From a phage, in NCBI GenBank assembly GCA_020241125.1, contig GCA_020241125.1_4708.1: a stretch of DNA of 64,000 nt, one strand, 5' to 3'. Below are positions 1 to 64,000 of the stretch, one piece after another. Both the position numbers and the translations under genes were made by a program. The notes beneath the pieces are model-generated. The model was not told where the DNA came from and did not search any database. It worked only from the letters and a program-made list of their open reading frames with translations. Numbering within the stretch: the first letter of the stretch is position 1; the number at the start of each line of letters is the position of its first letter.

Positions 1-1704
1 CGTATCATGAACGTTTGCCTGTGCCCAGTCTTCCCACAGTTCTTCACTACCACTTACTAAACTCGAACCGAGACGAACGGCGATTTTATTTAGTGGTTTG
101 ATTGGGTCACTGTTGATTGTCTGGATAAAATGGATGGTGTAACTGCTCAATGTCTTAAGCAGCTGCAGCATTCCGTATTGAATATCCTTAAGACTGGTGA
201 CATCTTCCAAATCCTGGCCGGTGGCCTTTGTGAAGATATCGAGAGCCAGAATACCCGCCTCTTCTTGACTGATTGCGTCAAGCTCCCAATCCATCGATAA
301 GAACCATTCCTTGTAAAGCTGTCCAATACCGAAGTCGACACCAACATCCATGTAGAAGTTTTCAACGATTGCTTCAGCCATGCCTCGAGCTTGATAATGT
401 TCTTGGAGCTGATACATGAACTGATGGCGACGCCAGCCCTGGTAAATCTCGGTAACGGCGCTCAGAAACTCTTCAGTACTGACGACAGCACGCAGCGTCA
501 CTTGCTTATCCAAACACCACCAGATCAGTTTATCGGGAATGATAGCAGGATCGGTAATGCTACGGAGATGGTCGAATGTCGGTAGCGTTAACACCCTGAC
601 GTGGTTAGCATGGATCTTAGGTACTTCAATCAGCGTCATGCCCATCGAATAGTTCAGCAAATACAAGAACAGCTTGTATGCATCTTTCATCGACATCGTC
701 ATGGTATCACCCGTCACCGGGTTGGTTGTCGTTAACCGTGACTGATACATGCCTATCGCGCTAAGATGAATCCATTCGTTCAGCAGGAAATCATACTTAG
801 GATACAGTTCACTGTCTGTAAGGTCTTCGGCTTCACTTTCCAACACCTTGGTCGTTAAGGTATTGTTGTCATGCATCGACATCTTCTCTATCGTGCGGTT
901 AAGCTCGGTATAATACTCCGCTTCGTTATCCCGCGCTAAAGGGAACTGTTGCTGCATCACGGTGGTGACCTTACGTCTTACCGTGCCATTACCGACGATC
1001 TCTTGAAGGTTAAGCGGTTTACGCTCCATGTAAACAGCAGGTTTTAACGTCTGGGGTATCTCGGAAGCGTCTTGTTTGATCGAGAACGCACCGATTGGAA
1101 TTCCACGATCGGTTAATACCTTTTGAATGAGCTTATCGTAGTTTTCCGTTCTGCCCATGTTTCTTTCAACGTAAGCGATGTTACGATAGAACCAGAGCAT
1201 TTGGGATTCGGTCATGTATCGCTTGAATCGATCGAGACCTTGATGGCTTGCCAGATAACTCCAGATATGGAAGCTATGGGCATAATGGGTATGACAGTTT
1301 TCCCAACGAATACCTTTTATCATCTCAGGTATTTGTGTGAATAGGATGGCGTATAGCGCAGGCCAATGAAGCATATCGACGCTCTCGTATGCCGGATGTT
1401 CCCAGCGTCTGAAGTAATCGTCGATTTCTTGCTGTAAACGTGGAATAAGATTGGCCTCGCGTGACTCAACATCTTGTGTATCGTACCAGAGAATCTCATG
1501 ATTGCGTGCCGCAATTGCTTTCTCGATATCGATGGGGTTAAGGATACCCAAGATCAACATACGTTGTTCCGGGTACCGCGCAATTAAACGATTGAAATAA
1601 TCTCCACCATACGCGTACTCCCTTGCCGTCATGCGATGCCGTAACATGTTTTCCTTAGTGAACTCGATCTCTTCGAGCGTATCCAGGGAATTTACGGTCA
1701 TCAT
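1..1704 (-). CDS. hypothetical protein, N-terminal part (start ATG 1704; gene continues past window start)
   Basis: Manual translation gives a stop-free minus frame from 1704 to position 1 (MMTVNSLDTLEEIEF...); in-frame stop upstream at 1786-1788; absent from ORF track because truncated. Confidence 0.55.
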   Translation of the reverse strand, partial: MMTVNSLDTLEEIEFTKENMLRHRMTAREYAYGGDYFNRLIARYPEQRMLILGILNPIDIEKAIAARNHEILWYDTQDVESREANLIPRLQQEIDDYFRRWEHPAYESVDMLHWPALYAILFTQIPEMIKGIRWENCHTHYAHSFHIWSYLASHQGLDRFKRYMTESQMLWFYRNIAYVERNMGRTENYDKLIQKVLTDRGIPIGAFSIKQDASEIPQTLKPAVYMERKPLNLQEIVGNGTVRRKVTTVMQQQFPLARDNEAEYYTELNRTIEKMSMHDNNTLTTKVLESEAEDLTDSELYPKYDFLLNEWIHLSAIGMYQSRLTTTNPVTGDTMTMSMKDAYKLFLYLLNYSMGMTLIEVPKIHANHVRVLTLPTFDHLRSITDPAIIPDKLIWWCLDKQVTLRAVVSTEEFLSAVTEIYQGWRRHQFMYQLQEHYQARGMAEAIVENFYMDVGVDFGIGQLYKEWFLSMDWELDAISQEEAGILALDIFTKATGQDLEDVTSLKDIQYGMLQLLKTLSSYTIHFIQTINSDPIKPLNKIAVRLGSSLVSGSEELWEDWAQANVHDT

Positions 1705-1926
1705 TGTCTGACAAGGATGATACTCGCCAGCGAGATTCATGTAGTATAACCACGTGCGTGGGTCGTCCCCGACGGCCATCTGGTAGACTTCGGAAACCTT
1801 GAGGTTTAACCGTTCTGCCGTGATGTCGCTTTTAATAATCAGGGTGTCCGTTAGACGCTGCACGCTTTCCGAATAAAGCTGATAGTCAGTGTTGGACACG
1901 ATCGGTCCTCCAAGGAGCCAGTGTAA

Positions 1927-4836
1927 ATGAACGATATAAATAAAGGGCGCGTCGCCCTCGAACGTCAAATGAGCAATAATGACGTTGCGAAGGCACTCAT
2001 GAACAAATTTGTCGCTCCTGCTCCGCAGTCACGTCTTTATAATACACGTGATGCGGAAGGAGCGAACGGTCGTTTCGGGTTAGTTGTTCCCGACCAAATG
2101 ACGATGAACACGGTTACGCGTGCGACCGCGACAAACATCGAGGATAATAAAAACATCCTCGAGCTGTTCCCTGAACTTAAACGCGTGATGCAGATCTATG
2201 TTGCCGCGTTGACGAACCCTAACGATCTTAAGACGGTCGAGATGTTTATCGACAGCGAAGATTTCCCCGGCAGAGTCGCAGAAATCGTTCAGCCGATGAT
2301 CGATACCATCGACACGCATTTTAAGAATATCTATAAAATAAAGACGCTTATCCCTCGTATCATCGAAGACGTCTTCTTTATCAAGGGCAGTTATAACTTC
2401 GTTGTTCTGCCGGAAAGCACGCTCGACCGCGCCATTAATGGTAACGGTCAACTGAAACTTGAAGAATACGGATTTAAAGACAACCATTTTGCAAGTTGGG
2501 GGCTTCTAGGTAACGACAGTCGCAAACGCCACGAAAATCAATTACCTGCGACGGTTTCGATGGAAGATTATTTCTCGGGTGTTAATGAAACCATACCGTA
2601 CGATCCTGTTGTTCGCATAGACAGCATCAAGTTTACCAATACCCTGCTTCGCGATAAGGACGGTAAATTCATTGAAGCGAAGATCGATATTCCGGATATG
2701 GTTACGGTTGTCGATAACCCAGACATCCTCCGCATGCCTATTCTGCATCAACGTCGAGCAGCGACAGCAGTGCAGCGTGCGTTACGCGCAAACACGTTAG
2801 GAGGTAGTGGTTTGGTAACGCTGTCAGGCGATCCGACCCTAACCGCTAACCGACGTGAGCTGTCGCAAGAACAGGTTAACGAGATCTGGAATAAGCTCAA
2901 CATCCAGCGCCACACCAAGGTATCGCCCGTTTACGCGCTGGCAACCCCAGATACGCTTGATCGTCAAAGCGTTGGCCATCCTGGCGTGATGCATGTACCA
3001 CCTGAGGCATTAGAACCCGTACATGCGCCCGGTGATCCTGAGAACCATATCGGGTATTTGGTTCAGTTGGATGAGTTTGGTTATCCAGTACGTTTGGTTG
3101 AAGATGCGGCGTATTACAAGCAGTTGGAAGGTCGGTTGTCGAAGATCACCGCAGATATCGCAGGTACGTCAAGCAACGGCATGGCGAGCGAGATGATTGG
3201 TGCAGCCAAGAACATGATCCAAGGTACGTCATGTAATCAGGTAGACATGTCGGCCTTCGTATCATCGTACGAATCGCTGATGCAACGTTACATTGTCGAA
3301 CGTATCGTTAACGGTTATCTTGGCAGTGCGGTGGAGATCGGTGCGACATCATCGTTTTATCTGTCGATGCTTGCTCGTAGCCTCGCTCACAAGCAGACCC
3401 GTGTTTTGTTTATTCCTCGAGAGATGGTGACTTACATCGCCTATGAATACAACAAATACGGTATCGGTCGTTCGCTGCTTGAAAGTACGAAGATGATCTC
3501 ATCGCAACGAGCCATGCTCATGGTTCAAGAACTGATGGCGAAAATCAAAAGTTCGTTGAACTATACGACGCTAAGCGTAATGCTTGAAGACACCGACAGA
3601 AACCCGGTCGATACCGTCGAACAAGCACTGCATAGTTTCGCTCGTGTCTACCAGTCTGGTTTCCCGTTGGGTGAAACTAACCCGATGGATATCATCAACG
3701 CGTACGAACGAAGCTCGATTCGATTGAAGGTTGAGGGGAATAACCCACGCTTCCCGAAATTGAATACAGACGTCAGTGTTGAGCAGCGTAACTATCAGTC
3801 TCCTGATAATGAGCTGATGGATCGTTACCGTCGTGACCATTTCATGGGCTTGGGTGTGTCTCCGGAGATTATCGATACTTCCTACCAATCTGAATTCGCA
3901 GCTTCTGTGATTACAGCTAACGCGATGCAAGAGAAACAGTTCACGGTTTGTCGTGAGGTGATCACGAATGGGTTATCGGACCACATCAAGAAATATACGG
4001 CATACAGTCCCGTGTTGTTGACGTCGTTACGAAACACGGTTCGTGCGAACATGTCTAAGCTTTCCCAGGCACAATTGAAGCAGCTTTTTGGTAGCGATTT
4101 CGAAAACGGTGTTATCCGTAACGTTAACGCCTATCAGGAGATTGACGACCAATCAGCAACAATGGATCTGGATTACACTAAACCAGAAGTCCAGGAAGTT
4201 ATTGCCGATGCTTATGTGTCCATGTTCTTAAACAGCCTGCGTGTGCGTTTACCGGATAGCAATGCCCGTCGCCTTGAAGATCAGGTACGTGAATATAATC
4301 AGTACAAGGAAGCGATTACTGCGCAACTTGATGATTATTTAACGCCTGATTACGTCATGGGTCTGGGTGGGGTTGATGAAACAACGCTGCAGATGATCCG
4401 CGCATGCATTATTGGTACCGCGATGCGTACGTGGGCAAAAGAGAACAACTTCAATCAGGAGCTGGCTGATCTCTTCAGTCTTGACGATAAGAAGAATGCC
4501 GTGCAAGATTGGAAACGTATGTCCATGGAACATATTGAAGTCATGGGTAAATGCATGGGTGATTTTGCATTGTATATTCAGAATCTGACGAAGAAGATTG
4601 AAGAGAAGATGGGAGCTCAAGCACAGGACGGTAGCGTTTCATCTGATGGTTCGTGGTCATCCGATTCAAGTAGCGATACCGGTTCTTCTGATGACTTCGG
4701 TGGCGGTGACGATTTCGGAGATACCGATTTCGATACCGAAACGATGGAGGAAACCTCAACAGAAGAAACAACCACATCTGAGGAAACGACTACCGACACA
4801 ACGTCAGAAGACGATACTTCAGGTGACATTGTCTAA
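1927..4836 (+). CDS. large hypothetical virion-type protein (969 aa) with acidic Ser/Thr/Asp/Glu-rich C-terminal tail
   Basis: Long ORF; AAGGAG 9 nt upstream of ATG; C-terminal ~70 aa low-complexity (SSDSSSDTGSSDDFGGGDDFGDTDFDTETMEE...); portal-like size but no motif recognised. Confidence 0.8.
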   Translation: MNDINKGRVALERQMSNNDVAKALMNKFVAPAPQSRLYNTRDAEGANGRFGLVVPDQMTMNTVTRATATNIEDNKNILELFPELKRVMQIYVAALTNPNDLKTVEMFIDSEDFPGRVAEIVQPMIDTIDTHFKNIYKIKTLIPRIIEDVFFIKGSYNFVVLPESTLDRAINGNGQLKLEEYGFKDNHFASWGLLGNDSRKRHENQLPATVSMEDYFSGVNETIPYDPVVRIDSIKFTNTLLRDKDGKFIEAKIDIPDMVTVVDNPDILRMPILHQRRAATAVQRALRANTLGGSGLVTLSGDPTLTANRRELSQEQVNEIWNKLNIQRHTKVSPVYALATPDTLDRQSVGHPGVMHVPPEALEPVHAPGDPENHIGYLVQLDEFGYPVRLVEDAAYYKQLEGRLSKITADIAGTSSNGMASEMIGAAKNMIQGTSCNQVDMSAFVSSYESLMQRYIVERIVNGYLGSAVEIGATSSFYLSMLARSLAHKQTRVLFIPREMVTYIAYEYNKYGIGRSLLESTKMISSQRAMLMVQELMAKIKSSLNYTTLSVMLEDTDRNPVDTVEQALHSFARVYQSGFPLGETNPMDIINAYERSSIRLKVEGNNPRFPKLNTDVSVEQRNYQSPDNELMDRYRRDHFMGLGVSPEIIDTSYQSEFAASVITANAMQEKQFTVCREVITNGLSDHIKKYTAYSPVLLTSLRNTVRANMSKLSQAQLKQLFGSDFENGVIRNVNAYQEIDDQSATMDLDYTKPEVQEVIADAYVSMFLNSLRVRLPDSNARRLEDQVREYNQYKEAITAQLDDYLTPDYVMGLGGVDETTLQMIRACIIGTAMRTWAKENNFNQELADLFSLDDKKNAVQDWKRMSMEHIEVMGKCMGDFALYIQNLTKKIEEKMGAQAQDGSVSSDGSWSSDSSSDTGSSDDFGGGDDFGDTDFDTETMEETSTEETTTSEETTTDTTSEDDTSGDIV

Positions 4837-4859
4837 ACGGATGTAAAAAAAAATAACAC

Positions 4860-4908
4860 ATAGTTAACCTTCTCCCCAACCCGATGAGGGAAGGGGAGAA
4901 GGGCTATG
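4860..4908. terminator. GC-rich palindromic hairpin (CATA-/-TATG flanked family), between convergent genes
   Basis: CCTTCTCCCCAACCCGATGAGGGAAGGGGAGAAGG; A9 run just 5' on plus gives a U-tract after the hairpin for minus-strand transcripts. Confidence 0.5.
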
Positions 4909-4922
4909 CGCTATTTAATTTA

Positions 4923-5195
4923 TTACGAGGTTAACCACGATTCAATTGTGGTGAGTTTGCTTCTCAGTACGCGCCAACTAGGGTGTGGTGGGATCACAGC
5001 GCCTTTGTCGATTACGGTTAGCTGAACCTGGTACTTCTGTTGCATACGCGCTACCGTGTCGCTTATCGAGAGGAAAAGCTGGTAACGTTCATATGCCGTC
5101 AGTTCACTGTCCTGTTGAACTGCGTTGGCCGCTAACGTAATTTCGCGTAAGTCCTTTGCATCCACAGAGACGGTAATGAGTTTATATTGACTCAT
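4923..5195 (-). CDS. hypothetical protein (90 aa)
   Basis: ORF with AAGGAA SD 5 nt upstream of ATG. Confidence 0.55.
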   Translation of the reverse strand: MSQYKLITVSVDAKDLREITLAANAVQQDSELTAYERYQLFLSISDTVARMQQKYQVQLTVIDKGAVIPPHPSWRVLRSKLTTIESWLTS

Positions 5196-5214
5196 ACGGT
5201 TTCCTTATCAACTA

Positions 5215-5236
5215 GGGTATTGCAAATACAATACCC
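5215..5236 (-). terminator. intercistronic hairpin (not of the main family)
   Basis: GGGTATTG-CAAATA-CAATACCC, 8-bp stem between 5257 gene stop and 4923 gene start. Confidence 0.4.
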
Positions 5237-5256
5237 ACCGTCGGACGATAAGTTAA

Positions 5257-7815
5257 TTACTGCTCTTCACGTTCCAGCAGATACTCGGAAGCGGTAATAC
5301 CGTTTACCGTACGTACTGCTTTCAGACGAGTATCATCGCTCAGAATTACAGTAACAGATTGCAGACCTTTTACTTTGGTTTCGAAGGTCTTGAACACCTG
5401 ATCCAGCATACGAGCAATGCTTGGGTTGGTTGCAGCCGATGCGTGGGTGTAACCGCTTTGGTTCAGCTTCAGAATCTTGGCGTTGGTCGGTACGCGAACA
5501 ACAACATGCGGACGCATCGCGAACACGCTGTGATTGAACCAGTAAGCATCGTTGCTATCTTCGTCGGTAACGATGTCTGGATTAACACGCATATCCTCGA
5601 CAGCCGCATCCGCCAAACGACGTTCGATTTCATCGGCGTCCAGAGAGCCATCTTTCTCCAGTTCTGCACGATACTCACTCATGGCAACCAGATGACGTTC
5701 ACGATTCGCTGCGGATTTTTCGTGAGCGGCTTTCAGGTAGTCATGCATGTTGTACAGTTCTGCCATGGAAAGACGAATGTTCCACTGACCTTCGCCGTCA
5801 CGATTGCAGTAGAGACACTTCAGCATGTTGACCCAGGTATAGTAGCAATTGGAGAATTCATCTTCAATGAACTTCTGGTCCATTTTAAGATCGTGAATCA
5901 GCCAACCGGACAGTTCTCCGATATCATCAACGAAGCTAGAGATGGTGGTTTCAGAGAAGTTCTTCGGTACGATACGTTTGATCAGCTTATTGACGTCTTT
6001 GGTCATGCTATCGTTCAGGAAATGCCAAATACGCAGAGGAATAACATCTCGATACTGTTGCATGATCTGACGATAAGCTTTGATATCGTCGCTACGACCT
6101 TTATCAATAGACAACGCATCCAGGAATTCATGGATTGCATCCAGCTCTTTGTCGGTATAGGTTCCCAGATAGGAATTGACGGTGGCAAGGAATGCTAATG
6201 CGTCGTTTTGGTTAACGTCGGTGTTGGTCTGCTGAATGATTGCCACTGAAGCTTTGGTTTCAGCATCCTCAACGCTTGACGCTGCGATTGCGTCGGTGAC
6301 GGTAAACAGTTTCATTTCGCGCTGCTCACCGACAACGATTGGCTCACGTTGAACCGGTTTGTTAAGACTAACACGAACAACTTCTGCTTGCGCGATGCGA
6401 TCCAGTTTTGCCATTTCCTGCTCTGCCATACGACGAGCGGTTGGATCTGATTCAAGTTCGATGTATTCCACTTCTTCCTCCGTGAGGGATGTAATGTCAA
6501 CAATGGTTTCATGAAGAATTCCGTTTTCGTCGATACGTGCTCGACGAGCGAAGTGCCTGAAGTCATACAACGTCGGCCAACGACTATTAGGTGCAAAGTC
6601 TTTGGCTTTCAGACGCATCTGCATAAATTCTTCATGTTGAACAACACGACCGTAACGCTTAGCATCTTCGGTCGCATCAATTGGATTAACGGTCTTTGTT
6701 ACCGTAGCAGAACGAGCCGTACGAACGGGTTCCGGTTTCACCTGCGCAGGTTCAGGTTGAACGGGTTTCTGCTGCCCAGCCTTAACATGCCATTCTGGCT
6801 CTTCGTACTGCTCAGCAAATTGCTCAGCCGCTGCAAAGATATCGTTGATACCACCAATATCTCCTTCAGGATTTGTCGAGTAAATCCGTGGTTGTGGTGC
6901 CTCGTAACGCGGTGCTGTAGTAGCAGGTACCTCATCAACGATAGGATCGTCATCACCAACATCATACAAACGGTTGAACACACAATCCTTCGAATCAATG
7001 TACGATGGCGCTTGTGGTTGGACAACCGTCGGCCGAGGTTGTGCACCGTATCCTGGTGTTGTTGGAGCCATGCCGCGCATAACTGCCGGACTAGGTTGGT
7101 ATTGCGGTTGCGGATAGGTTCCACCATACATGGCGTACGCAGGCTGTTGTGGTTGACCATACCCGCTGCTAACCATCGCGCTTGCTTGCGGCCCACGATA
7201 AGTCATCCCCATCTGCATCACCTGCTGCTTCAAACCACGTGACTTCTGAGCGATTTGCGCTAGGCTTCCGCTTTTATTCAGCTGCGTGTACTTATTCGCG
7301 GCTTCCGGGTTAATGCGTGATAATTCAATCGCGCGATAATATTCCGGGTACTGATTCGGTTCAAAGAGCCACGTTACAAGATGATACAGCGCAACTGTAC
7401 TCACGGCAGCAGAGACGATCTGGTCATCGGACGCGTTCTGCGGCATCGGGTTGATGTAAGAGAACACGTTCCAACAACAGTCTTCAACAAGAGATTCCAT
7501 CATCATATCGTTATTGGTATAACGTGCGACGAACTCGGTTTGTATTTTGTCTTGCTGAGCGAAGTCTTTCAGGACATTAAAGATGGCTTGACGGATTTTG
7601 ACGATCGTCGCTTCTTGGGTGATGAAGTTATAGTTCTGCTGATATGAGGGTTGTTGGTATTGTGGTGGTTGATAGGCGTTATTCGGGTATGCGCCGTACG
7701 GCGATTGCTGATACTGTTGCTGACGAACCTGTTCAGCCGCATAATTAACCGTGCTCGTATAAGGGTTTTCGCTATAACCCATTTGTTGATACATGTTGTT
7801 ACTGCCATTATACAT
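5257..7815 (-). CDS. hypothetical protein (852 aa) with Gln/Tyr/Pro-rich low-complexity regions
   Basis: Long ORF; N-terminus MYNGSNNMYQQMGYSENPY...QPPQYQQPSYQQNY and internal GYGQPQQPAYAMYGGTYPQPQYQP. Confidence 0.8.
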   Translation of the reverse strand: MYNGSNNMYQQMGYSENPYTSTVNYAAEQVRQQQYQQSPYGAYPNNAYQPPQYQQPSYQQNYNFITQEATIVKIRQAIFNVLKDFAQQDKIQTEFVARYTNNDMMMESLVEDCCWNVFSYINPMPQNASDDQIVSAAVSTVALYHLVTWLFEPNQYPEYYRAIELSRINPEAANKYTQLNKSGSLAQIAQKSRGLKQQVMQMGMTYRGPQASAMVSSGYGQPQQPAYAMYGGTYPQPQYQPSPAVMRGMAPTTPGYGAQPRPTVVQPQAPSYIDSKDCVFNRLYDVGDDDPIVDEVPATTAPRYEAPQPRIYSTNPEGDIGGINDIFAAAEQFAEQYEEPEWHVKAGQQKPVQPEPAQVKPEPVRTARSATVTKTVNPIDATEDAKRYGRVVQHEEFMQMRLKAKDFAPNSRWPTLYDFRHFARRARIDENGILHETIVDITSLTEEEVEYIELESDPTARRMAEQEMAKLDRIAQAEVVRVSLNKPVQREPIVVGEQREMKLFTVTDAIAASSVEDAETKASVAIIQQTNTDVNQNDALAFLATVNSYLGTYTDKELDAIHEFLDALSIDKGRSDDIKAYRQIMQQYRDVIPLRIWHFLNDSMTKDVNKLIKRIVPKNFSETTISSFVDDIGELSGWLIHDLKMDQKFIEDEFSNCYYTWVNMLKCLYCNRDGEGQWNIRLSMAELYNMHDYLKAAHEKSAANRERHLVAMSEYRAELEKDGSLDADEIERRLADAAVEDMRVNPDIVTDEDSNDAYWFNHSVFAMRPHVVVRVPTNAKILKLNQSGYTHASAATNPSIARMLDQVFKTFETKVKGLQSVTVILSDDTRLKAVRTVNGITASEYLLEREEQ

Positions 7816-7849
7816 TTCTTACGATCCTTTTTATTTATTCGGTTATGTG

Positions 7850-9646
7850 TCAATCGATTATGTCGTGATCGTTAATTTCTACAATTTCTTCATCGAATCG
7901 ACCGACGTCTTTCTTCAAGCCTGCATTGGTTGCTGCAACGTCATTTGCAATTTGTGGGGTAATGATTAACCGACCGCGCTCATCGATAGGTGCGTACATA
8001 CTGAACTTCTGACGTCCGGTTGGTTCGGAGTGTGGAAGATTCAGATAGCTTGCACAGAACGGGATGGAACCACTAACCAAACGACTCTCGTCAGCCAATG
8101 CAGCACCGCCTGCGTTTTGGCTCTGGAGAACAACATGCGTGCTCACTTTGAACAGCATGCAATCACCTGGTGACTGAATCGATGTTGCCACTTTCTCACG
8201 TTTATCACGATTGCTCTGGATATTGAGAATCGCTTCCGTTGCAACTTGATTTCGCAACGCCTTCTGTACATCGCGATTGGTCATCTCTTTACGGTTGTTC
8301 TGTCGTTTACCACGTTCTGTGGTTTTAAGATGGAACCCCAGTTTAAAGATGCTCTTACGCACATCCTCCATGACATATTCCAACACCATCAATTCCTTAC
8401 CGAACATCGTCGTGGTATCAACACGACTCATTTCGATAGTGACATTGTCAATCAGATACGCCATAAATTCGTAGAAGTCGTCGCAAGGAATATTTTCCTG
8501 TTTGAACTTCTTCTGCTGAATCTCGTCAACGTAAAGATCGAGACTGTCGATGTGGTGATTTACATCACGTAACAAACGCGCATCCGCGTTGTTGTTATTA
8601 AAGATAATCAAACCGAGTAATGTACGCCAATGGTCTGGCGCATTCGCGAACTCCTCAACCGGATAGTCTTCCGGAAAACGATCGTAATAACGGTCGATGA
8701 GATACAAGAATGCACCGACAAGGCCAAGAACAATACGTTCCGTGCCTCCGCGTCTTACAGCAATTTGAATATCAGGATGTTTGTAACGTACAGCGCTAGC
8801 GCTACGGCTTTTACCGCTTTTGCTGATACTAAAGCCTTTAGGAATAACCCCCATGGTGCGATAGATTACCCATTGGTCACGCGGAAAATCGCGTTCAGCA
8901 AGGTTCCGTCCGGTTACGGCTTCGACACCTGCAAAACGTCGGAAACACTCACCCACCCCATACTTCGCAAAGAGATAGTGACCCAGTGTGGTTACGCTGG
9001 TGTGGTTGATGTTGTCACCGTTCACTTTACTTTGTTTAGTAAGATGGTAGATTTGCGACCAGGGTAACGACAGGTAATGACGATAATCGATACCGGTCGG
9101 TGTATCATTGCTCAGGAACTGATACGGTGTACGTTTAACCGTGATTTTGTCACGCGGAAGCATGATGAACGCCATGTCTTTCGTGTAACTGATTACCGGG
9201 TCAGCGAGCACTGCACTGAGAATGAAGTTCGCACCACGTAGACGCATTTTACCACCCTGACCTACCGCGGGTAATAGGAGAGGATGTCGGATAATGCAGT
9301 AGTCCTTTCCGGGTTCACGACGGTCACCTGATTCCATCGCGCCGTACCAGCGGAATTCTAGCATCACCATAAACACATCGGATGGCGCAAGGTCGAAGGT
9401 CAGCTTACCGCTATCCTTCCCTTTGGTTTTCTTTCCTCCGCTTAAGTAGTGGAACTGTTCGCGGGCCATACAGCGACGCAGGCCATGATACACCAGATCC
9501 TTAGGTAAACTATCTTTGCTGTTCCGCCAAAGACGATCAACATAGGACTCAACATCTTGCATCTTATCGACGACGATGTTGCGTGCTATCTTCTCGTTCA
9601 TCTTCGGTGCAAGCCCAGCGACAGCTTTGCAGAATCTAGGATCCAT
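7850..9646 (-). CDS. hypothetical protein (598 aa)
   Basis: ORF-track start is GTG at 9649; ATG at 9646 has AAGGAG 6 nt upstream. Confidence 0.8.
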   Translation of the reverse strand: MDPRFCKAVAGLAPKMNEKIARNIVVDKMQDVESYVDRLWRNSKDSLPKDLVYHGLRRCMAREQFHYLSGGKKTKGKDSGKLTFDLAPSDVFMVMLEFRWYGAMESGDRREPGKDYCIIRHPLLLPAVGQGGKMRLRGANFILSAVLADPVISYTKDMAFIMLPRDKITVKRTPYQFLSNDTPTGIDYRHYLSLPWSQIYHLTKQSKVNGDNINHTSVTTLGHYLFAKYGVGECFRRFAGVEAVTGRNLAERDFPRDQWVIYRTMGVIPKGFSISKSGKSRSASAVRYKHPDIQIAVRRGGTERIVLGLVGAFLYLIDRYYDRFPEDYPVEEFANAPDHWRTLLGLIIFNNNNADARLLRDVNHHIDSLDLYVDEIQQKKFKQENIPCDDFYEFMAYLIDNVTIEMSRVDTTTMFGKELMVLEYVMEDVRKSIFKLGFHLKTTERGKRQNNRKEMTNRDVQKALRNQVATEAILNIQSNRDKREKVATSIQSPGDCMLFKVSTHVVLQSQNAGGAALADESRLVSGSIPFCASYLNLPHSEPTGRQKFSMYAPIDERGRLIITPQIANDVAATNAGLKKDVGRFDEEIVEINDHDIID

Positions 9647-9685
9647 CACACACTCCTTTCAGAAAGTTGCTTAAGCAGATTAAAG

Positions 9686-11122
9686 TTACTTTTTCGATGA
9701 CACTTTCTCAAGAATCTTGAAAAAGGTCATACCTATACCGACAACGGCCGCGGTTATGCTCGCAGCGGCTTTCCAAACATCGACGTTACGTTGACGTCGC
9801 GCTTCTTCCGCTTCACGTTGTCTTTTTGCCTCTTCATCACGTCGACGTATCTCAGCAGCAAACTCGTCGTGCTTACGTTTGGATTCTTCGTCTCGACGAC
9901 GAAGTTCAGCGACGAATTCTTCATGTTTGCGTTTAGCCTCGTCGTCACGACGTTTTAAATCAGCTTGATAATCTTCGTGTATTTGTCTACGTAGATCATC
10001 TTGACGCTTCATTTCGGCTTGGTGTTGTTCCATCCTACGTTTTTGTTCGTCTTTAAGCTGATCGAGTTCGGCTTTATGTTGTTCATCACGCAGCTTTGCG
10101 TCGGCGCGATGCGCCTCATGCATCTGTGCGATAACTGCCTTGTGTTCATCCGCCATACGTCGCATTTCAGCCATCACCCCTTTAAGGGTTTCTTCTGATG
10201 CCTTACGTTCGTAGCTACGTTGGTCGAAATCATTTTTGTAGGCTTCTTTTTGGATGGGGTCGCGCCAATGCAATGCCGATTCACGTGTCGGAAAAACATT
10301 GTACTTCCACATCTCTTTTTCCAAATCTTCGACCGGTACGAAGATGGAGTCATTATTCCCGAAGGTAACCAACATACCTGGCGCGCCTGCTCCATTCGTT
10401 GGTTTTATTTCGAACGCTTTCCCCAACACGTTAACCCATAAGCTATACGGATTATGAAAGTCGGGCGGCGTCCAATGGATAGTGAGTTGCGTTCCGAGAA
10501 TCCGGAAACCCTCTGTTTTTCCCGTCAAGCTCCGCGCGCACGTTGCGATGTAGGGGTGATCAATCCCTTTCGTAACGTGGTCTGCGCTTTTGTATTCTCC
10601 TTTAACTTTTACGATTGCCACGTTGATTTGCGCGACATAAGCGGGTTGATTAAAGTTCAGCGTGTTGAGGTCAATTTGACATATCTCATCCAGCGTATCG
10701 TACCAGTCTTGCTGGTCTAATAGACGCGGCATTTTCTCAGCGTTAACAATACGACGGATATGCGGTTTCCTTATCGCGTAACCTGTACCGTTTTTAACAC
10801 GGAGTATATCCCGACGTCTACCCGCGTAGACGAAGTTTCTGAATGCACCATTCGCATTAGATACGTCATGGCTGTCAACTATTACAGGACTACGAAATTT
10901 TGAACGTCGTACGATCCTGAATGTATTGCCGTCCTCAACCCTACCAGGAATGTACTGGAACATATTGTCGGAGGTGATAACCAACACGGTATGGCCAGAT
11001 TCATTAATACATGCCCATCCTAATTCCAGGTCATATAACGGTTCAGCATAACCGTCAATGCGATAAGCGTGCGTACCATCCCACGGTTCGAACGCGGTAT
11101 CACATATTGGCATGGAGGGCAT
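9686..11122 (-). CDS. tail-anchored coiled-coil protein with tandem 19-aa charged repeats and C-terminal transmembrane helix (478 aa)
   Basis: ORF-track start is TTG at 11128; ATG at 11122 has GGAGG 6 nt upstream; C-terminus ...RRRDEEAKRKHEEFVAELRRRDEESKRKHDEFAAEIRRRDEEAKRQ... then AAASITAAVVGIGMTFFKIL. Confidence 0.8.
   Translation of the reverse strand: MPSMPICDTAFEPWDGTHAYRIDGYAEPLYDLELGWACINESGHTVLVITSDNMFQYIPGRVEDGNTFRIVRRSKFRSPVIVDSHDVSNANGAFRNFVYAGRRRDILRVKNGTGYAIRKPHIRRIVNAEKMPRLLDQQDWYDTLDEICQIDLNTLNFNQPAYVAQINVAIVKVKGEYKSADHVTKGIDHPYIATCARSLTGKTEGFRILGTQLTIHWTPPDFHNPYSLWVNVLGKAFEIKPTNGAGAPGMLVTFGNNDSIFVPVEDLEKEMWKYNVFPTRESALHWRDPIQKEAYKNDFDQRSYERKASEETLKGVMAEMRRMADEHKAVIAQMHEAHRADAKLRDEQHKAELDQLKDEQKRRMEQHQAEMKRQDDLRRQIHEDYQADLKRRDDEAKRKHEEFVAELRRRDEESKRKHDEFAAEIRRRDEEAKRQREAEEARRQRNVDVWKAAASITAAVVGIGMTFFKILEKVSSKK
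9790..9960 (-). repeat. in-frame tandem repeat (~57-bp unit, about 3 copies) inside 9686..11122
   Basis: Repeated CGTCGTC...GAATTCTTCATGTTTGCGTTT units encoding RRRDEE(A/S)KRKH(E/D)EF(V/A)AE(L/I). Confidence 0.7.
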
Positions 11123-11272
11123 CGTCAACCTCCATCAGATTGAAAACTATCACGCATAATACATTTCCCTTTTCTTGTTCTTATCGAGCCGACAGCCGAC
11201 GGTTTCAGCATCGTTCCTAGCGCGAGAACGACCTTACGTGTTGTCTATGCCTTATTCATCGCAGGCGTCTGT

Positions 11273-11296
11273 CACCTAGGTAATGTAAGCGTCAAA
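11273..11296 (-). promoter_or_regulatory. conserved ~31-bp motif, copy 1 (candidate phage promoter)
   Basis: CACCTAGGTAATGTAAGCGTCAAA on plus; lies between hairpin 11322..11370 and start of 9686..11122. Confidence 0.4.
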
Positions 11297-11321
11297 TTTT
11301 TTCTATTCGCAACAATAAACG

Positions 11322-11370
11322 GCATAGAAACCTCCCCCAACCCTTGCGGGCTGAGGGAGGCTGACTTATG
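11322..11370. terminator. GC-rich palindromic hairpin family member downstream of putative MCP gene
   Basis: GGCATAGAAA-CCTCCCCCAACCCTTGCGGGCTGAGGGAGG-CTGACTTATG. Confidence 0.5.
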
Positions 11371-11459
11371 TATCACGGTGCCGGATGAATGTCCGGTGCA
11401 ATGAAACCATCCGCAACGTTGTCGTCAAGAATATCATCCAACGAAGCAGCTACGGTAGT

Positions 11460-13682
11460 TCAGTTAGTCTGAACAGGCAGCTTGATGTTTTCAGTGTAGA
11501 CCTTACGCAGGTTCACAACGTTAATCAGACCCAGCAGCGGGCAGTTGTTAACGAAGCGGCAGCGCGGCTGAACCATGGTTTCTTTAGAAACCTGACCGTT
11601 ACGGGTAACCTGAGCAACAGATACCAGTTCCGGTACATACAGGAACATACCGAAGGTCAGCGGATCCGGAGAACCCTGGATACCACGAGACAGGGTCACG
11701 AAGATCTTATCGCGCAGCATGACGTTCGGGTTATCTACAACTACGAAGTTGAAGCTTACACCAACGGTACGGAAATCACCATCGGTCTGCAGGAACTGCG
11801 GGATGTAGTTGTCAGTTGCTACTACGCAACGCGGTTTCTCATCAGCGTTGGAAGACAGCAGCTGCAGAGCTGGCTGATAACCAGACTCGGAGTACATGCG
11901 GTATGCCATCTCACGAATCACGTTCATGATCGCAGCAGACACTTCAGCACGACGTTCTGCAGTGGTGGTACCCTGAACAGATTTCTCCAGGTCCAGATTG
12001 ATTTCTTCGAACCACGGACGGATCAGGTAACGACCGAAACCTTCGATCTGGATGTCACCGAACTGACGGAAGCGAGAGGTCGCAACCGCTTTCAGTGCGT
12101 CTTTGTAGCTGAACAGTTTCTCAACCATCAGGTTGTCGAAACGTGCGTTAGCAGCTTGGATCAGAACGTCCAGGTCAGCAGCGTTTTCTTCCCAATCCAG
12201 CGGACGAGGAATGGAGAACGGAGCCAGCAGGCCGATTGCGTAACGTTCTTGCTTCATGTTGAAGTCAAGGTGCTTACCGCGCTCACGACGGTTGCTGTTG
12301 TTACGGCGGATACGCAGTTCGTAACCAACCAGTTTGAAGCTCAGGTCTTCAGCCAGTTGTTTGAACTCTTCGCTCTTACGCGGTTGTTCGATGTTGTCCT
12401 GATCAACCAGGCGATACAGTTCAGCGTTAGCGCCGTTAACACGCAGACCGGCTTTCTCTACGTTGGAAGAACCGTAAACTTCGATCGCCAGCTGAGCAGC
12501 AGATTTCGCATCGATGATGTCCTGCAGCGCTTCAGCTTTCGCGCCTTTAACGTCTTTGGTGTTCTCATCAACGAAGATGGAGTGGGTGTCGAACGCCAGG
12601 GTCATTTTGCGGAAGTCGCCTTCCAGGGATTTCTGGAAACCGTTGGTGATCAGACCAGATACGTCGAACGGTACGTAAGAGGTTTTGCTGTGCTTGGTAG
12701 ATTTGATTTCCACCAGGATTTTGGTCAGCGTGATCTGGGCGTCCAGCGCGTCGGTGTTGTCGCTGTAACCGTTAGCCAGGATGCTATCGTCTTCAGCAAT
12801 ACCGATCATGTCGATCAGTTTATCAACAGCCAGGTAAGACGTTTTGTAAGTTACGCCTTTAATTTCGATGTCGCGCGGAGCAACGATAGCTTTGTCAACG
12901 AAGTACTGTGCGTTAGCATCGTCAGCACGATAGATCGGATGCAGATCGGTCACGTCGTTGGACAGAACGTCGTTGTACATGAACGCATCCAGCAGCGGAC
13001 GACGTACCCAATCAGCCGGAGTACCGTCAGCGTTACGACGCAGGTGGTTGAACACCAGCGGACGACGGAAAGATACGTCGTAACCGATCTGGTTCGGAGC
13101 CAGAACGATGGTGTTGTACAGTTCGTTACCCATGCGGCTCAGACGAGAAGCCTTCACGTTGAACACAACGGAGTACGGCATCATGTCACGCAGTTCTTTC
13201 TGGTCGTAGGACAGCTGAACCAGTTCTTCAGATTCGCAACCGCAGGAATCAGCAGCCATCATGACGAAGTTAGAGCTGTCAACTTCACGGCCAGACGGAG
13301 TGGTGCTGATGTTCATGGAACGTGCTTGTTTAGCATATTCTACCGGGTTACCATGAGCCAGCATGATCAGTGCTGCTGCACGAGCCTGCTGTGCGTTCAT
13401 GGTGAACAGCTGTTCTTCAATACGCTGCTTCTCTTCCGGAGTGGTGGTTTCGAAGCCCAGCATGGACAGAACCGGTTCTTCGGCTTTACGGATGTCGCTG
13501 CTGAAGCTCTTAACATCCATTTCGTTAACCAGTTTGTCCATGGATTTGAAATCAACCTTAGAAGCAGATTCCATAGACAGGAAGGTGTTCTCCAGACCTT
13601 TGTCTGCTGGTTTGCTACCATTAGCGGTCAGGAACTGGCGAGTGGCCGCGACCTGTTGGCTAAGAAGGGTTTTATCATTCAT
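11460..13682 (-). CDS. putative major capsid protein (740 aa; size comparable to phiKZ-type MCP)
   Basis: Strong host-optimal codon usage suggesting high expression; AAGGA SD 8 nt upstream of ATG; functional call from size and codon usage only. Confidence 0.5.
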   Translation of the reverse strand: MNDKTLLSQQVAATRQFLTANGSKPADKGLENTFLSMESASKVDFKSMDKLVNEMDVKSFSSDIRKAEEPVLSMLGFETTTPEEKQRIEEQLFTMNAQQARAAALIMLAHGNPVEYAKQARSMNISTTPSGREVDSSNFVMMAADSCGCESEELVQLSYDQKELRDMMPYSVVFNVKASRLSRMGNELYNTIVLAPNQIGYDVSFRRPLVFNHLRRNADGTPADWVRRPLLDAFMYNDVLSNDVTDLHPIYRADDANAQYFVDKAIVAPRDIEIKGVTYKTSYLAVDKLIDMIGIAEDDSILANGYSDNTDALDAQITLTKILVEIKSTKHSKTSYVPFDVSGLITNGFQKSLEGDFRKMTLAFDTHSIFVDENTKDVKGAKAEALQDIIDAKSAAQLAIEVYGSSNVEKAGLRVNGANAELYRLVDQDNIEQPRKSEEFKQLAEDLSFKLVGYELRIRRNNSNRRERGKHLDFNMKQERYAIGLLAPFSIPRPLDWEENAADLDVLIQAANARFDNLMVEKLFSYKDALKAVATSRFRQFGDIQIEGFGRYLIRPWFEEINLDLEKSVQGTTTAERRAEVSAAIMNVIREMAYRMYSESGYQPALQLLSSNADEKPRCVVATDNYIPQFLQTDGDFRTVGVSFNFVVVDNPNVMLRDKIFVTLSRGIQGSPDPLTFGMFLYVPELVSVAQVTRNGQVSKETMVQPRCRFVNNCPLLGLINVVNLRKVYTENIKLPVQTN

Positions 13683-13831
13683 TGAAAGTATCCTTTACAG
13701 AATTAACTTATATAAGTCGGTCGATAGACCATAGCGTACACGCGTGCATGCGCCACTATAGTATCAGTAAACACTTACCGTTATTGAGGTCGTGATACAA
13801 CACTAAAAATGCCGCATAACTTTTCCCTACG

Positions 13832-14452
13832 TCACAAACGACGCAGGCGATAATGGATGGAACGATTGGTGCAATATGAACGGAACAGCGGCAATTGCGC
13901 AACTTCCGCAAGACTCATATTAATTCGCAGGTGTTCAATAACGGCGCTGTAGTTATCAGCAATACGATCGCTCAATAACTCTTCTGCCAATAAAGGAAGA
14001 CAATCGACAACAATCGCGATCACATCCTCATTAACATAACGCACCCGAACACTCAACGGACGTTTGTCTGGGCTGTAAGTTGGATCCGCCAAACGACGTT
14101 CAATATCACGCGGATAGCTCGTCAGTAAATGGTAATAACCATTGTCATAACGATTGATGTACTCACACAGCACATCAACATTCTTCTCTGGCGGCAAACC
14201 TGTTTCGTCATAGTGATACGCAAACATACCACCAAGCAGGTTGTTAAGATGAACCGCAGGGTTCGCTTGTTCGTGTTCTTTCGTGATGAAGAAAGGCACG
14301 TTCTGGGCTGCGAAATAAAAACCTACATCATTGGGCGATAGTATGCCGAAAAGACTTTTAGGGTCTAATAACACCTGTAAGTCATCACGCGCATTTCGAA
14401 TAATCGCGTGTTCTACCCAATTCGGAACGACGAGATATCGGAGTTCCTTCAT
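13832..14452 (-). CDS. hypothetical protein (206 aa)
   Basis: ORF with AGAGG SD 8 nt upstream; divergent from 14492 gene. Confidence 0.7.
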   Translation of the reverse strand: MKELRYLVVPNWVEHAIIRNARDDLQVLLDPKSLFGILSPNDVGFYFAAQNVPFFITKEHEQANPAVHLNNLLGGMFAYHYDETGLPPEKNVDVLCEYINRYDNGYYHLLTSYPRDIERRLADPTYSPDKRPLSVRVRYVNEDVIAIVVDCLPLLAEELLSDRIADNYSAVIEHLRINMSLAEVAQLPLFRSYCTNRSIHYRLRRL

Positions 14453-14491
14453 TATGATTACCTCTTTGCAAGTATCGAAAGGATTGAGTCG

Positions 14492-16102
14492 ATGGACCCA
14501 AAACAGATAGCCATTAAGATTATTACGTTACTGTTTCGTAATGCACAATTGAACCATCCCGATCCCAGTACGATCGAACATGTTAAATCCGTCTTAGATA
14601 AAGTCGAACCCCCGAAAAACCATCTCGCTACAGACGTAGATAGAGAGGTTTTCAACAACCTGATGAATACCATTCATTGGATGTTGGAACAACCATTATC
14701 GGAACCTTTCGATAAACAACAGTTGTTACAAAGGATACGTTTGGATTGCCTTGAACAAAGCAATCTTTACGAGATTCTTGCCGACGGACTGTACGATATC
14801 GAAGACGACGCTCATATCAGTAAGGTCTGTTCACTCTATTACAACGAATTACGTAATCTGATTACCCGTCGTCGTGTTTTCGAAACCTTTAGAAACACGT
14901 ACATGGATATCAGTAACGGGCGACTTGGGGATAAAGAATTTTTCGATGCAATGGCGAATCTGAAATTATCGCTAGACAGTATCGAAATGGATACCGAAAA
15001 TCCCGAAGAGATGTCGTGTATGATTGACGGCTTTATCGCTGACAGCGAAGACGATATCGAGAAAGTCGAACGTATGTTCGTCAAAGCGATGGAACGTAAC
15101 AGTCCTGAAGGTGGATTTGTAACCGGCTGGCAAGGCTTTAATAAAATGTTGGGGTCGGTCGGTGTTTTACGTCGCGGTACCTTAGGACTGATTGGTGCAA
15201 TGCAGCACCGGAACAAGTCAGGCGTGTTGTTAAAACTGTTCACACATCTGGCATTGTACAACAAACCCCATTTCTTTTTCCCGGAGCGAGCAAAGAAAGC
15301 ATTACTGATTCATTTGTCGACAGAAAACGAAGTGGAAGAAAACACGCTTCAGATATACAAGAACATGCGAGAACAGGAAACAGGCGAATATGTCGATATT
15401 CGTAAGATTGACCCTCGCGAGGCATCACGTTATGTGTTGAAGGTGTTCAACGATGCGGGTTTCTCTGTTTGTATGCGTCGTGTTGATGGGATGAGTTATA
15501 AACAACTCGCTAATCTCATCGACCATTTCGAACGCATGGGTTATGAAGTCATGGCGTTGTTCATTGACTATCTGAAAATGTTCTCATCGGAAGGGCTGGA
15601 TAGAAATGGACCGACCGGCGCATGGCTCCAAGAACTCTTCAACAAAGTCCGTAACCTCTGCAGTGTTAAACGTATTTTAGGCATGACCGTACACCAGCTG
15701 TCATCCGATGCGAAGATGCGTGCACGTGATGGCAACGATGAAGAGTTTGTTGACCAAGTCGCAGGTTTAAGTTACTGGGATGGTTGTAAAGGGATTGACC
15801 GTGAGATTGACCTTGAAGTGATTGTTGATATCGTTAAGGAACCGGGCAAACGTCAAAGCTGGCAAGTCTTTGCATTAGGGAAAGACCGTCAACCGGATAA
15901 CGGTTCAACGAAACCTGAAGACAAACACTTCGCAATGCCATTCCAAACCATCGGGATGCTTCCTGATGATTACGGTAAGAAAGCAGTGTATTGCCGCAAG
16001 GTTGGCGGACAACCTGTCTCCGAGGGAGGTAAAGGTCCGTGGAACAAGTTCGATGAAAACGCAGCACCGAGTAATGAATTACAATTTGATTTAGAATTTT
16101 AA
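14492..16102 (+). CDS. DnaB-family helicase-like protein with non-canonical P-loop (536 aa)
   Basis: Start trimmed to ATG 14492 (AAGGA SD); DnaB-like blocks: LGLIGAMQHRNKSG (P-loop position, Gly replaced by Asn), ALFIDYLKMF (Walker B-like IDYL), MTVHQLSSDAKMR, FALGKDRQP. Confidence 0.7.
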   Translation: MDPKQIAIKIITLLFRNAQLNHPDPSTIEHVKSVLDKVEPPKNHLATDVDREVFNNLMNTIHWMLEQPLSEPFDKQQLLQRIRLDCLEQSNLYEILADGLYDIEDDAHISKVCSLYYNELRNLITRRRVFETFRNTYMDISNGRLGDKEFFDAMANLKLSLDSIEMDTENPEEMSCMIDGFIADSEDDIEKVERMFVKAMERNSPEGGFVTGWQGFNKMLGSVGVLRRGTLGLIGAMQHRNKSGVLLKLFTHLALYNKPHFFFPERAKKALLIHLSTENEVEENTLQIYKNMREQETGEYVDIRKIDPREASRYVLKVFNDAGFSVCMRRVDGMSYKQLANLIDHFERMGYEVMALFIDYLKMFSSEGLDRNGPTGAWLQELFNKVRNLCSVKRILGMTVHQLSSDAKMRARDGNDEEFVDQVAGLSYWDGCKGIDREIDLEVIVDIVKEPGKRQSWQVFALGKDRQPDNGSTKPEDKHFAMPFQTIGMLPDDYGKKAVYCRKVGGQPVSEGGKGPWNKFDENAAPSNELQFDLEF

Positions 16103-16106
16103 ACGC

Positions 16107-16119
16107 AAAAAAAAAAAAA
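16107..16119. repeat. A13 homopolymer tract
   Basis: 13 consecutive A immediately after stop of 14492..16102. Confidence 0.9.
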
Positions 16120-16125
16120 GATTGT

Positions 16126-16173
16126 GCGGTTCCCTCCTCCAACCCGTAAGGGAAGGAGGAGGGGTTATGACCG
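16126..16173. terminator. GC-rich palindromic hairpin family member between convergent genes, with adjacent A13 tract
   Basis: CCCTCCTCCAACCCGTAAGGGAAGGAGGAGGG with GTAA tetraloop; A13 at 16107-16119 gives a U13 tract after the hairpin for minus-strand transcripts. Confidence 0.55.
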
Positions 16174-16179
16174 CTTTGA

Positions 16180-16506
16180 TTAACTTATTGTCATGAATTC
16201 ATTAGGTGAAAATTTCCAGCCGTTCTCGGTGAGAAGCGTGTTGAGTTTCGCTGCAACGATAAGCCATGCGTGCATGGCTGTTACATCGTATTGGCGATTC
16301 ACTCGACGTTGGTTTTCGATATTGATTTGCTCCTGTTCAGTGATGTTTGGATAAAGTGCGATAGCGCTAGGTTTACCCAGCGCGCTAGTCATCACCGCCG
16401 TACATTCACTGATAATGTTGTTTAAGTGGTAGTTATACACCGTTCCACGCATGACGCGATGACGGCATTCGATAATAGCGTCGTAAATGATTTCTCGAGT
16501 AATCAT
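16180..16506 (-). CDS. hypothetical protein (108 aa)
   Basis: ORF tightly following upstream gene. Confidence 0.55.
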   Translation of the reverse strand: MITREIIYDAIIECRHRVMRGTVYNYHLNNIISECTAVMTSALGKPSAIALYPNITEQEQINIENQRRVNRQYDVTAMHAWLIVAAKLNTLLTENGWKFSPNEFMTIS

Positions 16507-16512
16507 GATAAT

Positions 16513-16914
16513 TTAAAACATACGGTCGTTTTTAGCACGGGCGTCCATTACCAGATCGTAGATGCCTGCGGTTCGTAAGCACTCTTCGTAGTAACGATGT
16601 GTGCCTTCCTCAGCCATCCACGATAACCCTCGGCTATCCGCAACGATAACCAGTTTGTTATTGTTGAACGCACACACCACACGGTATGTCGCGTTGTTAT
16701 TCGGATCGCGAGTGATGAGTTCATAGACGCCGTTAACAGGTTTACTGAATTCGCCGTTTAACGGAACGAGTTCGGTAGTACCTTCAGCAAACGTTACGTT
16801 GATCGGTGATGGATCTTTAGCGATAACAGTATATTCCACATTGTGTTCTTTACTGGTCATAATACCGAAGTAAGAACTCACAGGGGAACGCGGTACACTA
16901 AGAATATTAAACAT
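16513..16914 (-). CDS. hypothetical protein (133 aa)
   Basis: ORF. Confidence 0.55.
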   Translation of the reverse strand: MFNILSVPRSPVSSYFGIMTSKEHNVEYTVIAKDPSPINVTFAEGTTELVPLNGEFSKPVNGVYELITRDPNNNATYRVVCAFNNNKLVIVADSRGLSWMAEEGTHRYYEECLRTAGIYDLVMDARAKNDRMF

Positions 16915-16984
16915 AAATGTTGTCCTCTTAATTGGATTTAGATTGTTGGGTATGTGATTGGGAAATGAAAACGTTGTTTCGGTT

Positions 16985-17554
16985 TTAGACGATGAGTGAC
17001 CAGGTAGTAAGCACCCCGCTTGCGAATTCGAGCTTAAGACGTTTACCGATAAGTTGTTGCTGGATCATCTTCTCGGTGATACGTCGATCATGCTGAACCG
17101 CTTTATCAAACGCTTCTTTCGCTTCAGCTTGGTAGAAGTTCGTTTCTTCGTTTTCGTCGATCTCTTCGAGAGCATCGTCGTCGATGTCAGCAAGTTTCAC
17201 TCGACCGTTTTCATCAGGTTGTTCTGCAGGTTCATTGTCATACGGCGTGTCTTTTGTTGGTGCGACACGATGTTGCAACTCGACCTGCGTTAACATGATC
17301 TCCATCTCACCATCGATAGGAATGATTTCATCGGCGCTGCCGTTTTCGGTCAACTCTCGACTTTCCAGTAATGTCGTCGTAACAGAGAACACCTCTTCAA
17401 CAGGAACCTCATCATCGTCGATAGTGTTAACCGTATTGCTGGTAACTTCGGCAACGACCATCAAATCGAATGCGTGAGGATCGCCTGGCATTTTGATTCC
17501 TGGAAGTTTGTTGAGGTACCAAGGATCGAGAATCATGATTTCTGGATTGAACAT
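16985..17554 (-). CDS. hypothetical acidic protein (189 aa)
   Basis: ORF; Asp/Glu-rich. Confidence 0.6.
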   Translation of the reverse strand: MFNPEIMILDPWYLNKLPGIKMPGDPHAFDLMVVAEVTSNTVNTIDDDEVPVEEVFSVTTTLLESRELTENGSADEIIPIDGEMEIMLTQVELQHRVAPTKDTPYDNEPAEQPDENGRVKLADIDDDALEEIDENEETNFYQAEAKEAFDKAVQHDRRITEKMIQQQLIGKRLKLEFASGVLTTWSLIV

Positions 17555-17629
17555 CGTTTTTACCTTTCTATGTTAGGTGGGTTGCGGATAGAAGAATCAA
17601 TGCATAGACTGATTTAAGTTTGTTAAGGT

Positions 17630-18532
17630 TTACTTAGTCTTCGAGTTACAAGGACTGACATGTTGTTGTACTCGTTGAATCGTATCGTAGTACGGGTTAG
17701 ATTGGTTGAACATGCTGTTGTGTGGATGATAGCCGTATGGCGCATTTTGCCTTGTTGATGAGAAACCTTGTTGAGAAGGACGATTTGAATTAACCGCGAG
17801 TACGTAGTAAACCAAATTTTGACGGTCGAACGTTCCTTCGTTTTTGAAGGTGTCGGCGTAGGTGTTTATCGCTGGAGCGAGTCTATCACCATCGGCGGTA
17901 ATAATTGTACCGTCTGGGTAAACTTCACGAACGACGCACCATGTTCCGATAAGAACGTCTTTGGGCGGCGTATTGCCGTATCCGGTTGTAACGGTAAGGT
18001 AAGTATCGAACCCTTCAGAACAACAAGGATGACGATAGATAGGTCCTGTCATTTCCGTTCTATCGGTATCGTCGCATTTCTCTATCGAGAGCGATGGTGT
18101 GTCGGTTTTGAAATTGTCAAATTCTTTCTTTAAGTCGATTACAGGTTCTTTCGTATAGTACTTCTTGATTGCTTTGACGTAAAGATCAGGAACGGTTGTC
18201 AGCATTCCGTTATACCTGATTCTCAGGTTTTCGAGTAATCCAAAGATACTCGCGCATGCTTGTTCGCGAGGTTTTGTAAGATAAGAGATCCCCCCAGGAA
18301 CGCTGGGATCTTTGAGAAAGAAGATTGCGTTATTGTCGTTGTGCAGTGCGTTGAAGAAAACGATTGATTCGATATATACGGAGCATAGGCTGTCGTTGGC
18401 GTCGTCAGATAACACCCAGATGCACTCATCGGTCGTCTTGTTTAAAAGTTCTGTTTTGTCCACCAAACGTTGTTTCATTGCGAGGAAATGTGCCTGTTGT
18501 TCAGCGGATAATTCACGATAAATAGTGGTCAT
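17630..18532 (-). CDS. hypothetical protein, paralog A of an HPxC/YPDG pair (300 aa)
   Basis: Start trimmed to ATG 18532 (AAGGAG 6 nt upstream); shares PIYxHPxC, DxYLTxTxG, GxWxxxREVYPDGxIxT with 18618..19391. Confidence 0.75.
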   Translation of the reverse strand: MTTIYRELSAEQQAHFLAMKQRLVDKTELLNKTTDECIWVLSDDANDSLCSVYIESIVFFNALHNDNNAIFFLKDPSVPGGISYLTKPREQACASIFGLLENLRIRYNGMLTTVPDLYVKAIKKYYTKEPVIDLKKEFDNFKTDTPSLSIEKCDDTDRTEMTGPIYRHPCCSEGFDTYLTVTTGYGNTPPKDVLIGTWCVVREVYPDGTIITADGDRLAPAINTYADTFKNEGTFDRQNLVYYVLAVNSNRPSQQGFSSTRQNAPYGYHPHNSMFNQSNPYYDTIQRVQQHVSPCNSKTK

Positions 18533-18617
18533 GTTGAGCTCCTTGATTACGATAAGGATGATTGCGGTTTTGTGATGCTGGTAGGGCCCTAAACAAAGGA
18601 GCCCTACCAATATTGGG

Positions 18618-19391
18618 TTACTCAGGATCGGCGTAGAAATGGTGAGGATAGCCGGAGTACGATCCCGCGTTACCGGCTATGGATTCTTTCTGGGAATCGA
18701 CGACGAGCGCATAGAACTGTCGGGAATTTGTTAGCGTTGAGAAATAAGCGGAAAGGACTTTTTCATTCAACGCATCGCAAGGTAGACAGGTGCGACCGCA
18801 AAACGTCACGATACGGCCGTCGGGATAGATCTCACGAATCATTCTCCACTCACCGATATCCACTGGTGATGGCGCTGCTACACCACCTGTTATCGTTAAG
18901 TAACGATCGTACGTGGTATGGCATTCAGGATGAATATAGATCGGCTTGTTCGTTTCGACAGGTTCCGAAGTATCTCGACGACTAAGAAGCTCAACGACTT
19001 CAAGATAAATCGTTGGTAGATCGCGGAGAATACCGGTGCTACGACGTTTCTTTGTGATTCGCGGACGAATCTCGTTGAGAGCGTATTCGAGCTTACGTTC
19101 AGCTTCGTACGCATCGAGTTTTATCAGGCGACCCGGTTCATCGGAATGATCCTGAGTTACGTAAACGAAATACGCGTTGCCTTTTGCAGCGTGAAAGATT
19201 CGAGCGACCTTAAATGTTTCTACGGTACGATACCCAAGGCGCGATTGATTTTCCACAGGAGAAAATATCCAATGTCGTCCTTCGTCCGCCTCAACAATTT
19301 CGTTGAAACTATCCGTTTGTTCTGGGACCTGGTAGTCAGCCATTAATGTATCAAGAGCGTCGTCAGCCAGTTTGATGTAAATATCTGTCAT
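18618..19391 (-). CDS. hypothetical protein, paralog B of an HPxC/YPDG pair (257 aa)
   Basis: ORF-track N-terminus (GTG 19604) reads through the hairpin and motif; ATG 19391 has GAGGA 7 nt upstream. Confidence 0.75.
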   Translation of the reverse strand: MTDIYIKLADDALDTLMADYQVPEQTDSFNEIVEADEGRHWIFSPVENQSRLGYRTVETFKVARIFHAAKGNAYFVYVTQDHSDEPGRLIKLDAYEAERKLEYALNEIRPRITKKRRSTGILRDLPTIYLEVVELLSRRDTSEPVETNKPIYIHPECHTTYDRYLTITGGVAAPSPVDIGEWRMIREIYPDGRIVTFCGRTCLPCDALNEKVLSAYFSTLTNSRQFYALVVDSQKESIAGNAGSYSGYPHHFYADPE

Positions 19392-19447
19392 GTTTGTATC
19401 CTCGGCTATTAAGAGAAATTTACAGTGATAACAGTAACCGTTGTTAT

Positions 19448-19478
19448 CACCTAGGTAATGTAGTCGCGAAATAAACTG
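19448..19478 (-). promoter_or_regulatory. conserved ~31-bp motif, copy 2 (candidate phage promoter)
   Basis: CACCTAGGTAATGTAGTCGCGAAATAAACTG; between hairpin 19490..19531 and ATG 19391. Confidence 0.45.
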
Positions 19479-19489
19479 GGTTAGACAGT

Positions 19490-19531
19490 ATATGACCCTC
19501 TCCCAACCCGTAAGGGAAGGGAGAGGGAATA
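19490..19531. terminator. GC-rich palindromic hairpin family member
   Basis: CCCTCTCCCAACCCGTAAGGGAAGGGAGAGGG directly after stop of 19532..20899. Confidence 0.5.
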
Positions 19532-20899
19532 TTAAACGGTTGGACGAACAGTATTGTCTTTTTCTGGTGCAATCCATAACGTGACTGTACCATGGCATGT
19601 CCACTGCGGTTCACGCACAGAAGAACCTGCCATTGTAACAGCGCAATCGGTACGCATGATAACCCCGTATGCTTCGCAGAGATTGTTATCCTGCATCCAC
19701 ACAACTTTAGCGGGCATGCCAGGATACAACAAATCCATGTTTGCGTATTCCCACACCAACTGCATCGTTCTACCGCGTAATCCGGCAGTATTGCTTAATT
19801 CACGCCATCGGTTATCGGTTACGCGTCCCATCCCTTTCGCCACTTTCACGTTATCGCTACGTTCTTCAGTTACGTACTCGCTAACGTTTACGGTACGACT
19901 GATGATCGTATCACCCCCTTTTGATAATGTCATTCCCTGACTCATCTGACTTGCCGAAACAAAACGCCCACCCGCATTACCTAACAACGAAGCCGCGTTA
20001 TTGATGTCGCTTACCGACGCCCCTCTCGTACACGCAATTTCCACGTATTTGTCACGATTGATCCAGGTCTTGTCCATGCCCGGAAACATATCGGCAGGAT
20101 AGTTGTAAAAGATCGCCGTGCGCCGACCGTCAGAGAAACGGGTTTCGTCGTATAAGGGGTAGATATACAGATACGGGGATTGATAATAACAACCGACGTC
20201 AGCTGAATAAATACCGACCTGGTTCTGTATTTTATCTACGAGATCCATCGCATTGGTACCGTGTGGAAGAATAAGCAACTTGAATGGGTTGTCGTTATTC
20301 GGTGCAACAATATCCACACCCTGCATTTTGAATCCGGTGTCAGCTTCAACCGCAGAAAGTATCTTGCTGAATTCAAGTCGCAGTACATCCAGCACTTTCG
20401 ACCCAGTATAGTTCTCACCGGTTTCTGATTGCATGAAGCTTTCAAGAACAGGATCGAACAGTTGAAATTGAAGATCGACCATTTGTTCGTAGTCTTTCTT
20501 CGAAGAATCGGTTGCGGTACGTTCGTCGGTAGCGGACATACGACTGTCTACGGTTGTTAAACAAACCGCTCGGTAGACGTAAGCTTGTGCGGCATCGTCT
20601 ACGGTTTGGCGTTGTCCGCGCATCAGGCTGTACGCCTGCACGATGATGCGCATTTTAAGTTGTTGTTGGTACGGTAGAATGTATTTTCCGTAACTGCCGG
20701 GCGGGAACTTTACAGAGATATAGAGTTCATCTCCAGCGTTACGTTCATAGTCTCGATACGTGTGGACTTGAGTCACTAAAGGAACAGACACCGTCATTGA
20801 CGGCGTGATTAATTCCGCGGTGACTTTATACGCAACAGCAACTGCTTCCTGCGCAAATGTACCGATATACCGTCCTAACGGCGTCTGTTTGTAATCCAT
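19532..20899 (-). CDS. hypothetical virion-type protein (455 aa)
   Basis: ORF; stop of upstream gene 2 nt before ATG. Confidence 0.8.
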   Translation of the reverse strand: MDYKQTPLGRYIGTFAQEAVAVAYKVTAELITPSMTVSVPLVTQVHTYRDYERNAGDELYISVKFPPGSYGKYILPYQQQLKMRIIVQAYSLMRGQRQTVDDAAQAYVYRAVCLTTVDSRMSATDERTATDSSKKDYEQMVDLQFQLFDPVLESFMQSETGENYTGSKVLDVLRLEFSKILSAVEADTGFKMQGVDIVAPNNDNPFKLLILPHGTNAMDLVDKIQNQVGIYSADVGCYYQSPYLYIYPLYDETRFSDGRRTAIFYNYPADMFPGMDKTWINRDKYVEIACTRGASVSDINNAASLLGNAGGRFVSASQMSQGMTLSKGGDTIISRTVNVSEYVTEERSDNVKVAKGMGRVTDNRWRELSNTAGLRGRTMQLVWEYANMDLLYPGMPAKVVWMQDNNLCEAYGVIMRTDCAVTMAGSSVREPQWTCHGTVTLWIAPEKDNTVRPTV

Positions 20900-20901
20900 G
20901 T

Positions 20902-21507
20902 TTAACGACCCCGTTGCTGTTGTTGAATGATGAATTCTTCGATCTTCGTACCACGGAATTCGCTGTGACGAACCGCTTGCAGTTGCTCTTCAACGGTTGG
21001 GCCTGCATTGAGACCACCACGACGTGCGCGGTTGATGCCGATTTTACGGCGCTGACCGATTTCACGTAAACGTGAAGATAATCCGCTCATTTCGGTTGGG
21101 TCTTTAATGCGACCGCGTGCAACGTTCCACAGACCACCCATGAACTCTTCGAGGATACGGCTGGCTTCGAGAGACGGTACGCGCGCGTTAGGGTCGTTTT
21201 CGAGATTGTATTTAACGTATTCCGTATGTTCCAGAAGAAGCATGAACATCTTCATGGCGTTCACGTCAGGATTTGCAATACGCATAGGAACACCACGAGA
21301 ATGTTTTTCAGCAGCCTGCGGTACGGTAAGCTGTGCGGGCACCTCTTCGTTCATGGCCATATCGTCGATTTCTGCAACCCCTGAAGAGTAGACGCCGCTG
21401 ACCTCATTGGTGTAATTGTCCACCATGAATTTACGGGGAATCCAGAATTCGAATTTACGTTCAAATAGACGTTTGGTTGGGGTACCTTTAACGTGTTGTA
21501 GACTCAT
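20902..21507 (-). CDS. hypothetical protein (201 aa)
   Basis: ORF; ATGA start/stop overlap with upstream gene. Confidence 0.75.
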   Translation of the reverse strand: MSLQHVKGTPTKRLFERKFEFWIPRKFMVDNYTNEVSGVYSSGVAEIDDMAMNEEVPAQLTVPQAAEKHSRGVPMRIANPDVNAMKMFMLLLEHTEYVKYNLENDPNARVPSLEASRILEEFMGGLWNVARGRIKDPTEMSGLSSRLREIGQRRKIGINRARRGGLNAGPTVEEQLQAVRHSEFRGTKIEEFIIQQQQRGR

Positions 21508-22820
21508 GGTTCAATAGCTCCTGCTCGTAACAGCATAATAACGAACGGTGTGAAATAATAACGATCCAGCGGAGAAAGCAACGGTAATGCGTCAACCATC
21601 TGTTTCAGTGCTGGATGACTGATTGCTTTCTCATCGACCATATCACGTACCATACTCTCAATGATTGTCATTGGGGCTTGATTGCGATAGAAAGCCTCTG
21701 TGAAAACATAGTACGGATCGTCCGCTACAGATGGAAACAACGGAACGCCGTCATACTCCATCGATGTAAGGTTGGTCACCAACGGATTTGTCGGTGGTGT
21801 GTTTTCAGGTACAGCCAACTCTTTACCTACGTCTTCACCGAGCGACGTGGTCGCAGGCCACATACAGAACCGCGCACCACTAAAACGAATCCCACCTGCA
21901 GCCGGGTACTGATAGAAACGCTTTGTTGACAACAGTGTGAATTTCACCGTCAACCGCGCCTCGTCTTCCCGACGTCCGTCCATTACCCATTCAAAGACAG
22001 AAATCGCATTCGCTTCCTGGCTGTCGTCTACGTTAAGACGTCCGAAGTTCCATGAAGGTTTTCCTTCAAGCGACGACCATAATTTCGTAAACGCGTTAAC
22101 ACACCAGGGATCGTAGGTTGCCGCATCCTGACCAGGAACAAGTAATGTGTTTAATTCACGGCTGTAGAATTCATGGTAGTACGCGTGACAAAGTCCCAGC
22201 GCACGACGGAGATAATCATACTTACGATTGTATTTCTCCGTTGCCATTACGGGATGTTTTCCGTGCTTTAACTGGTCTTGGTCGTACAGCGTATCCTCAA
22301 CGATTTTCGCTTCCAGTTCGATAAGCTGTTTTTCGTCAAGAATACGCTGGAAGGAAATATCGCATTCGTAAGCCGGTGCTAAGCTAATGTTCTTCGGCGT
22401 GATTCGGGTGATCGTGTACACCGCGATACGATGATCGAGACCGGAGATTAACAGCATGTTACCTAAAAGAGGAACCGATACCGCCGGAAGTATACACGTA
22501 CCCTCGGATTGAAAACGTGCGGTCCCGTTGTCGTACGACGGCGTCAATGACGACATTAACTTGATAGGGTAATGTCTGATGCGACGGTACTGCTGTTCAG
22601 CGATGTCTCGGTTAGCTTGAAAACTGCTTTGTTCATCATCGCGACCGAGAATCTGTTCGTAATAATCACATTCTACGGAATAACCGGATGCGTAATTCAC
22701 TAACCCGATTTGACTATTGTATTGCTCATCCACCACCGCAGAACGATAAACATCGTCGCGAGCCTTCGCGGGTTGTTGGGGGTTGATGGTGGGTTTCGCG
22801 GGCTTCTTAGCGAGCGCCAT
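21504..22820 (-). CDS. hypothetical virion-type protein (438 aa)
   Basis: ORF. Confidence 0.8.
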   Translation of the reverse strand: MALAKKPAKPTINPQQPAKARDDVYRSAVVDEQYNSQIGLVNYASGYSVECDYYEQILGRDDEQSSFQANRDIAEQQYRRIRHYPIKLMSSLTPSYDNGTARFQSEGTCILPAVSVPLLGNMLLISGLDHRIAVYTITRITPKNISLAPAYECDISFQRILDEKQLIELEAKIVEDTLYDQDQLKHGKHPVMATEKYNRKYDYLRRALGLCHAYYHEFYSRELNTLLVPGQDAATYDPWCVNAFTKLWSSLEGKPSWNFGRLNVDDSQEANAISVFEWVMDGRREDEARLTVKFTLLSTKRFYQYPAAGGIRFSGARFCMWPATTSLGEDVGKELAVPENTPPTNPLVTNLTSMEYDGVPLFPSVADDPYYVFTEAFYRNQAPMTIIESMVRDMVDEKAISHPALKQMVDALPLLSPLDRYYFTPFVIMLLRAGAIEP

Positions 22821-24372
22821 AGCGTTTCACTCCTACGATGGTACCGACAAGAATTCTCGGTACGAATAAACTACGATGTTTGAACCACGAAGCGGTTGTT
22901 GGGATACGTTTGATGGCTTCGATAAGCCCGATTAGCGTATAGCACCCCCGACTGTTCTTCTTAGGCCAGTACTTTTTATCTAGACCTAATACTGCAAACA
23001 GCTCATCCACCAGATTGGGATAACAACACAACGCTTCAAGTGTTTCAACCTGTAACTGACTTAAATCTAACAGTATCGCCAGACGAACGTGGTAATCACT
23101 CCGTAAGTCTAACGGATCTTTCGCTTCAAGATCGCCAACGTCGGTTAATGTCCACGCGTCTCTTGCGTAGCGGTATTTGCCCTTCCAAACCTCAAGGAAA
23201 AAAGGAGACTGGTAATGACATTTTGACCATTCTGGGTACTCACGGAACCACCGAACAAGATCGGGATGGAATTCACCTTCTTCGGCTAACGAGTCCAACG
23301 TCACCAACAGGTTAGGTTGTTCAGGATCGATGGCAAGCAGCGCGGTGAAAAGCGTGCTTGATGGAAGTTCGGTTTCCACACTTGATGGCGGTAGCCATTC
23401 ATCCAGATCAGGATACCGATACGCTTGAATCGACGCACCCTGCTCGGGCAAGAACGAATCACGAAGAATGTCCTGATACTGCACCACCATACCACCACGA
23501 CGCGCACGGGATTTATCACGCACCGAAAGGCTCGGTTTGTAAAGGTACTCTTCGGGGAGTATCTGTTGGTGTACTTGAACAGGATACCGTGCTACGATAT
23601 GTGTTGGCGTGTCGTACGTGTAACGGTAAGAGAAGGTTGCGTTGTACGAAGAACTGTTCTCATTCTTCTCTGGCTTCGGAGCGTCGGTGAAATCAAATTG
23701 ACCAGAGATCTCTTCTTGCATTTCCCTGATAACCAATTTAACGCTCTTACCGTCACCGGCAACTGTCGTCATGGTGGTTGCGCGGTTGTCGAACCCGTCT
23801 CTAAGGTATTCGCTGAACTTATCCCCGTAACCCGCTATTGCTTCCCGGTGTGTATGAATAACTTTTAACAACATGAGAAACTGTGTTGGGATCGCATAGC
23901 TGTATTCGGCGCTAAGGAAGGCAGCGACATGCTGACTTGTGAGCAACCGTTTCATGTCGTACCACCAACGTTCGGCAGTGACCTGATCTTCGAACCGTTT
24001 GGTGATCTGCATGGTTGCAACCATCGTACTGTAAACAGGTACTAACGATACGCCAAGGTTACGGTCTTCAAATACGGGAAGACTGTTTCGTTTGTAAACG
24101 GTATCGTACATAGAGGCCTGTTCTTCAGGGACAATGTTAAGCTCAATTTGGATAAACCCGTCAGCAGGCCCCTTTACATCCTGATCAACAACTTGCGGCG
24201 GTTGCTCGTTCGCAGCACTCATTTTAGCGTGAAGAGCTTCCCCTCGAAAAAGAATGTTCTCCCGACTATAATCCCACCCGCAAAGCTCGCTGATCTGCCG
24301 TAACACCGCGATTGCAACCGGACGTGTTACCGTCGCGTATACGTCATTGATTTTTCGATCAAGTTTAGGCAT
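22807..24372 (-). CDS. hypothetical virion-type protein (521 aa)
   Basis: Start trimmed to ATG 24372 (GAGGA 9 nt upstream). Confidence 0.75.
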   Translation of the reverse strand: MPKLDRKINDVYATVTRPVAIAVLRQISELCGWDYSRENILFRGEALHAKMSAANEQPPQVVDQDVKGPADGFIQIELNIVPEEQASMYDTVYKRNSLPVFEDRNLGVSLVPVYSTMVATMQITKRFEDQVTAERWWYDMKRLLTSQHVAAFLSAEYSYAIPTQFLMLLKVIHTHREAIAGYGDKFSEYLRDGFDNRATTMTTVAGDGKSVKLVIREMQEEISGQFDFTDAPKPEKNENSSSYNATFSYRYTYDTPTHIVARYPVQVHQQILPEEYLYKPSLSVRDKSRARRGGMVVQYQDILRDSFLPEQGASIQAYRYPDLDEWLPPSSVETELPSSTLFTALLAIDPEQPNLLVTLDSLAEEGEFHPDLVRWFREYPEWSKCHYQSPFFLEVWKGKYRYARDAWTLTDVGDLEAKDPLDLRSDYHVRLAILLDLSQLQVETLEALCCYPNLVDELFAVLGLDKKYWPKKNSRGCYTLIGLIEAIKRIPTTASWFKHRSLFVPRILVGTIVGVKRYGAR

Positions 24373-24748
24373 CGATGTCGTCCTCGCTAATTTCCTCACC
24401 TCCTTGTTGTCGATATCCGGTATAATGAATCAGACTGCTCTGTAGAAGCTCTTTAACGAGCCCTAGACGCGTTTTATCTGTTTCATTGGACGTTTCCATT
24501 AATGTTTCTATTTCGTTGTTTAAAACAGCGTATAGCGCTTCTAACGGCAATCCTTGGATGATTGGTTTGATGGTACCTTCCGGTAGTGCCGCAACAGGAA
24601 TCTGCACGACGGTTTCGTGTGCGGTATGTGGGTTAATACGGCAAATATACATACCGGGTACTGAATGTCGCGGGCACGCCGCTACCAAGCATGTCTGTTG
24701 CTGCGCACCGTTAAGTGCGAGTGAAAGAAATTTTGCTTCACGTGTCAT
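24365..24748 (-). CDS. hypothetical protein (127 aa)
   Basis: ORF. Confidence 0.6.
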   Translation of the reverse strand: MTREAKFLSLALNGAQQQTCLVAACPRHSVPGMYICRINPHTAHETVVQIPVAALPEGTIKPIIQGLPLEALYAVLNNEIETLMETSNETDKTRLGLVKELLQSSLIHYTGYRQQGGEEISEDDIDA

Positions 24749-24792
24749 CGCAGATTCCTGTTTGAAAGATAAGATATCACATGATGGTCGAC

Positions 24793-24830
24793 AGCATAAA
24801 GCCCACCCCGAAGGGCGGGCTGTTTATGCG
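24793..24830. terminator. GC-rich palindromic hairpin family member
   Basis: AGCATAAA-GCCCACCCCGAAGGGCGGGC-TGTTTATGCG. Confidence 0.45.
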
Positions 24831-24836
24831 TACGGA

Positions 24837-27800
24837 TTACTTGTAGGCACCGCAATGGGCTTTGATGAGGAAAAGCACCGCTTGCATCGGTTTATTGAAC
24901 TGTTGCCATAACGTCAATGCCGGATGGAACAACCAATCTTCCAGGCCGAGAACAATACCGTAGTTAACGACATTATTAACATCGTTCTCAACGTTGAGTT
25001 CGCTATCCAGGAATTTATCGATTGAACGCAGGGTCTGCATGGCGTTGTCAGCAATAAGCCAAGCTTCATGTGCTTCACGAGCCGCACGCAGCACTGCCTC
25101 CAGTTCGCTGATAGTAGCTACCGGTAATTCCTCACTGGTGAGGTCGTCAGAAACCGTAAACTGGCGATTGATACCGGTGTAGATCCACTGCATCAGTTTC
25201 GCTGCTTCCTCGTTCGGGTTGTTACGCGTTGTCGCATAAGTCGCGCTCACCTTCACGATGTGCGTTTCACCAAGATACGCTTTGGACCCAACACCTTTAC
25301 GATCGCTGTCTTTCCACGGTTGTACGGTAGCGACCATGAGCTTATCCCATTTCTGAATAGGAATACGCTTCAGACCAACAACCGATCCAGCGGATGTTTC
25401 GGACTGGTTGCTCTTCCGCACGTCGCTGAGCTCACGATCGATCGCAACGATTAATTCACGCGTCATGTTACCAAGCATTTTGATTTCACCCAACGCAGCG
25501 ATGAGCTTCTTCACATCGGTAACAGGTTCACCACCGATGGTAAGATGACGGATGAAACGTTTCAGAATAATCCGTTCTGCTGCTGGGTTACCGCGACGCG
25601 CTTTGGCCAGCGCTTGCTGTGTTTCGGCGAACAGCTTATCCCATGGAGCCGTAGCGGCGGTATAGTAACGATGGTTGGTTTCAATCCAGTTACCGATACG
25701 GTTAACCGCGCTCTTAACGGTATCCATGAATCCTTCCATCGCAATTTCGGTAGCTTCGACGTTACCCTGGAAGTTATCGGGACCGATCTCGCGTGCCGCT
25801 ACCAGAATACCTTCCACCGCGCTCACCGCGTGGCGACCGATAGCCAGATTTCGCTGCGCTTCTTCAGCACGCTCAACGAATTCCACCACCGCAGGATTAT
25901 CAACGATTTCCGCCTCGGCAACAACACGTGTACCGGCATCGCCTTCCAGTGTTTCGATGGTGACAACAGGATCGTTTTCACCAGCAACATCCTGGTATTC
26001 TTCCTGTTTGAGATCGCCGTTATCAGCCGCTGCGACAGCGGTGAGTATACGAACGGTAACATCGCCGAGTTCTTTTGCAGCGAATCCGTAAACGGTGCAT
26101 GCGGTCGTTGCAAAGTTCATCAGGGTACGTGTGCGCTGCGTGACGTAGCGTGCGCCCGATTCGTTTTCCACTTTGTCCAGATCGCGGAGTAACTGCTCAG
26201 CCGTCTCCTGAAGTTGAGTAACTGCTTTCAGGAGGTCTTCGTCAAACAGTTTCGTTGCCGCACCGATCAGCATTTCAACGCTAACGTTGGACGGCACAGC
26301 ATCATCCTGTTGTTTCATGGCGCTAAGTTCGTCACGGAACTCACGAATGCCGTTTAACGCATCGTCGATAGAATATCCGAACGCTTTCACGCCCGCCATT
26401 CCAAGAGCTGCTTTCATTTCAGCTGGATGCTGAACTTGCTCGCCTTCCTTGCTGTTCTTTAACTCATCGAAATATTTCTTCGACGCGTCCGCAATACGTT
26501 TACTGTCTTTAACCGCATTTACGATCTTATCGACAGATTTCGAGTCGTTTGCGAGCAGCGTATCCAGTTTATTCCACTCAACGTCAACCTTCTTGGTGTC
26601 GCTCGGCGGAGGAAGCAGTTTCATCACTGGTGCTGTGCGTTGTTCTTTGGTCAGCTTGTCGGCCTTCTCTTCGATTTTTTTCTTATTAACACCAAAGAGA
26701 TTTTTCAAACGCGCCACGAGGGCTTTTAAGAACTTCGCGACCGCTTCGTAAACCGATTTCAGAATCTGTTTAAAGCGACCCGGCTGCTTTTCCCCGTCTT
26801 CCAGATTGAGATCGCTGTTCAGTGCGACATCAAGCTGTTTGTACGATTCCATGATGTATTCGTCTTTGATTTCAGGACGAATCTCGAAGCTTTCCATCGG
26901 ACCTTCAGCCGGACGGAATTCCATTTTCAGTTCGCCTTGCAGGGTAGGGTCGACAATGGCGATCGCTTCACCCTGACCATCAGCGTTAAAGCGTTCAGCG
27001 TAACGAGTACGGCGAACAATAACACTCTTATCCCCATCAAGACGACGTACCACCATGGTGCCAGGAATGTACGGTTGTTCTGTTTCAATGACGGTTACAT
27101 CTGTTTCACCCTCACCGAGAATAACAGATGCACGCTGTTCAACAACAGGAACATCTAATACACCACGGGCTTCCAGCTCTTGATGAATTTCGAACGACTC
27201 TTGTTTCAGATCTTCATCTTCTTCGTTTTCGTCGTCTTCATCATCGTCACCTTTGGTGTTTTCATCACCCTTGGTGGTTGTGTCGTCGGTGGCACCAGCG
27301 TCAGCGTCGGTGTTAGCAGGTTCTTCGGACGCAGGTTCGGTGGTGTTGTCCTCCGTGGACGACCCGTCAGTGTTATCGACATCAACATCACCTTGCAGTT
27401 CTGTTTCCTGAGCAACTGCTTCGGCTTTCTGCTCGCCGGTATTGCCGTCATTAGCGTCAACGACAGGTTGTTCGTCAGCGACGGTATCTTCAACCTTTTC
27501 TACTTTCTCCACGACACGTTTAATCACGGTGACTTTGATGGGTTCTTCCGTTGTTTTGGTTTCTGGCGTCACCTCGGTTGCCGCAGCCGCTGTTTCAGCA
27601 ACAGGTTCTGCTTTTTCCGGTTCGACGACATTACCTTTAACACCTTCGGTGGTTTCTGCAGGTTGCGCTGCCTGTTCGATTTGCGCCGGATTGGTTGGAT
27701 CGATGGCGTTAGCCGCATCCTGAATCTTGTTCTTCAGGTTGTCGCGGTCAGCGTTAACGGTCGGGTCGTTGGTCACTTTCGGTGCCGGTGTTTCGGTCGG

Positions 27801-28214
27801 TGCGTTTGCCGGATACGGGTTCTTCGGCTCTTCGCCAGGTGCGGTCGGTACCGCGATCAGAACGAACGGTTGAACATCGTTACCGTCTTCCATGGTTACG
27901 CCACCGTTGCTCGGTGTGAAACGAATTCGTAAACTACCATCAATAGGACGGGTCACAATAACAGCACGTACGACATCCTCACCGTTCTCATCCGTGCTAC
28001 GAATCACACGAACAGCGTCATCAACGGTAGCCCCTTCCTCGAGCGTATCTGATTCGATCGTCGCTTCGATGCTGTCTGGCCGTGCCGCTGTAGGTAATGC
28101 GATCACTTGCTCTTCTTTATCAGTAGAAAGCGTTGCTTTGACTTCGATAGGTGTATCGCCGCTTTCCAGGTTAAGATGCGACTTACGCATCAGATCAGCT
28201 AACGATTTTTTCAT
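24837..28214 (-). CDS. very large hypothetical virion-type protein (1125 aa) with acidic low-complexity linker
   Basis: Long ORF; GAGGA upstream; internal DDEDDENEEDEDLKQ and Thr/Asp/Glu-rich stretch. Confidence 0.85.
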   Translation of the reverse strand: MKKSLADLMRKSHLNLESGDTPIEVKATLSTDKEEQVIALPTAARPDSIEATIESDTLEEGATVDDAVRVIRSTDENGEDVVRAVIVTRPIDGSLRIRFTPSNGGVTMEDGNDVQPFVLIAVPTAPGEEPKNPYPANAPTETPAPKVTNDPTVNADRDNLKNKIQDAANAIDPTNPAQIEQAAQPAETTEGVKGNVVEPEKAEPVAETAAAATEVTPETKTTEEPIKVTVIKRVVEKVEKVEDTVADEQPVVDANDGNTGEQKAEAVAQETELQGDVDVDNTDGSSTEDNTTEPASEEPANTDADAGATDDTTTKGDENTKGDDDEDDENEEDEDLKQESFEIHQELEARGVLDVPVVEQRASVILGEGETDVTVIETEQPYIPGTMVVRRLDGDKSVIVRRTRYAERFNADGQGEAIAIVDPTLQGELKMEFRPAEGPMESFEIRPEIKDEYIMESYKQLDVALNSDLNLEDGEKQPGRFKQILKSVYEAVAKFLKALVARLKNLFGVNKKKIEEKADKLTKEQRTAPVMKLLPPPSDTKKVDVEWNKLDTLLANDSKSVDKIVNAVKDSKRIADASKKYFDELKNSKEGEQVQHPAEMKAALGMAGVKAFGYSIDDALNGIREFRDELSAMKQQDDAVPSNVSVEMLIGAATKLFDEDLLKAVTQLQETAEQLLRDLDKVENESGARYVTQRTRTLMNFATTACTVYGFAAKELGDVTVRILTAVAAADNGDLKQEEYQDVAGENDPVVTIETLEGDAGTRVVAEAEIVDNPAVVEFVERAEEAQRNLAIGRHAVSAVEGILVAAREIGPDNFQGNVEATEIAMEGFMDTVKSAVNRIGNWIETNHRYYTAATAPWDKLFAETQQALAKARRGNPAAERIILKRFIRHLTIGGEPVTDVKKLIAALGEIKMLGNMTRELIVAIDRELSDVRKSNQSETSAGSVVGLKRIPIQKWDKLMVATVQPWKDSDRKGVGSKAYLGETHIVKVSATYATTRNNPNEEAAKLMQWIYTGINRQFTVSDDLTSEELPVATISELEAVLRAAREAHEAWLIADNAMQTLRSIDKFLDSELNVENDVNNVVNYGIVLGLEDWLFHPALTLWQQFNKPMQAVLFLIKAHCGAYK

Positions 28215-28229
28215 AAAGCGTTATTCCTC

Positions 28230-29336
28230 TTAAAAGTAATATTTCAGCGCCTCGCGAGAGACATCAAGCATAGCCGCTGTTGAATTCGTAAAGAACTCGG
28301 CATAGCCCACAAGCGGCACCTTGATCCACGCGGTATACGCTGTAAGGTATCGAGAAAGGGCTACCATAGCATCATCAGAAGCAGTAGTAACTGACAACTG
28401 ACCTTGTTGACGATAAACGTCGTTAAGTTTTGCTTGTAGATTCCCTGCGATTTCGAGTAACTCGTTGGCGTACTTTTTACGATGGTAACTAACCAGTAAA
28501 TCAACACCCGTATTTACCGACTCGAGTAGCACACCAACTTGTTCTAATGTTGGCATTGTAACCACCATATCCCGTTCAACGGACGGTACATCCTGGACTT
28601 CAAACCGTGCGGATTGAATAGCGAGGGACTGTTGAATTGAACCAGAACCTGAGGTGGTAACCTGATCGAGTCGTAGCGTACGGTTGCCCAGTAACGTTAC
28701 ATTGACGAGTCTCGATTCGTTCAGCGTACTGTAGACTTTATGCAATAACGTATACGCATCACGATTAATCACATCGATTAATGCGGTATCCGTCTGTTTT
28801 AAGATAATGTCGAGTGCTCTATCTAACGTATTAGCGAACTGCTTAAAATCATCACGGAACGACGAAGACAAGAGATATTCAGCGATTGCCAAATTCTGTT
28901 TGTATAACGTATTCCCAGTTGTGAAGTCGAATCCAAAACTGTTCCCATACCGTAGGTGCGGTGCCAGCGTTGACGAAGCTTCGAAGCTTTGCGCGATGGG
29001 TTTACGACCAACGGCTTTTGTGTAGTGACGGCGGATGTTGCTGAGTTCGAGCTGTAGTGCGCGACTACGATCGATAAACCGGGCGATAAACGCAGTGATG
29101 TTCCGCAACGTTGTCCAGATCGCATCGATGATGGCTTTGATGATTTTCATCGCAAGCTGATTGTACGATTCCATCGTGAGGAGATCAGCACTTTCTGTGG
29201 TATAACCGGTTGCCGGAATACCGCCTGCTTGCTGATAAATAAGCTGGTGAATTTGTCGTTGCGTTGCTGTCTCTGGCACAGGTAATGTTTTTAACAAGCT
29301 TAACGCTTGAATCTGTCCGTCATAGGTCTGCAGCAT
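28230..29336 (-). CDS. hypothetical protein, member of head/internal-protein-like paralog family (368 aa)
   Basis: Start trimmed to ATG 29336 (GAGGAAA 6 nt upstream); architecture similar to the next three genes. Confidence 0.75.
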   Translation of the reverse strand: MLQTYDGQIQALSLLKTLPVPETATQRQIHQLIYQQAGGIPATGYTTESADLLTMESYNQLAMKIIKAIIDAIWTTLRNITAFIARFIDRSRALQLELSNIRRHYTKAVGRKPIAQSFEASSTLAPHLRYGNSFGFDFTTGNTLYKQNLAIAEYLLSSSFRDDFKQFANTLDRALDIILKQTDTALIDVINRDAYTLLHKVYSTLNESRLVNVTLLGNRTLRLDQVTTSGSGSIQQSLAIQSARFEVQDVPSVERDMVVTMPTLEQVGVLLESVNTGVDLLVSYHRKKYANELLEIAGNLQAKLNDVYRQQGQLSVTTASDDAMVALSRYLTAYTAWIKVPLVGYAEFFTNSTAAMLDVSREALKYYF

Positions 29337-30621
29337 TGCTGGTTTCCTCAAGTTCGAGATGCGCGTCAAGATAATCATTAAGACCGTCGATGACGTCGCA
29401 GACAGTTAACAGGAATCGGGCAAAAGCAACCGCCTGGAAGCCGACGACGTTACGCGCGATACCCACACGTTGAACGATAGCGGATGCGGTGGTATCGTCG
29501 TTGTCCATCTGTTGTAGCAAACGCTCGTAAGGTTGAATCCATTCGTCCTGGTCGGCAAGGCCTGCTTCAAGACAACGTTTAAATTCCAACTGTCGTAGCG
29601 TAGACCATAATGTACTTAATGCGTTGATGATTGTATTGGTTCCGTCGATAACGTCGTTCAACGGTAAGAAACGGAATCCGTCTTTTGCTGATTGGAACGG
29701 TGCAGCCTCCCACACAACGCTGAATTGTGTTCCTGTTGCGTCTTCGATGTTGTGTAATTTAAGGTAGGAAGCACCAACAGGTGCGTCAACGACGATATCG
29801 TCTGTTCCGGTAGGCTTTAACGGCTTCTCGCATAACGCGTCGTTGATGACTTCGAGGATATTCTCCCAACAGGCTTCGTTTTCTGCAGCGATACCTTCTT
29901 TGTTATCCGCTGATGGTGCTTTTAGTAGCTGCATTAATAACGGATCGAGTTGACGATGCCATGCTGCGAGGATTCCTGTGTTCGTTACGATGTTTTCTGC
30001 GGTTTGTCGTAAATCAGCAATGCTGCTTACCGCACCGCCTTTCGGATGAAGATATCGCCAGTTGTAGGGAAAGTTCTCCCAGAATGCGTTATCTTCATCG
30101 ACGTCGTATTCGGAAATAGTTTTCAACGCAGCCGCTTTCTTTAATAACGGCTTCACCTGACGAACGAATCGACGATAACAGCGATTACAGATATCGATCG
30201 CATAGCGGTATAATTCGTTCATGTAAAGCCATAACGCTCGGGTTGCTTCTTTTGCGGTCTTGTCAAAACTTTCCATGTTCAAGCTCATCCCGCTGGAAGT
30301 TTCCTCTTCCAGACCCTCGATGATTTGGTTTGGGTCCATTCCCATTCCGGCTGCTGCGGTTGTTGCGATATGTTTGATCGTGCTGATATCGCGTTCTTCA
30401 ACTTCAGCCATGTTTGGGACAATATCCAGCCGGAGTTTATTTAATGTTTGAAGGTGTTGTTCACCTTCTTTCATCACCGTGTTTGTTTCGTCGATTGAGT
30501 GAAACTGATTCTCAATATTACTGGCATCGAGAATGTTGCCAGCGATACCGAACGATTCTACAGGTTCATCATCAATCCCTTGAAACAACGATGTCATGGG
30601 TTGTTGCAACACGTTTTCCAT
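29320..30621 (-). CDS. hypothetical protein, paralog family member (433 aa)
   Basis: ORF; N-terminal module RDISTIKHIATTAAAGMGMD resembles 30771 and 32070 products. Confidence 0.8.
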   Translation of the reverse strand: MENVLQQPMTSLFQGIDDEPVESFGIAGNILDASNIENQFHSIDETNTVMKEGEQHLQTLNKLRLDIVPNMAEVEERDISTIKHIATTAAAGMGMDPNQIIEGLEEETSSGMSLNMESFDKTAKEATRALWLYMNELYRYAIDICNRCYRRFVRQVKPLLKKAAALKTISEYDVDEDNAFWENFPYNWRYLHPKGGAVSSIADLRQTAENIVTNTGILAAWHRQLDPLLMQLLKAPSADNKEGIAAENEACWENILEVINDALCEKPLKPTGTDDIVVDAPVGASYLKLHNIEDATGTQFSVVWEAAPFQSAKDGFRFLPLNDVIDGTNTIINALSTLWSTLRQLEFKRCLEAGLADQDEWIQPYERLLQQMDNDDTTASAIVQRVGIARNVVGFQAVAFARFLLTVCDVIDGLNDYLDAHLELEETSNAADL

Positions 30622-30721
30622 TTGGGACTCCTACGTAGGAAAATCTTGGCGGGTGATCATGTCCGCCATTTACCTTCTGAACCGTTGATTCAGAAGTCAA
30701 AAGATAACCGGATACCAACGC

Positions 30722-30764
30722 CATAAAACCTTCCTCCAACCCAACAGGGAAGGAGGAAGGGATA
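30722..30764. terminator. GC-rich palindromic hairpin family member
   Basis: CCTTCCTCCAACCCAACAGGGAAGGAGGAAGG after stop of 30771..32060. Confidence 0.5.
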
Positions 30765-30770
30765 TAGTGG

Positions 30771-32060
30771 TTATGCTTTTTCGGTTACAGCGTCGAAGTA
30801 TTTCGCTGCAGCAAATACAGCATCCGCATATTGGCGTATCGAAGCGCGAAGAATCTTGGTTGACAATACAGTACTTAAGCGCGCCATTTCAGAAACCGCG
30901 CTTACATAAGGACGGATGGTTTCACGATCGGCTTCAGGCAGCTTGTCGAGCATATCACCCCACTTCGTTTTGATTTTCATGCCGTTGAGTTTAGCGGTAC
31001 GCTCCACAGAACCGGCCAAAGCTTCAACCATGTGGAAATAAGAGGAGTCTATCGTACGGAACACGTTAAGATAGGAAGTCAATGCACCTTTCAGTTCGTT
31101 ATCGTCTTTGAAAATGTTTGCGTTCTCTATCTCACCGGTCACCGTCGTCTCGGCTTCAACCCGAATATTTTTCACCAACGTATAGGCTTTAATCGCATCG
31201 TGTTCGTTTTCGACGGCGTCGAGACCTTGAATAACGAATTCCTTCCCACCGCTCTCTGGAAAAACAACTTTATTCAGAGCTGATTTGATCGCCAGCAGGT
31301 ATTTGTCTAAGATAGACGGAAGCAGTGTGAGGTCAGTGAGGTCTGCGACCTTTTTATTGATATCAGCCACATGCTTAAACAGTGAATCCGTCCCGCTTGC
31401 GCTTGCAGCGAGTTGTTCGATATGCTTGCTTGCAAACACGGCATTCGCTGATTTAGCATTAGGGAACATATTGACCATATTTCCAGTGGGCTTATCCAAC
31501 TGTTTGATATGGCGCTCACCTTTATTCACAGCGGTTGCGATCTTGACAATTTTGTTGTATGCAACGACCAGGTTCTTGAACAACATCTGGAACAGTTTGA
31601 ACAGTTGCTCAGCGATATTCGCAATGATTACCCAAACTGCGTATAACGCTTGTGCTGCGCGTTCTTTAAAGCCTTCCAGCACAATAGCTTGCCCTTCCAC
31701 CAAACGATCGTCAGCTTGGAACATGTCTTCATCGGACATCCCCAGGTTAGCCGCTGACGTCGAAGCAATCTGACGGATAAGGGCGATGTCGCTCGCACGT
31801 GCTTCAGGGATCGTAGGTGCGATCATGTACGCGGTATCTTCCAGCGTTGCTGAGGTACGCACCGCAATTTCAGCCAGTTCGCTGGATTCGTCGATCGTCT
31901 CGTCGGTGCGTCGAACCACCAACTCAACTTCGTCCTCTTCGATTTCTGCGTTGGGATCATTTTGCTCCGCTGGAATTGCCGCAAGAAGATCTTCGGCGCT
32001 GAGCAGTGCGAGTTCGAATGCGTTTTTATTGACGTTATCAAAAAGAGAGATGCGGGCCAT
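30771..32060 (-). CDS. hypothetical protein, paralog family member (429 aa)
   Basis: ORF; ARASDIALIRQIASTSAANLGMSDED...VEGQAIVLEGFKE module. Confidence 0.8.
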   Translation of the reverse strand: MARISLFDNVNKNAFELALLSAEDLLAAIPAEQNDPNAEIEEDEVELVVRRTDETIDESSELAEIAVRTSATLEDTAYMIAPTIPEARASDIALIRQIASTSAANLGMSDEDMFQADDRLVEGQAIVLEGFKERAAQALYAVWVIIANIAEQLFKLFQMLFKNLVVAYNKIVKIATAVNKGERHIKQLDKPTGNMVNMFPNAKSANAVFASKHIEQLAASASGTDSLFKHVADINKKVADLTDLTLLPSILDKYLLAIKSALNKVVFPESGGKEFVIQGLDAVENEHDAIKAYTLVKNIRVEAETTVTGEIENANIFKDDNELKGALTSYLNVFRTIDSSYFHMVEALAGSVERTAKLNGMKIKTKWGDMLDKLPEADRETIRPYVSAVSEMARLSTVLSTKILRASIRQYADAVFAAAKYFDAVTEKA

Positions 32061-32069
32061 GTTAGTTCC

Positions 32070-33410
32070 TTAACCTTTGGTATAAGCTTTAACGAGAGTG
32101 TTGATAAATGAGGTCAATGCACGAAGATATTGGTAAGCGAATTGGTTTTCAATACGGTTCTCTTTACCGCAAAGCAGAATCGCGCGCTTAACGAGCTTAG
32201 GATAGATCTCAACGTACGGTTGGTAGCTCGCATCAAAATTCTGCTCGTTGAAGCGTTTCATGGTAACGTATTGGATGCGTTCCATGGTACGGATTTTATT
32301 ACGAGAGAATATCTCAGAGAAAGCACGCCCACGTTTTGTTACCATCAACAGATCTTTCGCGAACGTCAGTTGTCGAACGCTACGCAAATCGTCAGGTGTC
32401 GGCAGGACGTACGTTTCCGGGTCACTATCCCATTCAACATCTTCAACGACAATATCCAAATCGAGGTAACGTTTAACCGCATCGATGATATTGTCTTTTG
32501 ACGCATCGAATTCTTTCAAGAAGACTGCACCGTTGACGTAGCGGATGCGTTTTCCGGAAACCGTTGGGGTGATAACGTCAGTACCTTCCACGGAACCGCG
32601 ATTTTCCAGTGTCGATTTGACAGCGTTCAAGAAAGTCAGATAATCAACGGGAAGTTTTTCAACTTTATCTAAATGGAAGTCGATGATGTTTAATCCTAAC
32701 CCATCAATAACTGAATAACCGTCCGATTTAAGGAACATCTGATTGAAGGTATCGATGTTGCTTTTCAGCGCGTCTACACCACCAACGTTGTTACGGTTAG
32801 GGAAAAGTGTCCGCCACTCCGCTTTAAACGCAACTTCTTTATTTTCCTCGTATTTGCCTTTAGGCATTTGTTCGAGGTCTGCAACGGCTTTCTGAAAATT
32901 GCGCGTCTCGTCGTAAACAAGACGGGTAAGCTTCTCGAAGGCTGCTGCCAGAGTCAGGGCAATATCAACGATGATATCCCAGATCTTTTTCATGGCTTTT
33001 ACAACGGTGTCCTTAAACCCTTCAACAACCAAAGCTTCTCCAACCTCAACACGATCGGTTGGGGTCAGCAATGCTTCGGAGGGTAGACCCAGAGCAATCG
33101 ATGCGGATTCTTGAACGTTACGAACTAATGCAACGTCACTGTAGTTAGCCGATTCGATAGTCGGAGCAACATCAAAACTGATTTCCCGCAGTGCAGCAAC
33201 AGCAGGGAAAGCACGATCAAGTGCATCTTCATGTTCGTCGATTGTCGCTAAACGTAATTCAACACCATCGGCGTCGATGACTTCAGTGGTAGGCTCCACG
33301 GCAAGCGCCTCAGCAACAATAGGATCTTTTTCAAACGCCTCAAGGCTGATATCGCCCTGGGTCGCAAATAGCGGTATGTGTACCATGTGTTGTCTCCAGT
33401 AATGATTCAA
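32070..33410 (-). CDS. hypothetical protein, paralog family member (446 aa)
   Basis: ORF; ANYSDVALVRNVQESASIALGLPSE...VEVGEALVVEGFKD module clearly aligns with 30771 product. Confidence 0.8.
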   Translation of the reverse strand: MNHYWRQHMVHIPLFATQGDISLEAFEKDPIVAEALAVEPTTEVIDADGVELRLATIDEHEDALDRAFPAVAALREISFDVAPTIESANYSDVALVRNVQESASIALGLPSEALLTPTDRVEVGEALVVEGFKDTVVKAMKKIWDIIVDIALTLAAAFEKLTRLVYDETRNFQKAVADLEQMPKGKYEENKEVAFKAEWRTLFPNRNNVGGVDALKSNIDTFNQMFLKSDGYSVIDGLGLNIIDFHLDKVEKLPVDYLTFLNAVKSTLENRGSVEGTDVITPTVSGKRIRYVNGAVFLKEFDASKDNIIDAVKRYLDLDIVVEDVEWDSDPETYVLPTPDDLRSVRQLTFAKDLLMVTKRGRAFSEIFSRNKIRTMERIQYVTMKRFNEQNFDASYQPYVEIYPKLVKRAILLCGKENRIENQFAYQYLRALTSFINTLVKAYTKG

Positions 33411-33426
33411 AAGATAAACCTGAGCG

Positions 33427-33472
33427 GCATAGAACCCTCTCCCAACCCGTAAGGGAAGGGAGAGGGGATATG
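33427..33472. terminator. GC-rich palindromic hairpin family member
   Basis: CCCTCTCCCAACCCGTAAGGGAAGGGAGAGGG (core identical to copy at 19496) after stop of codon-optimised 33489..34811. Confidence 0.5.
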
Positions 33473-33488
33473 TCAGTTTATTAACTGA

Positions 33489-34811
33489 TTACTGCTGTGC
33501 TGCGTCAGCCGGTTTCTCAGCCGCCTGGCCGCCGTACTCTTTCAGCATTTTAGCAACGCCATCCAGGACAGCGTTACCTGCCTGAACACCGTATTTCATC
33601 AGACCGGTCTGCGGGTTCACGTAGCAGGAACGTGCGTCTTTCAGTGCAGACAGTACAGCTTGAACACGCTGTTTTTCCTGAGCGGAAACTTCGCCTTTCT
33701 TAGACAGATCGGCTTCCATATCGTCACCGAATTTAACAGCGTCTTTGAAGCCCTGGGATTTCTTACCGATGTTGCCTTTCAGCGCCAGCAGTTTGTCGGC
33801 CAGTGCTTCAACACCGCTAACCGCAGCAGCCAGCTGATTCAGGGACAGGACGGTAGCTTCAACTTCTTTTGCTTCGCCAGAGCGTTCCCAGGTTACTTTA
33901 CCATCATTGGCTTTGAAACCCCAACCTGCCGGGCCAGCAACGTCAGCAATCGCCGGAGCGTTCAGTTTATCAGCGTACTCGGTGTGAGATTTAGCAACAA
34001 CGGTACCAACGAATTTATCAGCACGATCGTCAGCAGCCTTCATTGCTTTCTCGAAGGTGTCAGCGATTTTGGTCGCGCCGGTAACCAGATCATCACCACC
34101 GATGTAACCAGAAACGCCGCTACCCAGTTTAACTTTGGTATTTTTAGCAGCGCCTTTACGCTTGGCGATCATTTCTTTCAGTTTAGCAGCACGTGCTTTC
34201 AGTTTGGTCGCGCCGTCGAAGATGCGATCCATGAACTTCACGAAGGTTTCCCAGGAAGTCTTCAGGAAGTTCTTGATGGTTGCCCACAGTTTCTGCCACC
34301 ATTTTTGTTCTTCCAGGAAGATCATGTTGGTTGCATCGTAGCGGGAAGCGGAACCACCGAAGCTTTCGAAGGAAGGCATGGTTTCCGGCAGTTTGAAACC
34401 GATAGTACCACACAGACGTTTCAGATTACGCATGTGTTCTTGCGCGGTCTGTGCAGACATACCACCGTCTTTCAGGTAGCTTTCGGTTGCAACAACGGTT
34501 TCCGTCAGTTCATCCATGGCTTCGTCCATGGCTTCTGCGGTTTCGTCGTCTTTTGCAATTTCGATAACAACAGCATCAACCTGCTCGATATCACCACGAA
34601 CTTCGATAGCCAGTTCGGTTTCAGCTGCGGTATCTTCAGCGATTTCAGCACGTTCGGTCAGTTCAGCCACAACGGTTTCATCCGCTGGTGCAGCATCAGC
34701 TGCCGGTTCTGCTTCAACGGTTGCCGCTGCATCCGGGTCGATCTCAGCAGCCAGTTGAACCAGCTGTGCGTTAGATGGATTTGCGACAAGACGATCAAAA
34801 ATAGAAGGCAT
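33489..34811 (-). CDS. abundant virion or scaffold-like protein with acidic Ala-rich N-terminal region (440 aa)
   Basis: Host-optimal codon usage like the MCP gene; N-terminus rich in A/E/D/T; function inferred. Confidence 0.75.
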   Translation of the reverse strand: MPSIFDRLVANPSNAQLVQLAAEIDPDAAATVEAEPAADAAPADETVVAELTERAEIAEDTAAETELAIEVRGDIEQVDAVVIEIAKDDETAEAMDEAMDELTETVVATESYLKDGGMSAQTAQEHMRNLKRLCGTIGFKLPETMPSFESFGGSASRYDATNMIFLEEQKWWQKLWATIKNFLKTSWETFVKFMDRIFDGATKLKARAAKLKEMIAKRKGAAKNTKVKLGSGVSGYIGGDDLVTGATKIADTFEKAMKAADDRADKFVGTVVAKSHTEYADKLNAPAIADVAGPAGWGFKANDGKVTWERSGEAKEVEATVLSLNQLAAAVSGVEALADKLLALKGNIGKKSQGFKDAVKFGDDMEADLSKKGEVSAQEKQRVQAVLSALKDARSCYVNPQTGLMKYGVQAGNAVLDGVAKMLKEYGGQAAEKPADAAQQ

Positions 34812-34875
34812 AATTTGTTTCCTTTACAATAAATTGCACATTAGCTAATGCGGCTTAAGTGAACCGTCAGCTCAC

Positions 34876-35406
34876 TTAAAAGCCCTTAAAACCCGGTGCC
34901 ATAGGTTGCCCAAACACCGCATTCAAAGTACATATGATGTCCTGGATGCCATTGTCCCAATGGAGCCAAGTACGCACCATCTCTTCGTCTGACAACGTGA
35001 TATAACTCATAAGTTTACCGCTGCTTTCCAGGCGTTGGTGTGAACTTAACGACTGACGATCTGACCAGTTATCAATCAATTGACCAGCAATCTGAACGTT
35101 CGTGTCTCGTCTACCCGTGTGAATGAACCGTAGCGTATCACGGATAAACTCCAGACTGGTGAAGTTCAGATTTGGGTTATGGCTGTTCATTTCCACCCAA
35201 TCGGTGATGGGGTACATCAAACGATAAAGGGTAGAAAGAACCTGGCGTTCATATTTCCAGTCATCGAGAGGAGTACCGTCGACCAGACGCTGATACAAAC
35301 TAACAACGTCACGATCGTAGTTCTCCTGGCGTTTTACACCGTTAACCGGAAATCCGAAGAACCCGGTACCGTATAACGTTAAAGGGACGTCACGAAGTGC
35401 ATTCAT
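34876..35406 (-). CDS. hypothetical protein (176 aa)
   Basis: ORF; 4-nt overlap with upstream gene. Confidence 0.65.
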   Translation of the reverse strand: MNALRDVPLTLYGTGFFGFPVNGVKRQENYDRDVVSLYQRLVDGTPLDDWKYERQVLSTLYRLMYPITDWVEMNSHNPNLNFTSLEFIRDTLRFIHTGRRDTNVQIAGQLIDNWSDRQSLSSHQRLESSGKLMSYITLSDEEMVRTWLHWDNGIQDIICTLNAVFGQPMAPGFKGF

Positions 35407-36305
35407 ACAGCCGCCTCTTCTTTTCGTTTAATATCATAACGAAGTTTCTTCAGTCGCTCTTCGTGATATTCGATCTGCTGCTGGATTTTTGGATCGTTGC
35501 CCGCATTCTGCTGTTTTTGCTTCAGTGACAAAATCCAATACTCCAACGCTTGGGCTTCTTCTTTGGCTGCTTGTAACGACGCTTCTTCACGTTCGCTGCG
35601 CCAGATGCGATAACGGTAAATAAGCGTGTTGGTCATTTGAGTGTCGGACCATGAGCCCATACGCATCGGGTCAGTATTACCCGCGTTGTACAATCCATTA
35701 CCAACACCGTCTTCATCAGAAACCACAACATCCGGGATTTTATCCAACCCAGCAAGGATCTGTTGTTTCTGTCCACACAGCACCTCGGTGGCGATGGCGA
35801 AACCGTACATGTTGGCGGTCAGGTAAGCAATCTCGTTTTTGGTGAAGAACTCACCAAGTGCTTTATCACCACCTGGCATGCTTTCGCAGATGACCGTCGC
35901 ACGAAGCAGCGTACGAGCGTAGCTAACGTAGAAGCCCAGGGACTCAACAAGACGTACCAGAGCGGCTTCTTTGAAACTCAGACCGTCAGCAGCAACATCG
36001 ATTTCCAGGTTTTTGTTAACACGTTTAACAATTTCTGGAATCAGATCAACAGCATTACGTAGCGCTAAGTGAACGTTTTCTACCCAGCTTCCAGAGCGAA
36101 CGCGGGTTAAACGCTGGTGCAGATCCTTATCAGCAAGTTTCCATAAGGCGCTTTCTCCCTTTTGGAGAAGCGAAGCGGATGTCTCGTAGTAAGGAATCGC
36201 GGTGTTGTTGATTTCGTCACGGATTGATTCAAGTGCGTCAGCAACACCGGTGCGTTTAAAAAGCGGCTTCAAACCGCGAATGAATTCTTTAAAATCGATT
36301 GCCAT
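35403..36305 (-). CDS. hypothetical protein (300 aa)
   Basis: ORF. Confidence 0.75.
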   Translation of the reverse strand: MAIDFKEFIRGLKPLFKRTGVADALESIRDEINNTAIPYYETSASLLQKGESALWKLADKDLHQRLTRVRSGSWVENVHLALRNAVDLIPEIVKRVNKNLEIDVAADGLSFKEAALVRLVESLGFYVSYARTLLRATVICESMPGGDKALGEFFTKNEIAYLTANMYGFAIATEVLCGQKQQILAGLDKIPDVVVSDEDGVGNGLYNAGNTDPMRMGSWSDTQMTNTLIYRYRIWRSEREEASLQAAKEEAQALEYWILSLKQKQQNAGNDPKIQQQIEYHEERLKKLRYDIKRKEEAAV

Positions 36306-36344
36306 GAGTGAGCACCTATGCTATTTCGAAACAGGTTGCGTATA

Positions 36345-37451
36345 TTAACGAATCTGTGGGACGTTTCCGGTACGGAGCGCCTGGAGGATCGTCAGGAGAT
36401 CGGAACCCGAGGTTGACGAACTGTTGGATTTTTCCAGCTGCTTGAAGCTTACGGTGGTCCCTTGATCCAAGCTGTGGAAATAGAAGGTCACCATCTCTTC
36501 AGCTTCGTCGATGATGATCAACTGCATTGCGAGGGCTTCAGCCATGACTTTCTGACGTGTGGTATAATCAGATAAACGACGTCCGATCTTACGCTCGATG
36601 GCTTCCTGGTTAGCCTTAGAGATGATATAGGTGGAGGCGATGGCTCCAGAAGAAGGGATCTTTGTGCTCGCTGCAGCTTTTGCGGCATTGATGCGCGCAG
36701 CATTAACAGCCTTACGGATACCCTCTTTATCCATGCGTGAGATTCGTTTGTGTTCGCGAACCAGATCGCTAAGCAGGATCATATCGCTCCAGAAAGACAG
36801 CTCACCGGCCATCATGCGATGCCAACGTGCTCGCCAGGTGTTCTGTGGGCCGCCAATCGCTAAAATCGACGCAAGCACTTCCGCTGGAGAGCTTGCAATA
36901 CGCATGCTGATGTTCAACGGCATTTTCATCGTTGCCTGACCATCGGTCAGCGTCACGGTTAAGAACTTGCCGGTGACCGCGTTTGCATCTTTGTTCAGCA
37001 ATTCGATCGCCGCGTCGCTGGCTCCAACATCGAGGCTATTTTTTTGTTTCCCCTGTAGGTTGAATCCTTTGTCATCAAGGAAAACAAGGCTTTTGCTATC
37101 CGCACTTTCCAGCGCTAATTTAACGGCCTTATCCATCAGGTTAGCGTTACGGTTTGGGTTCACACGACCCAGCGTTTTATCGACACTGATGTTACCCACC
37201 TGCATGATGGTATTCAACGCCAGTAAATAGAACCCGGTATACATGTTTTCAGCGGTGCGCATGCAGTTGCCTAACGCATTGCGTGCGTCGCTATAATACA
37301 ACTCACGTTCAAAGATCAACGGCGCGATAACGCGTGAAGGTTGTGAGAGTTCAACCAGCGAACCTGGCTGGATAAGTTTATTAACTTCGTAGACTTTAGC
37401 GATACCTGACGCAACAACATTAACAGCGTCGGCAATTTCTGATGCTACCAT
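36345..37451 (-). CDS. hypothetical protein (368 aa)
   Basis: ORF; divergent from 37486 gene. Confidence 0.75.
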   Translation of the reverse strand: MVASEIADAVNVVASGIAKVYEVNKLIQPGSLVELSQPSRVIAPLIFERELYYSDARNALGNCMRTAENMYTGFYLLALNTIMQVGNISVDKTLGRVNPNRNANLMDKAVKLALESADSKSLVFLDDKGFNLQGKQKNSLDVGASDAAIELLNKDANAVTGKFLTVTLTDGQATMKMPLNISMRIASSPAEVLASILAIGGPQNTWRARWHRMMAGELSFWSDMILLSDLVREHKRISRMDKEGIRKAVNAARINAAKAAASTKIPSSGAIASTYIISKANQEAIERKIGRRLSDYTTRQKVMAEALAMQLIIIDEAEEMVTFYFHSLDQGTTVSFKQLEKSNSSSTSGSDLLTILQALRTGNVPQIR

Positions 37452-37485
37452 ATTGAAATCCTTATTTACAAATAAAGGAAAGAAA

Positions 37486-38691
37486 ATGTCTAATTACTAC
37501 GACCAAGCTATTCAAACCATTCAGGAGAATAATGCGTCGTTAACACCCGAAGCTGTGGAGGCAGCGGGCAATGCGGTGTTATTCACTGATTCGGATTGGG
37601 CAATAGCGCGGAAGAATATTCGTACCAGTGTCGGTCAAGGGACATACGAGGACAGTATCGCCAGACGGTATCGGAATGTGTCGCCTATTCCTGGTAACAG
37701 CCCGATCCCGATTAACCGCGATCATGCCGGTATTACCTTCTTCACACGACCTAATTTACATCTTACCGACGCGAACTTAAAACGAGATCGACGTTTGTGG
37801 TCGTTACGTACGGATAACCCTAACAGTATTCAGGCTGTTGTCCGTGACTACTTGGACCCTGTGGGTGCCAGAAAGCGGAACCATCGAGGACGTGCCATCG
37901 TCGATGAGCGCAATCCATTCATAAGTATACTGACGGACAACCTGACGGATATCAGCGGTTTCAATGACATGGAAATGCAGGTCTATCAGGGTAAACCGGG
38001 ATTACGCCAAGAAACCGTTGTGATGGCTGACGGTTCAGTGGATATGTTCCAGCCTTATAACCTGAACGCGACGTTCAAGAACATCATGGGTAACCCCATC
38101 ATGTTCCTTCATTATATTTGGTTGATTTACATCGCAGGCGTGCATAATGGTGAACTGACGCCAAGCCCTCAGGCCATCATCGACAATGAAATGGATTACT
38201 GGACAAGATGCTATCGTATCATCCTGGATCCGACTGGGATGTATGTTCGTTATATCTTCGCACCGACCGCGATGTTTCCTGTCGGGTTACCGATTGGTAA
38301 TATGGCTAACTACAGCATCGATAAACCCTTCACGCAAGATAACGAACGTATCACTATTCCATATCAGGCGGTTGGTAACAACGCGTTCGATGAGATTCTG
38401 AAGGATGAATTCAATCGACTTGTCCTGATGTTCTATTACGGTGAGAACGATACCCGTACGTTCCTTGAAGATGAGGAGCTGGTACCTATCTCACCCTACG
38501 AGCGTCGAATCATGTCGTATCGTGTCGATATGTATCCATTTATTCATCCGTTGACCTCAGAGCTTCTTTGGTTCGTACCCGCTGATGATTACAACGAATT
38601 CTATCTGGATCTTGAGCCGTCGGCGTTACCACCGGATACGTTCAGTCGCGATCTTGTCCGTACCACCATTCCGCAAAATTACGAGGGATAA
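37486..38691 (+). CDS. hypothetical protein (401 aa)
   Basis: ORF-track start is TTG 37453; ATG 37486 has AGGA SD 6 nt upstream. Confidence 0.75.
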   Translation: MSNYYDQAIQTIQENNASLTPEAVEAAGNAVLFTDSDWAIARKNIRTSVGQGTYEDSIARRYRNVSPIPGNSPIPINRDHAGITFFTRPNLHLTDANLKRDRRLWSLRTDNPNSIQAVVRDYLDPVGARKRNHRGRAIVDERNPFISILTDNLTDISGFNDMEMQVYQGKPGLRQETVVMADGSVDMFQPYNLNATFKNIMGNPIMFLHYIWLIYIAGVHNGELTPSPQAIIDNEMDYWTRCYRIILDPTGMYVRYIFAPTAMFPVGLPIGNMANYSIDKPFTQDNERITIPYQAVGNNAFDEILKDEFNRLVLMFYYGENDTRTFLEDEELVPISPYERRIMSYRVDMYPFIHPLTSELLWFVPADDYNEFYLDLEPSALPPDTFSRDLVRTTIPQNYEG

Positions 38692-38694
38692 TAA

Positions 38695-41688
38695 ATGAGC
38701 GTAACCAACAAAGATCTTGCTGAACAGCTCAATCGCTATATGCTTTCACCTATTGAAATGCAGGCTGTTGCAAGCGATATGATCCGTTTGGCCTCTGATG
38801 GCGAGTTAACCCTGGTTGACCCCAGCTGTCCGTTTGTTTATCTGCTGGAGGTTGCAACGGCAACGGCTGCGAACCAGAACGCACGAGATGAGTCCCGTGT
38901 TCGCGAACTGTATCCGAAGCTTGCAACCAACTGGAGCCAGCTCTATCGTTGGATGTATGATGAGTCGTACGTCGGACGTTTCGCAATGCCGGGTAAAACG
39001 GAAATCATTTATTCGTTAGGGTATCAGGAAATCCTCGATCGCGCTGTAGAGATTCCCAACACCATCGCCTCCGATGATTTGAGCCGTTCTTACAGCCGTA
39101 AGTTAGTGATACCACGTACGACAGCGTTTACGGTAGCCGGAATGGATTTCGGGTTACATTATCCCATCGAAATCCAAGTACAAGCGCACGACCAGATCCG
39201 CGTCGTTTATAACACCGATAACATCAGCCCATTGCAAACCTTGGAGAGTAACCAAGTTGAGTACGGGGTCGTTCGTGTAAAAGCGGGTAAAGTGTTGGTG
39301 ATGCGTATCCCGCTGTTCCAGTTTAAAACGCTGGTAAAAGATGTGCCGTTTAACAGCGTTCACGGGATGAACAGCAGTATTACCTTCGAAGATCAGTTTT
39401 ACCATTGTCGTGCGTATATGTCGTCGGATAACGATACCTGGACGGAGATAGCGACAACGCACAGTCAACAGATCTACGATCCGTTAACACCAACCATCGC
39501 GTTACAAGTAGAAGGGAACAAACTTAACTGGCGTGTTCCTGAAATTTATTTGTCTCAAGGTACGATGGATAAAAGCACCATTCGACTTGAGGTGTTGACG
39601 ACGAAAGGGAAAATCAGCGTCGACCCGTCTGATTACGACGTGACCGACTGGAAAGATAATTACATCGATTTGTCACCAAAAGCCGAACAGAAATACAGTG
39701 CGCCGCTAAGTGCATTCAACATTAAAGGGATTTATAGCGAGGGGGCGTTGTCTGGTGGGCGATCCGCGTTAACGTTCGAGGAACAACGTGAACGCGTTAT
39801 GGCGGGAGTGAACAAAACCAAGGTACCAATCACAGGAACGCAGGTCGAGCTGGTGCTTCAAGATGCGGGTTATGGGATGGTGACCACCATCGACAACGTA
39901 ACCAATCGTTCGTTCCTGGCAACCCGAGATTTACCGCAATTGAGCGACAGCGTGCCGCAAGCCGGTTCGTTGATGGGGTCTTTCTATACGTCAGCTGCAG
40001 CATTGGTGAAAAGTAAGTTTGTCGCTGATAACGGCGACAGTATTACGATTAAACCTGATTGCTTGTATCGTGACAGTAACGGAAGTATCACGCTGTTGTC
40101 AGACGATGAAATTGACCGTATTAATGCAGGTGACTCTGATGCGAAGTTGAACGCGGTAAACAACGCCATGTTGTTCTACAGTCCGTTTCATTACGTATTA
40201 GATGCGACAAGCGATTTCGACATCCATGCTTATTACCTGGATGCCCCTAAGATCGGCACACAAGCCTTCCTCGACGCGAACGAGACAATCCCGTTAACCG
40301 CTATGGTGACCGGATACCGTCTGGATCGTATCGCCGAAGGATATCGTCTAAGCCTCATTGTAGAAGGTAACGACGCATGGAAAGCGCTCGACGATAAAAA
40401 CGTGCACATCCAGCTGGGGTTCAATCCGCGTGGTGAGGGTGATTACGCAACGATGTTAGCATCGCCTACAACCGATGAACAAGGTCGTCGTTTGTTCACT
40501 TTCGATATCACCACGAATTATGATTTTACGCGAATCCTGGCCGATGATTCCACGGCGTATGAACCATATATCGCATTGACTTCGTTCTCGATGTATGAAT
40601 CGACACCGCGGGATTATTGGGCATCACTGCAGCAGTATTTGGAAATATTCCATGTGGTGACGGATTACGCACCGGAAGATGTCGACGGTATTTTACACAG
40701 CGCTTCCGATAATTACCTGGTTAAGAAACTCACGCTTCAAAATGGGTATTGTTTCTACCGTGAACGTCTCACCGCAACCTTTGGTTATGATCTGGATGGT
40801 CTTTGGATGCGTTCTCGTACGGTAGCCTCGGAGATCACGTATAAACGTTACACCGAGAACATTCCGTGGGTGTATGATGAAGATATCCCAGCGACGGATG
40901 AGACCGGTTCTGTTATCATTGAGCAAGGCGATGATGGTACGTTGTCGGTTAAATATCTGCATCGTAAAGGAGATCCGAAATTAAACAGTGATGGAAGCCA
41001 AGCCTATCGTTACCTGAAAGGCGACATCATGAAAGATAATTACGGTAATCCGATCCCCGTCGATGAACGTGAGGTTCTGCGTAACCTGGACATGTTCTTT
41101 ATTGATGCGTCGTATCTGTTAGCGAACGATACAGACGTGATTGAGTACCGTAATGCGATTCCTACGCAGCTTATCGAATGGATCCAGAACGATATCGACA
41201 CGTTCAGGAATTTCTGTTATGAAGAAACAGAGATTTCACTGTATCCTAAGCAATCGCTGGGGTATGTGGATGTTATTGTGGAAAACGGATTGGAAACGAC
41301 GCTTCCTGCTGCCTTATCGTTCAACGTGACACTGTACTTACCAGCTAAGCAATACGCCGACCTGGATTTACGTCAAGTCCTTCAAGCGATGGTGTCGAAA
41401 GTCATCAATGAATGCTTGACATCCCGTACGGTGGCTAAAGCAGAAATGATCGCGATGATTCGTGAGGAGGGCGGTGACGACATCCTTAACGTTGAAATCG
41501 ATGATTTTGGACCAGGTAAGAACCTCAGTGTTTATACCGCGAAGAACGACGGTGTTCGTTGTGCGGTGAAGAAAGAGCTTTATGTGAAAGCGGATGGTAT
41601 CTTGTCCGTACGTGAAGCGATCGATGTAAGTTTTGTGAAACACGCACAAAGCAACAGTTCAGCGCTAGCGCAAGGCCTTCGTGTCTAA
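38695..41688 (+). CDS. large hypothetical virion-type protein (997 aa)
   Basis: Long ORF 3 nt after upstream stop. Confidence 0.85.
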   Translation: MSVTNKDLAEQLNRYMLSPIEMQAVASDMIRLASDGELTLVDPSCPFVYLLEVATATAANQNARDESRVRELYPKLATNWSQLYRWMYDESYVGRFAMPGKTEIIYSLGYQEILDRAVEIPNTIASDDLSRSYSRKLVIPRTTAFTVAGMDFGLHYPIEIQVQAHDQIRVVYNTDNISPLQTLESNQVEYGVVRVKAGKVLVMRIPLFQFKTLVKDVPFNSVHGMNSSITFEDQFYHCRAYMSSDNDTWTEIATTHSQQIYDPLTPTIALQVEGNKLNWRVPEIYLSQGTMDKSTIRLEVLTTKGKISVDPSDYDVTDWKDNYIDLSPKAEQKYSAPLSAFNIKGIYSEGALSGGRSALTFEEQRERVMAGVNKTKVPITGTQVELVLQDAGYGMVTTIDNVTNRSFLATRDLPQLSDSVPQAGSLMGSFYTSAAALVKSKFVADNGDSITIKPDCLYRDSNGSITLLSDDEIDRINAGDSDAKLNAVNNAMLFYSPFHYVLDATSDFDIHAYYLDAPKIGTQAFLDANETIPLTAMVTGYRLDRIAEGYRLSLIVEGNDAWKALDDKNVHIQLGFNPRGEGDYATMLASPTTDEQGRRLFTFDITTNYDFTRILADDSTAYEPYIALTSFSMYESTPRDYWASLQQYLEIFHVVTDYAPEDVDGILHSASDNYLVKKLTLQNGYCFYRERLTATFGYDLDGLWMRSRTVASEITYKRYTENIPWVYDEDIPATDETGSVIIEQGDDGTLSVKYLHRKGDPKLNSDGSQAYRYLKGDIMKDNYGNPIPVDEREVLRNLDMFFIDASYLLANDTDVIEYRNAIPTQLIEWIQNDIDTFRNFCYEETEISLYPKQSLGYVDVIVENGLETTLPAALSFNVTLYLPAKQYADLDLRQVLQAMVSKVINECLTSRTVAKAEMIAMIREEGGDDILNVEIDDFGPGKNLSVYTAKNDGVRCAVKKELYVKADGILSVREAIDVSFVKHAQSNSSALAQGLRV

Positions 41689-41702
41689 AACAAAATAGCA
41701 TG

Positions 41703-41748
41703 AGCATAACCCTCCTCCAACCCAACAGGGAAGGAGGAGGGAATATGC
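41703..41748. terminator. GC-rich palindromic hairpin family member between convergent genes
   Basis: CCCTCCTCCAACCCAACAGGGAAGGAGGAGGG. Confidence 0.5.
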
Positions 41749-41750
41749 TG

Positions 41751-44543
41751 TTATCTTACGTTAGTGTTATTCTGTTGTTCACTGAACCAACCATACACCT
41801 TGAGATCGGTACCGTATCTCAGTGCGATATACGCATTCAGCGCAGCACAGAACAAAGACGCGAATGCCCATATCAGCGAAGGATCAACATCTTCCGTTAC
41901 CACTGGGAGAGTATTATCCGGTTCCCATGATGGTGAACTGTCCATGAACGTTGCGTACCATCCCCGCCGTTGTTCTTCAGTGGTAAAGTCGCTATGAGGT
42001 TCCAACGCTTCTTTTGCCAGACGTCGATATTCGAACATATGCGTTGCTAAAGCCGATGAGTTACCAGATTCGCCTTCATAGTTCGGATCCACCGCATAAC
42101 AGAGTTCTGTTGAATCTAACAAAGCAACCGCCTGTGTGATGCTGTCGGCAGTACCTGCACCATAGAGCTCGATAGACCGCGAAAGCTTCTCACAGAACGC
42201 ATTTAACGCGGAAGGATTGGACACCTGAAGGTCAAGGCCTAATGTCCACGGATAGTTACTGAATACACCCGTAAACCGCGGCATAACACCCAACAGATGT
42301 TGTCCGATTACAGCACGGTTATAAACAGCCCTGTTATAGACTTGAAACGCAGCCTCCAGGGCTTGGTTATAATGACGACGAAGTTCGTCACGCGAGTTGC
42401 GGAATCTGTTTGCCGCAAGACTCGTGGCTGCGACGCTACAAACATCGTAATTGGTGGACGAGAGCACAACTTCGTTAAGATCGAACGCTTCCTGTTTCAA
42501 TGTTCCGCTAACAGCCGCTGCTTCGCTGTTCGCTTTATCGACAACTGTACTCAAAGCGTTAATATAACGTTTAGCTCGGACTTCCAACCATTGTGCGATA
42601 CCGAGAATATCCACCGCAGCTTTAGCAAGATCGCGTGCGTTCACGATTTCGTTCTTCAAAGCCCCTAAACCTTTATTTTCAGGCGATGAGGCTTGTTGAC
42701 GAATCATGCTGTTTAACATGGTAAGCAGATTATCCAGCTCATGTCCGCTGACCTTGTTGCGCGCATCGGTAATCGGCCCTTGCAGGAATTTACGGCAACC
42801 ATCGTTGTATCGAATCAGTTTATCCACATCGATAGATTCGTTCGTGGATTCCTTGAACTGATCCTTCAATTCTTCACGGTAGTCATGGATTTCACTTGCG
42901 AGATTATCGATAGTGATACCGTTATGTCCAAGAAGAACTTTATTGAAGTTACCTTTCTCGAATGCCAGAGCAAGACCTTCACGAATCTTAGCGAGTTTAT
43001 CCTGATCGAGTTCACGACCGTTCGATAGCTCTTTCACTTCCGAGCTGATTAATGCCGAAACGTTACCCAGATTGTCGGTAACCCCTTTGAACGCTCCCGA
43101 CCAGATCGTTCCTGCTTCAGCATATTTCGCAATGGTCTGAATACCGACGGTGTGCAGCGACGCTAAACGTTTCTTCGTGCCTTCGGTAAGCAGAGCGTCT
43201 TTAGCTCGCGTAAGCTGACTGTTATTAGCTTCCGCCTGCTGAATCGCTGCTTTCGCACTTCCATTACGCCAGCTCTTAACTAACCAATCAACCAAACGTT
43301 TTAGGATATTGACGGTGTATTCCATTGTCCGCCGTAACGTTTCCCACGCGCTTTCTGCGGTATAGATGCCGTACCCTTCCATCTTCGTTGGGTCAAAGAA
43401 ACCTTCCTGCACGAGATCGATACGTGTGTAGCCATCAGCAGCTTCTACTTCCGCCTGGGTTTTATCCCAGAAGTCGTCGCTCTTTGCAGCAATCGCTGTA
43501 TCTTTAACGTCCAGGATGATCTGACCAACCGTTTGTGCAAACAGCAAGGCCGCACGTACCGATTGTGCGAACATCCGCTGATATTTGATTCGAACGCATT
43601 GCATCTGGGTTAGCAGATTCAGTTGTGCGATCCCATCCAAGGTGCTATCCTGAGCAAGCCCTTCGGCTTTAGCGATAACCTGTTTTACACGTTCAGCGAC
43701 ATCACCGTACTGCTGGCAAACATCCCGCAGAATACGTGTTGCGAAGACCCCGGTACCGATATAGTTCAATAGGTCTTTTAACGACCATTCGGTCGGACAA
43801 TCGGTCGGCGCAATAGGGAGTAAGCAACCATCACCGTCCATGAATCTCTCTAATGCGCTAATATCCTGATTTTCTACGCTCATGGGGATATCGACATCAG
43901 CCGCTTGCAGATCCAGCATCTGTTGTAGGATGTTGGTATCGGCTTGTACAAGCGTCGCAAGCGCTTGGCTGTGTGCGATTATTGGTAACGCAGGCGACCA
44001 TACTGCAGCAAGCTTGTCGGCGTGACGTTGAATGGCATACCCCATATCCTCGATCACATCGGGATGCTCGATAACCCCCTGAAGCGTTTGATGTAGCTCA
44101 CCGAGTTGCTGAGACAGATCGACCATCATGGTGTTGAAGGTTTCGCCATCCTCTTTGTGGTTGTCCAGACGCTCGAGTTCATGTCGAAGCAATATGACGA
44201 GCTGTCCGTTGCCTTCTTGCTTCAGCTTGCTTTCCATTAACGTAATGGCTTTATCGACGATCTGGCACGCTTCACGAAAACCGGTTGTGGAAGGAAGCTC
44301 TGTCCATAACGCCAGCGGTTTACCGTCAAGGGCTTCCGGCATCGATAACGAAAGCATAGACAGTTGTTGACGTGATACTTGCTGTTCACAGTGTAATGTT
44401 TCTTTTAACGCCAGGAGATCGTCAAGAAACGCGCCGTTAAGGGTGGTCGTACGCGGTGTTGAATTAATACCGTCAGTTAACGATTCAAGCACCAGGAGAC
44501 CGTTATCAGCTGAAGAGAGTCCCGCGGCAAGATATTTGTTCAT
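41751..44543 (-). CDS. large hypothetical alpha-helical protein (930 aa)
   Basis: Long ORF; GGAG SD. Confidence 0.85.
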   Translation of the reverse strand: MNKYLAAGLSSADNGLLVLESLTDGINSTPRTTTLNGAFLDDLLALKETLHCEQQVSRQQLSMLSLSMPEALDGKPLALWTELPSTTGFREACQIVDKAITLMESKLKQEGNGQLVILLRHELERLDNHKEDGETFNTMMVDLSQQLGELHQTLQGVIEHPDVIEDMGYAIQRHADKLAAVWSPALPIIAHSQALATLVQADTNILQQMLDLQAADVDIPMSVENQDISALERFMDGDGCLLPIAPTDCPTEWSLKDLLNYIGTGVFATRILRDVCQQYGDVAERVKQVIAKAEGLAQDSTLDGIAQLNLLTQMQCVRIKYQRMFAQSVRAALLFAQTVGQIILDVKDTAIAAKSDDFWDKTQAEVEAADGYTRIDLVQEGFFDPTKMEGYGIYTAESAWETLRRTMEYTVNILKRLVDWLVKSWRNGSAKAAIQQAEANNSQLTRAKDALLTEGTKKRLASLHTVGIQTIAKYAEAGTIWSGAFKGVTDNLGNVSALISSEVKELSNGRELDQDKLAKIREGLALAFEKGNFNKVLLGHNGITIDNLASEIHDYREELKDQFKESTNESIDVDKLIRYNDGCRKFLQGPITDARNKVSGHELDNLLTMLNSMIRQQASSPENKGLGALKNEIVNARDLAKAAVDILGIAQWLEVRAKRYINALSTVVDKANSEAAAVSGTLKQEAFDLNEVVLSSTNYDVCSVAATSLAANRFRNSRDELRRHYNQALEAAFQVYNRAVYNRAVIGQHLLGVMPRFTGVFSNYPWTLGLDLQVSNPSALNAFCEKLSRSIELYGAGTADSITQAVALLDSTELCYAVDPNYEGESGNSSALATHMFEYRRLAKEALEPHSDFTTEEQRRGWYATFMDSSPSWEPDNTLPVVTEDVDPSLIWAFASLFCAALNAYIALRYGTDLKVYGWFSEQQNNTNVR

Positions 44544-44558
44544 AAAACACTCCGTTGG

Positions 44559-44589
44559 CCTAGGGGAAGGTTTTCAGCCTTCCCCTAGG
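44559..44589 (-). terminator. intercistronic perfect 12-bp hairpin (distinct sequence)
   Basis: CCTAGGGGAAGG-TTTTCAG-CCTTCCCCTAGG between 44603 stop and 44543 start. Confidence 0.45.
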
Positions 44590-44602
44590 GTTATAAACAC
44601 AA

Positions 44603-47398
44603 TTAAGCTAATTTACCGAAACCGGCTTTCTGCAGTTTCTCGTTGATGATTTTCGCTTCAGCGAAGACGTAATCGCGGTAGGCGGTCACTAACGCATCCA
44701 CACGTGAACGCAAGGCTTCTTCGAAGCTATACCACGCTGCGATTTCACGAATCTGTGCGTTGATATAATCAACGGTTGAGCGAAGCTCGGTTGCGTTTTC
44801 TTGCGGAACGGCTTTCACCTGGCGAGCAACGTCATTTAAACGGCGGAACTGTGTTTCGATTTCTTTAAACTTACTGTCGGCAAGTTTGCTGAATTCGTCA
44901 CCAGAACGGGTAAATAACAGATAGCTGTTGCCGTCAAGTGCGGTCGCTAACTGCTGAAGTACGTTGGTGTCCGGATACACAGGAGTACCGCTTTGCAGTA
45001 CTTTCTCACCGAATTCCGCGAAGTCCTTCGGTGGTAAGTGTGCAGACGTTGTCAATTCGTTGAAACGGAAAGTCAGCGAATTATCATACAGCATCCGGTA
45101 CGCTTCCATACCCTGTTTCATGGTACCGGCCAGGTTAGCCAGACGCGGAGCAATCTCGCCTTCTTTAGCGCGTTTCTGGTCTTCTAACGCCCCTTCGAGT
45201 TCTTTACACTGGTCGTTCAGATACACGATACGATCAGGACGTAGACGACGCATCTCACGAAGAATAGTATCCAGCTTACCTTCCTGGAAATAACCCAACG
45301 TTAAAGACGTACACGCTTGCTGAAGACGATCGAACACCGGTAAGGTTACCATCTCCTTACGGATACCATCAACAATCGCAGAAACAGCCGAAAGTTTCTG
45401 TTCTGTAGTCAATGGAACATCAGAGGCCGACTTGCTGGGTGCACCAACAACGTTACGCATTGCGTCGGTATCCTCGGTTTTATCAACCTCTTTACGAACA
45501 TGCTCATCAGGAACATAAACGTTCGCGTTACGTTTCGCCTGCTTGATGGCGTCGTTGGCCGCTTTTTCGGTGGCCGCTACGCTATCGGCACGTTTCTTCA
45601 AGAGTTCAATAATCCAGAGCAACAGACGACGAATCGCAGTGTAGGCTGTCGTGATGATGACACCGATAACAGCCATCTTCATGATACCGAACGATTCCAT
45701 GGTCGGCTCTAACGCTTGGTCTGGCATATACCGTTCACGCAGCTCCAGATAGATCTGCTCATCTGGTTTGCTGACCTCACCACGATGCGAAGTCCGATAA
45801 ATGGCTTCGTCAATCTCAACAAGATCTTTGCGTGCCTGACGGTCAGATTCTGTTAGGTAAGCACAACCGGATACGTCGTCTTCGAAGCTTAAGAATTTGA
45901 AAAAGTCACTGACGTCGATCTTGATCTTCTTCGCTTCATTATCGACATCGATAACATCTTTTTTCTGTGCCTGATATTCCGCTTTGATGTCGTTCACCGG
46001 CTTCAACGCACGTTCTTTTAATACCTGCACGATCTGTTTCCAGTCGGCGTCACGCTCAAGAACAAGGAAGTAATTCTTGAGTTCAAAAGCACGGTAACGC
46101 GCAACGAGTTGTTCTACCTGAATATGAGCGAGTTGCACATCCATCAGCCAACGCGACATTGCTGAGATCAAACGGCTATAAGCAAGCAATGTCTGATATG
46201 TTAGCTTCATGTGCTTTTCGTACAGCTCAATATCGCCGTCTTGAATATCAGCCGTTGGGTTCATTTCCTTCGTTGCTTTGAAGATCTGTTCGGCCTCATT
46301 TAACGTTTGTTCGAATTTGACTTCATTAAACGTGTCAAACGGTTCAGCCAACTCCATCATTCGATCGTGAAGCTCACGAACCCAGGCTTCCTTATTGTTG
46401 CGAATAGCTGCGTCATCGTGAAGTTCAGTTTGATGTTTCTGTACCCATTCTTCGACGATATCAGCGGCGGCAACAATTCCTGTACCATCGGAAACTAACG
46501 GAACAACTCCAGCAAGTACGCCTACACACGCCGGGGTTTTCCAATAATCGTTCAAAGCGTTTCTGAATTCAACGATGGATTGTACGTTTGGTACCGTATC
46601 CAAAAACGTACTGCCGTTACGGCTCATTGTCGTTACGATATCAGCGAATTCCTTCTGCTTAGCGGTAACAAAAGGAACCAGGACCATAAGCCATTCAGCA
46701 ACCGACTTCGCTTTCTCTTTCAGATTTTTGTCAGCGATTTCCTTAAGGTTTATCGCACCACCGTAACCTGCAAGCTCTTTATATACGTCGCTAAGGGTCA
46801 TCTGTTTATCCAACATTTCTTTGAAACGTGGGTAATCAGCACCTAACGCATCGACAATATCGTTGATTACGTCATCAGTTGTTGCGATAAACTTCTTCGT
46901 ATCAACGTTTGAATATTTCCAGACGTATCGTACTGCTTTCTTGATTCCTGCAAAGATAAACGCCCAGATACGCTTGATGAGTTCCCAGACTTTCTTCGCG
47001 CCATCGACAAACAGTTTAGAGACCTTGGCAACGAATCCTTCCTGCACCAATTCAACGCCGTTACGTGATGGGATTTCCGTGAAGAAAGCATCCGGCAGTT
47101 GTTTCGGGAATGCGTCACCAAGACGCATACGCAGTTCCGGTACATCAGCACGAGAAATACCGCGTGTTACTAATTGTTCGTGAAGACGAACGTTTTCTTC
47201 ACCAGAGGTCACGAATTCGTCAACATCGAAGGAGACCATTGTTTCCTGATCTTCGGTGGTAACGACGCTTGAACCATCACTGGTTTGGATGTCTTCGTCA
47301 GGGAATGCCATGAGCATACCGTGACGCATTTCAACCACCCCGTAATCGGTTGCTAAACCGAATTCGTTGTGGTCTGGGGTAATAACTGGGATACTCAT
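44603..47398 (-). CDS. large hypothetical protein with internal hydrophobic helix (931 aa)
   Basis: Long ORF; hydrophobic segment MKMAVIGVIITTAYTAIRRLLLWIIELL. Confidence 0.85.
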   Translation of the reverse strand: MSIPVITPDHNEFGLATDYGVVEMRHGMLMAFPDEDIQTSDGSSVVTTEDQETMVSFDVDEFVTSGEENVRLHEQLVTRGISRADVPELRMRLGDAFPKQLPDAFFTEIPSRNGVELVQEGFVAKVSKLFVDGAKKVWELIKRIWAFIFAGIKKAVRYVWKYSNVDTKKFIATTDDVINDIVDALGADYPRFKEMLDKQMTLSDVYKELAGYGGAINLKEIADKNLKEKAKSVAEWLMVLVPFVTAKQKEFADIVTTMSRNGSTFLDTVPNVQSIVEFRNALNDYWKTPACVGVLAGVVPLVSDGTGIVAAADIVEEWVQKHQTELHDDAAIRNNKEAWVRELHDRMMELAEPFDTFNEVKFEQTLNEAEQIFKATKEMNPTADIQDGDIELYEKHMKLTYQTLLAYSRLISAMSRWLMDVQLAHIQVEQLVARYRAFELKNYFLVLERDADWKQIVQVLKERALKPVNDIKAEYQAQKKDVIDVDNEAKKIKIDVSDFFKFLSFEDDVSGCAYLTESDRQARKDLVEIDEAIYRTSHRGEVSKPDEQIYLELRERYMPDQALEPTMESFGIMKMAVIGVIITTAYTAIRRLLLWIIELLKKRADSVAATEKAANDAIKQAKRNANVYVPDEHVRKEVDKTEDTDAMRNVVGAPSKSASDVPLTTEQKLSAVSAIVDGIRKEMVTLPVFDRLQQACTSLTLGYFQEGKLDTILREMRRLRPDRIVYLNDQCKELEGALEDQKRAKEGEIAPRLANLAGTMKQGMEAYRMLYDNSLTFRFNELTTSAHLPPKDFAEFGEKVLQSGTPVYPDTNVLQQLATALDGNSYLLFTRSGDEFSKLADSKFKEIETQFRRLNDVARQVKAVPQENATELRSTVDYINAQIREIAAWYSFEEALRSRVDALVTAYRDYVFAEAKIINEKLQKAGFGKLA

Positions 47399-47835
47399 GC
47401 ATTCTCTCCTTGCAGTGCGTTAGCGAAAGCCGTTGCGAGTTGCGCAACCAGCTTAGGATCAACACCTTCGATAACGTCGGGCAGCCCTGCGGTTTCTTGG
47501 TCACGAACGGCGGAGGCTAATAACAGCATGGTTTCAGGTGCGGTCGGCTCATGCACCATGCGGTAACGCAGGCACCAGAAGTAGCGGGCAACGTCTAACG
47601 CATCGGCCAGCCCAATAACCAGTACCTTGTTCAGCTTATCCAGCCCTTCACGGATTTTAGGGAGATGTTCGCGAACGAAAATGCTATCTGCGGTCAGATC
47701 TTCTTTTTCAGCGAATACGGGCATGCTGTAACCAGCGATATAACCTGCGGCAATACTTAGCGCACGGGTCTGTTGTTCGGCTGGGAAATCACGTACCAGG
47801 TCTTTCAGCTGAACGGCGAAATCAGAAATATTCAT
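47395..47835 (-). CDS. hypothetical protein (146 aa)
   Basis: ORF; 4-nt overlap with upstream gene. Confidence 0.65.
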   Translation of the reverse strand: MNISDFAVQLKDLVRDFPAEQQTRALSIAAGYIAGYSMPVFAEKEDLTADSIFVREHLPKIREGLDKLNKVLVIGLADALDVARYFWCLRYRMVHEPTAPETMLLLASAVRDQETAGLPDVIEGVDPKLVAQLATAFANALQGENA

Positions 47836-47867
47836 GTTAAATTCCTTTATAGTAAAAATAGAAGAGA

Positions 47868-49178
47868 TTAGGCGATAATGGAGTCAAGAGTCGCTGCGGT
47901 TTTGAACAGATCGCTGTTCATTGTAGAAGAAAGGACTTGCTGAATTTCTTCCTGTTTAACCGCTTTACGAACCCCAGGACGAAGGATAAGCGTAACCATC
48001 TGTGAAAAGGTACGATTATTGTTCATCGCACTCAGCGTTTCATCGATTGTTTTGATGGCATCCAGCGTCATGGAACGAACATCGCTTGGGATATCACGAT
48101 CTTTCAAGCGTATAATTAAATCTTGTTTGATTTTACGGAATCGTTCCATGTCGTTATCGTAAATGCTGTATGTCGGATCTAACCAAACAGAAAGCGCGGT
48201 TACAGCGACAACAACCAACACGCCGATAGCACCAACAGAAGCTAAACCTATCGCCATCATAGAAGCTATAGTAGCATCCATGATGAAGGAGAGCCAGAAC
48301 ATCGTTTTGGACTTCACGGAGTCTTTGCTATAAAGCCGATACATTTTAGCAAGCCCGCTAACGAGATACTCCCCACCGCCATGACGCGTAGCGAACTGAT
48401 CAGCCATGAATTCGGAAGCAACGTCGGTATATCGTCCAGCGTTGTTTACGTTTCTTAACTGCATCGCTCTGTTAGACACGTAAACCGTGTACCAGACACT
48501 ACCGTCGTCTGAATCACTGATTTTGTCTACGTCGACGTTGGTATCCAACGTTTTGTTTAACGCTTTCGCCAGTTCGATACGTTTTACCTTATCGGTTGTC
48601 CCCAACAGTTCACGCTGTACGGTCATGATTGAGGCTTCGACACGAACCGTTTCCGACAATGTTTCAAGGAAGGTAAATGCGTGCCCGATTTCATGCAGCA
48701 TTATGGCTGCTTTTTCTTCCGGAAGAAAGGGTTCTGTCGCCGTTAGCAGTTCATACGTGATGGCAGAACGAATCTTCAATTCTTCAAAAATACCGTAAAC
48801 ACGACCTTTTTCTAAATCGACGTAACCGACAGGTGTATCTTTAATCTTCTTAAGGAGCGTAACACCATCAGCACCGCGCATCCATAACCGATGATAGTCT
48901 GCCAGGATTGTGTTGTTTGTCGAAATATCCGGCGGGTACACGTAGGCATTCATCCGGCCCATTTTCACGTCGACCGAGAATTCGATGTTCAACCCCGTAT
49001 AGCGTTTAACCATCTCGGTTAAACGACCGTCCTTGAAAACGTTTAAAACCTCTTTTTTATCCAGTCCCTGTTTGCTTCTGAAGAACTCGGTCATTTCCTT
49101 GAACAAGGAACCATCTTGAAACTTGATGGCCTCCATCGTTAATTCGTCATGACCATACACGCGTTGTAGTAATGACAT
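47868..49178 (-). CDS. putative membrane-associated HExxH zinc metallopeptidase, possibly M48/HtpX-like (436 aa)
   Basis: HEIGH motif (AAIMLHEIGHAF); candidate third-ligand Glu ~85 aa later (SEFMADQ); hydrophobic stretch FWLSFIMDATIASMMAIGLASVGAIGVLVVVAVTALSVWL. Confidence 0.6.
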   Translation of the reverse strand: MSLLQRVYGHDELTMEAIKFQDGSLFKEMTEFFRSKQGLDKKEVLNVFKDGRLTEMVKRYTGLNIEFSVDVKMGRMNAYVYPPDISTNNTILADYHRLWMRGADGVTLLKKIKDTPVGYVDLEKGRVYGIFEELKIRSAITYELLTATEPFLPEEKAAIMLHEIGHAFTFLETLSETVRVEASIMTVQRELLGTTDKVKRIELAKALNKTLDTNVDVDKISDSDDGSVWYTVYVSNRAMQLRNVNNAGRYTDVASEFMADQFATRHGGGEYLVSGLAKMYRLYSKDSVKSKTMFWLSFIMDATIASMMAIGLASVGAIGVLVVVAVTALSVWLDPTYSIYDNDMERFRKIKQDLIIRLKDRDIPSDVRSMTLDAIKTIDETLSAMNNNRTFSQMVTLILRPGVRKAVKQEEIQQVLSSTMNSDLFKTAATLDSIIA

Positions 49179-49399
49179 TGTACACTCTCTAAATTTACGT
49201 AAATTTAAGGGTTCATGGATCGGCTGGCCGCACCAATCACAATGTGTCCGCTGCTATGCAACGGCATTCATAGAAATACCTTTTGACGGTAACATCACCG
49301 TTCATACCCCAAGCAATAAGAGTGGTCGGTTAAAAACAACAGAACGTGAGGATGATATAGAAAATCACCTTTTAACACTTATTACGAGTTTATCAAGCC

Positions 49400-51151
49400 A
49401 TGAGCGAACAAGAACGAAAACCTAAGAAGAAACTGCTCGGTATTCAATGTCGACACATCAGCTATAACGAAGCGAACGATGGCAGCAAGAACGACCTCAT
49501 GATCGCAAAAGAGATCATGTTCTTCGATGATAATACGCAAGCGACGAACCTTCGCTTCTTCGAGAATTACAAACGTCCGTTTTGGGTGACGGTAGAGAGT
49601 AAACGTAAGAACAAATATAAAAAGGAAAGCGAGAAGCTCTCGCATGTGCGTCGCTACGATGTCCGCCAAAGCGAACTGGTTGAAAAGATCAGCTCGGTAC
49701 TTTATAAAAGACGTGCTGACGATAACACCCGTTTACAGCAGCTTGCACGGAGTCCATACCTCTATGGAACGGACGTTAGCGCCAGCTGTTATTTAAAAAC
49801 CCAGTACAACACAAAATGGCCGGAATACGTCGATAAATTACCCGCTTCCATTGCCTGTTTCGATATCGAAACCGACGTTGTCCACGGACACGGTAAGATC
49901 GTTTGTATGTCTATTACAATGGGATACAATGCGATACTTTGCTATACCAAGGACTTCGTTGGTCATATTCCGAATGCCATTGAGAAAACCCATGAGAAGA
50001 TTCGATATTACCTGGCCGAACGTCTGAATACCAAAGAAGATCCCCACGCATTCGAAAAATATCAGTACGATGTTCGAATCGTAGAAAGCCCGGCACAAGC
50101 GGTCATCCAATGCATGCAGAAGGTTCACGAATGGCAGCCGGATTATCTCCTTGGCTGGAATATCGCGTTCGATATTCCGCGCATGCTCCAGGCACTGAAC
50201 GAGGAAGGGTATCGTCCCGAGGATGTTTTCTCCGATCCCCGTATACCACCTAAATATCGTATTGCTCGCTGGGTACCACCGAAGACCGACAAGGTATCTG
50301 CTTCAGGTCGTAAAACCAACCTTACCCTTGAGCAAACCTGGCCGATGTTTTATACGATGGCTACGTATCAGGTTATGGATGCGATGTGTGGCTATAAGTT
50401 CGTTCGTTTAGGAAGACCGGATGAAGGACGCTATTCACTCGATGCGGTGTTAGAGCGAAATAAATGCCATACGAAATTAAAAGCTATTCCTGGTACAGAG
50501 GGGTTCACGGAGCTTGCCTGGCACGAAGAGATGCAAACGAACCATCAAATCGACTACGGCGTATATAACCTTTGGGATAACCAGGGTATTGAGGCGTTGG
50601 ACCAGAAAACAAAAGACTATTCGATGACCATCCCTATCCGTTTAGCGGCGTCGGATTTGAAAGATTTCAGTTCTAACCCTAAACGTATCTGCGATAAACT
50701 TTTCTTCGTTTATCTTAACCGTGGGGAAGTCATGGGATGTACCGCTGACGACATGACCCAGGAAGAAGATAAGTGGGTTATCTCACGAGCTGGACATATC
50801 GTCACATTACCATGCGATCTCATGGCTGACAACGGCATTCATCTCTTCTGGGATATGCCGAACCTGAGAAGTTATATCCGTCTATTCGTTGCAGACCTTG
50901 ACATTAGCAGTTCATACCCGAATGGGCAGATCCTGTTGAATCTATCCAGAGCGTGTGTTTTTCGCGAGCTCTCACGCATTGAGGGCGTCTCTGACTATCA
51001 ATTCAGGAAGTTAGGTATCAACTTTATTACCGGAGGTAAAACGAACGCTGTAGACTTCTGTAGAATCGTTTATAAAGCACCATCGATGTTTGAACTTTTA
51101 GAACATTTCGATGCAACGCGTCCAAAAGAGGAAGCGCGGACCATCGAATGA
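49400..51151 (+). CDS. family-B DNA polymerase N-terminal fragment: 3'-5' exonuclease domain plus polymerase motif A (583 aa)
   Basis: Exo I ACFDIETD, Exo II YLLGWNIAFDIPRML, Exo III YSLDAVLER, motif A DISSSYPN, degenerate motif B-like KLGINFITGG; ORF ends before any motif C (YGDTDS). Confidence 0.75.
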   Translation: MSEQERKPKKKLLGIQCRHISYNEANDGSKNDLMIAKEIMFFDDNTQATNLRFFENYKRPFWVTVESKRKNKYKKESEKLSHVRRYDVRQSELVEKISSVLYKRRADDNTRLQQLARSPYLYGTDVSASCYLKTQYNTKWPEYVDKLPASIACFDIETDVVHGHGKIVCMSITMGYNAILCYTKDFVGHIPNAIEKTHEKIRYYLAERLNTKEDPHAFEKYQYDVRIVESPAQAVIQCMQKVHEWQPDYLLGWNIAFDIPRMLQALNEEGYRPEDVFSDPRIPPKYRIARWVPPKTDKVSASGRKTNLTLEQTWPMFYTMATYQVMDAMCGYKFVRLGRPDEGRYSLDAVLERNKCHTKLKAIPGTEGFTELAWHEEMQTNHQIDYGVYNLWDNQGIEALDQKTKDYSMTIPIRLAASDLKDFSSNPKRICDKLFFVYLNRGEVMGCTADDMTQEEDKWVISRAGHIVTLPCDLMADNGIHLFWDMPNLRSYIRLFVADLDISSSYPNGQILLNLSRACVFRELSRIEGVSDYQFRKLGINFITGGKTNAVDFCRIVYKAPSMFELLEHFDATRPKEEARTIE

Positions 51152-51190
51152 TTCAAGTAGGTTGATCCTCGCTTAACAAAAAAGAAAACA

Positions 51191-51245
51191 CATGCGAAGC
51201 CCCTCCCCCTGGCGGAAGCCGGAGGGAGGGGTGAGGTTTATGCGC
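51191..51245. terminator. GC-rich palindromic hairpin family member between convergent genes
   Basis: CCCCTCCCCCTGGCGGAAGCCGGAGGGAGGGG with GGAA loop. Confidence 0.5.
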
Positions 51246-51723
51246 GTTCGTTACCAACCGTTACTTTGTAGTCAGCGTCGGTTAAGAAAATAGACAGGAA
51301 TCCATGTTCTTTGCAAATCTTACTAAGGATGTCAGCAATGATTTCGTTGATCATCGGCTTGTTTGCAAGGGCATAGATGTACCCGGGTGTAAAAGAAAGT
51401 GCGTGATTGATCATAGGCTCATGAGAAGCCAAGATAAGGATCACATGATGCTTCCCATCGTCGGTAACGACCGCTTGCGTAGACACGAAGAAATCAGTGA
51501 AGCAGCAGCGATCACAGGCTTTAGGTATATACAAGTCACCCAGAGCTTCGTCACGTGCTTTTACGTGTGTTTCAGGGGTGATGCTGCTAAGTTGATCTTC
51601 AGCGAGATCCAAGACATCCTCAATCGTTTTAAGAATAGCGTTGCGGAAATCCTCACGGTAGAATGGGATGATATCACGATCGTTCATGTAATCGCCGGAT
51701 TCGATAGTAAAGTTGATGTTCAT
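51238..51723 (-). CDS. hypothetical small protein (161 aa), first gene of small-protein array
   Basis: ORF. Confidence 0.65.
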   Translation of the reverse strand: MNINFTIESGDYMNDRDIIPFYREDFRNAILKTIEDVLDLAEDQLSSITPETHVKARDEALGDLYIPKACDRCCFTDFFVSTQAVVTDDGKHHVILILASHEPMINHALSFTPGYIYALANKPMINEIIADILSKICKEHGFLSIFLTDADYKVTVGNERA

Positions 51724-51793
51724 TGAATGCTCCTAGTGGTTATGTCGATTGATCGATGTATTGATTTATGTTTGAAGGTGTTGTTCACCTTCG

Positions 51794-52258
51794 TTAGATA
51801 TCGTCATCCGTGGTGCCGTAGGACATATGCTGAATTAATTTTCTCGGCTCGATGAAAATACGACATGTGATAAACACATCGGGATCGTATTGCTCCACGC
51901 AACGTCCGAAGGTTTGTTTTGCGGCTTGGCGCATCGATGTTATTTCCTGATCGTTCATCGCATTATCGAATTCGATGTTGATCGCGATTTTATCGGGAAA
52001 TAAATAGATAAAGTAATCGCCGCTGATACCACCATCATCAAAGTGACGTTCATTGTAGCACTGGACGAGCTTACCTTCACGTTCTTTCTGATACCACCCA
52101 AGGATACTATTAAGACCTCTGTCCACGCATTCGAATGCTTGAGTAATAACATCCTCAACGACGGATGCAGGCGTGGGACCATTGAATAGACGATCTAAGC
52201 GCTTTTTCATCGATTTGGTTTTCTCGTTCATGATTTCTTTTCCTGTTATAATCGGCAT
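51794..52258 (-). CDS. hypothetical small protein (154 aa; alternative start ATG 52231)
   Basis: First ATG lies inside the palindromic flank of hairpin 52255..52300; internal ATG 52231 has AGGAA SD. Confidence 0.65.
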   Translation of the reverse strand: MPIITGKEIMNEKTKSMKKRLDRLFNGPTPASVVEDVITQAFECVDRGLNSILGWYQKEREGKLVQCYNERHFDDGGISGDYFIYLFPDKIAINIEFDNAMNDQEITSMRQAAKQTFGRCVEQYDPDVFITCRIFIEPRKLIQHMSYGTTDDDI

Positions 52259-52300
52259 ACAACCCTTCCCCGGCCTGATGGCTAGGGAAGGGGCTATGCT
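52255..52300. terminator. GC-rich palindromic hairpin family member, intercistronic
   Basis: GCATACAA-CCCTTCCCCGGCCTGATGGCTAGGGAAGGGG-CTATGC; overlaps first ATG of 51794..52258. Confidence 0.45.
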
Positions 52301-52306
52301 ACGTTG

Positions 52307-52705
52307 TTATGCTTCGCAATCAGCTGAAGGCGTCGCGCCTTTCTTACCAGCGATACGCCAAATCCGACACGCTGGGTAATGGTTAACCTCTAGAGAGCAA
52401 GGAATGTTATATTTCTCTTCCAGCGCATAAAGACATTTCGTTAGCTGCTCCAGCGCGTTCTCGTCGTGTCGTAACGCGTGGTGGCCTAATCGATGTTGGT
52501 CGTTCTTTATATACGCCTCGAAGAGAACATGTTGGCGATGTACGCTGACGTTTACAGCCTCGAGTATAGCTTGGTCGAGCATACGACTAAAGCACATCAA
52601 CGAGTCAGATACGTTTTCTCGCTTAACCAGATCGATCATGGCGGGAATATACGAATGGTCGATGTTATCGATGACCGCTTTAGCGACGGAATCAGCAACG
52701 TTCAT
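52307..52705 (-). CDS. hypothetical small protein (132 aa), tandem paralog of 52743..53138
   Basis: Shares VKAVxDNIDH and EEKYNIPxSLEVN blocks with the next gene. Confidence 0.7.
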   Translation of the reverse strand: MNVADSVAKAVIDNIDHSYIPAMIDLVKRENVSDSLMCFSRMLDQAILEAVNVSVHRQHVLFEAYIKNDQHRLGHHALRHDENALEQLTKCLYALEEKYNIPCSLEVNHYPACRIWRIAGKKGATPSADCEA

Positions 52706-52742
52706 CTTTTTTAATCCCTAGTTTGTTATTGATCACGTATAT

Positions 52743-53138
52743 TTACTCTTTGACGTCAGTTGTCGTTTCGACATGCTTCTCACTACTGACGTACCAGAGC
52801 AGGTACGCTGGGAAAAGATTGACCTCTAAGCTAAATGGGATATTGTATTTCTCTTCCATTTTACAGAGATGTTCTTTAAGTAAATTTCTCGCGTCTCTGT
52901 CACCACGAACAGAGTGCCAGTCTAGTTCTTTGTTCTCCTTTACCAGGACCTCTACGATGATACGTTGCTCGTGAACCTCGGTTTTCACAGTGAAAAGTAA
53001 ATCGCTGCTATCCAAACGGGTAAAACGAATGTATGAACCAGGTGTTTTTTCTTGTTTAATAATATCGATCATGGTAGAAATGCGCGGATGATCGATGTTG
53101 TCGTTAACAGCTTTAACGATGGATTCTACAATGCTCAT
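52743..53138 (-). CDS. hypothetical small protein (131 aa), tandem paralog of 52307..52705
   Basis: Shares conserved blocks with previous gene. Confidence 0.7.
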   Translation of the reverse strand: MSIVESIVKAVNDNIDHPRISTMIDIIKQEKTPGSYIRFTRLDSSDLLFTVKTEVHEQRIIVEVLVKENKELDWHSVRGDRDARNLLKEHLCKMEEKYNIPFSLEVNLFPAYLLWYVSSEKHVETTTDVKE

Positions 53139-53170
53139 TTTTTATCCTTAATGTTATCGATTTGGAAATA

Positions 53171-53938
53171 TTACTTATTTTTGCTTTCTTTATAGACAGT
53201 TGTTACCCACGATGGGAAAGCCGGATGGAAACAGAGCGTGAACGTAACTGTCGTATCGTATTTAAACGCACAGTTCACTAACCGGGTATCTAACGTTTTC
53301 CTTAATCCGTCATCATCGTTATCGATGATGGTCATATCTCTTAATATCCCAAGCACGTTAACGCCATCGGGTGTCTGGGTTACGACAAGTCGTCGTAATG
53401 GCCCGCATGTATAGTCACGTACAAATCCTTTCTTCGGGTCCGATACCCTGTTTAACGCATCGTGATTTTTGATGAATTCATCGGCGATACAATAGGTTTG
53501 TTCCCTTGCTTTATCGGGATCGTATTCTGCTAATAGTTCCTTCGTGTCGAATGTTATCGCGTTATTAGCATTCGATTCAGAAGGGAAACATAAAACTAAA
53601 CGAACAGGGTATTCATATTGATCTGTTCTCGTTTCGAAAGCATTAGCTAAACACGGCTTGTATGCCTTTGCGTCGACATTGTCCAAACACGGATGCAATA
53701 ATGCGTGAATAACGGCACCATCGTCAGTTAAACCGAATTCCAGAAATTGTGTTTCATCGACATCCGTGACGGTTTTCTGAAGATACGCTTTACCGTTAAC
53801 GATATCGGTATCCCACATATCGTCGTTTAACGATTCTTCAAACTTATCGAATATATGGTTTACGAAATTGATGAGTTCATCAATACGACACTGTTGGTTG
53901 AATTCGATTAATCGTTGAACTTTATCTCTGATAGACAT
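53171..53938 (-). CDS. hypothetical protein (255 aa)
   Basis: ORF. Confidence 0.7.
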   Translation of the reverse strand: MSIRDKVQRLIEFNQQCRIDELINFVNHIFDKFEESLNDDMWDTDIVNGKAYLQKTVTDVDETQFLEFGLTDDGAVIHALLHPCLDNVDAKAYKPCLANAFETRTDQYEYPVRLVLCFPSESNANNAITFDTKELLAEYDPDKAREQTYCIADEFIKNHDALNRVSDPKKGFVRDYTCGPLRRLVVTQTPDGVNVLGILRDMTIIDNDDDGLRKTLDTRLVNCAFKYDTTVTFTLCFHPAFPSWVTTVYKESKNK

Positions 53939-53940
53939 GA

Positions 53941-54405
53941 TTACTCCTTAGTTCCTTCTTCGTTGGACGTATATTCCACATAGTGGAATTCACGGCCGTC
54001 GATAAACTTGAGTGCTACTGTAATAGGGAAATCACACGGCATAGCGGATTTCGTAAATGCGTTATCAGCAACATCAGATAACCGACGTATGGTATTCTCC
54101 CCTTTTGCTATGAATGGGAATTTAATGTTAATAAGGATACGGTGTTTGTAAATAGTAAAGACGACAGTGCTGTCGAAATGTACCCCAGTTAAAGTCATTG
54201 TTGGGATACGTTTTACAACGGAGAAATGTGTCCCGTCAATATCGCTACTTCCCACTGACCATTCATCGGAATTGCGTAGACTTTTCTTGAGGATATCAAC
54301 GCTTTGCGTGACCACCTCAGCAACTTGTACGACGTACGTGTCTTTATGCATGTCGAAAAGTTCGTTGACGTTAGATTTGAATGAATAAACCGTTGCCATT
54401 ATCAT
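53941..54405 (-). CDS. hypothetical small protein (154 aa)
   Basis: ORF; C-terminal HYVEYTSNEEG resembles neighbours. Confidence 0.65.
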   Translation of the reverse strand: MIMATVYSFKSNVNELFDMHKDTYVVQVAEVVTQSVDILKKSLRNSDEWSVGSSDIDGTHFSVVKRIPTMTLTGVHFDSTVVFTIYKHRILINIKFPFIAKGENTIRRLSDVADNAFTKSAMPCDFPITVALKFIDGREFHYVEYTSNEEGTKE

Positions 54406-54860
54406 ACCTCTTTTTTCATCTTCATCGGAACAGCGAGTGCAGCACTCGCTGTTCCATTATCCGGCTCATATTCCAATGTAACGAGATTGCAGCCGTCCGA
54501 TAATTCATAATCGATCGCTAGGGGGAACGAGATACCGTGCGACTTTATGCATTTACCAAATGTCTCGTTGGCTGTATACATTAGAAGTTGCTTTGCGGCA
54601 AGCCCGTTTACGCTGAAAGGTAATTGTGCTGTCGCAGCGATACGATTATTGTAAACTCTGATATCGGTGATATCTACAATCGTAGCATTGCCGTGTTGTG
54701 TTGATGGAACGGATAGGTTGTAGAAGTAAGGTTCGGAGTCGGAATCGGGCTCGTTAAATAATTCCCAGCACCCGTCCTCCTGCAATCTTACTTCGAGTAT
54801 TTCAAAGCTTTTAATTATCGATTCTACCAGCTGCTCACCGTAAGAATCCCATGTCGTCAT
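54402..54860 (-). CDS. hypothetical small protein (152 aa)
   Basis: ORF; C-terminal LEYEPDNG motif. Confidence 0.65.
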   Translation of the reverse strand: MTTWDSYGEQLVESIIKSFEILEVRLQEDGCWELFNEPDSDSEPYFYNLSVPSTQHGNATIVDITDIRVYNNRIAATAQLPFSVNGLAAKQLLMYTANETFGKCIKSHGISFPLAIDYELSDGCNLVTLEYEPDNGTASAALAVPMKMKKEV

Positions 54861-54931
54861 TTTTTAACACCTTCGACACCTTTTAACCGATACGTGTCCC
54901 ATCTAACAAGGGACACGATATCGTTGATTAA

Positions 54932-55432
54932 TTACTCTTCTGTGTTTTCATTGTCAGGATCGTAGTGGAATTCGAACAGCCCTGAACCGTCGTGTCCGTT
55001 GATTGTTAGTATAACGGGCATATCGAATCCTCGGACACGCGAATGAAAACATTGTGCTAATTTTAGTTTGGCGTATGCCGCTACTTCATTGACAGCAATA
55101 CACGATTCACCTGTTATACTCAGTATAACGTCGATACTAACAATGTTGTCGTGCAACGCAAAACGCCAGCGATCGATACGATTATTATCTTTATCGGTTG
55201 TCTCGTTTACGAGATAGACTTTATCGTCAACCGACAAAGCGGGACTCCAGCAACGATCGTTTATTAAATTCGCCTGGAGTTTTAGTATCGTCTGATCGAT
55301 AATATCCCAACACGTAACCAGCGTGGTGTCAGGCACTGAGTAGAGAAGGGCGTGCACTTTATCCTTTATTTTAAGTGCTTCCGCAGGACGTCCGCAAATA
55401 CCATGCATTTCGACTTTCTTATTCATATTCAC
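54932..55432 (-). CDS. hypothetical small protein (166 aa)
   Basis: ORF; C-terminal FEFHYDPDNEN motif. Confidence 0.65.
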   Translation of the reverse strand: MNMNKKVEMHGICGRPAEALKIKDKVHALLYSVPDTTLVTCWDIIDQTILKLQANLINDRCWSPALSVDDKVYLVNETTDKDNNRIDRWRFALHDNIVSIDVILSITGESCIAVNEVAAYAKLKLAQCFHSRVRGFDMPVILTINGHDGSGLFEFHYDPDNENTEE

Positions 55433-55470
55433 TTCTTTCTTAATCTAAATGTTAGTTGGGGGTGGGATGC

Positions 55471-56103
55471 TTACATGCTTTCTAGCATATTGACGATCAT
55501 GGAACCCATACCGAAACTCGGTCTCTCACCGATATACTCAGCAAGCTGGCGATGGACGTCTTTTGGATTTCCTTCTTCACCGTCAGCATCGATGTAGACT
55601 GAAAAAGAAACCGAATCGGAATCCACGCTGATAACCAGACGACGTTCATTGCGTTCCTTGAGCGTGTCGACGATAGATGCTTTCAGTACCGGGATCGCAT
55701 TCATCGCGTGCAAGATATCTCCATCGGGTTTCGGCAGATCGATCTTTTCTTTCAGGTCGATATTGATGTTGGTTACAATTGGGTTGAGGTCGACCTTGAC
55801 GTAATCGTTAGGGTACATGCGAATAATCGCACGATCGATATCTGAACCGTAAAAGTCAACACGTGGCTTTAACACTTCTTTGTTTGGATCCATGTTTTCA
55901 TCCATACCCGCCTGCAAGAAACGTTCTACGTTATCCAGTTCACGATAAACTAACGCTTCGATTTCTTTCAGATAGTTGGCTGCGGTTTCATGTTCTTTAC
56001 GCAGCTCGTCTTTAAGGAGCTGTACGGTGGTTTCACTGGAACGAATGCTGTTCGCGAATTGGGTAATTGACATATCGAATTCCTTAAATTCTCTTGAGTT
56101 CAA
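55471..56103 (-). CDS. hypothetical protein (210 aa)
   Basis: ORF. Confidence 0.7.
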   Translation of the reverse strand: MNSREFKEFDMSITQFANSIRSSETTVQLLKDELRKEHETAANYLKEIEALVYRELDNVERFLQAGMDENMDPNKEVLKPRVDFYGSDIDRAIIRMYPNDYVKVDLNPIVTNINIDLKEKIDLPKPDGDILHAMNAIPVLKASIVDTLKERNERRLVISVDSDSVSFSVYIDADGEEGNPKDVHRQLAEYIGERPSFGMGSMIVNMLESM

Positions 56104-56171
56104 TTAATGATGAAAAGCTGTAAAAAAAGGTGGGGCGAACCCCACCAAAACGTCAGACACACGCGGGAAAA

Positions 56172-56597
56172 TTAATTCAGTGATGCATATAAGGCATAAC
56201 GACTGTAGATCTCAACCGCCGGTCCGTTATGCGTTAACAGACCGTCTCGGCTGTAATACTGGAAAAATGAATAACGTTTGTCGAAGTGATAAACAAAAGC
56301 AATGTCTTTGCCGTCAAAACCTGTGATGCGTGGTCTGTTTTTATCTAGCAATGCTTTGACTTTTAACAGTGTTGCCGCACGTGCTTTAACGTTAGGGATC
56401 AAGCCATCACAATCGATATAAACAGTGTAACCTGTTTCAGATGTTGCGACGGTCGTATTGCGATTGACGCGGAAGATTTTTGTTTCGTATGTACTATCTT
56501 CAAGAATTGGGTTTTGTTTTTCGTATTTTCGTTTACGCAGAAATTCTACAACGGTGATATAGTTAGCGGTAATATGCCCGGTTATAGCTTGTAACAT
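56172..56597 (-). CDS. hypothetical protein (141 aa), preceded by conserved 31-bp motif
   Basis: ORF with AAGGA SD 8 nt upstream. Confidence 0.7.
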   Translation of the reverse strand: MLQAITGHITANYITVVEFLRKRKYEKQNPILEDSTYETKIFRVNRNTTVATSETGYTVYIDCDGLIPNVKARAATLLKVKALLDKNRPRITGFDGKDIAFVYHFDKRYSFFQYYSRDGLLTHNGPAVEIYSRYALYASLN

Positions 56598-56665
56598 CTT
56601 GACATCCTTTTATATTGGATTGGTTGCAATTGTCTTAAATAGATGATAAGATATTTTGCTCTTAT

Positions 56666-56696
56666 CACTAAGGTAATGTAGTCGCGAAATAAACTG
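56666..56696 (-). promoter_or_regulatory. conserved ~31-bp motif, copy 3 (candidate phage promoter)
   Basis: CACTAAGGTAATGTAGTCGCGAAATAAACTG; between hairpin 56719..56770 and ATG 56597. Confidence 0.45.
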
Positions 56697-56718
56697 CGTT
56701 AACACGAAATAAAAAACA

Positions 56719-56770
56719 GCATAGAACCCTCCTCCCACATCCTTCAAGAGGACGGTGGGAAGAGGGAGAG
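56719..56770. terminator. GC-rich palindromic hairpin family member
   Basis: CAGCATAGAA-CCCTCCTCCCACATCCTTCAAGAGGACGGTGGGAAGAGGGAG. Confidence 0.45.
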
Positions 56771-56771
56771 A

Positions 56772-57173
56772 TTAAATGTCGTGGACGGCAATGCCGTTTA
56801 ACCAGCAATACAGCTTAACGCGACAGGAATACCGCTTCGTTGCGGCAACCATTTCATCGCGTAAACGCTGGTATATTTCATCCTGGTGTTCACGATCAAT
56901 GGGGTAATCAGCCCAACATTCGATCATGACGTCACCATTCGTCAGAATCGTCGTACGCATCCTGTCCTGGATACGGCGGTCTTTCCCGGCATTAGGGAAA
57001 TACATTCCTTCAGTACGAATAAGGTCGCCGCAAGGCATGACTAACCATTCGTTCGTTTTGCCGGTATTCTTATAATCCATTACAGCTTGCATTGCGGTGT
57101 CAACGCTAAAAGAAACATAATTCCAAACGGATGTCCAACGATAGATTGCGGGTTGTTCGAGTGTTTCGTTCAT
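56772..57173 (-). CDS. hypothetical protein (133 aa)
   Basis: ORF. Confidence 0.65.
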   Translation of the reverse strand: MNETLEQPAIYRWTSVWNYVSFSVDTAMQAVMDYKNTGKTNEWLVMPCGDLIRTEGMYFPNAGKDRRIQDRMRTTILTNGDVMIECWADYPIDREHQDEIYQRLRDEMVAATKRYSCRVKLYCWLNGIAVHDI

Positions 57174-57219
57174 GGAGTGCTTTTCCTATTTTTATTTTCT
57201 GCACAGGATAAATTCAACG

Positions 57220-57266
57220 GCATAAAGCCCTTCCCTGCCCTTATATGGGGCGGGAAGAGTTTATGA
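57220..57266. terminator. GC-rich palindromic hairpin family member in 214-bp noncoding gap
   Basis: GCATAAA-GCCCTTCCCTGCCCTTATATGGGGCGGGAAGAG-TTTATG. Confidence 0.4.
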
Positions 57267-57387
57267 CCGCAATGAGAATCTCTCACGACAAGCTCACGAC
57301 GATTATCGCATCACCCCGCGAGTGAGGGAGATCAGGATCACCTCCTACGTCGTAACGACAGTAATCCCGTTAACGTCGCCTTAGGCA

Positions 57388-58014
57388 TTATGCGAAGCGA
57401 CGCATGTAACCTGCCAGATAGTTACGTGTATCGAAGTAAGCAATTTCAGGAATTGCGATATTAAGGTCGATAGCACGGATTTCAACCTGGCGACGGCTTT
57501 CATCATAGATCGCATCCATCAGACGCAGTACTGTCAGGAAAGCCATGCGGGTATGGTAGTCCAGCGGCATGTTATCGATGCCACGATACAGATAACGGTT
57601 TGCATTAAATGCTCCTTCGCTGTTATCTTTCCAGATCTTCAGAATATCAGCAAAGGCGGTGCGGAAAACCTCAGGATTATCCACATCCAGTAACGCACGG
57701 AAGGCAGACATTAAAGACCGCTGATGGCGGATCAACGACTGCGGTGTTTGCGGCATGGTCGGACCCATTTCTTCCGCATATTTCTGGAACGGGGCAACCA
57801 GGGTTGCGGCACGAGAAGCCACGATAGAAACAGCAGGCGATTCTTTCACCGCTGGTTTCGCAGGCTTTTCTTCAACAACGGTTTCCTTCTTCTCAACAGC
57901 GACCGTTTCCGGCTGTGCTACAACATCACCAACCGGAGCATCTGCAACGGTGGTTTCTACCGCAGTAATCTCCTCGTCCATTTTTGCAGAACGTTGGTCT
58001 TTATTCTTGCTCAT
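57388..58014 (-). CDS. hypothetical protein with Ala/Pro/Val/Glu-rich N-terminus (208 aa)
   Basis: ORF immediately downstream of beta-prime-like gene. Confidence 0.7.
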   Translation of the reverse strand: MSKNKDQRSAKMDEEITAVETTVADAPVGDVVAQPETVAVEKKETVVEEKPAKPAVKESPAVSIVASRAATLVAPFQKYAEEMGPTMPQTPQSLIRHQRSLMSAFRALLDVDNPEVFRTAFADILKIWKDNSEGAFNANRYLYRGIDNMPLDYHTRMAFLTVLRLMDAIYDESRRQVEIRAIDLNIAIPEIAYFDTRNYLAGYMRRFA

Positions 58015-58039
58015 GTTTATTTCCTTTCATTTAACAAGG

Positions 58040-59341
58040 TTAACTAATATAAAGTTCGGGATCGTAAGGCGCTAACGATACACTGGCGTTATGCATTGCT
58101 TTCATCATAGTGTTCATGAAAACGTTGTTTACACCGGTGATCTCTGCCCCGATCGCGTCTGGGGTTGGAGCCATCGCGTTACCGCAACAGGTAGCACAGT
58201 ATTCCAGTGGGCCTGCTTTACAACGTTGAGGATCACGTAACTTGATGGTCTGTCCTTCCAAGGAAGCAAGTAATTCAGCATCAATAAGTTTAAGCGCTGC
58301 GCCGTCGATCATGTAACGGCCGACAAGCAGCTTATCTTTGATATGATCGCGGTTTACCGTGAACAGAATATGTTCGTGGGTACCACAGTCGTCCATCGTG
58401 ATTTTAAGGTTCTGTGTCGCACGTTGTGATTCTTTCGCCGTCTGTCCCGCTAAAGCGGTCAGTGCGCCACGTGAGAACGAACCTGCACGTGCGCTGTTGT
58501 TGTACTCCGCCCAATGGTCGACACGCATCCCTTCAGCCAGGCTGTGTGTGATAACGTTACGTTTACCAGGGTCAACGAAGTCGGCTTCAACCCCCATCAT
58601 GATGTGCGTTTTCTTTCGAGTATTACCGAAACTCTTACCGGGGTTAATATAGAACCCTTCCGATTCATCACCCTTAAAGGATTCCTTATCCATTTTGGTC
58701 AGCGTGGCTTCGAGTTTGATCAGTTCTTCAGGCGTGAACTTACCTTCCTCTTGTAAGCGTGCTAACTCTTTATCGCGATAGGCAATAATATCATCATCGA
58801 CCGTTAACGCTTTATCACTCATTGATGGAACAATTAAACGGTTGATAGCGGTTAACGCACTAATATTGTTGGTGAATTTCTTCACTTCGCTTGCGTACAA
58901 CGGACCAATTGGACGTTCGTTAGGATCGGGTATTCCCTCTTCAGGATCGTCAGCGACGCGTGGCGCAATCAGTGACTCCAGTGTACCGCTGGTCAACCGT
59001 CCTGCCTGGTATTCAATCTGAATACCGAAAGCATCATAAAGGACGTACATATTGAACAACGCTTCACCGAAGGTTGTGGTGGTTGTATTCTTAACCGACG
59101 GTAGATCACCAGGTGCAAGCTCCAATGGCTCCCAGAAACTCAACAGGGGTTTTGTTGGCTCGGTTTCCCATTGGTGTTCTTCACCGTCGATGGTAACCGT
59201 AACGACGTTACCTTGACGACGTAATTTAGGCTGATACTTCTCAGCGCCGCCTTCCGTAAAAGCAAATGCGTCGTTAATCCATTCAAGATAACGGTAGTGC
59301 CCTTCACGCATCGCGTAAAGGAAATATTCACGAGGTGTCAT
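58040..59341 (-). CDS. multisubunit RNA polymerase beta-prime C-terminal-like subunit (433 aa)
   Basis: Exact DDCGTHE motif; segment GSFSRGALTALAGQTAKESQRATQ aligns to the beta-prime bridge helix region; CATCCG near C-terminus; no NADFDGD, so this is a split C-terminal piece. Confidence 0.75.
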   Translation of the reverse strand: MTPREYFLYAMREGHYRYLEWINDAFAFTEGGAEKYQPKLRRQGNVVTVTIDGEEHQWETEPTKPLLSFWEPLELAPGDLPSVKNTTTTTFGEALFNMYVLYDAFGIQIEYQAGRLTSGTLESLIAPRVADDPEEGIPDPNERPIGPLYASEVKKFTNNISALTAINRLIVPSMSDKALTVDDDIIAYRDKELARLQEEGKFTPEELIKLEATLTKMDKESFKGDESEGFYINPGKSFGNTRKKTHIMMGVEADFVDPGKRNVITHSLAEGMRVDHWAEYNNSARAGSFSRGALTALAGQTAKESQRATQNLKITMDDCGTHEHILFTVNRDHIKDKLLVGRYMIDGAALKLIDAELLASLEGQTIKLRDPQRCKAGPLEYCATCCGNAMAPTPDAIGAEITGVNNVFMNTMMKAMHNASVSLAPYDPELYIS

Positions 59342-59354
59342 GTAACAACTCCTT

Positions 59355-60233
59355 TTAAACCCGGGTCAGGTCACCGTGACATGAAACGAACTCTGATAAC
59401 GCTCGGGTTGCTTCTTTGGATTCTTCAGCCATCGGGAAGTTTGCGGTAATAAGTTCTCGTAAGACAGGGACGAGTTCATTATCTTCGAGATCGGAAGCTA
59501 AGGCGAATGCAATCAGTTCTTGGGTGTATGCATACGGTTGCTGACGTAATGCAGTAAGCTGATCCCGACACTGCGACATTAGCAGGTCCAGTGGAACCGC
59601 TATCGTACCCCCTTCATCAATATACTGGCTGAACACTGGTGGGAACGCATCGCTGATGACACGAATACGTCGACGAATATGATCCGGAATCTGGACGTTT
59701 TCTTCATCGACGACGTTTTCGCTATCTTTCTCCAGCTTCTTGGTCAGTACCTCTTGAATGCGTGGAAGTAAGCTTGAATGCACGAAACCGATTAATGGGG
59801 TTACGTTAACAGCATCAACGCCGTAAATATAATGCGCGCATTCCGCTAGCGCTTCAGCTGTGGTGTAGTCTTCATCTTCAACGATAGCGAGTAGAAAAGC
59901 GGTATCGTCGTGTGTTTCCAGGTCTAATAACGTAGACGCTAGCGCATGAAGATATTTCAGGCTATCCAGAGTTAGCTGCCCTTCGTTAATTCGGATCCCG
60001 AAGGCAAGCAATTGTTGTTTATAAAGTTCGATACATCCGTTTGTTAAAATGATGTCTAATTCGTTTAAATCGTATTGTTCCCCAGCACCTGACAACATCG
60101 TACTGCAGAACGTTTCCAGTTGTTCACATTTAAAATCTTGGTATAAACGATGTATGCAGTGCTGTAACAGCGTACGCCTTGTTTCAGGGATCTTACCTTC
60201 TAACAAAGCCAAGACGGAATCAATCATATCCAC
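59355..60233 (-). CDS. hypothetical protein (292 aa)
   Basis: ORF. Confidence 0.7.
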   Translation of the reverse strand: MDMIDSVLALLEGKIPETRRTLLQHCIHRLYQDFKCEQLETFCSTMLSGAGEQYDLNELDIILTNGCIELYKQQLLAFGIRINEGQLTLDSLKYLHALASTLLDLETHDDTAFLLAIVEDEDYTTAEALAECAHYIYGVDAVNVTPLIGFVHSSLLPRIQEVLTKKLEKDSENVVDEENVQIPDHIRRRIRVISDAFPPVFSQYIDEGGTIAVPLDLLMSQCRDQLTALRQQPYAYTQELIAFALASDLEDNELVPVLRELITANFPMAEESKEATRALSEFVSCHGDLTRV

Positions 60234-60323
60234 TCCGATGCGGTAAATGTCTACTAGCTCTCATAATCTATTGAAGAAACTACCAGCTTACGCCAACTTA
60301 GATTAATCAGGAGTAACCATCCC

Positions 60324-60797
60324 ATGCCAGTTTCATCCAAACCAAGAAAAAAATCCGTAGGAAACCCTAAAGCTCAGGAAACAACAGCAATTCGTTGGGA
60401 CGAGTTACGTGAACCTATCGAAAACTGCGAATTGTTATTAGGTACCCTGGGTGCAGCTATTTACCAAGCGACGCAACCCTGTCGTTTACGATTAACCCAA
60501 AACAAACGTGATGAGTTCGTTGCATTATCAACAAGCACGAATAAAGATCTGACCGAACTTCAAACCGAGTTGACGACGATCAAGAACTCCATCACGCCGA
60601 TGTACGGTAAAGAAGTTGATGAACAAAGTATTCTGTTACAGTACAACTACGGGATGTCGTTAATGAACATCCTGGAACGCGCATCCGATATTCTGCGTCC
60701 TGACGTTGCACGCCTAAGCCAGCTGCGTGTCGAAGGGATGGAGAACCAGATCCGATTCGCTAACAGTGTTAAATCTCAAGGAGCCACCGAAGCATGA
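60324..60797 (+). CDS. hypothetical protein (157 aa)
   Basis: ORF with AGGAG SD; 4-nt overlap with next gene. Confidence 0.65.
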   Translation: MPVSSKPRKKSVGNPKAQETTAIRWDELREPIENCELLLGTLGAAIYQATQPCRLRLTQNKRDEFVALSTSTNKDLTELQTELTTIKNSITPMYGKEVDEQSILLQYNYGMSLMNILERASDILRPDVARLSQLRVEGMENQIRFANSVKSQGATEA

Positions 60798-62458
60798 GCG
60801 AACAAGAAAAAGAAGTCGTGACGAATCAGGAAGCCGTTGAGCGTTCAGAGTCGTCCGTTGAAACAACGATTCCGGCAAGTTCCGAGCCTGTTGGTTCCAC
60901 ACAGCAGGAAAGTAAAGACGAAGTAGTGGCTCCAGAAGCAACCCGTGAAGAAGAACCATCACATCCACCGCTGGTCGATTTCTCGAAGGCAACGATACGT
61001 TTCCAATGCGAAGACATTCGTCCTAAGAGTCCGAAGAAAACAAAACGTCAGCCGTTGGTGTTACCGCTGTATTCTCCACGTGTGCAGACAACGTATTACC
61101 GGGAATACATCAACGAAGCAATGGATACCGTGCAAGCCATTGTCGCTCAACGCGGTAAACCGACAGACGAACAATTTGATAAATTCAGTAAAGCGGTGGT
61201 GCAATCGGTTGCTGATGGACAATATCATCCGCGTGGCCCAGCTCACGATCGCGCCTTGGAACGTAAGGGCAGTCAGTGGACTAACGTACCCGTAGACTCA
61301 TCGGGTGTTGGTCGCGTTATTCCTGGCATTCCACAACCGAACCATATCCCTGATGATGTCGAAGCGCCGCTGACAGGAACCGATGCGATCTATTTTGCCA
61401 TCCGTAATACGAAATCAGGTGCGCCTGCGGTAATGCCGTTATGGCATAGCGGTATTAAGCTGCAGTTTAATCCGCCGTCAAATGAACGTGTTGCAATTAT
61501 GCACGAACGTATTGCACGCGATAAAATCCTGGGTGGACGTGATAGTACCGGTTTCCTGTTTTCAGCAACCTCGATTATCACCATGAAGCACGCTATCGAA
61601 TTAGCATTAGAATGCTGCTACATGGCCAACGTACCGAACCTGGATATCCAGCGTTTGAAAGACATTATTCCGGTTACCGATGTTCCAGCGTTATTGCTGA
61701 ACGTGCTGGTAACCATGTACCCGTACGGATATCCTTACGTACAGACCTGCTATCAGAATCCAGAAACCTGCGACTATCGTGTTGAAGATACCGTAAGCTT
61801 TGCGAAACTCTATCAAGTTGACAACAGCGCGATAACCAAACGTATGCGACAGATCATGACCGAAGGTCCGGTCATGACGGATGAACTTTTGCGTGAGTAT
61901 GCAAACGAACTGGGTGAAACAAACTCCCGTACGCTGGATCTGTCCGACAACGGTTCTGTTATCATTGAACTTGAAGTACCGAAGATTTCACGTCAGATCG
62001 CCATGGGCGAACGCTGGTTAAGCGATACCCTGGAAGATCTGCGTGATATTCTATCGCGTCCGTCAATGACCGAAGAAGAGCGTGATCGTGTTATTCGTGA
62101 ACGTCAGTTCTATAGCTGGATGCGTCAGTATGATGCGTGGATCAAATCGATGCACGTGTCAGTAAACGGTACCATGCGTCGTGTAAGCGATGCAGATACG
62201 GCAACGGTATTAGCACAGCTGTCACGAGACAGCGACCTTCGTGAACGTTATATTGACGGGTTGATGCAATTCATCGGTGATTCGACGATTGCGCTCGCAG
62301 CGATGCCTGCCTGGAAATGTCCGAAATGTAATGCCGATATTGCTGACAATCTGCGTGACCAGAAATACTACGATCTGATTGCTTTGGATGTACCCCAGCT
62401 TTTTTTTACCCTAAACTCCGTCCAATCTCTTCAGGAGGGGATGGACGCGGTATTCTAA
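60794..62458 (+). CDS. hypothetical protein (554 aa) with C-terminal CPKC element
   Basis: ORF with GGAG SD. Confidence 0.75.
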   Translation: MSEQEKEVVTNQEAVERSESSVETTIPASSEPVGSTQQESKDEVVAPEATREEEPSHPPLVDFSKATIRFQCEDIRPKSPKKTKRQPLVLPLYSPRVQTTYYREYINEAMDTVQAIVAQRGKPTDEQFDKFSKAVVQSVADGQYHPRGPAHDRALERKGSQWTNVPVDSSGVGRVIPGIPQPNHIPDDVEAPLTGTDAIYFAIRNTKSGAPAVMPLWHSGIKLQFNPPSNERVAIMHERIARDKILGGRDSTGFLFSATSIITMKHAIELALECCYMANVPNLDIQRLKDIIPVTDVPALLLNVLVTMYPYGYPYVQTCYQNPETCDYRVEDTVSFAKLYQVDNSAITKRMRQIMTEGPVMTDELLREYANELGETNSRTLDLSDNGSVIIELEVPKISRQIAMGERWLSDTLEDLRDILSRPSMTEEERDRVIRERQFYSWMRQYDAWIKSMHVSVNGTMRRVSDADTATVLAQLSRDSDLRERYIDGLMQFIGDSTIALAAMPAWKCPKCNADIADNLRDQKYYDLIALDVPQLFFTLNSVQSLQEGMDAVF

Positions 62459-62550
62459 TCGATCCGCGATACGGGTTACATGACGGACAACTTGTTCGTA
62501 ATGATGAAAAAATCTGGGAATTGCTATTAGCCCGTAAAGGCGACGGTGGC

Positions 62551-62880
62551 ATGAAACTGAACATCGAAATGGGTATTGCGTACGATACCATGTTTGGCTT
62601 GTACGATCGTGTTAACGACTGGACGCCGTTGAAATGGGTTGCTCAGCATCCCGCTGAAGATCCCTGGGACAGATTGGGGATTAAACCCTTAATCGAAGAT
62701 TATGTCCGATTCGGTATTAAAGAGTTCATGACGCTGGATGCGTTTTTACAAGCACCGTATCCTTACGCGCAAACGGTACTCAAAATCGCACAAGACGAAC
62801 TGCGGAAACGTAGTGCGGTACTGGACGACGATGAGGACAAGTTACGACGAGAAGAAGAACGTTTACGAAACGGAAAATAA
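62551..62880 (+). CDS. hypothetical protein (109 aa)
   Basis: ORF-track start is TTG 62521; ATG 62551 chosen. Confidence 0.55.
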   Translation: MKLNIEMGIAYDTMFGLYDRVNDWTPLKWVAQHPAEDPWDRLGIKPLIEDYVRFGIKEFMTLDAFLQAPYPYAQTVLKIAQDELRKRSAVLDDDEDKLRREEERLRNGK

Positions 62881-62881
62881 A

Positions 62882-63391
62882 ATGGCGAGATTTACCAGTT
62901 TGATTGGGTTGGATATTTGGGAAACACCGGCTGACGTTCGGGTTATTCCTGTTAACACCGTCGGTGTGATGGGACGTGGTCTTGCCAAACAGGCAGCCGA
63001 TCGTGTACCCGGTCTTCTTGAAGCGTACCGTAAGCAATGTCAAGATGGGTTTAAGGTGGGCGAAGTCGTGTCGTATCAACACGGTGATAACGATCAACTC
63101 ACCTACGTGTTGTTTCCATCAAAATCGGATTGGCGTGAAAGAACACGACGCGAGTATATCGTTAACGGTTTACTGGCGTTAAAAGCATGGTTACTGGAGC
63201 TTCAGTTCGAAAGAGACGGCTTCTCATATCGGCGTCCGGCTGAACCGCTGATCGTTGCAATTCCTCCGGTTGGTTCTGGTTGCGGTAATATCGGTTACGG
63301 ACAATCCGAAACAATCCAGCCTCAGTGGGTACGCGCACAAATCAAACAGTATCTTGCCACCGTACCGAACGTTCATTTCTACTTGTTCTAA
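62882..63391 (+). CDS. macro-domain protein (ADP-ribose binding/processing fold, 169 aa)
   Basis: GLDIW...VRVIPVNTVGVMGRGLAKQAADRVPGLLE matches macro-domain N-terminal blocks (GDIT...VNAAN...GGGV); LIVAIPPVGSGCGNIGYGQ matches the second macro motif; starts 1 nt after upstream stop. Confidence 0.7.
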   Translation: MARFTSLIGLDIWETPADVRVIPVNTVGVMGRGLAKQAADRVPGLLEAYRKQCQDGFKVGEVVSYQHGDNDQLTYVLFPSKSDWRERTRREYIVNGLLALKAWLLELQFERDGFSYRRPAEPLIVAIPPVGSGCGNIGYGQSETIQPQWVRAQIKQYLATVPNVHFYLF

Positions 63392-63401
63392 CGCAACGGT
63401 A

Positions 63402-63447
63402 ACATAACCCTCTCCCTTCCCTGCTGGGTTGGGAGAGGGCTTATGCT
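63402..63447. terminator. GC-rich palindromic hairpin family member between convergent genes
   Basis: CCCTCTCCCTTCCCTGCTGGGTTGGGAGAGGG (core is reverse-complement orientation of the 19496 copy), flanked ACATAA / CTTATG. Confidence 0.5.
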
Positions 63448-63456
63448 GTTATGCTA

Positions 63457-63831
63457 TTAATGTTCGTTCCAGATGGCATCTTCCGGTGGAACAATAGGAT
63501 CTTTCTTCGGCATTGATGGCACTTCATGGCGATGTTTACGGAACTGCCTATCAATAACCTCACGAAGCCGGTACGCATCAACCCATGTTGATTTATTGAA
63601 CAGCTCCAATGTCACAGTTAATCGTGTTCTTGACATTGAATAGCTTTTCTTTGCAATCAAATTGGGATAATTCAGTTGAGCGAACCACGCACGTATTTGT
63701 GCTTCGGTAAAAGCGATGCTGTAATAACTAAGTTTACCGTCATTAAAATCGTGCGCGTGGGTGTAACGTCCAGCGTAACGCCAGACAAGATGCACATTCA
63801 GATCGATCCATGGTGGGGTGGTATCAGCCAT
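63457..63831 (-). CDS. hypothetical protein (124 aa)
   Basis: ORF with GAGGG SD 7 nt upstream. Confidence 0.65.
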   Translation of the reverse strand: MADTTPPWIDLNVHLVWRYAGRYTHAHDFNDGKLSYYSIAFTEAQIRAWFAQLNYPNLIAKKSYSMSRTRLTVTLELFNKSTWVDAYRLREVIDRQFRKHRHEVPSMPKKDPIVPPEDAIWNEH

Positions 63832-63840
63832 GTGTTACCC

Positions 63841-64000
63841 TCAACGATTCTTCATCACTTTACCCAGGCTTTCGATATTATCCCAAAAGCGATTTTTACT
63901 TGGCGCATCGCCGACGATAACCGACATCAAATCACGACGTTCGCGACTGATGATGCCTTGTGATTTCCAGATCACCATCGTCCAGCAAGCGGCCAGAACG
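63841..64000 (-). CDS. hypothetical protein, C-terminal part (gene begins beyond window end)
   Basis: Manual translation gives a stop-free minus frame from window end to TGA at 63841-63843. Confidence 0.4.
   Translation of the reverse strand, partial: VLAACWTMVIWKSQGIISRERRDLMSVIVGDAPSKNRFWDNIESLGKVMKNR

Follow-up and report, generated by a model that had tools for sequence, protein, structure and literature searches.

The exonuclease-bearing subunit of a predicted split family-B DNA polymerase in a Goslar-like jumbo phage, with polymerase motif A next to the break

A 583-aa reading frame in the 64,000-nucleotide stretch of phage DNA analysed here (the window) is identified by homology as the exonuclease-bearing subunit of a phiKZ-type split family-B DNA polymerase (PolB), orthologous to phiKZ gp082. 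Taken as a whole, the observations are best explained by an intact exonuclease-bearing subunit of a two-polypeptide replicative PolB whose polymerase site forms when the chains associate, a reading to which we give a probability of roughly 85%. The initial annotation had called the gene a polymerase truncated before motif C, and had placed the missing catalytic aspartates on a separate polypeptide or, as the other option, supposed an exonuclease-dominant variant. Its main inference is right but not new, as the split arrangement has been in the literature since 2008-2012. Thomas 2008 is said to be among the early sources on the phiKZ-type split polymerase, and Cornelissen 2012 reportedly described the split-subunit DNA polymerase of phiKZ-related phages. 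The additions made here, a refined break point and an intron polymorphism, are modest and merit a note rather than a claim of discovery.

The reading frame, taken from the ORF listing of the window, lies in DNA about 93% identical to that of Escherichia phage vB_EcoM_Goslar (MK327938 / NC_048170), a nucleus-forming E. coli jumbo phage, with window position 49400 corresponding to Goslar 79690 (features in Table 1). At least 24 public contigs, several of them 238-239 kb long, encode the same 583-aa protein without a single difference. All five motif strings listed in the initial annotation are present in the order given there, namely FDIETD (residues 154-159), NIAFD (254-258), YSLDA (345-349), DISSSYPN (501-508) and KLGINFITGG (537-546), and the stop follows the last of these by 37 aa rather than by the approximately 55 aa first reported. 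The downstream hairpin and convergent gene described there were both found as well: the hairpin lies 3' of the stop (dG -36 kcal/mol, z -3.1), and the gene past it occupies 51238..51723 on the minus strand.

Table 1. Window coordinates of the exonuclease and motif A subunit gene, its motifs and its 3' flank.
Feature	Position	Strand	Basis or remark
Exonuclease + motif A subunit gene, complete (N-terminal part of a split family-B DNA polymerase, by homology)	49400..51151	+	Orthologue: phiKZ gp082; Goslar gp068 + unannotated exon 2
Exo I, D155-I-E157	49862..49870	+	Conservation; alignment with RB69 FDIE
Exo II, N254-IAF-D258	50159..50173	+	Conservation; alignment with RB69 WNVESFD222IP
YSLDA (not Exo III), matching the conserved PolB stretch PSYSLDYI of RB69	50432..50446	+	Profile and hhalign alignments
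True Exo III, Y389-NLW-D393	50564..50578	+	Conservation; alignment with RB69 Y323-NII-D327
Polymerase motif A, D499-L-D501-ISSS-Y506-P507	50894..50920	+	D501 = RB69 D411; Y506 = steric-gate Y416
Empty homing site, between codons D499 and L500	50896..50897	+	Goslar intron position
C-terminal tail, aa 508-583 (NxS..E, GINxTGG, NAVE, terminal helices)	50921..51148	+	Putative docking role
GC-rich hairpin between convergent genes	51199..51232	.	T-rich tract on minus-strand side

The predicted fold is that of a PolB. An AF2 model built from an alignment of 50 homologues reached a mean pLDDT of 84.9, with values above 90 for nearly all of residues 1-450, and a Foldseek search with this model returned RB69/T4 gp43, Pol epsilon and E. 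coli Pol II as the best PDB matches (E 1e-12 to 1e-10). The family profile matched RB69 gp43 in three collinear pieces (E 5.6e-7), and hhalign of the exonuclease family against a T4-type PolB alignment gave 98% probability (E 1e-13), the similarity beginning in the N-terminal domain, crossing the exonuclease domain and reaching motif A in the palm (template columns 81-429). A stand-alone DnaQ/DEDDy exonuclease was rejected because this similarity is not confined to the exonuclease domain and extends through motif A; the DEDDy exonuclease with a coincidental motif A for which the initial annotation had allowed is likewise not what the alignments describe.

Conservation was counted over 100 full-length homologues, whose overall identity is only about 35%. 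The Exo I residues D155 and E157, aligned with RB69 D114/E116, are present in 100/100, as are N254 of Exo II and both Y389 and D393 of Exo III, and D258 of Exo II is present in 99/100. Because the residues of all three motifs are near-invariant, a catalytically complete and active 3'-5' proofreading exonuclease is expected. One motif had been misassigned: YSLDA, first read as Exo III, corresponds in the alignments to RB69 'PSYSLDYI', a stretch that is conserved but has no catalytic role; its D348 is only 92% conserved, and the true Exo III is Y389-N-L-W-D393.

Motif A, by comparison, had been recognised correctly as DISSSYPN. D499 and D501 are conserved in all 100 homologues and Y506 and P507 in 99 of them, the 98% hhalign path includes the segment and pairs it with RB69 'FDLTSLYPSIIRQVNISPET', and the PolB spacing D-x4-Y-P is kept from D501 to P507, aligned with RB69 D411-P417. 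A profile of the C-terminal 124 residues alone had its best local match at RB69 402-436 (P 9e-4, versus 0.2 for a reversed control), which makes the motif A match by itself only moderately significant. An HMMER search of the PDB with the C-terminal-region profile returned no PolB, and motif A was recovered by profile-profile comparison only. When the chain was modelled alone with AF2, the motif A region and the tail received pLDDT values of 39-73; this low confidence would fit a palm strand that needs a partner, though it is no proof of one.

Conserved residues continue into the tail (N514, E523, R536, N541 and N549). The string KLGINFITGG had been taken as motif B-like, but most homologues have M, E, A or R in place of its K537, and the partner protein described below contains the canonical motif B. 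The absence of a YGDTDS-type motif C, noted from the start, was confirmed: the ORF contains neither motif C D-T-D-S nor a thumb, none of the window ORFs has a plausible motif C, and a regular-expression scan for x-DTD in all window stop-to-stop frames of at least 100 aa gave irrelevant matches only. Nor was there a frameshift or an in-frame motif C of the kind that correction of a sequencing error might have brought to light. PHROGs and the Goslar annotation both give the label 'polymerase' to window ORF 7850..9649 (-), but this ORF was rejected as the missing half, being a non-virion RNA polymerase subunit (PHIKZ123, PDB 7OGP, E 4e-40).

The other polymerase motifs are found on a second protein, represented in Goslar by gp244 (717 aa; 174314..176467, minus strand), which matches Pfam PF20286 divDNApol, 'Divergent Family B DNA polymerase', at E 2e-204. 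Its gene adjoins the SH3DP gene (PF20287) near the chimallin gene and lies about 95 kb from the Goslar exonuclease gene, on the opposite strand and beyond the window. Across 37 gp244 homologues, invariant residues include R122 and K126 (RB69 R482 and K486), motif B K152-x3-N156-S-L-S159-G160, motif C S404-D-T-D-S408 and K484-x-Y486; D405 and D407 are the sole invariant aspartates, and no acidic residue N-terminal to motif B is conserved. The AF2 model of this subunit alone is confident (pLDDT 88), and its best match is again RB69/T4 gp43. Both genes were present in 3/3 Goslar-like IMG/VR contigs, and in the phage collection 308 records contained the polymerase subunit, whose counts per genus equalled those of the exonuclease subunit. 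From the near-identical relatives we infer that a divDNApol gene is also present in this exact phage genome. The separate polypeptide expected to hold the motif C aspartates thus has a counterpart in the gp244 homologue, which carries motifs B and C and co-occurs with the target, and with these motifs supplied by the partner an exonuclease-dominant variant is not needed.

Conservative profile-profile tiling on the T4-type PolB profile assigned columns 81-429 to the exonuclease family and columns 424-567 (79%, E 1.6e-5) and 608-752 to the polymerase family. Placed on RB69 gp43, the two families lie end to end and meet at about residue 432-437, so that the break is just past motif A and ahead of the hairpin preceding the first finger helix; in a more permissive hhalign comparison, RB69 motif A stood opposite a gap in the polymerase family. 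This end-to-end tiling argues that the active site is probably built from both chains.

We propose that this ORF encodes the exonuclease-bearing subunit of a two-polypeptide family-B replicase, the type present throughout the phiKZ-like (Chimalliviridae) jumbo phages. Its chain would contribute the N-terminal domain of PolB, the site for proofreading and, in the first segment of the palm, motif A with the metal ligand Asp501 and the steric-gate residue Tyr506. The gp244 homologue would add the fingers, with R122, K126 and the motif B residues K152 and N156, as well as a long insert made of helices, motif C with D405 and D407, the KxY segment that binds the primer, and the thumb. The polymerase active site would form only upon association of the two chains, with motif A acting in trans and one chain's unmatched tail and the other chain's N-terminus serving as putative docking surfaces. 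In this scheme the two chains would make up a heterodimer, to which the SH3DP protein may also belong. As to the detail of the centre, we lean towards a composite site in which the exonuclease subunit contributes the motif A Asp and the steric-gate Tyr and divDNApol contributes motifs B and C, neither chain polymerising alone, and we favour with similar or slightly greater confidence D501 of the exonuclease chain as the motif A ligand, unlike the 2011 assignment.

In that assignment, by Kazlauskas and Venclovas, the two catalytic aspartates are EL D229 and D398, both in the polymerase polypeptide (PMC3201878); mapping the ligand to D501 refines it and partly contradicts it. EL D398 is in motif C. 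EL D229 is C-terminal to EL motif B (K158), in a helical segment, and its counterpart by sequence context is Goslar D221, with a conservation of only 86%, automated mapping instead giving the adjacent variable column K223. Were the published domain and active-site assignment (PMC3201878) to hold, the protein studied here could be a stand-alone proofreading exonuclease whose motif A-like segment is a relic without catalytic function or no more than a docking element, the polymerase subunit completing its site with another acidic ligand (the EL D229 equivalent or E194). The description of the exonuclease as a separate protein by Iyer 2021 (PMC7824862) and the confident model of the polymerase subunit by itself point the same way. 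We nevertheless consider this unlikely: the first candidate ligand is situated past motif B and varies among homologues, the 37 polymerase subunits offer no conserved acidic residue before motif B, and the hhalign comparison sets RB69 motif A against a gap in their family. A relic, moreover, is hard to square with D499, D501, Y506 and P507 being kept at 99-100% when overall identity is about 35%.

The length of the protein agrees with its membership in a widespread family. PHROG phrog_3011 'DNA polymerase' matched residues 8-576 of 583 (E 8e-178), PHIKZ082, annotated 'DNA polymerase', matched by BLASTP at E 1e-71, and the sole Pfam match was a sub-threshold one to DNA_pol_B_exo1; NCBIfam contains no model for the exonuclease subunit or the polymerase subunit, and the PDB searched contains no solved structure of any family member. 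A tblastn search matched 291 phage records, 287 of them over at least 80% of the query, with hosts including Pseudomonas, Erwinia, Salmonella, Vibrio, Serratia, Aeromonas, Klebsiella and Ralstonia. Searched exhaustively with a profile, 1.84 billion representative proteins yielded 609 clusters below 1e-30. Predicted proteins of the family are about 550-640 aa long, and the best 150 of the 609 clusters, at 450-700 aa, share a common profile end position and include no fusion to a polymerase domain. P0162 (894 aa), the lone long outlier, was rejected as a natural fusion, its extension being acidic, of low complexity and without a Pfam domain.

By these comparisons, 583 aa is the family norm and the ORF an intact gene rather than a broken polymerase, and the word 'truncated' in the initial annotation is misleading given the coverage of the 287 records and the shared end point. 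The idea that a former full-length PolB has decayed into a pseudogene, or appears broken through an assembly or frameshift error, has in its favour only that motifs B and C are missing from the ORF, and is already refuted by the identical protein on at least 24 independent contigs, the matches over at least 80% in 287/291 records with a common family end point, the full conservation of the catalytic residues and the hairpin and convergent gene past the stop.

Comparison of the window with Goslar revealed a polymorphism at motif A. The Goslar annotation lists a 500-aa ORF, followed by a NUMOD1/HNH_3 protein. Relative to the window, Goslar has an insert of 1762 nt between codons D499 and L500; the last base of the 5' exon is U and the last base of the insert is G, and the 3' part of the insert matches Rfam Intron_gpI with 44.7 bits (E 1.5e-9), the gathering score of 50 not being reached. 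Removal of the insert leaves a 1752-nt CDS in which only 3 residues differ from the window. Judged by these sequence signatures, the motif A codons of Goslar are precisely where a group I intron encoding an HNH endonuclease is inserted, and the window represents the intron-less allele. The flanking exons also differ, with 30 of the 82 nucleotide differences between the two CDSs falling within 120 nt around the insertion site and codons 498-507 all changed, every change being synonymous.

Insertions at this point are not confined to Goslar. At the same junction, a further Goslar-like contig carries an insert of another sequence, and among 120 metagenomic homologues about 17 have ORFs ending at HVAD, HVADLD or similar and 4 have ORFs ending in 'DW(I)' of WIVTLP. 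The motif A codons are a recurrent site for group I introns and other inserts, which hints that the polymerase may have become fragmented through invasion of motif A by mobile elements. Group I introns with HNH/nicking homing endonucleases are found in the DNA polymerase genes of phages SPO1, Bastille (I-BasI) and Pf-WMP3 (I-PfoP3I), and the Goslar insert resembles these and the PhiPA3 RNAP intron in occupying active-site codons of an essential replication gene and in bearing an HNH_3/NUMOD1 ORF. Unlike Goslar and those intron-bearing phages, the window has an unoccupied site.

Joining of the halves into one chain after transcription or translation, by a trans-spliced intron or a split intein, has a parallel in the split-intein PolB known in Nanoarchaeum and could make use of the group I introns that invade the gene at motif A in relatives, yet it is extremely improbable, since the window allele has no intron, the spliced Goslar CDS has the same stop and the same 1752 nt, neither protein has a Hint/intein domain in Pfam (the lone PDB intein match, at E 0.43, is noise), and in the phages inspected the genes lie about 95 kb apart on opposite strands, each with its own start and stop.

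The preferred reading, a two-chain PolB, connects the gene directly to known systems. It is a direct orthologue within the pairs formed by phiKZ gp082 and gp050, SPN3US gp44 and gp18, and the OBP and EL pairs, and it resembles these phiKZ-type pairs in length, motifs, end point and gene block and in having a partner next to the SH3DP gene and chimallin. The split-subunit DNA polymerase of phiKZ-related phages has been described repeatedly (PMC3201878, PMC5105663, PMC5694885); Thomas and co-workers used the term 'split subunit DNA polymerase' for SPN3US gp18 and gp44 and credited Cornelissen 2012 (PMC5105663, PMC5694885), and Iyer et al. 2021 defined the divergent PolB, with the exonuclease encoded elsewhere (PMC7824862). 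Nothing essential sets the target apart from this family apart from the window allele being without Goslar's group I intron, and the model proposed here differs from that of the 2011 paper in placing motif A on the exonuclease subunit, not on the polymerase subunit.

In AR9-type phages, too, part of the polymerase domain is borne by the exonuclease subunit, AR9 gp132 having been described as containing 'a partial catalytic domain' (PMC5312081). These phages are very distant, with tblastn detecting only the C-terminal 40% of the polymerase subunit. In Internexus, a Bacillus phage related to AR9, the polymerase subunit resembles divDNApol in having both motif B (residue 140) and VDTDS (residue 333), but it opens with D-x4-YPN at residues 6-13, which may reflect chance (about 1-2%, by a rough estimate) or a different break point.

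Other natural two-chain PolBs are broken elsewhere. The bicistronic gp43 (43A/43B) of the T4-related phages 25, 44RR, 31, 65 and 133 and that of cyanophage ACG-2014f are such enzymes too, and the phage 25 PolB subunits co-purify and are active (PMC2988022). In this T4-like/ACG-2014f group the split is linked to mobile-element insertions, the break is at the fingertip between two finger helices (about RB69 520, compared with 432-437 here), and the cistrons are 2 bp to 3 kb apart, compared with about 95 kb and opposite strands here. The halves of the Methanothermobacter thermautotrophicus split PolB (Kelman 1999) are also separately encoded, by genes 85 kb apart (PMC3061061), and the chain is interrupted within the palm, about 83 aa on the carboxyl side of the split engineered into the Pfu fingers. 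In the PolB of Rhodothermus phage RM378 the N-terminal domain is separated from the palm domain, ahead of motif A, and the break described here falls between the M. thermautotrophicus and RM378 positions. As located by these alignments, a break directly past motif A is distinct from the T4-like, M. thermautotrophicus and RM378 natural splits.

In an antisense knock-down screen of phiKZ for essential proteins, PHIKZ050 and PHIKZ082 were two of the top hits (PMC12571901). For annotation, the ORF is best treated as one of two essential replicase subunits in nucleus-forming jumbo phages and given neither a truncation nor a pseudogene label. Its intron-less and intron-containing Goslar-like alleles provide a natural system for homing at an active-site codon. 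If motif A acts in trans, structural and biochemical studies of the phiKZ-type replisome must co-express both chains, and polymerisation, sugar discrimination by Tyr506 and proofreading would be coupled through subunit assembly in the phage nucleus.

Two-part family-B polymerases divide at more than one place. The two gp43 coding sequences of Synechococcus phage ACG-2014f are separated by two small ORFs, and the break falls at about RB69 residue 520, in the fingertip, as it does in the 43A/43B phages. The AR9-like polymerase subunit of Bacillus phage Internexus carries a D-x4-YPN string at residues 6-13, with KLLANSFYG (residue 140), a canonical motif B, and VDTDS (residue 333) further along the chain; this N-terminal string could be a chance occurrence, or could reflect a break point unlike that of the phiKZ type. 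Compared with the window protein, phiKZ gp082 (locus L031, 9961-11877) has about 77 additional residues (roughly 354-430) that separate Exo III from the segment equivalent to YSLD, and because this stretch is extra, tblastn matches to the phiKZ group are split in two pieces.

Features in the window and in compared phage loci.
Feature	Location	Strand	Details
Group I intron	Goslar locus L001, 7498-9259		1762 nt; between codons D499 and L500 of the exonuclease-subunit gene
Non-virion RNA polymerase subunit	window, 7850-9649	-	598 aa; matches PHIKZ123 in PDB 7OGP, E 4e-40
ACG-2014f gp43 DNA polymerase	L020, 1760-3235 and 3607-4776		annotated as two CDS, 491 and 389 aa
Internexus AR9-like polymerase subunit	L024, 4020-5945		N-terminus MQETKDYVNSYPN
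GC-rich hairpin	window, 51199-51232		14 bp; between convergent genes
Eight small genes in a row	window, 51238-55432	-	131-255 aa each

Elsewhere in the window, both PHROGs and the Goslar annotation name the RNA polymerase subunit just "polymerase". Downstream of the exonuclease-subunit gene, the hairpin has a T-rich tract at its minus-strand side; the Goslar record carries no terminator annotation for this hairpin. Goslar aligns only partially across the small-gene stretch that follows, in which at least two genes (52307-52705 and 52743-53138) are clear paralogues, both with the N-terminus M..x.S..KAV.DNIDH; the single gene searched among the eight had no PHROG match.

In Goslar the exonuclease-subunit gene is interrupted at motif A by an intron that contains an HNH_3/NUMOD1 endonuclease ORF, whereas the window, at 50894-50923, holds the intron-less allele. 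Codons 498-507 all differ between the two alleles, every change being synonymous and three serine codons switching between AGY and TCN. Of the 82 differences in the CDS, 30 lie within 120 nt of the intron site. This pattern suggests either a co-conversion tract or a homing site that resists cleavage.

A Goslar-like contig (L026, IMGVR_UViG_3300045988_173921) also carries an insert at the same GAT/TAA junction, at about position 2498. Its sequence is unlike the Goslar intron already from the first bases, and therefore two different inserts share one site. Among 120 metagenomic homologues, the ORF ends at HVAD, HVADLD or HVADLDV.. in about 17 and in the "DW(I)" of the WIVTLP motif in four; P0041, P0055, P0076, P0079, P0085, P0097 and P0106 are among these homologues. 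The ORF ends have the look of hot spots for repeated insertion, placed in the codons that this gene conserves best.

Follow-up and report, generated by a model that had tools for sequence, protein, structure and literature searches.

An early-class block of small acidic paralogues that varies in content among Goslarvirus phages

Most of a discrete early-class gene block in a Goslar-like jumbo phage was found to be made up of a previously undescribed family of small acidic alpha/beta proteins. The block runs on the minus strand from gene J to gene A (~51.2-56.7 kb of the window, by which the whole analysed 64-kb stretch of DNA is meant), and the region 51238-55432 is its variable core. We give roughly an even chance to the reading that the array is an early unit of host-directed binding proteins, whose repertoire would differ from phage to phage.

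At the compared locus, the window was identical to a 238-kb contig of assembly GCA_020395325.1, and its flanks shared 91-94% nucleotide identity with Goslar. Judged by these identities, the phage belongs to Goslarvirus, nucleus-forming jumbo phages of enterobacteria. The first-pass annotation had claimed eight minus-strand genes between 51238 and 55432, and all eight ORFs, called A to H here, were found there. The functional unit runs past 55432 and takes in genes I and J and a promoter-like element at 56665..56680. At the other end, A is convergent with the DNA polymerase gene across a hairpin spacer, and the polymerase gene carries a polymorphic intron/HNH homing-endonuclease site ~0.3 kb from the array. 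All genes of the block, its hairpins and the promoter-like element lie on the minus strand.

Genes B, F, G and H each encode one domain of the family, and E encodes two. B (51794..52258; 154 aa, more likely 145 aa from an ATG at 52231), F (53941..54405; 154 or 152 aa) and H (54932..55432; 166 aa, or 164 aa from an ATG at 55426) are orthologues of Goslar gp71, gp72 and gp73, with 73%, 67% and 79% identity, respectively. G (54402..54860) encodes 152 aa, and its stop overlaps the start of F (ATGA); start-stop overlaps, which are consistent with translational coupling, are kept in the array. In E (53171..53938; 255 aa), two family domains are fused (~residues 1-134 and 129-238). The array proteins are acidic, with pI values of 4.4-6.0.

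All-vs-all comparison gave pairwise E-values of 3.6e-7 for F and G, 1.3e-4 for G and H, and 1.5e-5 for E(1-116) and H. With a family HMM, B, F, G, H and both halves of E scored 2e-19 to 1e-60 (the two domains of E, 4e-31 and 2e-19), and the profile match spanned the full length. A 169-aa gene of three related loci (L014, L016 and L017), which was held out of the training set, was recovered at 1e-13. Membership was defined by the full-length profile, namely the N-terminal helices, the W of helix 2, an I-x-I-x-I strand, the A..F helix 3, a YD-x-PV strand and the terminal Y-x-P. The related C-terminal motif that had been noticed earlier was borne out, its Tyr being almost invariant in the 46-sequence family alignment. 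The proteins end in Y-x-P and a tail, often acidic, and in distant members the motif reads FKYTPSN, IEYNPGDN, FEYIPD or IEYTPE; the homology is full-length and not confined to this tail.

The predicted fold begins with two N-terminal helices, which are followed by an antiparallel sheet of 3-4 strands, a long helix and two last strands. The AF2 models of F (pLDDT 85.5, topology aa-bbbb-a-bb) and C (pLDDT 84, topology aa-bbb-a-bb) were confident, and the fold is kept at ~20% identity. No invariant polar or catalytic-type residues were found in the family alignment, in which only K, L, W and Y are near-invariant. The nearest solved folds were the T3S4 substrate-specificity-switch domain (PscP, PDB 5cuk) and PA3611 (PDB 3npd). 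Assignment to the T3S4 domain (YscP/PscP/FliK C-terminal) was rejected, as a sequence-profile match together with a convincing structural match was not obtained. The family had 15 representatives among the 1.84 billion (1.84e9) protein cluster representatives searched. All family contigs inspected were Goslar-like, of ~235-260 kb, and the retrieved loci all lay at the same locus; on these searches, the family appears confined to one genus.

The claim that C and D are tandem duplicates was confirmed, with 39% identity over 129 aa (E 6e-31). C (52307..52705; 132 aa) and D (52743..53138; 131 aa) are probably distant members of the main family, on weak but convergent lines: D was the top non-training match of the family HMM (E 0.022), and C matched the family in hhalign (51%, E 1.5e-4). 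A, I and J gave no match to the family HMM, and their hhalign probabilities were 0.1-2.4%. Therefore, the description of the array as eight paralogues applies to B, E, F, G and H and probably to C and D, but not to A. The latter (51238..51723; 161 aa, acidic) is 100% identical to Goslar gp70 and stands apart as an abundant, conserved protein whose only link to the family is the common transcription unit. J (56172..56597; 141 aa), the first gene of the early block, encodes a basic protein (pI 9.4) 99% identical to its orthologue gp75, and I (55471..56103) encodes the acidic orthologue of gp74, probably of 200 aa from an ATG at 56073. Both tandem duplication (C/D) and domain fusion (E) have enlarged the family.

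The promoter-like element, TACATTACCTTAGTGA, lies ~70-85 nt upstream of J. Exactly three copies were found in the window, all on the minus strand, each behind a CCCTC..GGGAGGG hairpin and ahead of a block that is early-class in Goslar (gp40-37, gp47-44 or gp75-70). The element is kept in the K>J spacer of all related loci, and no copy was found inside the array. From these three copies, a promoter function is predicted, and we infer that the element is the start of an early transcription unit J->A.

The timing of expression, for which RNA-seq had been suggested as a check, could be taken from published Goslar data, in which the orthologues gp70-gp75 are nucleus-independent and early-class (bioRxiv 10.1101/2023.09.20.558163). 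Upon chimallin knockdown, gp70-75 changed by a log2FC of +1.0 to +1.3, whereas gp48-69 and gp76-93 changed by -3 to -8 (Sup. Table 2, bioRxiv 10.1101/2023.09.20.558163), so that gp70-gp75 form an isolated early-class island amid nucleus-dependent genes. The authors of that study read this response as vRNAP transcription in the EPI vesicle. These expression data concern the Goslar orthologues only, and C, D, E and G have no counterpart there.

Hairpins had been said to punctuate the array, and five stable stem-loops were indeed found in or beside it, with free energies of -12 to -34 kcal/mol and z of -3.1 to -5.3 against shuffles, and relatives have kept them. The hairpin after H (54888..54923; CGATATCGTGTCCC...GGGACACGTATCG; -20.8 kcal/mol, z -3.1) is conserved in most of the related loci, both in those where G follows and in those where it does not, is weaker in Goslar (L012) and is degraded in L011. 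The one in the 3' end of G (54427..54455; z -5.25) is a perfect 14-bp palindrome, 22-50 nt upstream of the F start codon, and among the stem variants seen in relatives is a compensatory C-G to A-T change. The hairpin after C, upstream of B (52259..52297; CCCCTTCCC..GGGGAAGGG, then TTGTATGCCG; -23.6 kcal/mol, z -4.0), is one of the recurrent hairpin+TATGCYG elements and has a Goslar counterpart between gp72 and gp71. After B, GAAGGTG..CACCTTC (51774..51792; -12 kcal/mol, z -3.7) is present in most relatives. The strong, GC-rich hairpin after A (51200..51231), in the spacer to the convergent DNA polymerase gene (-34.3 kcal/mol, z -3.1), marks the end of the unit. No hairpin was found in the D>C, E>D and I>H spacers.

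A GC-rich stem followed directly by a U-tract was found only in the J>I hairpin (56129..56146; GGTGGGG..CCCCACC, then T7), which is canonical intrinsic-terminator-like and is annotated as a terminator in Goslar. Because Goslar read density does not drop past it, this hairpin is not an obvious end of the unit. No U-tract adjoins the five array hairpins (those after A, B, C and H and the one in G), and Goslar read density is flat over the block. Such conserved hairpins would separate cassettes, and they probably act on RNA (3'-end stability, processing, attenuation) rather than as full terminators.

Variation was studied in 15 related loci whose flanks were 91-100% identical. The number of family domains per locus ranged from 3 to 8, and G, D, C, E, A, I and J were each missing from at least one locus: D from L003, L004, L011 and Goslar, G from Goslar, L003 and L014-L016, and I together with J by deletion from L011. 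Goslar has no orthologues of C, D, E and G. In L014, L016 and L017, two more family members (169 aa and 148 aa) stand in place of A; L015 has the 148-aa member, but its 169-aa ORF is not intact and reads as part of a 225-aa ORF.

Alleles differed by up to 41%, with allele classes down to 59-66% identity. Those of E were 59-63% or 90-100% identical to the window copy, and F had two classes ~35% apart (dN 0.23, dS 0.60). Alleles of B showed 71-100% identity and those of H 78-100% (dN/dS ~0.2-0.3), while C was 99-100% identical wherever present. A was 100% conserved in 10 related loci, and alleles of 78-89% identity exist elsewhere. For array alleles, dN/dS was 0.2-0.5, as compared with 0.005-0.1 for core flanking genes; it was below 1 everywhere, with no direct signature of positive selection. 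The ORFs are intact in many genomes, and the exact C sequence was found on 341 contigs. The locus is a hotspot of gene gain, loss and allele replacement, but C, D and A are nearly invariant where present. Where the earlier description spoke of fast-diverging genes, discrete old alleles combined with cassette presence or absence give a better account of the variation. To judge from the sequences, cassettes or alleles are swapped whole among co-circulating phages. No partition of alleles by host genus was found, the same alleles occurring in phages from Salmonella, E. coli and Shigella assemblies, and nucleotide identity around the homing site showed no marked co-conversion trough.

It is very improbable that the paralogues belong to the virion or its inner body or are ejected, as is the PF12699 family of PhiKZ and Goslar. 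In favour of such a role, one could point to their arrangement as a tandem array of paralogues in a chimallivirus, to acidic C-terminal tails superficially like those of protease-processed head proteins, and to the estimated ~166 copies of gp70 (A) in a preparation of purified Goslar virions (bioRxiv 10.64898/2026.04.21.720040). However, gp71, gp72 and gp73 were present at only ~3.7, ~0.5 and ~0.4 copies per Goslar virion (Table S4, bioRxiv 10.64898/2026.04.21.720040), so these paralogues are essentially absent from purified virions, and they are early rather than late class. The abundance of gp70 is similar to that of the co-purifying non-structural PhuZ and chimallin, and its packaging is therefore uncertain; gp74 (I) was detected by MS at ~8 copies. 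The first-pass annotation had named stoichiometric virion components with no divergence as the outcome that would speak against it, and such a combination was found for A only. PF12699 proteins (PhiKZ gp92-97, 153, 162 and 163; Goslar gp53-58, encoded elsewhere in the genome) are likewise mostly clustered chimallivirus paralogues, with copies partly dispensable, but these proteins are larger and have a Pfam domain, their expression is late, and between tens and thousands of copies are packaged. The array family is early-class, with ~4 or fewer copies per virion, and gave no Pfam match at E up to 1; PF12699 membership was rejected on these grounds, and a virion role for B-H is largely refuted.

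The reading as a host-takeover or anti-defence island, put forward in the first-pass annotation, agrees with the variable content, the early class and the finding that gp71-73 are not virion proteins; as expected of such an island, small early genes were observed here (the class being taken from Goslar), and their content differs from one close relative to another. However, no known anti-defence gene, marker, domain, regulator, toxin or takeover protein was found in the locus by Pfam, PHROGs, PADLOC and PDB searches. The occurrence of the same alleles across host genera, which speaks against a simple specificity for host genus, and dN/dS values below 1 also count against this reading. The differences in gene number and alleles between near-identical phages fit host-directed accessory proteins. 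In such a scheme, the injected virion RNA polymerase would transcribe the unit, starting at the TACATTACCT-type element that lies upstream of J, before the genome has left the early-infection vesicle. Translation of the mRNAs would take place in the host cytoplasm, ahead of the formation of the phage nucleus. The products would be non-enzymatic binders, each with a different variable host component as its target, either a sensor or effector of cytoplasmic defence or a target of takeover against which the nuclear shell cannot shield, and different phages would for this reason carry different repertoires.

A role of the paralogues in the phage's own early programme (vesicle factors, transfer of the genome to the nucleus, handling of mRNA or chaperones for other early proteins) is unlikely. 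It would account for the early class shared with chimallin and other set-up genes, for small acidic, non-enzymatic-looking proteins and for alleles not partitioned by host genus, but set-up functions would be expected to be conserved across Chimalliviridae, whereas this family is limited to one genus, varies from 3 to 8 domains and lacks whole genes in viable relatives, Goslar included. We consider it quite unlikely that the array serves competition between related Goslarviruses (superinfection exclusion or interference with co-infecting relatives), with allele diversity arising from phage-phage conflict. Deeply diverged allele classes do persist in an otherwise near-identical population, independently of host genus, and the array is close to the polymorphic homing site; such endonucleases have been implicated in competition in PhiKZ-like phages (cited in PMC12676376). 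However, no nuclease, toxin or immunity-like domain was found, and the missing co-conversion trough also argues against this explanation.

It is hardly probable that the genes are ORFans which the phage can do without, under relaxed constraint and lacking specific targets, and that their variation is neutral turnover at a recombination-tolerant site between essential modules. Tolerated gene loss, no homologues outside the genus, no recognised domain and a dN/dS above that of core genes yet never above 1 would agree with neutrality, but values of 0.2-0.5 still indicate purifying selection, the ORFs are intact over hundreds of contigs, the fold is retained, the genes are transcribed in Goslar and the start-stop overlaps are maintained.

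The shell of nucleus-forming phages evades DNA-targeting immunity, but these phages remain exposed at the pre-nuclear vesicle stage and to protein- or RNA-sensing defences, and very few counter-defence genes are known for them. The locus offers a compact candidate set of ~ten genes, with one early promoter-like element and one protein family that is undescribed and for which the structure models are confident. Because natural knock-outs and allele swaps are present across sampled Goslarvirus genomes (237 such genomes are now known) and Goslar is a tractable model (CRISPRi-ART knockdown, RNA-seq, virion proteomics), the hypothesis of host-directed binders is directly testable. If it is correct, natural variation would help to map specificity-setting residues; if it is not, the locus still provides a sharply delimited early island and, for the genus, a candidate motif of early promoters. 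A narrower version of the hypothesis, which we put forward tentatively as a possibility, is that the family is a genus-specific combinatorial set of early cytoplasmic inhibitors, in which each paralogue or allele would neutralise a different protein- or RNA-sensing Enterobacteriaceae immune system that the nucleus cannot exclude.

Non-essential PhiKZ clusters have been proposed as anti-defence loci, and the array resembles these accessory clusters and the anti-defence islands of smaller phages in its variable content, its dispensability in some relatives and an expression fitting early host interaction (PMC12676376). The PhiKZ-like loci consist of unrelated genes, whereas the Goslar-like array is mostly one paralogous family, has no known anti-defence gene (such as Tad1) or regulator, and owes its apparent dispensability to natural variants, not mutagenesis. 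Another likeness is to large eukaryotic DNA viruses. In the multigene families of poxviruses and ASFV ("genomic accordions"), genes for small non-enzymatic proteins duplicate, diverge and vary in copy number at a variable locus with a conserved core on its flanks. The array shares with them duplication, divergence and copy-number variation at such a locus, as an analogy only and not a homology, and differs in showing no sign of rapid copy-number amplification under selection. If the combinatorial-inhibitor hypothesis is true, duplication, fusion and cassette exchange in the array would correspond, on the phage side, to the arms races in which these viruses deploy their multigene families.

All eight consecutive minus-strand ORFs that the first-pass annotation placed at 51238-55432 were found as described, from A (51238-51723) to H (54932-55432). 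Upstream of the array, in the direction of transcription, the same strand carries three more genes: I (55471-56103), J (56172-56597) and K (56772-57173). The array is tightly packed at two junctions, with an ATGA overlap between G and F and a spacer of 2 nt between F and E, and its proteins are all acidic (pI 4.4-6.0). C and D were confirmed as tandem duplicates (39% identity over 129 residues, E 6e-31), and the common C-terminal motif, which had been noticed by eye, was found by BLASTP, alignment and profile to come from full-length homology. Pairwise BLASTP connected F with G (E 3.6e-7), G with H (E 1.3e-4) and residues 1-116 of E with H (E 1.5e-5), and a helix/strand pattern common to the family members was seen in the multiple alignment. 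The profile built from the family alignment had one match each in B, F, G and H and two matches in E. Therefore, E is a two-domain fusion, and both tandem duplication and domain fusion are established for this array. A held-out 169-aa gene of related loci was also found by the profile, at 1e-13. Only K, L, W and Y residues occupied nearly invariant positions of the family, which suggests, on sequence grounds, that they form a scaffold and not an active site. The proposal that all eight proteins are paralogues did not hold for A, which had no detectable relation to the others by BLASTP, the family HMM or hhalign. Membership of I was likewise unsupported by hhalign, as was that of J, which had been suspected by eye (GFD...FQYY).

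Individually weak lines of support converge on C and D being probable distant members of the family. D was the top non-training match of the family HMM (E 0.022), and the C/D HMM matched the C-terminal domain of E (E 0.01). Comparison of the C/D and family profiles with hhalign gave 51% probability (E 1.5e-4) and set YD-x-PV against YNIP-x-SLEV in the register expected by eye. The topologies of the AF2 models of C (pLDDT 84.1, pTM 0.80) and F (pLDDT 85.5, pTM 0.77) agreed save one strand.

Scans of all ten proteins against Pfam, PHROGs and PADLOC gave nothing above noise; weak profile matches to Invasin_D4, SLFN GTPase-like and SIR2 were far under curated thresholds and were rejected. No PDB sequence was matched by the family, by the C/D profile or by A, and the only real match in the viral structure library was Goslar gp73 itself, the orthologue of H. 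When 1.84 billion cluster representatives were searched exhaustively with HMMER, only 15 proteins were found. An indexed search returned 160, and among the matches listed all were B, E or H orthologues on Goslar-like contigs. P0129 and P0132-P0134, the remotest members of the family, kept the terminal Y-x-P, and P0132 was located at the same locus in other Goslarviruses. The array thus encodes a genus-restricted paralogous family with a confidently modelled alpha/beta fold, which is without resemblance to anything known and has been undescribed until now.

The sole match to 51.0-56.7 kb in the phage collection was Escherichia phage vB_EcoM_Goslar (90.7% identity, 60% query coverage). This member of the Chimalliviridae is a jumbo phage that forms a nucleus. 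When protein A was looked up, identical copies came from contigs of ~238-243 kb, which belong to metagenomes or to assemblies of Salmonella and E. coli. The match to contigs in bacterial assemblies is in line with the recent rise in the number of Goslarvirus genomes, from 1 to 237, through recovery from such assemblies (PMC12768965).

Fifteen related loci were compared with the window gene by gene. In one of them (L007, GCA_020395325.1), every compared gene was identical to that of the window. Flanking genes had 91-100% protein identity, the core ones with dN/dS of 0.005-0.1. Within the array, G was missing in five loci and D in four, and Goslar was without C, D, E and G. In L011, I and J were deleted, with a short fused remnant left in the spacer between K and H. 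The slot of A was occupied in L014, L016 and L017 by two more family members of 169 and 148 aa; L015 had the 148-aa member there, while the 169-aa ORF was not intact and was read within a 225-aa ORF. L003 had a truncated E, one extra member, a K only 81-84% identical and, between that K and J, an additional ORF of 151 aa. The number of family domain copies per locus ranged from 3 (Goslar) to 8 (L017). The genes present fell into allele classes, at 100% or about 65% identity for F, 90-100% or 59-63% for E, 71, 80, 86 or 95-100% for B, and 78, 84, 88 or 98-100% for H. Between these classes dS was 0.3-1.1, far over the backbone value of 0.05-0.2, and dN/dS was 0.2-0.5. A, C and D were nearly invariant where present in the compared loci (dS ~0-0.03); wider searches found A alleles at 78-89% and C-type alleles at 56-89% identity. 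Differences between orthologues were distributed over the fold, and only slight weight is given to their modestly higher number in helices 2 and 3. It was thus demonstrated that cassettes and alleles are mosaic within a near-clonal backbone; the pattern is one in which old alleles and cassettes have been exchanged while selection was purifying, though relaxed. The array had been called fast-diverging; given the near-invariance of A, C and D, its variation is better put as discrete old allele classes together with a variable cassette content than as uniform rapid divergence.

Several other variable sites were observed. The 3' end of G (54405-54425), upstream of F, contains an A6 or A5 run that differs among relatives; this change moves the stop of G (152 aa versus 162 aa), and the longer form runs into the start of F. 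Further variants of this end in relatives give 153, 155, 159 or 176 aa. In the window, the gene for the family B DNA polymerase (49400-51151, plus strand) is uninterrupted and encodes 583 aa; a ~1.8-kb insertion with a NUMOD1/HNH homing endonuclease gene splits it in Goslar and in roughly half of the relatives, at a site corresponding to about 50895-50915 in the window, ~0.3 kb from A. Co-conversion by the homing endonuclease was considered as the source of the invariance of A; because there was no distinct identity trough around ~50.9 kb, this reading remains speculation. A second hypervariable patch, unrelated to the array, lies at about 45801-47000 inside the ORF 44606-47419, with 69-79% identity to all 14 other loci in surroundings of 94-98%. 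No Pfam match was found for this patch; the ORF is the orthologue of Goslar gp65, which has been placed in the capsid vertex-binding complex (bioRxiv 10.64898/2026.04.21.720040).

Expression and virion content were taken from published data on the Goslar orthologues (A, gp70; B, gp71; F, gp72; H, gp73; I, gp74; J, gp75). Knockdown of chimallin stops infection at the early vesicle, with only the first-stage programme, driven by the virion RNA polymerase, switched on (Armbruster et al., bioRxiv 10.1101/2023.09.20.558163). Under these conditions, gp70-gp75 changed by +1.0 to +1.3 log2 units, whereas every gene of gp48-gp69 and gp76-gp93 was down by 3 to 8 log2 units (Sup. Table 2 of the same work). 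Therefore, judged by the Goslar orthologues, the block from J to A is an early-class island with sharp borders within nucleus-dependent genes. Estimated copies per Goslar virion were ~3.7 for gp71, ~0.5 for gp72, ~0.4 for gp73, ~8 for gp74 and ~0.5 for gp75 (bioRxiv 10.64898/2026.04.21.720040, Table S4). The low values for gp71-gp73 indicate that the paralogues are not virion components; early-class expression and absence from virions are both established for the orthologues. Gp70 is early class in RNA-seq, yet it is among the more abundant unmodelled proteins of purified Goslar virions, at ~166 copies beside PhuZ (171) and chimallin (126) in the same table; the latter two are abundant non-structural proteins that co-purify with Goslar virions. 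A, which occurs in this genus only and whose alleles go as low as 78% identity, may be a packaged or an abundant co-purifying protein.

Hairpins had been said to punctuate the array, and six stable stem-loops were indeed found in the unit (z-scores -2.6 to -5.3): after A, B, C, H and J and in the 3' end of G, the last with a compensatory stem change among relatives. The D-C, E-D and I-H spacers were unstructured, and an Rfam scan of 50.5-58 kb found no family. Because the density of Goslar reads stays level between gp75 and gp70, even past the canonical terminator after J, the internal hairpins are less likely to be full stops than elements acting on the RNA. Each of the three Goslar early blocks in the window has upstream of it a spacer in which a C-rich/G-rich hairpin is followed by TTCTATGCYG and then by a conserved ~40-nt element. 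Its core, TACATTACCT(A/T)(G/A)GTGA, occurs exactly three times in the 64 kb, always on the minus strand (core TACATTACCTWRGTGA at 11272-11287, 19447-19462 and 56665-56680), each copy with a hairpin before it and a Goslar early-class block after it (gp40-37, gp47-44 and gp75-70). No copy of the core was found inside the array. The ~40-nt element is a candidate promoter for early transcription by the virion RNA polymerase in Goslarvirus, and we infer from its sequence and position that the copy at 56665-56680, upstream of J and kept in all relatives, would be the early promoter of the J-to-A unit.

The G-rich 3' arm of a hairpin followed by TT(C/G)TATGC(C/T)G recurs, with 14 matches in the window against 6.3 expected (14 reached in 0/100 shuffles), for example at 3998-4011, 11320-11333, 33425-33438, 52253-52266, 56717-56730 and 57218-57231 on the minus strand. 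One copy lies between C and B; the element may flank a terminator or be a promoter of the TATG type. ATCRATAAC, too, had more matches in the window than expected (10 versus 1.6), with four copies within 0.7 kb (52664-53326). Two of these lie in the D-C and E-D spacers, 20-25 nt upstream of start codons, but two are in coding sequence, including IDN codons of C, so it was rejected as a clean promoter signal. Consensus scans for sigma-70 promoter-like and terminator-like sites gave no enrichment over shuffles.

The reading that fits best is that the products are cytoplasmic binding proteins aimed at variable host components, that is, anti-defence or takeover targets, and its chances appear about even. 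The suggestion of an anti-defence or host-takeover island accordingly keeps its footing in the early class and variability of the genes, but no known anti-defence marker was found and the alleles are not sorted by host genus, since every allele cluster holds Salmonella, E. coli and Shigella assemblies. Next in rank is an early function of the paralogues internal to the phage, which is unlikely since natural variants dispense with the genes and the family is restricted to one genus. Competition between phages, which merits mention for the polymorphic HNH intron adjoining the array, is less probable still. Lower again stands neutral turnover of ORFans, against which the genes are under constraint and the fold is retained. 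A role in the virion or inner body is very improbable, being essentially refuted for B-H.

The array is unsurprising in concept, and as a candidate set it is clean, well delimited and open to experiment in a model phage. The PF12699 inner-body paralogues of chimalliviruses, also a tandem family, are superficially alike but differ from the array family in domain, timing and packaging. Among known kinds, the nearest are the variable phage loci described as accessory or "anti-defence", of which the non-essential PhiKZ clusters (PMC12676376) are examples.

Follow-up and report, generated by a model that had tools for sequence, protein, structure and literature searches.

Nucleus-forming jumbo phages encode two split multisubunit RNA polymerases. 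According to the literature, one of these, the packaged virion RNA polymerase (vRNAP), allows early genes to be transcribed in the early-infection vesicle with no need for the host enzyme. Escherichia phage vB_EcoM_Goslar, a nucleus-forming jumbo phage, belongs to the Chimalliviridae, and its vRNAP consists of gp78, gp196, gp205, gp207, and gp210, all five of which have been reported by LC-MS/MS of virions (preprint bioRxiv 10.64898/2026.04.21.720040). In phiKZ the enzyme is described as 'at least four' polypeptides, gp178, gp149, gp180, and gp80, and this phage is not believed to encode homologues of α or ω (PMC8287921). In SPN3US, gp42 (431 aa) has been called β′M and is detected in virions, and an amber mutant of gp241 (βN) makes particles without gp42 and without all of the other vRNAP subunits (PMC5105663). 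The gene, family, role, and virion location discussed below are therefore already published for phiKZ, SPN3US, and Goslar, and nothing new is reported here about the system itself. The useful outputs are a corrected label for the protein, which is a β′ middle fragment, and the strict family-wide conservation of a break at the tip of the trigger loop.

The window, by which is meant the whole stretch of 64,000 nucleotides that was analysed, is ~94.5–95.6% identical at the DNA level to Goslar, assigned in its RefSeq record to the genus Goslarvirus, and corresponds to the ~30–94 kb span of that genome. On the minus strand of the window is an ORF with an ATG start that encodes 433 aa followed by a stop codon (Table 1). 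Its product is identical to Goslar gp078 (gp78 of the vRNAP; YP_009820763.1) at 432 of 433 residues, or 99.8%, with the same length and the same genomic context, the neighbours gp075–gp084 being collinear between Goslar and the window. There are 57 nucleotide differences between the two genes, in 56 codons, and of these codons 55 are silent. The sole amino acid change is H322 here for Q322 in Goslar (DDCGTQE), inside the DDCGT(H/Q)E motif. The ratio of 55 synonymous to 1 nonsynonymous codon difference means that purifying selection on this gene is very strong, indeed near-complete. Very probably, the ORF encodes the β′ middle subunit (β′M) of the vRNAP of a nucleus-forming jumbo phage of Goslar type, within the Chimalliviridae.

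Table 1. Features of the β′M locus, in window coordinates.
Feature	Position	Strand	Basis and remarks
vRNAP β′-middle subunit gene	58040..59341	(-)	ORF listing; orthologue of Goslar gp078, phiKZ gp80, and SPN3US gp42
AAGGAG ribosome-binding site	59349..59354	(-)	Sequence read; abuts the stop codon of the upstream gene and precedes the ATG by 7 nt
Upstream gene, same orientation, 13-nt gap	59355..60233	(-)	phiKZ gp79 homologue, BLASTP E=1e-6 to PHIKZ079; PHROG 5038
Intrinsic-terminator-like hairpin, strong, GGTGGGG-TTCG-CCCCACC then T7	56129..56146	(-)	Sequence; a terminator is annotated in Goslar at the corresponding place
DDCGTHE heptapeptide, aa 317-323	58373..58393	(-)	C319 is the predicted first ligand of zinc site II (E. 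coli C814); C319 invariant, 97/97
Bridge helix, aa 274-309	58415..58522	(-)	HMMER and hhalign to β′ 755-810; continuous 36-residue helix in the AF2 model
Zinc-site-II module, aa 319-385	58187..58387	(-)	Invariant columns; alignment to β′; profile match to 7ogp_D 284-394
First trigger helix, aa 397-417	58091..58153	(-)	hhalign ends at H417-H936; greedy extension agrees; AF2 helix

The β′M ORF is one of the tightly spaced genes of a leftward block running from 60233 to 56172, and the hairpin listed in Table 1 is probably the end of this block. The pairing of gp79 and gp80 is common to phiKZ and this phage, and in the phiKZ record both are noted as 'structural head protein'. A scan for σ70 promoters around the β′M gene showed no enrichment over shuffled sequences, as would be anticipated where a phage relies on polymerases of its own.

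An exact DDCGTHE heptapeptide, and before it a segment resembling the bacterial bridge helix, were what first drew attention to this ORF when the sequence was read by itself, and both are found again here. The heptapeptide at aa 317–323 is identical to E. coli β′ 812–818, and the bridge-helix similarity is reproduced by phmmer, tblastn, hhalign, and hmmsearch. With phmmer against the PDB β′ chains, aa 263–329 align with β′ 758–824 (E=3e-3), and a tblastn search of the whole 64-kb window with E. coli RpoC gives a single significant match, at 58358–58552 (E=1.1e-5, 35% identity over 65 aa). Two profile comparisons by hhalign gave E=2e-7 and 1.5e-6 to β′; the second of these, to E. coli RpoC, pairs aa 260–417 with β′ 755–936 and ends exactly at H417–H936. 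When the 97-sequence family profile described below was used with hmmsearch against the PDB, bacterial β′ was matched at 1.5e-9, the β′C subunit of the AR9 non-virion polymerase (nvRNAP) at 1.5e-8, and phiKZ gp74 at 1.2e-6. The resemblance to β′ is on these comparisons more than chance, and the ORF product, from its sequence and its modelled structure, is a homologue of bacterial β′ that has diverged, with no more than ~17–26% identity to cellular β′ in the hhalign and Foldseek alignments. The Pfam scan of the ORF matched no family, even at E<=1, and the gathering threshold of RNA_pol_Rpb1 was not reached; membership of the cellular β′ family therefore rests on profile–profile and fold evidence.

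A HMMER search of 1.84 billion representatives returned 2366 relatives at E<=1e-3, 935 of them at E<=1e-30. Almost all of the best 150 family representatives are 423–464 aa long, and all have the same C-terminus. In an alignment of 97 representatives sharing <=50% identity, in which the mean column identity is 31–32%, nine columns are invariant: G250, R291, T295, G299, C319, C374, C382, C385, and H417. The residues that do not vary in the family are those with known roles in β′, these being the four zinc ligands, the threonine and glycine of the bridge helix, and the histidine of the trigger loop. Within the heptapeptide, D318 is present in 89/97, C319 in 97/97, and G320 in 84/97 of the representatives, and T or S is conserved at 321; the H322 and E323 of this protein are rare at their columns. 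The conserved core of the family is thus D-C-G-[TS], and the exact match of DDCGTHE to E. coli is partly the chance of one lineage.

The elements of β′ can be followed along the protein in order. The family shares a motif, TTYGN.L.N, that corresponds to β′ TTVGRAILW (E. coli 572–580), and the protein therefore begins shortly after the catalytic loop. In the bridge helix, R285, G287, T295, and G299 correspond to R780, G782, T790, and G794 of E. coli β′, with R291, T295, and G299 invariant across the 97 representatives. The invariant C319, C374, C382, and C385 correspond to E. coli β′ C814, C888, C895, and C898, which we take to be the ligands of β′ zinc site II, and also to C288, C341, C350, and C353 of phiKZ gp74. 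This phiKZ gp74 zinc-binding domain is described in a solved structure (PMC8287921). M413, K414, and H417 correspond to M932, R933, and H936 of the E. coli trigger loop. In single-sequence pairwise alignment of the last 41–73 residues with the E. coli trigger-helix region the score was not better than shuffles, so that for assigning the trigger helix we depend on the profile alignment, the invariant histidine, and the predicted helix.

The AF2 model built from a 96-sequence alignment has pLDDT 93.1 and pTM 0.79. It contains a 36-residue helix at 274–309, a module rich in β structure that surrounds the cysteines, and a further helix, at 397–417, which ends at the invariant histidine. This run superseded one from a 7-sequence alignment, with pLDDT 62 and a conserved core below 50, for which Foldseek pointed to RNA polymerase at TM ~0.2. 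For the later model, Foldseek against the PDB gave 269 matches at E<=1e-3. Each of the best 50 of the 269 is either a β′ chain or the AR9 β′C chain, at a probability of 1.00, TMq of 0.42–0.52, and 363–475 aligned columns, and these 50 include β′ from E. coli, Thermus, and Mycobacterium and a cyanobacterial RpoC2-type chain. The region of the bridge helix, zinc site II, and trigger helix is thus predicted by AF2 and Foldseek to have the β′ fold. Neither NADFDGD nor a DxDxD motif is found anywhere in the 433 aa. The sequence-only reading of a stand-alone β′ fragment without NADFDGD stands up well, in that the profile and fold matches are to β′ only (for Foldseek, in the best 50 of the 269), the profile matches to RpoC are significant, and DDCGTHE lies inside a conserved fold that is confidently modelled (pLDDT 93).

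It might be proposed that the protein is a degenerate relic of β′, kept as a capsid or ejection protein without any catalytic role, or that the motif is a chance match. The ~17–26% identity to cellular β′, the lack of a matching Pfam domain, and the partly coincidental nature of the exact heptapeptide would all fit with this. We give the proposal next to no credence, since the residues that are invariant in 97 divergent representatives have known β′ roles, the near-complete purifying selection (55 synonymous to 1 nonsynonymous) is seen directly in the comparison with Goslar, and the PDB matches to β′ are significant throughout the best 50 of the 269 from Foldseek. Furthermore, particles of the SPN3US gp241 amber mutant lack gp42 as well as the remaining vRNAP subunits (PMC5105663).

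The annotation of this protein has been inconsistent. The GenBank label is 'hypothetical protein', and both RefSeq, for the Goslar protein, and PHROGs use 'RNA polymerase beta subunit'. PHROG 2962, which carries that label, matches residues 1–432 of 433 at E=5.8e-106, and a second match, to phrog_3015, is local at 4e-11. The homology found here is with β′ and not, as the RefSeq label of the Goslar protein has it, with β. A better annotation would be 'virion RNA polymerase β′ subunit, middle fragment'.

That the polymerase could be one packaged in the virion had been suggested from the position of the ORF among virion-type genes, and the comparison of paralogues agrees with this. By BLASTP, phiKZ gp80 matches residues 1–419 at E=1e-49 with 31% identity, whereas phiKZ gp74, the non-virion β′C, is at E=3.7, where pairwise similarity is not detectable. 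The homology with phiKZ gp80 is collinear over the full length, although the two are highly diverged, gp80 having EDCNTW where this protein has DDCGTHE; SPN3US-like Salmonella phages are matched at ~30% identity. Both phiKZ gp80 (449 aa) and SPN3US gp42 (431 aa) are similar in length to this protein, stop in the same way after the trigger-loop histidine, and are reported virion proteins. The length of ~430 aa is likewise that of the virion paralogue, as against 631–677 aa for the β′C of the nvRNAP. The ORF is accordingly an orthologue of phiKZ gp80 and SPN3US gp42, and not of phiKZ gp74, which is consistent with the virion data from Goslar and SPN3US.

Phage β′ is split in both polymerases, and the window does contain a gene of the other one. 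The minus-strand ORF at 7850–9649 is β-like, matching phiKZ gp123, the βC subunit of the nvRNAP, at E=2.9e-40 (PDB 7ogp_E), and also PHROG 2943; it is assigned by this similarity to the non-virion polymerase. With a gp123 orthologue in the same window, the β′M ORF could be read as the β′C of the non-virion late-gene polymerase rather than as part of the packaged enzyme. This is extremely unlikely given the full-length BLASTP match to gp80 at 1e-49 against 3.7 for gp74, the full-length PHROG 2962 match at 5.8e-106 against the local phrog_3015 match at 4e-11, and the listing of Goslar gp78 among the vRNAP subunits in virion mass-spectrometry data (bioRxiv 10.64898/2026.04.21.720040).

The partners of β′M, by contrast with the gp123 orthologue, are not encoded in the window. 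Matching by size and PHROG family would give the Goslar subunits the roles of β′N (gp205, 502 aa), β′M (gp78, 433 aa), candidate β′C (gp210, 236 aa), βN (gp207, 1448 aa), and βC (gp196, 224 aa). The genes for gp205, gp207, gp196, and gp210 are located at 204–230 kb in Goslar, outside the span equivalent to the window, and tblastn of Goslar gp196, gp205, gp207, gp210, and gp247 and of E. coli RpoB against the 64-kb window gave no significant match. β motifs are recognisable by eye in gp207 and gp196, in a reading made without a statistical test. The earlier expectation that the N-terminal part and the β pieces would lie outside the window, or be too diverged to be recognised by eye, is thus borne out for this polymerase; the β-like gene inside the window is one of the non-virion polymerase.

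The ORF had also been described as the C-terminal part of β′. It does lie after the catalytic loop, but it ends in the trigger loop, having only the content up to region a16, that is, the bridge helix, zinc site II, and the first trigger helix. The chain end (aa 433, nt 58043) is 16 aa past H417, and in 97/97 aligned family members the tail after the trigger-loop histidine is 15–16 aa. E. coli β′ runs ~470 residues beyond the equivalent point, and the phage paralogues continue past the match for roughly 240–290 residues (the match ends near 394 of 677 aa in gp74 and near 369 of 631 aa in AR9 β′C). Thomas et al. placed regions a17–a20 on a fifth polypeptide of ~240 aa, SPN3US gp244, which is homologous to phiKZ gp176 (PMC5105663). 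Its identity as β′C was only proposed, from an HMM match of E=0.05 that was reported as weak (PMC5105663). The end of the chain 16 aa past the histidine, together with a17–a20 being on a separate polypeptide, makes this a middle piece and not the extreme C-terminus. The ORF is β′M, covering about Lane–Darst regions a13–a16, the middle of a three-way split β′ whose second break is at the tip of the trigger loop.

Many publications treat phiKZ gp80 as homologous to β′ and count four polypeptides in the vRNAP (PMC8287921), and on that basis the protein could be a true C-terminal β′ fragment, running from the bridge helix to the end, in a vRNAP of four polypeptides only. This is very unlikely. The chain stops 16 aa past the histidine, far short of the ~470 further residues of E. 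coli β′ and the roughly 240–290 of the phage paralogues. The genetics and proteomics of SPN3US identified a fifth subunit for a17–a20 (PMC5105663), and the Goslar virion study counts five subunits (bioRxiv 10.64898/2026.04.21.720040).

The break itself coincides with the position of the β′In6/SI3 insertion in bacterial lineages. It has been placed after region a16, and the insertion site of β′In6 is immediately after a16 (PMC5105663). As β′M ends 15–16 residues past the catalytic histidine in all 97 aligned members, the second trigger helix would have to come from β′C or be absent. The trigger loop of the vRNAP would then be built in trans, with the second helix supplied by the separate ~236-aa β′C, or else that helix would be missing, so that the loop is either of two chains or half a loop; we consider the chances of this proposal to be evenly balanced. 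Pairwise alignment of Goslar gp210 with E. coli β′ 1121–1407 was not significant and did not confirm a start with the second trigger helix. In the literature searched there was no solved vRNAP structure and no explicit discussion of the trigger-loop break. For specialists, the one point of note here is that the chain is always broken at the tip of the trigger loop in the members aligned.

In the assembled enzyme, β′M would supply the β′ elements that follow the catalytic Mg loop. These would be the funnel or secondary channel (aa ~1–250), the F-loop and bridge helix (aa ~250–309), the zinc-site-II module, and the first trigger helix with the NTP-contacting M413, K414, and H417. As β′M contains no Mg-binding loop or catalytic aspartates it cannot be catalytic alone, and it would work only once assembled with partners of the gp205, gp207, gp196, and gp210 types, encoded ~150 kb away. 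The five-piece enzyme, lacking α and ω, would be assembled late in infection and then packaged into the capsid; assembly before packaging is suggested by the proteomics of the SPN3US amber mutant. It would be ejected with the DNA into the early-infection vesicle, where early genes would be transcribed independently of the host RNA polymerase. For packaging, assembly, and early-gene transcription, this picture is taken over from the literature on the orthologues, including the 99.8%-identical Goslar protein; the β′ homology, the elements carried, and the orthology to the virion paralogue come from the comparisons made here.

Among the phage polymerases, phiKZ gp74 (7OGP chain D) and AR9 nvRNAP β′C (7S00 chain D; Foldseek 8e-10) are paralogous split β′ subunits with the bridge helix, zinc finger, and first trigger helix. 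At 631–677 aa they also include the second trigger helix, followed by the C-terminal regions of β′, whereas the β′M family stops in the trigger loop; their enzyme is the late-gene polymerase, which is not packaged.

Bacterial RpoC (E. coli ~500–950) has the same order of elements, from TT.G..L.N through the F-loop, bridge helix, DDCGT, four-cysteine zinc site II, and CxxCxG to the trigger helix with M...H. Compared with it, this protein is one fragment of a five-way split enzyme, without NADFDGD, the clamp, or the C-terminal regions. In cyanobacteria and chloroplasts (RpoC1/RpoC2), and in archaea (A′/A″), β′ is likewise divided into separately encoded polypeptides that reassemble, and one of the best Foldseek matches listed is to the RpoC2-type chain 8gzh_Z from a cyanobacterium. 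Judging in part from Fig. 7 of PMC5105663, the split sites would differ from those of RpoC1/RpoC2 and A′/A″, with one break in β′ there and two here, of which the second is at the trigger-loop tip.

The vRNAP β′-middle subunit encoded here differs from its Goslar orthologue, gp078, at a single amino acid, with H322 (codon 322, 58376-58378) in place of Q. This residue is within the DDCGTHE heptapeptide, where the Goslar sequence is DDCGTQE; identity of all seven residues with the host β′ is thus lineage-specific and probably coincidental.

In Goslar, gp205, which encodes vRNAP β′N, precedes the HNH-type gp206, similar to phiKZ ORF179, and an annotated group I intron comes next (L003 46818-48711 and L005 757-2265, Goslar segments outside the counterpart of the window). 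The annotated C-terminus of gp205 (...YLAGLGGDQGKANKMPVFWQI) falls at the expected position of NADFDGD. This suggests that the catalytic loop of Goslar vRNAP β′N may be at an exon junction and that the annotated gp205 gene model may be wrong.

Features of the window discussed here
Feature	Position	Strand	Remarks
nvRNAP β-C-like subunit gene, 599 aa	7850-9649	-	orthologue of phiKZ gp123
740-aa ORF	11460-13682		size and position agree with Goslar major head protein gene
DNA-polymerase (exonuclease-domain) gene, 583 aa	49400-51151	+	unbroken ORF
255-aa ORF	53171-53938	-	inside ~1.6-kb stretch unmatched in Goslar segment L001
Gene directly upstream of vRNAP β′-middle gene, 292 aa	59355-60233	-	13-nt gap

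The Goslar orthologue of the DNA-polymerase gene, gp068, ends at 499 aa and is followed by a 1.78-kb insertion (49400-51151 compared with L001 18413-20193). The insertion carries gp069, a NUMOD1/HNH endonuclease gene, together with an RNA that resembles a group I intron (RF00028, 44.7 bits, E=1.5e-9, slightly below the gathering score). Given its uninterrupted ORF, the window phage appears to carry an intron-less allele. The intron-like RNA is not annotated in Goslar.

Between ~52316 and 53950 (~1.6 kb) there is no blastn match within L001. The flanking small genes, equivalent to gp071-gp073, have 67-79% amino acid identity, compared to 95-100% in the rest of the region, and the stretch and its flanks have the appearance of a variable cassette made up of small genes without assigned function.

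The 292-aa product is a distant homologue (E=1e-6) of phiKZ gp79, a "structural head protein" in the phiKZ record. The gp79-gp80 adjacency of phiKZ is therefore kept, despite only ~22-31% protein identity.

Matches to PDB 7ogp_E (E=2.9e-40) and PHROG 2943 (E=1.2e-119) identify the 599-aa product as the phiKZ gp123 orthologue, a non-virion RNA polymerase β-C-like subunit; the Goslar RefSeq label for this gene is "polymerase" only. The 740-aa ORF is ~2 kb away, and phiKZ has a like arrangement, gp120...gp123, with the head protein gene near the nvRNAP gene.

Follow-up and report, generated by a model that had tools for sequence, protein, structure and literature searches.

The product of a phage gene at positions 62882..63391 (+ strand) is very probably an orthologue of AdfM, that is, an orphan, macrodomain-only copy of DarG2 that would counter DarT2 in a Goslar-like phage. 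The gene lies in the window analyzed here, a stretch of phage DNA of 64,000 nucleotides, and encodes a stand-alone DarG2-like macrodomain of 169 amino acids in which N25 and K81 are the predicted catalytic residues. Over positions 60324–63391 the window is 96.9% identical in nucleotide sequence to the E. coli jumbo phage Goslar, and the macro protein itself is 97% identical to Goslar gp83. It also aligns over its full length with PhiKZ gp104 (32% identity, E 1e-24), and a single macro match per genome was found in Goslar and likewise in PhiKZ.

The initial annotation had identified the 169-amino acid product from two sequence blocks diagnostic of macro domains. Both blocks, VIPVNTVGVMGRGLAKQ and VAIPPVGSGCGNIGYGQ, are exact matches in the 62882–63391 product, and profile and structure database searches agree with the assignment. 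When the protein was compared with Pfam, PF01661 scored 25.9 bits (gathering score, 22 bits), with residues 23–141 covering positions 3–113 of the 118 in the model. The DarG profiles gave E-values of 8.6e-23 (NCBIfam antitoxin_DarG) and 4e-22 (PADLOC DarG), and a sequence search of the PDB retrieved the macrodomain of Thermus aquaticus DarG (5m31, 5.4e-15), 5m3i (3.9e-11), 5m3e, and 7omu.

Structure prediction, which had been proposed as a way to assign the macro subfamily, placed DarG macrodomains at the top. The AF2 model of the macro protein (pLDDT 86.5, pTM 0.85) has the three-layer α/β/α macro fold, and its first four Foldseek matches are the DarG macrodomains 5m3e, 5m31, 5m3i, and 7omu, followed by TARG1. 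The best of these, 5m3e (E 2e-13, TM 0.87 on the target), ranks above TARG1, Poa1p, and viral macrodomains. There were 150 PDB matches at E ≤ 0.001, and the best 50 of the 150 consist almost entirely of macrodomains and of designed proteins classed alongside them.

Both catalytic residues of DarG, an Asn and a Lys, are retained. N25 lies within IPVNTVGVMGRGLA, which pairs with VNTVGVMGKG of DarG and VNVVGVMGAG of PhiKZ gp104 (loop VN.VG.MG.G), whereas K81 lies within LFPSKSDW, which pairs with FPTKKHW of 5m31 and FPTKDNW of PhiKZ gp104 (motif FP[ST]K..W). The corresponding residues are N22 and K80 in T. aquaticus DarG and N23 and K78 in PhiKZ AdfM (PMC13309987). Neither N25, K81, nor the Gly-rich loops (G28–G33 and G131–G135) vary across 14 homologues. 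Judged by sequence and by modeled fold, the macro protein is a DarG2-type macrodomain whose closest relative is DarG.

Some annotations would instead place this protein among the housekeeping or metabolite macrodomains of the Poa1p/TARG1 type, acting as an ADP-ribose-1''-phosphate phosphatase, an O-acetyl-ADP-ribose deacetylase, or a protein de-ADP-ribosylase. The label of phrog_335 is "phosphatase," cd02901 Macro_Poa1p_like is given in the Goslar record, some homologues appear in databases as O-acetyl-ADP-ribose deacetylase, and both TARG1 and Poa1p are found among the fold matches of the model. These names, however, come from automatic annotation and not from tests, and, whether compared by sequence or by fold, the DarG macrodomains rank above TARG1 and Poa1p. 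Human TARG1/OARD1 (4j5s), a eukaryotic enzyme, belongs to the fold class that comes next after DarG (Foldseek E 2e-9), with an identity of only 15–18%; TARG1 is also able to remove DarT-made ADP-ribose from DNA (PMC8501950). In addition, PhiKZ gp104 acts on ADP-ribosyl-DNA and has a DarTG2-specific phenotype (PMC13309987). A housekeeping function is therefore very unlikely, and we favor the assignment to the DarG2 macrodomains.

As in the DarG2 proteins of DarTG2 systems (T. aquaticus and Mycobacterium tuberculosis; 5m31, 5m3e, 5m3i), the macro protein has a macrodomain fold, the loops that bind ADP-ribose, and both catalytic residues (Lys and Asn). In contrast to DarG2, it lacks the C-terminal, DarT-binding half, has no adjacent darT, and is phage-encoded and directed at the host system. 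The NCBIfam model of full-length DarG, NF048014, scored 81.1 bits and was covered only at positions 7–146 of 338, with the protein ending at residue 169; the score falls far below the equivalog cut-off of 250 bits because the macro half alone is present. No darT gene was detected beside the macro gene when the three upstream genes were searched in Pfam, NCBIfam, and PADLOC and the other neighbors in Pfam only.

The AdfM family (anti-DarT factor macro) was named by Morgan et al. (2026, Cell Rep; PMC13309987), with PhiKZ gp104, PhiPA3 gp108, Asesino gp217, and Goslar gp83 as members, the last of which is included in the AdfM alignment of that study. There, PhiKZ AdfM stripped DarT2-made ADP-ribose from an oligonucleotide in vitro, an activity that was weakened by the N23A substitution, and PhiKZ AdfM alone rescued E. 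coli from DarT2. Deletion of the AdfM gene lowered the titers of PhiKZ and PhiPA3 on DarTG2 hosts by 3–6 logs, and the AdfM proteins of PhiKZ, PhiPA3, and Asesino localized to the phage nucleus (PMC13309987). The protein analyzed here shares with this family its size, its macrodomain-only architecture, and the catalytic Asn and Lys, and its gene is likewise carried by the genome of a nucleus-forming jumbo phage.

The earlier suggestion that a phage macrodomain could reverse an ADP-ribosylating host defense of the DarT type is thus borne out by orthology, based on the PhiKZ gp104 and PhiPA3 gp108 experiments, the 97% match to Goslar gp83, and the DarG-type fold with its Asn and Lys. The idea is correct but not new, as the counter-defense role of the orthologues was published in 2026.

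Host DarT2 uses NAD+ to place ADP-ribose on thymidine within TNTC-type motifs of single-stranded DNA. In the mechanism that we propose, the cleft of the AdfM macrodomain would bind this ADP-ribose, and the bond between base and ribose would be hydrolyzed through the Lys (K81) with the Asn (N25). Removal of the mark would leave phage DNA unmodified, allowing replication and, above all, genome packaging to proceed. The characterized AdfM orthologues are made late and enter the phage nucleus through the PicA import pathway (PMC13309987); there they clear the marks left by the little DarT2 that enters. By analogy with these orthologues, the same activity, nuclear localization, and protection from DarTG2 would be expected of this phage in E. 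coli. Avoidance of the DarT2 target motif was considered as another way for the phage to escape and was excluded: the window contains 2407 TNTC sites compared with ∼2106 expected, so these sites are abundant and not depleted, and there is therefore no escape by motif avoidance.

Goslar-clade macro proteins have two insertions relative to DarG, at approximately residues 108–121 and 136–146, and these two extra loops also set them apart within the AdfM family. The second is modeled with low confidence (pLDDT < 50 at residues 135–141), so that a shifted substrate preference is possible. We considered whether the macro protein reverses some other ADP-ribosylation, such as marks made by a phage-encoded ADP-ribosyltransferase (ART) or by host ARTs that target RNA or protein. 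Macrodomains are versatile, many jumbo phages encode ARTs (PMC9503650), and the Goslar-clade insertions could change specificity. Against this, the searches of the neighboring genes (the three upstream genes in Pfam, NCBIfam, and PADLOC; the others in Pfam) revealed neither an ART nor a DarT domain, and by every measure the nearest relatives are DNA-specific DarG2 enzymes, a class whose macrodomains are stated to counteract DNA ADP-ribosylation exclusively (PMC13309987). An alternative target of this kind is highly improbable, and the processing of phage-made ADP-ribosyl marks, which the initial annotation had raised as a second option, finds no support here. Removal of DarT2 marks from DNA is the activity that we consider best matched to this protein.

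The start of the macro gene was assigned to ATG 62882. From the sequence comparisons, this start is taken as correct because the alignment with PhiKZ gp104 opens at M1 of both proteins (MARF and MAEF, respectively) and because the macro gene of a related locus (L004), whose product is 47% identical, has an in-frame stop two codons upstream of its ATG. Longer frames of 186 and 217 amino acids were rejected. The start given in the Goslar RefSeq record, which lies 51 nt upstream and overlaps gp082, is thus probably too far upstream and the annotated protein too long.

The macro gene closes a run of four + strand genes (60324–60797, 60794–62458, 62521 or 62551–62880, and 62882–63391), and this block is bordered by − strand genes on either side. 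The initial annotation had described the four as co-oriented and tightly coupled. Their co-orientation holds, as does tight coupling at two of the three junctions, where genes 1 and 2 overlap by 4 nt (ATGA) and genes 3 and 4 are separated by 1 nt; genes 2 and 3, however, are not tightly coupled, because the gap between them is 62 nt if the third gene starts at TTG 62521 or 92 nt if it starts at ATG 62551. The adfM gene is probably co-transcribed as the last cistron, behind three conserved chimallivirus genes whose role would be unrelated to it and possibly morphogenetic.

Both ends of this putative transcription unit have recognizable features. The 90 nt that separate the divergently oriented gp079 (−) and gp080 (+), at 60234..60323, are the presumed promoter region and would drive the + strand unit, and an AGGAG Shine–Dalgarno sequence precedes ATG 60324. 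A scan for σ70-like promoters found no site in 60234–60323, a result that is expected of a phage with its own RNA polymerases, to which such a scan is unsuited. At the other end, adfM (+) and gp084 (−) converge with 65 nt between them, and this space holds a strong symmetric hairpin (63393..63454), present on both strands. Its predicted RNA folding energy is −35.3 kcal/mol (z −6.1) on the + strand and −33.4 kcal/mol (z −6.9) on the − strand. The hairpin has no U-tract and was not flagged by a scan for U-tract terminators, and the Goslar annotation has a terminator at the same place. It is likely a bidirectional transcript end.

The first gene of the block, the Goslar gp080 homologue (60324..60797, +), encodes a helical protein of 157 amino acids. 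It occupies the position of PhiKZ gp78, a link that is positional only (BLASTP found no similarity between gp080 and PhiKZ gp78), and an iterative HMM search found members of the gp080 family at this position in 27 loci. The second, the Goslar gp081 homologue (60794..62458, +), encodes a 554-amino acid member of the PhiKZ gp77 family (phrog_4585) with a disordered N-terminal region of ∼85 residues and a C-terminal CPxC motif. In a comparison with BFVD, the structure of gp081 weakly resembled those of baseplate or hub-assembly proteins, a lead that has no sequence support, and this conserved chimallivirus gene possibly has a morphogenetic role.

The third gene, the Goslar gp082 homologue (62521..62880, +), has its stop 1 nt before the adfM ATG. 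Its start is probably TTG 62521 (119 amino acids) and not the annotated ATG 62551 (109 amino acids), since the corresponding codon of the L004 homologue is also a TTG start and the two proteins align in their N-terminal residues. The family phrog_12109 is matched by this protein and by PhiKZ gp76.4 alike. The link between gp082 and gp76.4 runs only through this common PHROG and the iterative HMM, as BLASTP found no match between the two. In 45 of 47 loci, the gene that directly follows the gp081 homologue belongs to the gp082 family. For all three upstream proteins, no credible family was found in Pfam, NCBIfam, or PADLOC, and gp080, gp081, and gp082 had no sequence matches in the PDB. The literature searched held no functional information on PhiKZ gp77 or gp78 or on Goslar gp80–82.

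On the − strand, the neighboring genes are the gp079 homologue (59355..60233; PhiKZ gp79, E 1e-6) and the gene for a β-subunit of the virion RNA polymerase (58040..59341; Goslar gp078, PhiKZ gp80; phrog_2962, E 5.8e-106). Together, gp078, gp079, and gp080–gp082 form a block that is conserved across chimalliviruses (loci L002–L048).

This conservation bears on a further proposal of the initial annotation, namely a possible functional partnership between the macro gene and the three genes upstream of it. If the four + strand genes were one functional module, gp080–gp082 might target or regulate the macrodomain or share an ADP-ribosylated substrate with it. The arrangement of the genes is compatible with a module: they are co-oriented, two of the junctions have a 4-nt overlap and a 1-nt gap, respectively, and the block ends in one strong hairpin. 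The order gp081–gp082–macro is also found in 15 of 43 IMG/VR loci, as well as in L004 and Burkholderia phage FLC9, at gp081 identities of only 22–31%, and the divergence of the macro protein is correlated with that of gp081 (Spearman 0.71). Such a correlation, however, would be expected if a conserved gene order were inherited vertically. In the other 28 of the 43 loci the cassette has no adjacent macro gene, and PhiKZ-like phages carry theirs ∼35 kb away, surrounded by unrelated genes. PhiKZ AdfM is sufficient by itself, whether in vitro or in E. coli, and deletion of the genes flanking it had no added phenotype (PMC13309987). Finally, the weak structural resemblances of gp081 include none to ADP-ribose-related folds. 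Based on these results, the proposed partnership is not upheld, and a four-gene functional module is improbable. What the comparison does show is that the macro gene directly follows a gp082-family gene in 17 loci of divergent chimalliviruses. Its position after gp082 is old and inherited and is not specific to Goslar; it is also a difference from PhiKZ, where adfM is not the last cistron after the gp77/gp76.4-family cassette.

Other phages encode factors with a related purpose, and AdfA of RB69 is reportedly one such anti-DarT factor. AdfN, an orphan DarG1-like NADAR protein of T4-like phages (PMC11825919), follows the same strategy as AdfM, in that an orphan antitoxin-like glycohydrolase removes DarT-made ADP-ribose from phage DNA. 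The NADAR fold is nevertheless unrelated to the macro fold, and AdfN counters DarTG1, not DarTG2. AdfB of Vibrio phage ICP1 is likewise a phage-encoded anti-DarT factor, but it is reported to neutralize DarT, probably by direct interaction (PMC11481870), and so inhibits the toxin, whereas AdfM erases the mark enzymatically.

These results give a firm functional label to a gene called "macro domain-containing protein" or "hypothetical" in GenBank, and they point to likely corrected starts for two annotated Goslar genes (the macro gene and gp082). The placement of adfM directly after the gp77/gp76.4-family cassette, next to virion RNA polymerase genes, in many distant chimalliviruses goes unmentioned in those parts of the published text that were searched and is a modest addition. 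It is conceivable, but unlikely, that the end of gp80–gp81–gp82 is the ancestral home of adfM and that the linkage was kept for a reason (for example, if the cassette acted at a packaging or assembly step blocked by DarT2 and AdfM were co-expressed with it), or that the extra loops of the Goslar clade widen the range of substrates beyond DarT2 marks. For the family as a whole, AdfM indicates that the phage nucleus is an incomplete shield, in that a DNA-modifying host toxin reaches the genome and an imported eraser is needed, a point that is already in print for the orthologues (PMC13309987). Because Goslar infects E. coli, for which DarTG2 systems and genetic tools exist, the import and specificity of AdfM could conveniently be studied with the Goslar-type enzyme.

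The region at 60324-63391 is 96.9% identical in nucleotide sequence, over its full length, to Escherichia phage vB_EcoM_Goslar, a jumbo phage with a 237-kb genome that has been grouped with the chimalliviruses, phages that build a phage nucleus (PMC13309987). Its four plus-strand ORFs correspond to Goslar gp080-gp083, and minus-strand genes flank this unit (gp070-gp079 upstream and gp084-gp090 downstream). On the upstream side are the virion RNA polymerase beta-subunit gene (58040-59341, minus strand) and, just past it, a homologue of Goslar gp77 (57388-58014, minus strand), which is a capsid decorator according to a 2026 preprint on Goslar virion structure (bioRxiv 10.64898/2026.04.21.720040); the Goslar neighborhood also holds tail-fiber genes.

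The last of the four ORFs (62882-63391, plus strand) encodes a 169-aa protein, and both macro-domain blocks quoted for it in the initial annotation are present exactly. This protein clears the Pfam Macro domain threshold (25.9 bits versus 22), and by sequence the more specific libraries agree on one macro subfamily, DarG (NCBIfam "antitoxin DarG," 8.6e-23; PADLOC DarG, 4e-22). In the PDB, its sequence matches were 5m31/5m3e (DarG macrodomain of Thermus aquaticus, 5.4e-15), 5m3i (that of Mycobacterium tuberculosis, 3.9e-11), and 7omu (a Thermosipho DarTG fusion). An AlphaFold2 model produced with 14 homologues as input is confident (pLDDT 86.5, pTM 0.85), with a single poorly modelled loop at residues 135-141. 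When this model was compared with the PDB by Foldseek, ranks 1-4 were the four DarG entries (5m3e, 5m31, 5m3i, and 7omu; for 5m3e, E 2e-13 and TM 0.87 on target), followed by TARG1 and then, lower, by Poa1p and alphavirus macrodomains. On the subfamily check suggested earlier, DarG macrodomains rank best in both sequence and fold.

The catalytic site, another check raised when the gene was first annotated, is conserved: the aligned homologues show no variation at N25, K81, or W84 or at the glycines of the two loops that bind ADP-ribose. The N25 motif, IPVNTVGVMGRG, aligns with VNTVGVMGKG of T. aquaticus DarG and VNVVGVMGAG of PhiKZ gp104, and the K81 motif, LFPSKSDW, aligns with their FPTKKHW and FPTKDNW, respectively; N25/K81 thus correspond to the residues numbered N22/K80 in DarG and N23/K78 in PhiKZ AdfM (PMC13309987).

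About half of chimalliviruses encode macrodomain proteins of the AdfM (anti-DarT factor macro) type, and the AdfM proteins of PhiKZ, PhiPA3, and Asesino localize to the phage nucleus, with PicA as the import route of PhiKZ gp104 (PMC13309987). Purified PhiKZ AdfM strips from an oligonucleotide the ADP-ribose placed by P. aeruginosa DarT2 on the second T of TNTC, N23A lowers this removal, and AdfM alone saves E. coli from DarT2 toxicity (PMC13309987). On DarTG2-expressing hosts, the titers of PhiKZ and PhiPA3 AdfM deletion mutants drop by up to three to six logs; the phage DNA of an AdfM mutant becomes ADP-ribosylated, and the chief block is in genome packaging (PMC13309987). The 169-aa protein is 97% identical to Goslar gp83 (YP_009820768.1), which is explicitly included in the AdfM alignment of Morgan et al. 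(PMC13309987). Judged by this identity, the product of 62882-63391 belongs to a published, experimentally characterized family. The counter-defense role initially proposed for it is supported by the match to this family, its activity being known from orthologues.

The best-supported mechanism is the orthology-based AdfM account, under which host DarT2 would ADP-ribosylate thymidines of single-stranded phage DNA, and the phage macrodomain would gather in the phage nucleus and hydrolyze the ADP-ribose mark via its DarG-type Lys/Asn site. DarG has a C-terminal DarT-binding half, whereas the 169-aa protein lacks it, covering only positions 7-146 of the 338-position NCBIfam DarG model (81 bits versus a 250-bit cut-off). 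No darT gene was found near the adfM orthologue when its neighbors were tested against Pfam (and the three upstream genes also against NCBIfam and PADLOC). The lack of both a DarT-binding half and a nearby darT argues that the protein would act by erasing the mark rather than by binding the toxin. By the same score and the lack of a nearby darT, membership in the DarG toxin-antitoxin equivalog was ruled out. The window is rich in TNTC sites (2407 observed on both strands versus ∼2106 expected under a second-order Markov model); thus, DarT2 is not evaded by motif avoidance.

The macro-gene start originally called (ATG 62882) is right, as the alignment with PhiKZ gp104 starts at residue 1 of both proteins; in L004, a locus of a relative with a 47% identical macro protein, there is an in-frame stop two codons 5' of the ATG. 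The Goslar RefSeq model of gp083, which starts 51 nt (17 codons) earlier and overlaps gp082 (Goslar NC_048170 92868, window 62831-62882), is probably an over-extension. Similarly, gp082 probably begins at the upstream TTG 62521 rather than at ATG 62551 (Goslar NC_048170 92588), because its homologue in L004 has a TTG start at the equivalent position and the two proteins align in their N-terminal residues.

Gene junctions were read from the sequence: gp080 and gp081 overlap by 4 nt, gp081 and gp082 are separated by 62 nt with the TTG start or 92 nt with the ATG start, and the gp082/adfM gap is 1 nt. adfM and gp084 converge on a 65-nt gap, in which a strong, symmetric hairpin at 63393-63454 (plus strand, -35.3 kcal/mol, z -6.1; minus strand, -33.4 kcal/mol, z -6.9) coincides with a terminator placed by the Goslar annotators. 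It is plausible that gp080-gp083 form a single transcription unit. The hairpin has no U-tract; very stable structures of this kind between convergent genes may be how the phage's own RNA polymerases typically terminate.

The three genes upstream of adfM have counterparts in PhiKZ. Goslar gp081 is in the PhiKZ gp77 family (phrog_4585), gp082 and PhiKZ gp76.4 share a PHROG (phrog_12109), and gp080 occupies the position of PhiKZ gp78, with no similarity detected between these two proteins. In PhiKZ, the gp78-gp77-gp76.4 cassette and the virion RNA polymerase genes (gp79-gp80) are divergent, exactly as gp080-gp082 and gp079-gp078 are here, whereas PhiKZ adfM (gp104) lies ∼35 kb away amid unrelated genes. 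Profile scans covered 43 IMG/VR loci with a gp081 homologue (22-31% identical to the query outside the Goslar clade). Of 47 loci overall, 45 have a gp082-family gene directly after the gp081 homologue, and most have a virion RNA polymerase beta-subunit gene on the opposite strand within a few kb of that homologue. A co-oriented DarG-like macro ORF lies directly 3' of the gp082-family gene in 15 of the 43 loci plus L004 and Burkholderia phage FLC9 (loci listed with this order: L005 (FLC9), L009, L010, L018, L020, L021, L025, L027, L030, L035, L036, L037, L041, and L004); in the other 28, the scan found no macro gene adjoining the cassette. Macro and gp081 pairwise divergences are correlated (Spearman 0.71; 153 pairs, not independent of one another), and their neighbor-joining trees recover the same clades.

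Because the adjacency recurs in chimalliviruses with such distant gp081 proteins and the divergences are correlated, the cassette-adfM linkage is ancient, older and wider than Goslar, and the PhiKZ-like phages are the exception. The pattern is consistent with a gene order that was inherited together, vertically, over a long time and was broken by losses and, in the PhiKZ group, by one or more relocations. This linkage does not argue for the functional partnership first proposed for the upstream genes, since most lineages carry the cassette without adfM, and PhiKZ AdfM suffices by itself in vitro and in E. coli (PMC13309987). In FLC9, tandem macro-like ORFs follow the cassette (8313-8810 and 8797-9279; gp362 and gp363, HMM E 8e-43 and 3e-16), which may reflect duplication or a second specificity.

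The upstream proteins gp080-gp082 had no credible family in Pfam, NCBIfam, or PADLOC and no relative among solved structures by sequence. Against predicted viral structures, gp081 matched chimallivirus homologues and an uncultured myovirus protein labelled "Baseplate protein" (3e-20) and, weakly and partially, proteins labelled "baseplate hub assembly protein, T4-like" (∼1e-3). The baseplate matches hint weakly at a role of gp081 in morphogenesis and are compatible with its neighborhood of virion RNA polymerase, gp77 capsid decorator, and tail-fiber genes; bioRxiv 10.64898/2026.04.21.720040 does not name gp80-gp83 among its modelled virion proteins. The first ∼85 residues of gp081 (1-85, window 60794-61050) are predicted to be disordered (pLDDT ∼30) and fall outside the matched region for most of the distant homologues, whose alignments begin only at query residue ∼100-210.

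Near-identical macro (99%) and gp081 (88%) proteins (homologues P0001 and P0017) are filed under assemblies of Salmonella enterica serovars Muenchen and Panama, the gp081 copy on a 180-kb contig; this points either to Salmonella as a host of Goslar-like phages or to co-assembly of phage DNA with the isolates. DarG-like macrodomains of 28-31% identity are found in SPN3US-like jumbo phages and also in much smaller, ∼75-kb Escherichia/Shigella phages (for example PGN6866, KM01, DE5, and ShigP1; genomes of ∼69-79 kb). Their presence in the small coliphages suggests that anti-DarT2 factors of the macro type also serve phages that build no nucleus.

The available text of PMC13309987 does not touch on synteny or on where adfM lies in the genome. 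The present analysis adds two probable start-codon corrections in Goslar RefSeq (gp082 and gp083) and a conserved location for adfM, directly after a gp77/gp76.4-family cassette.
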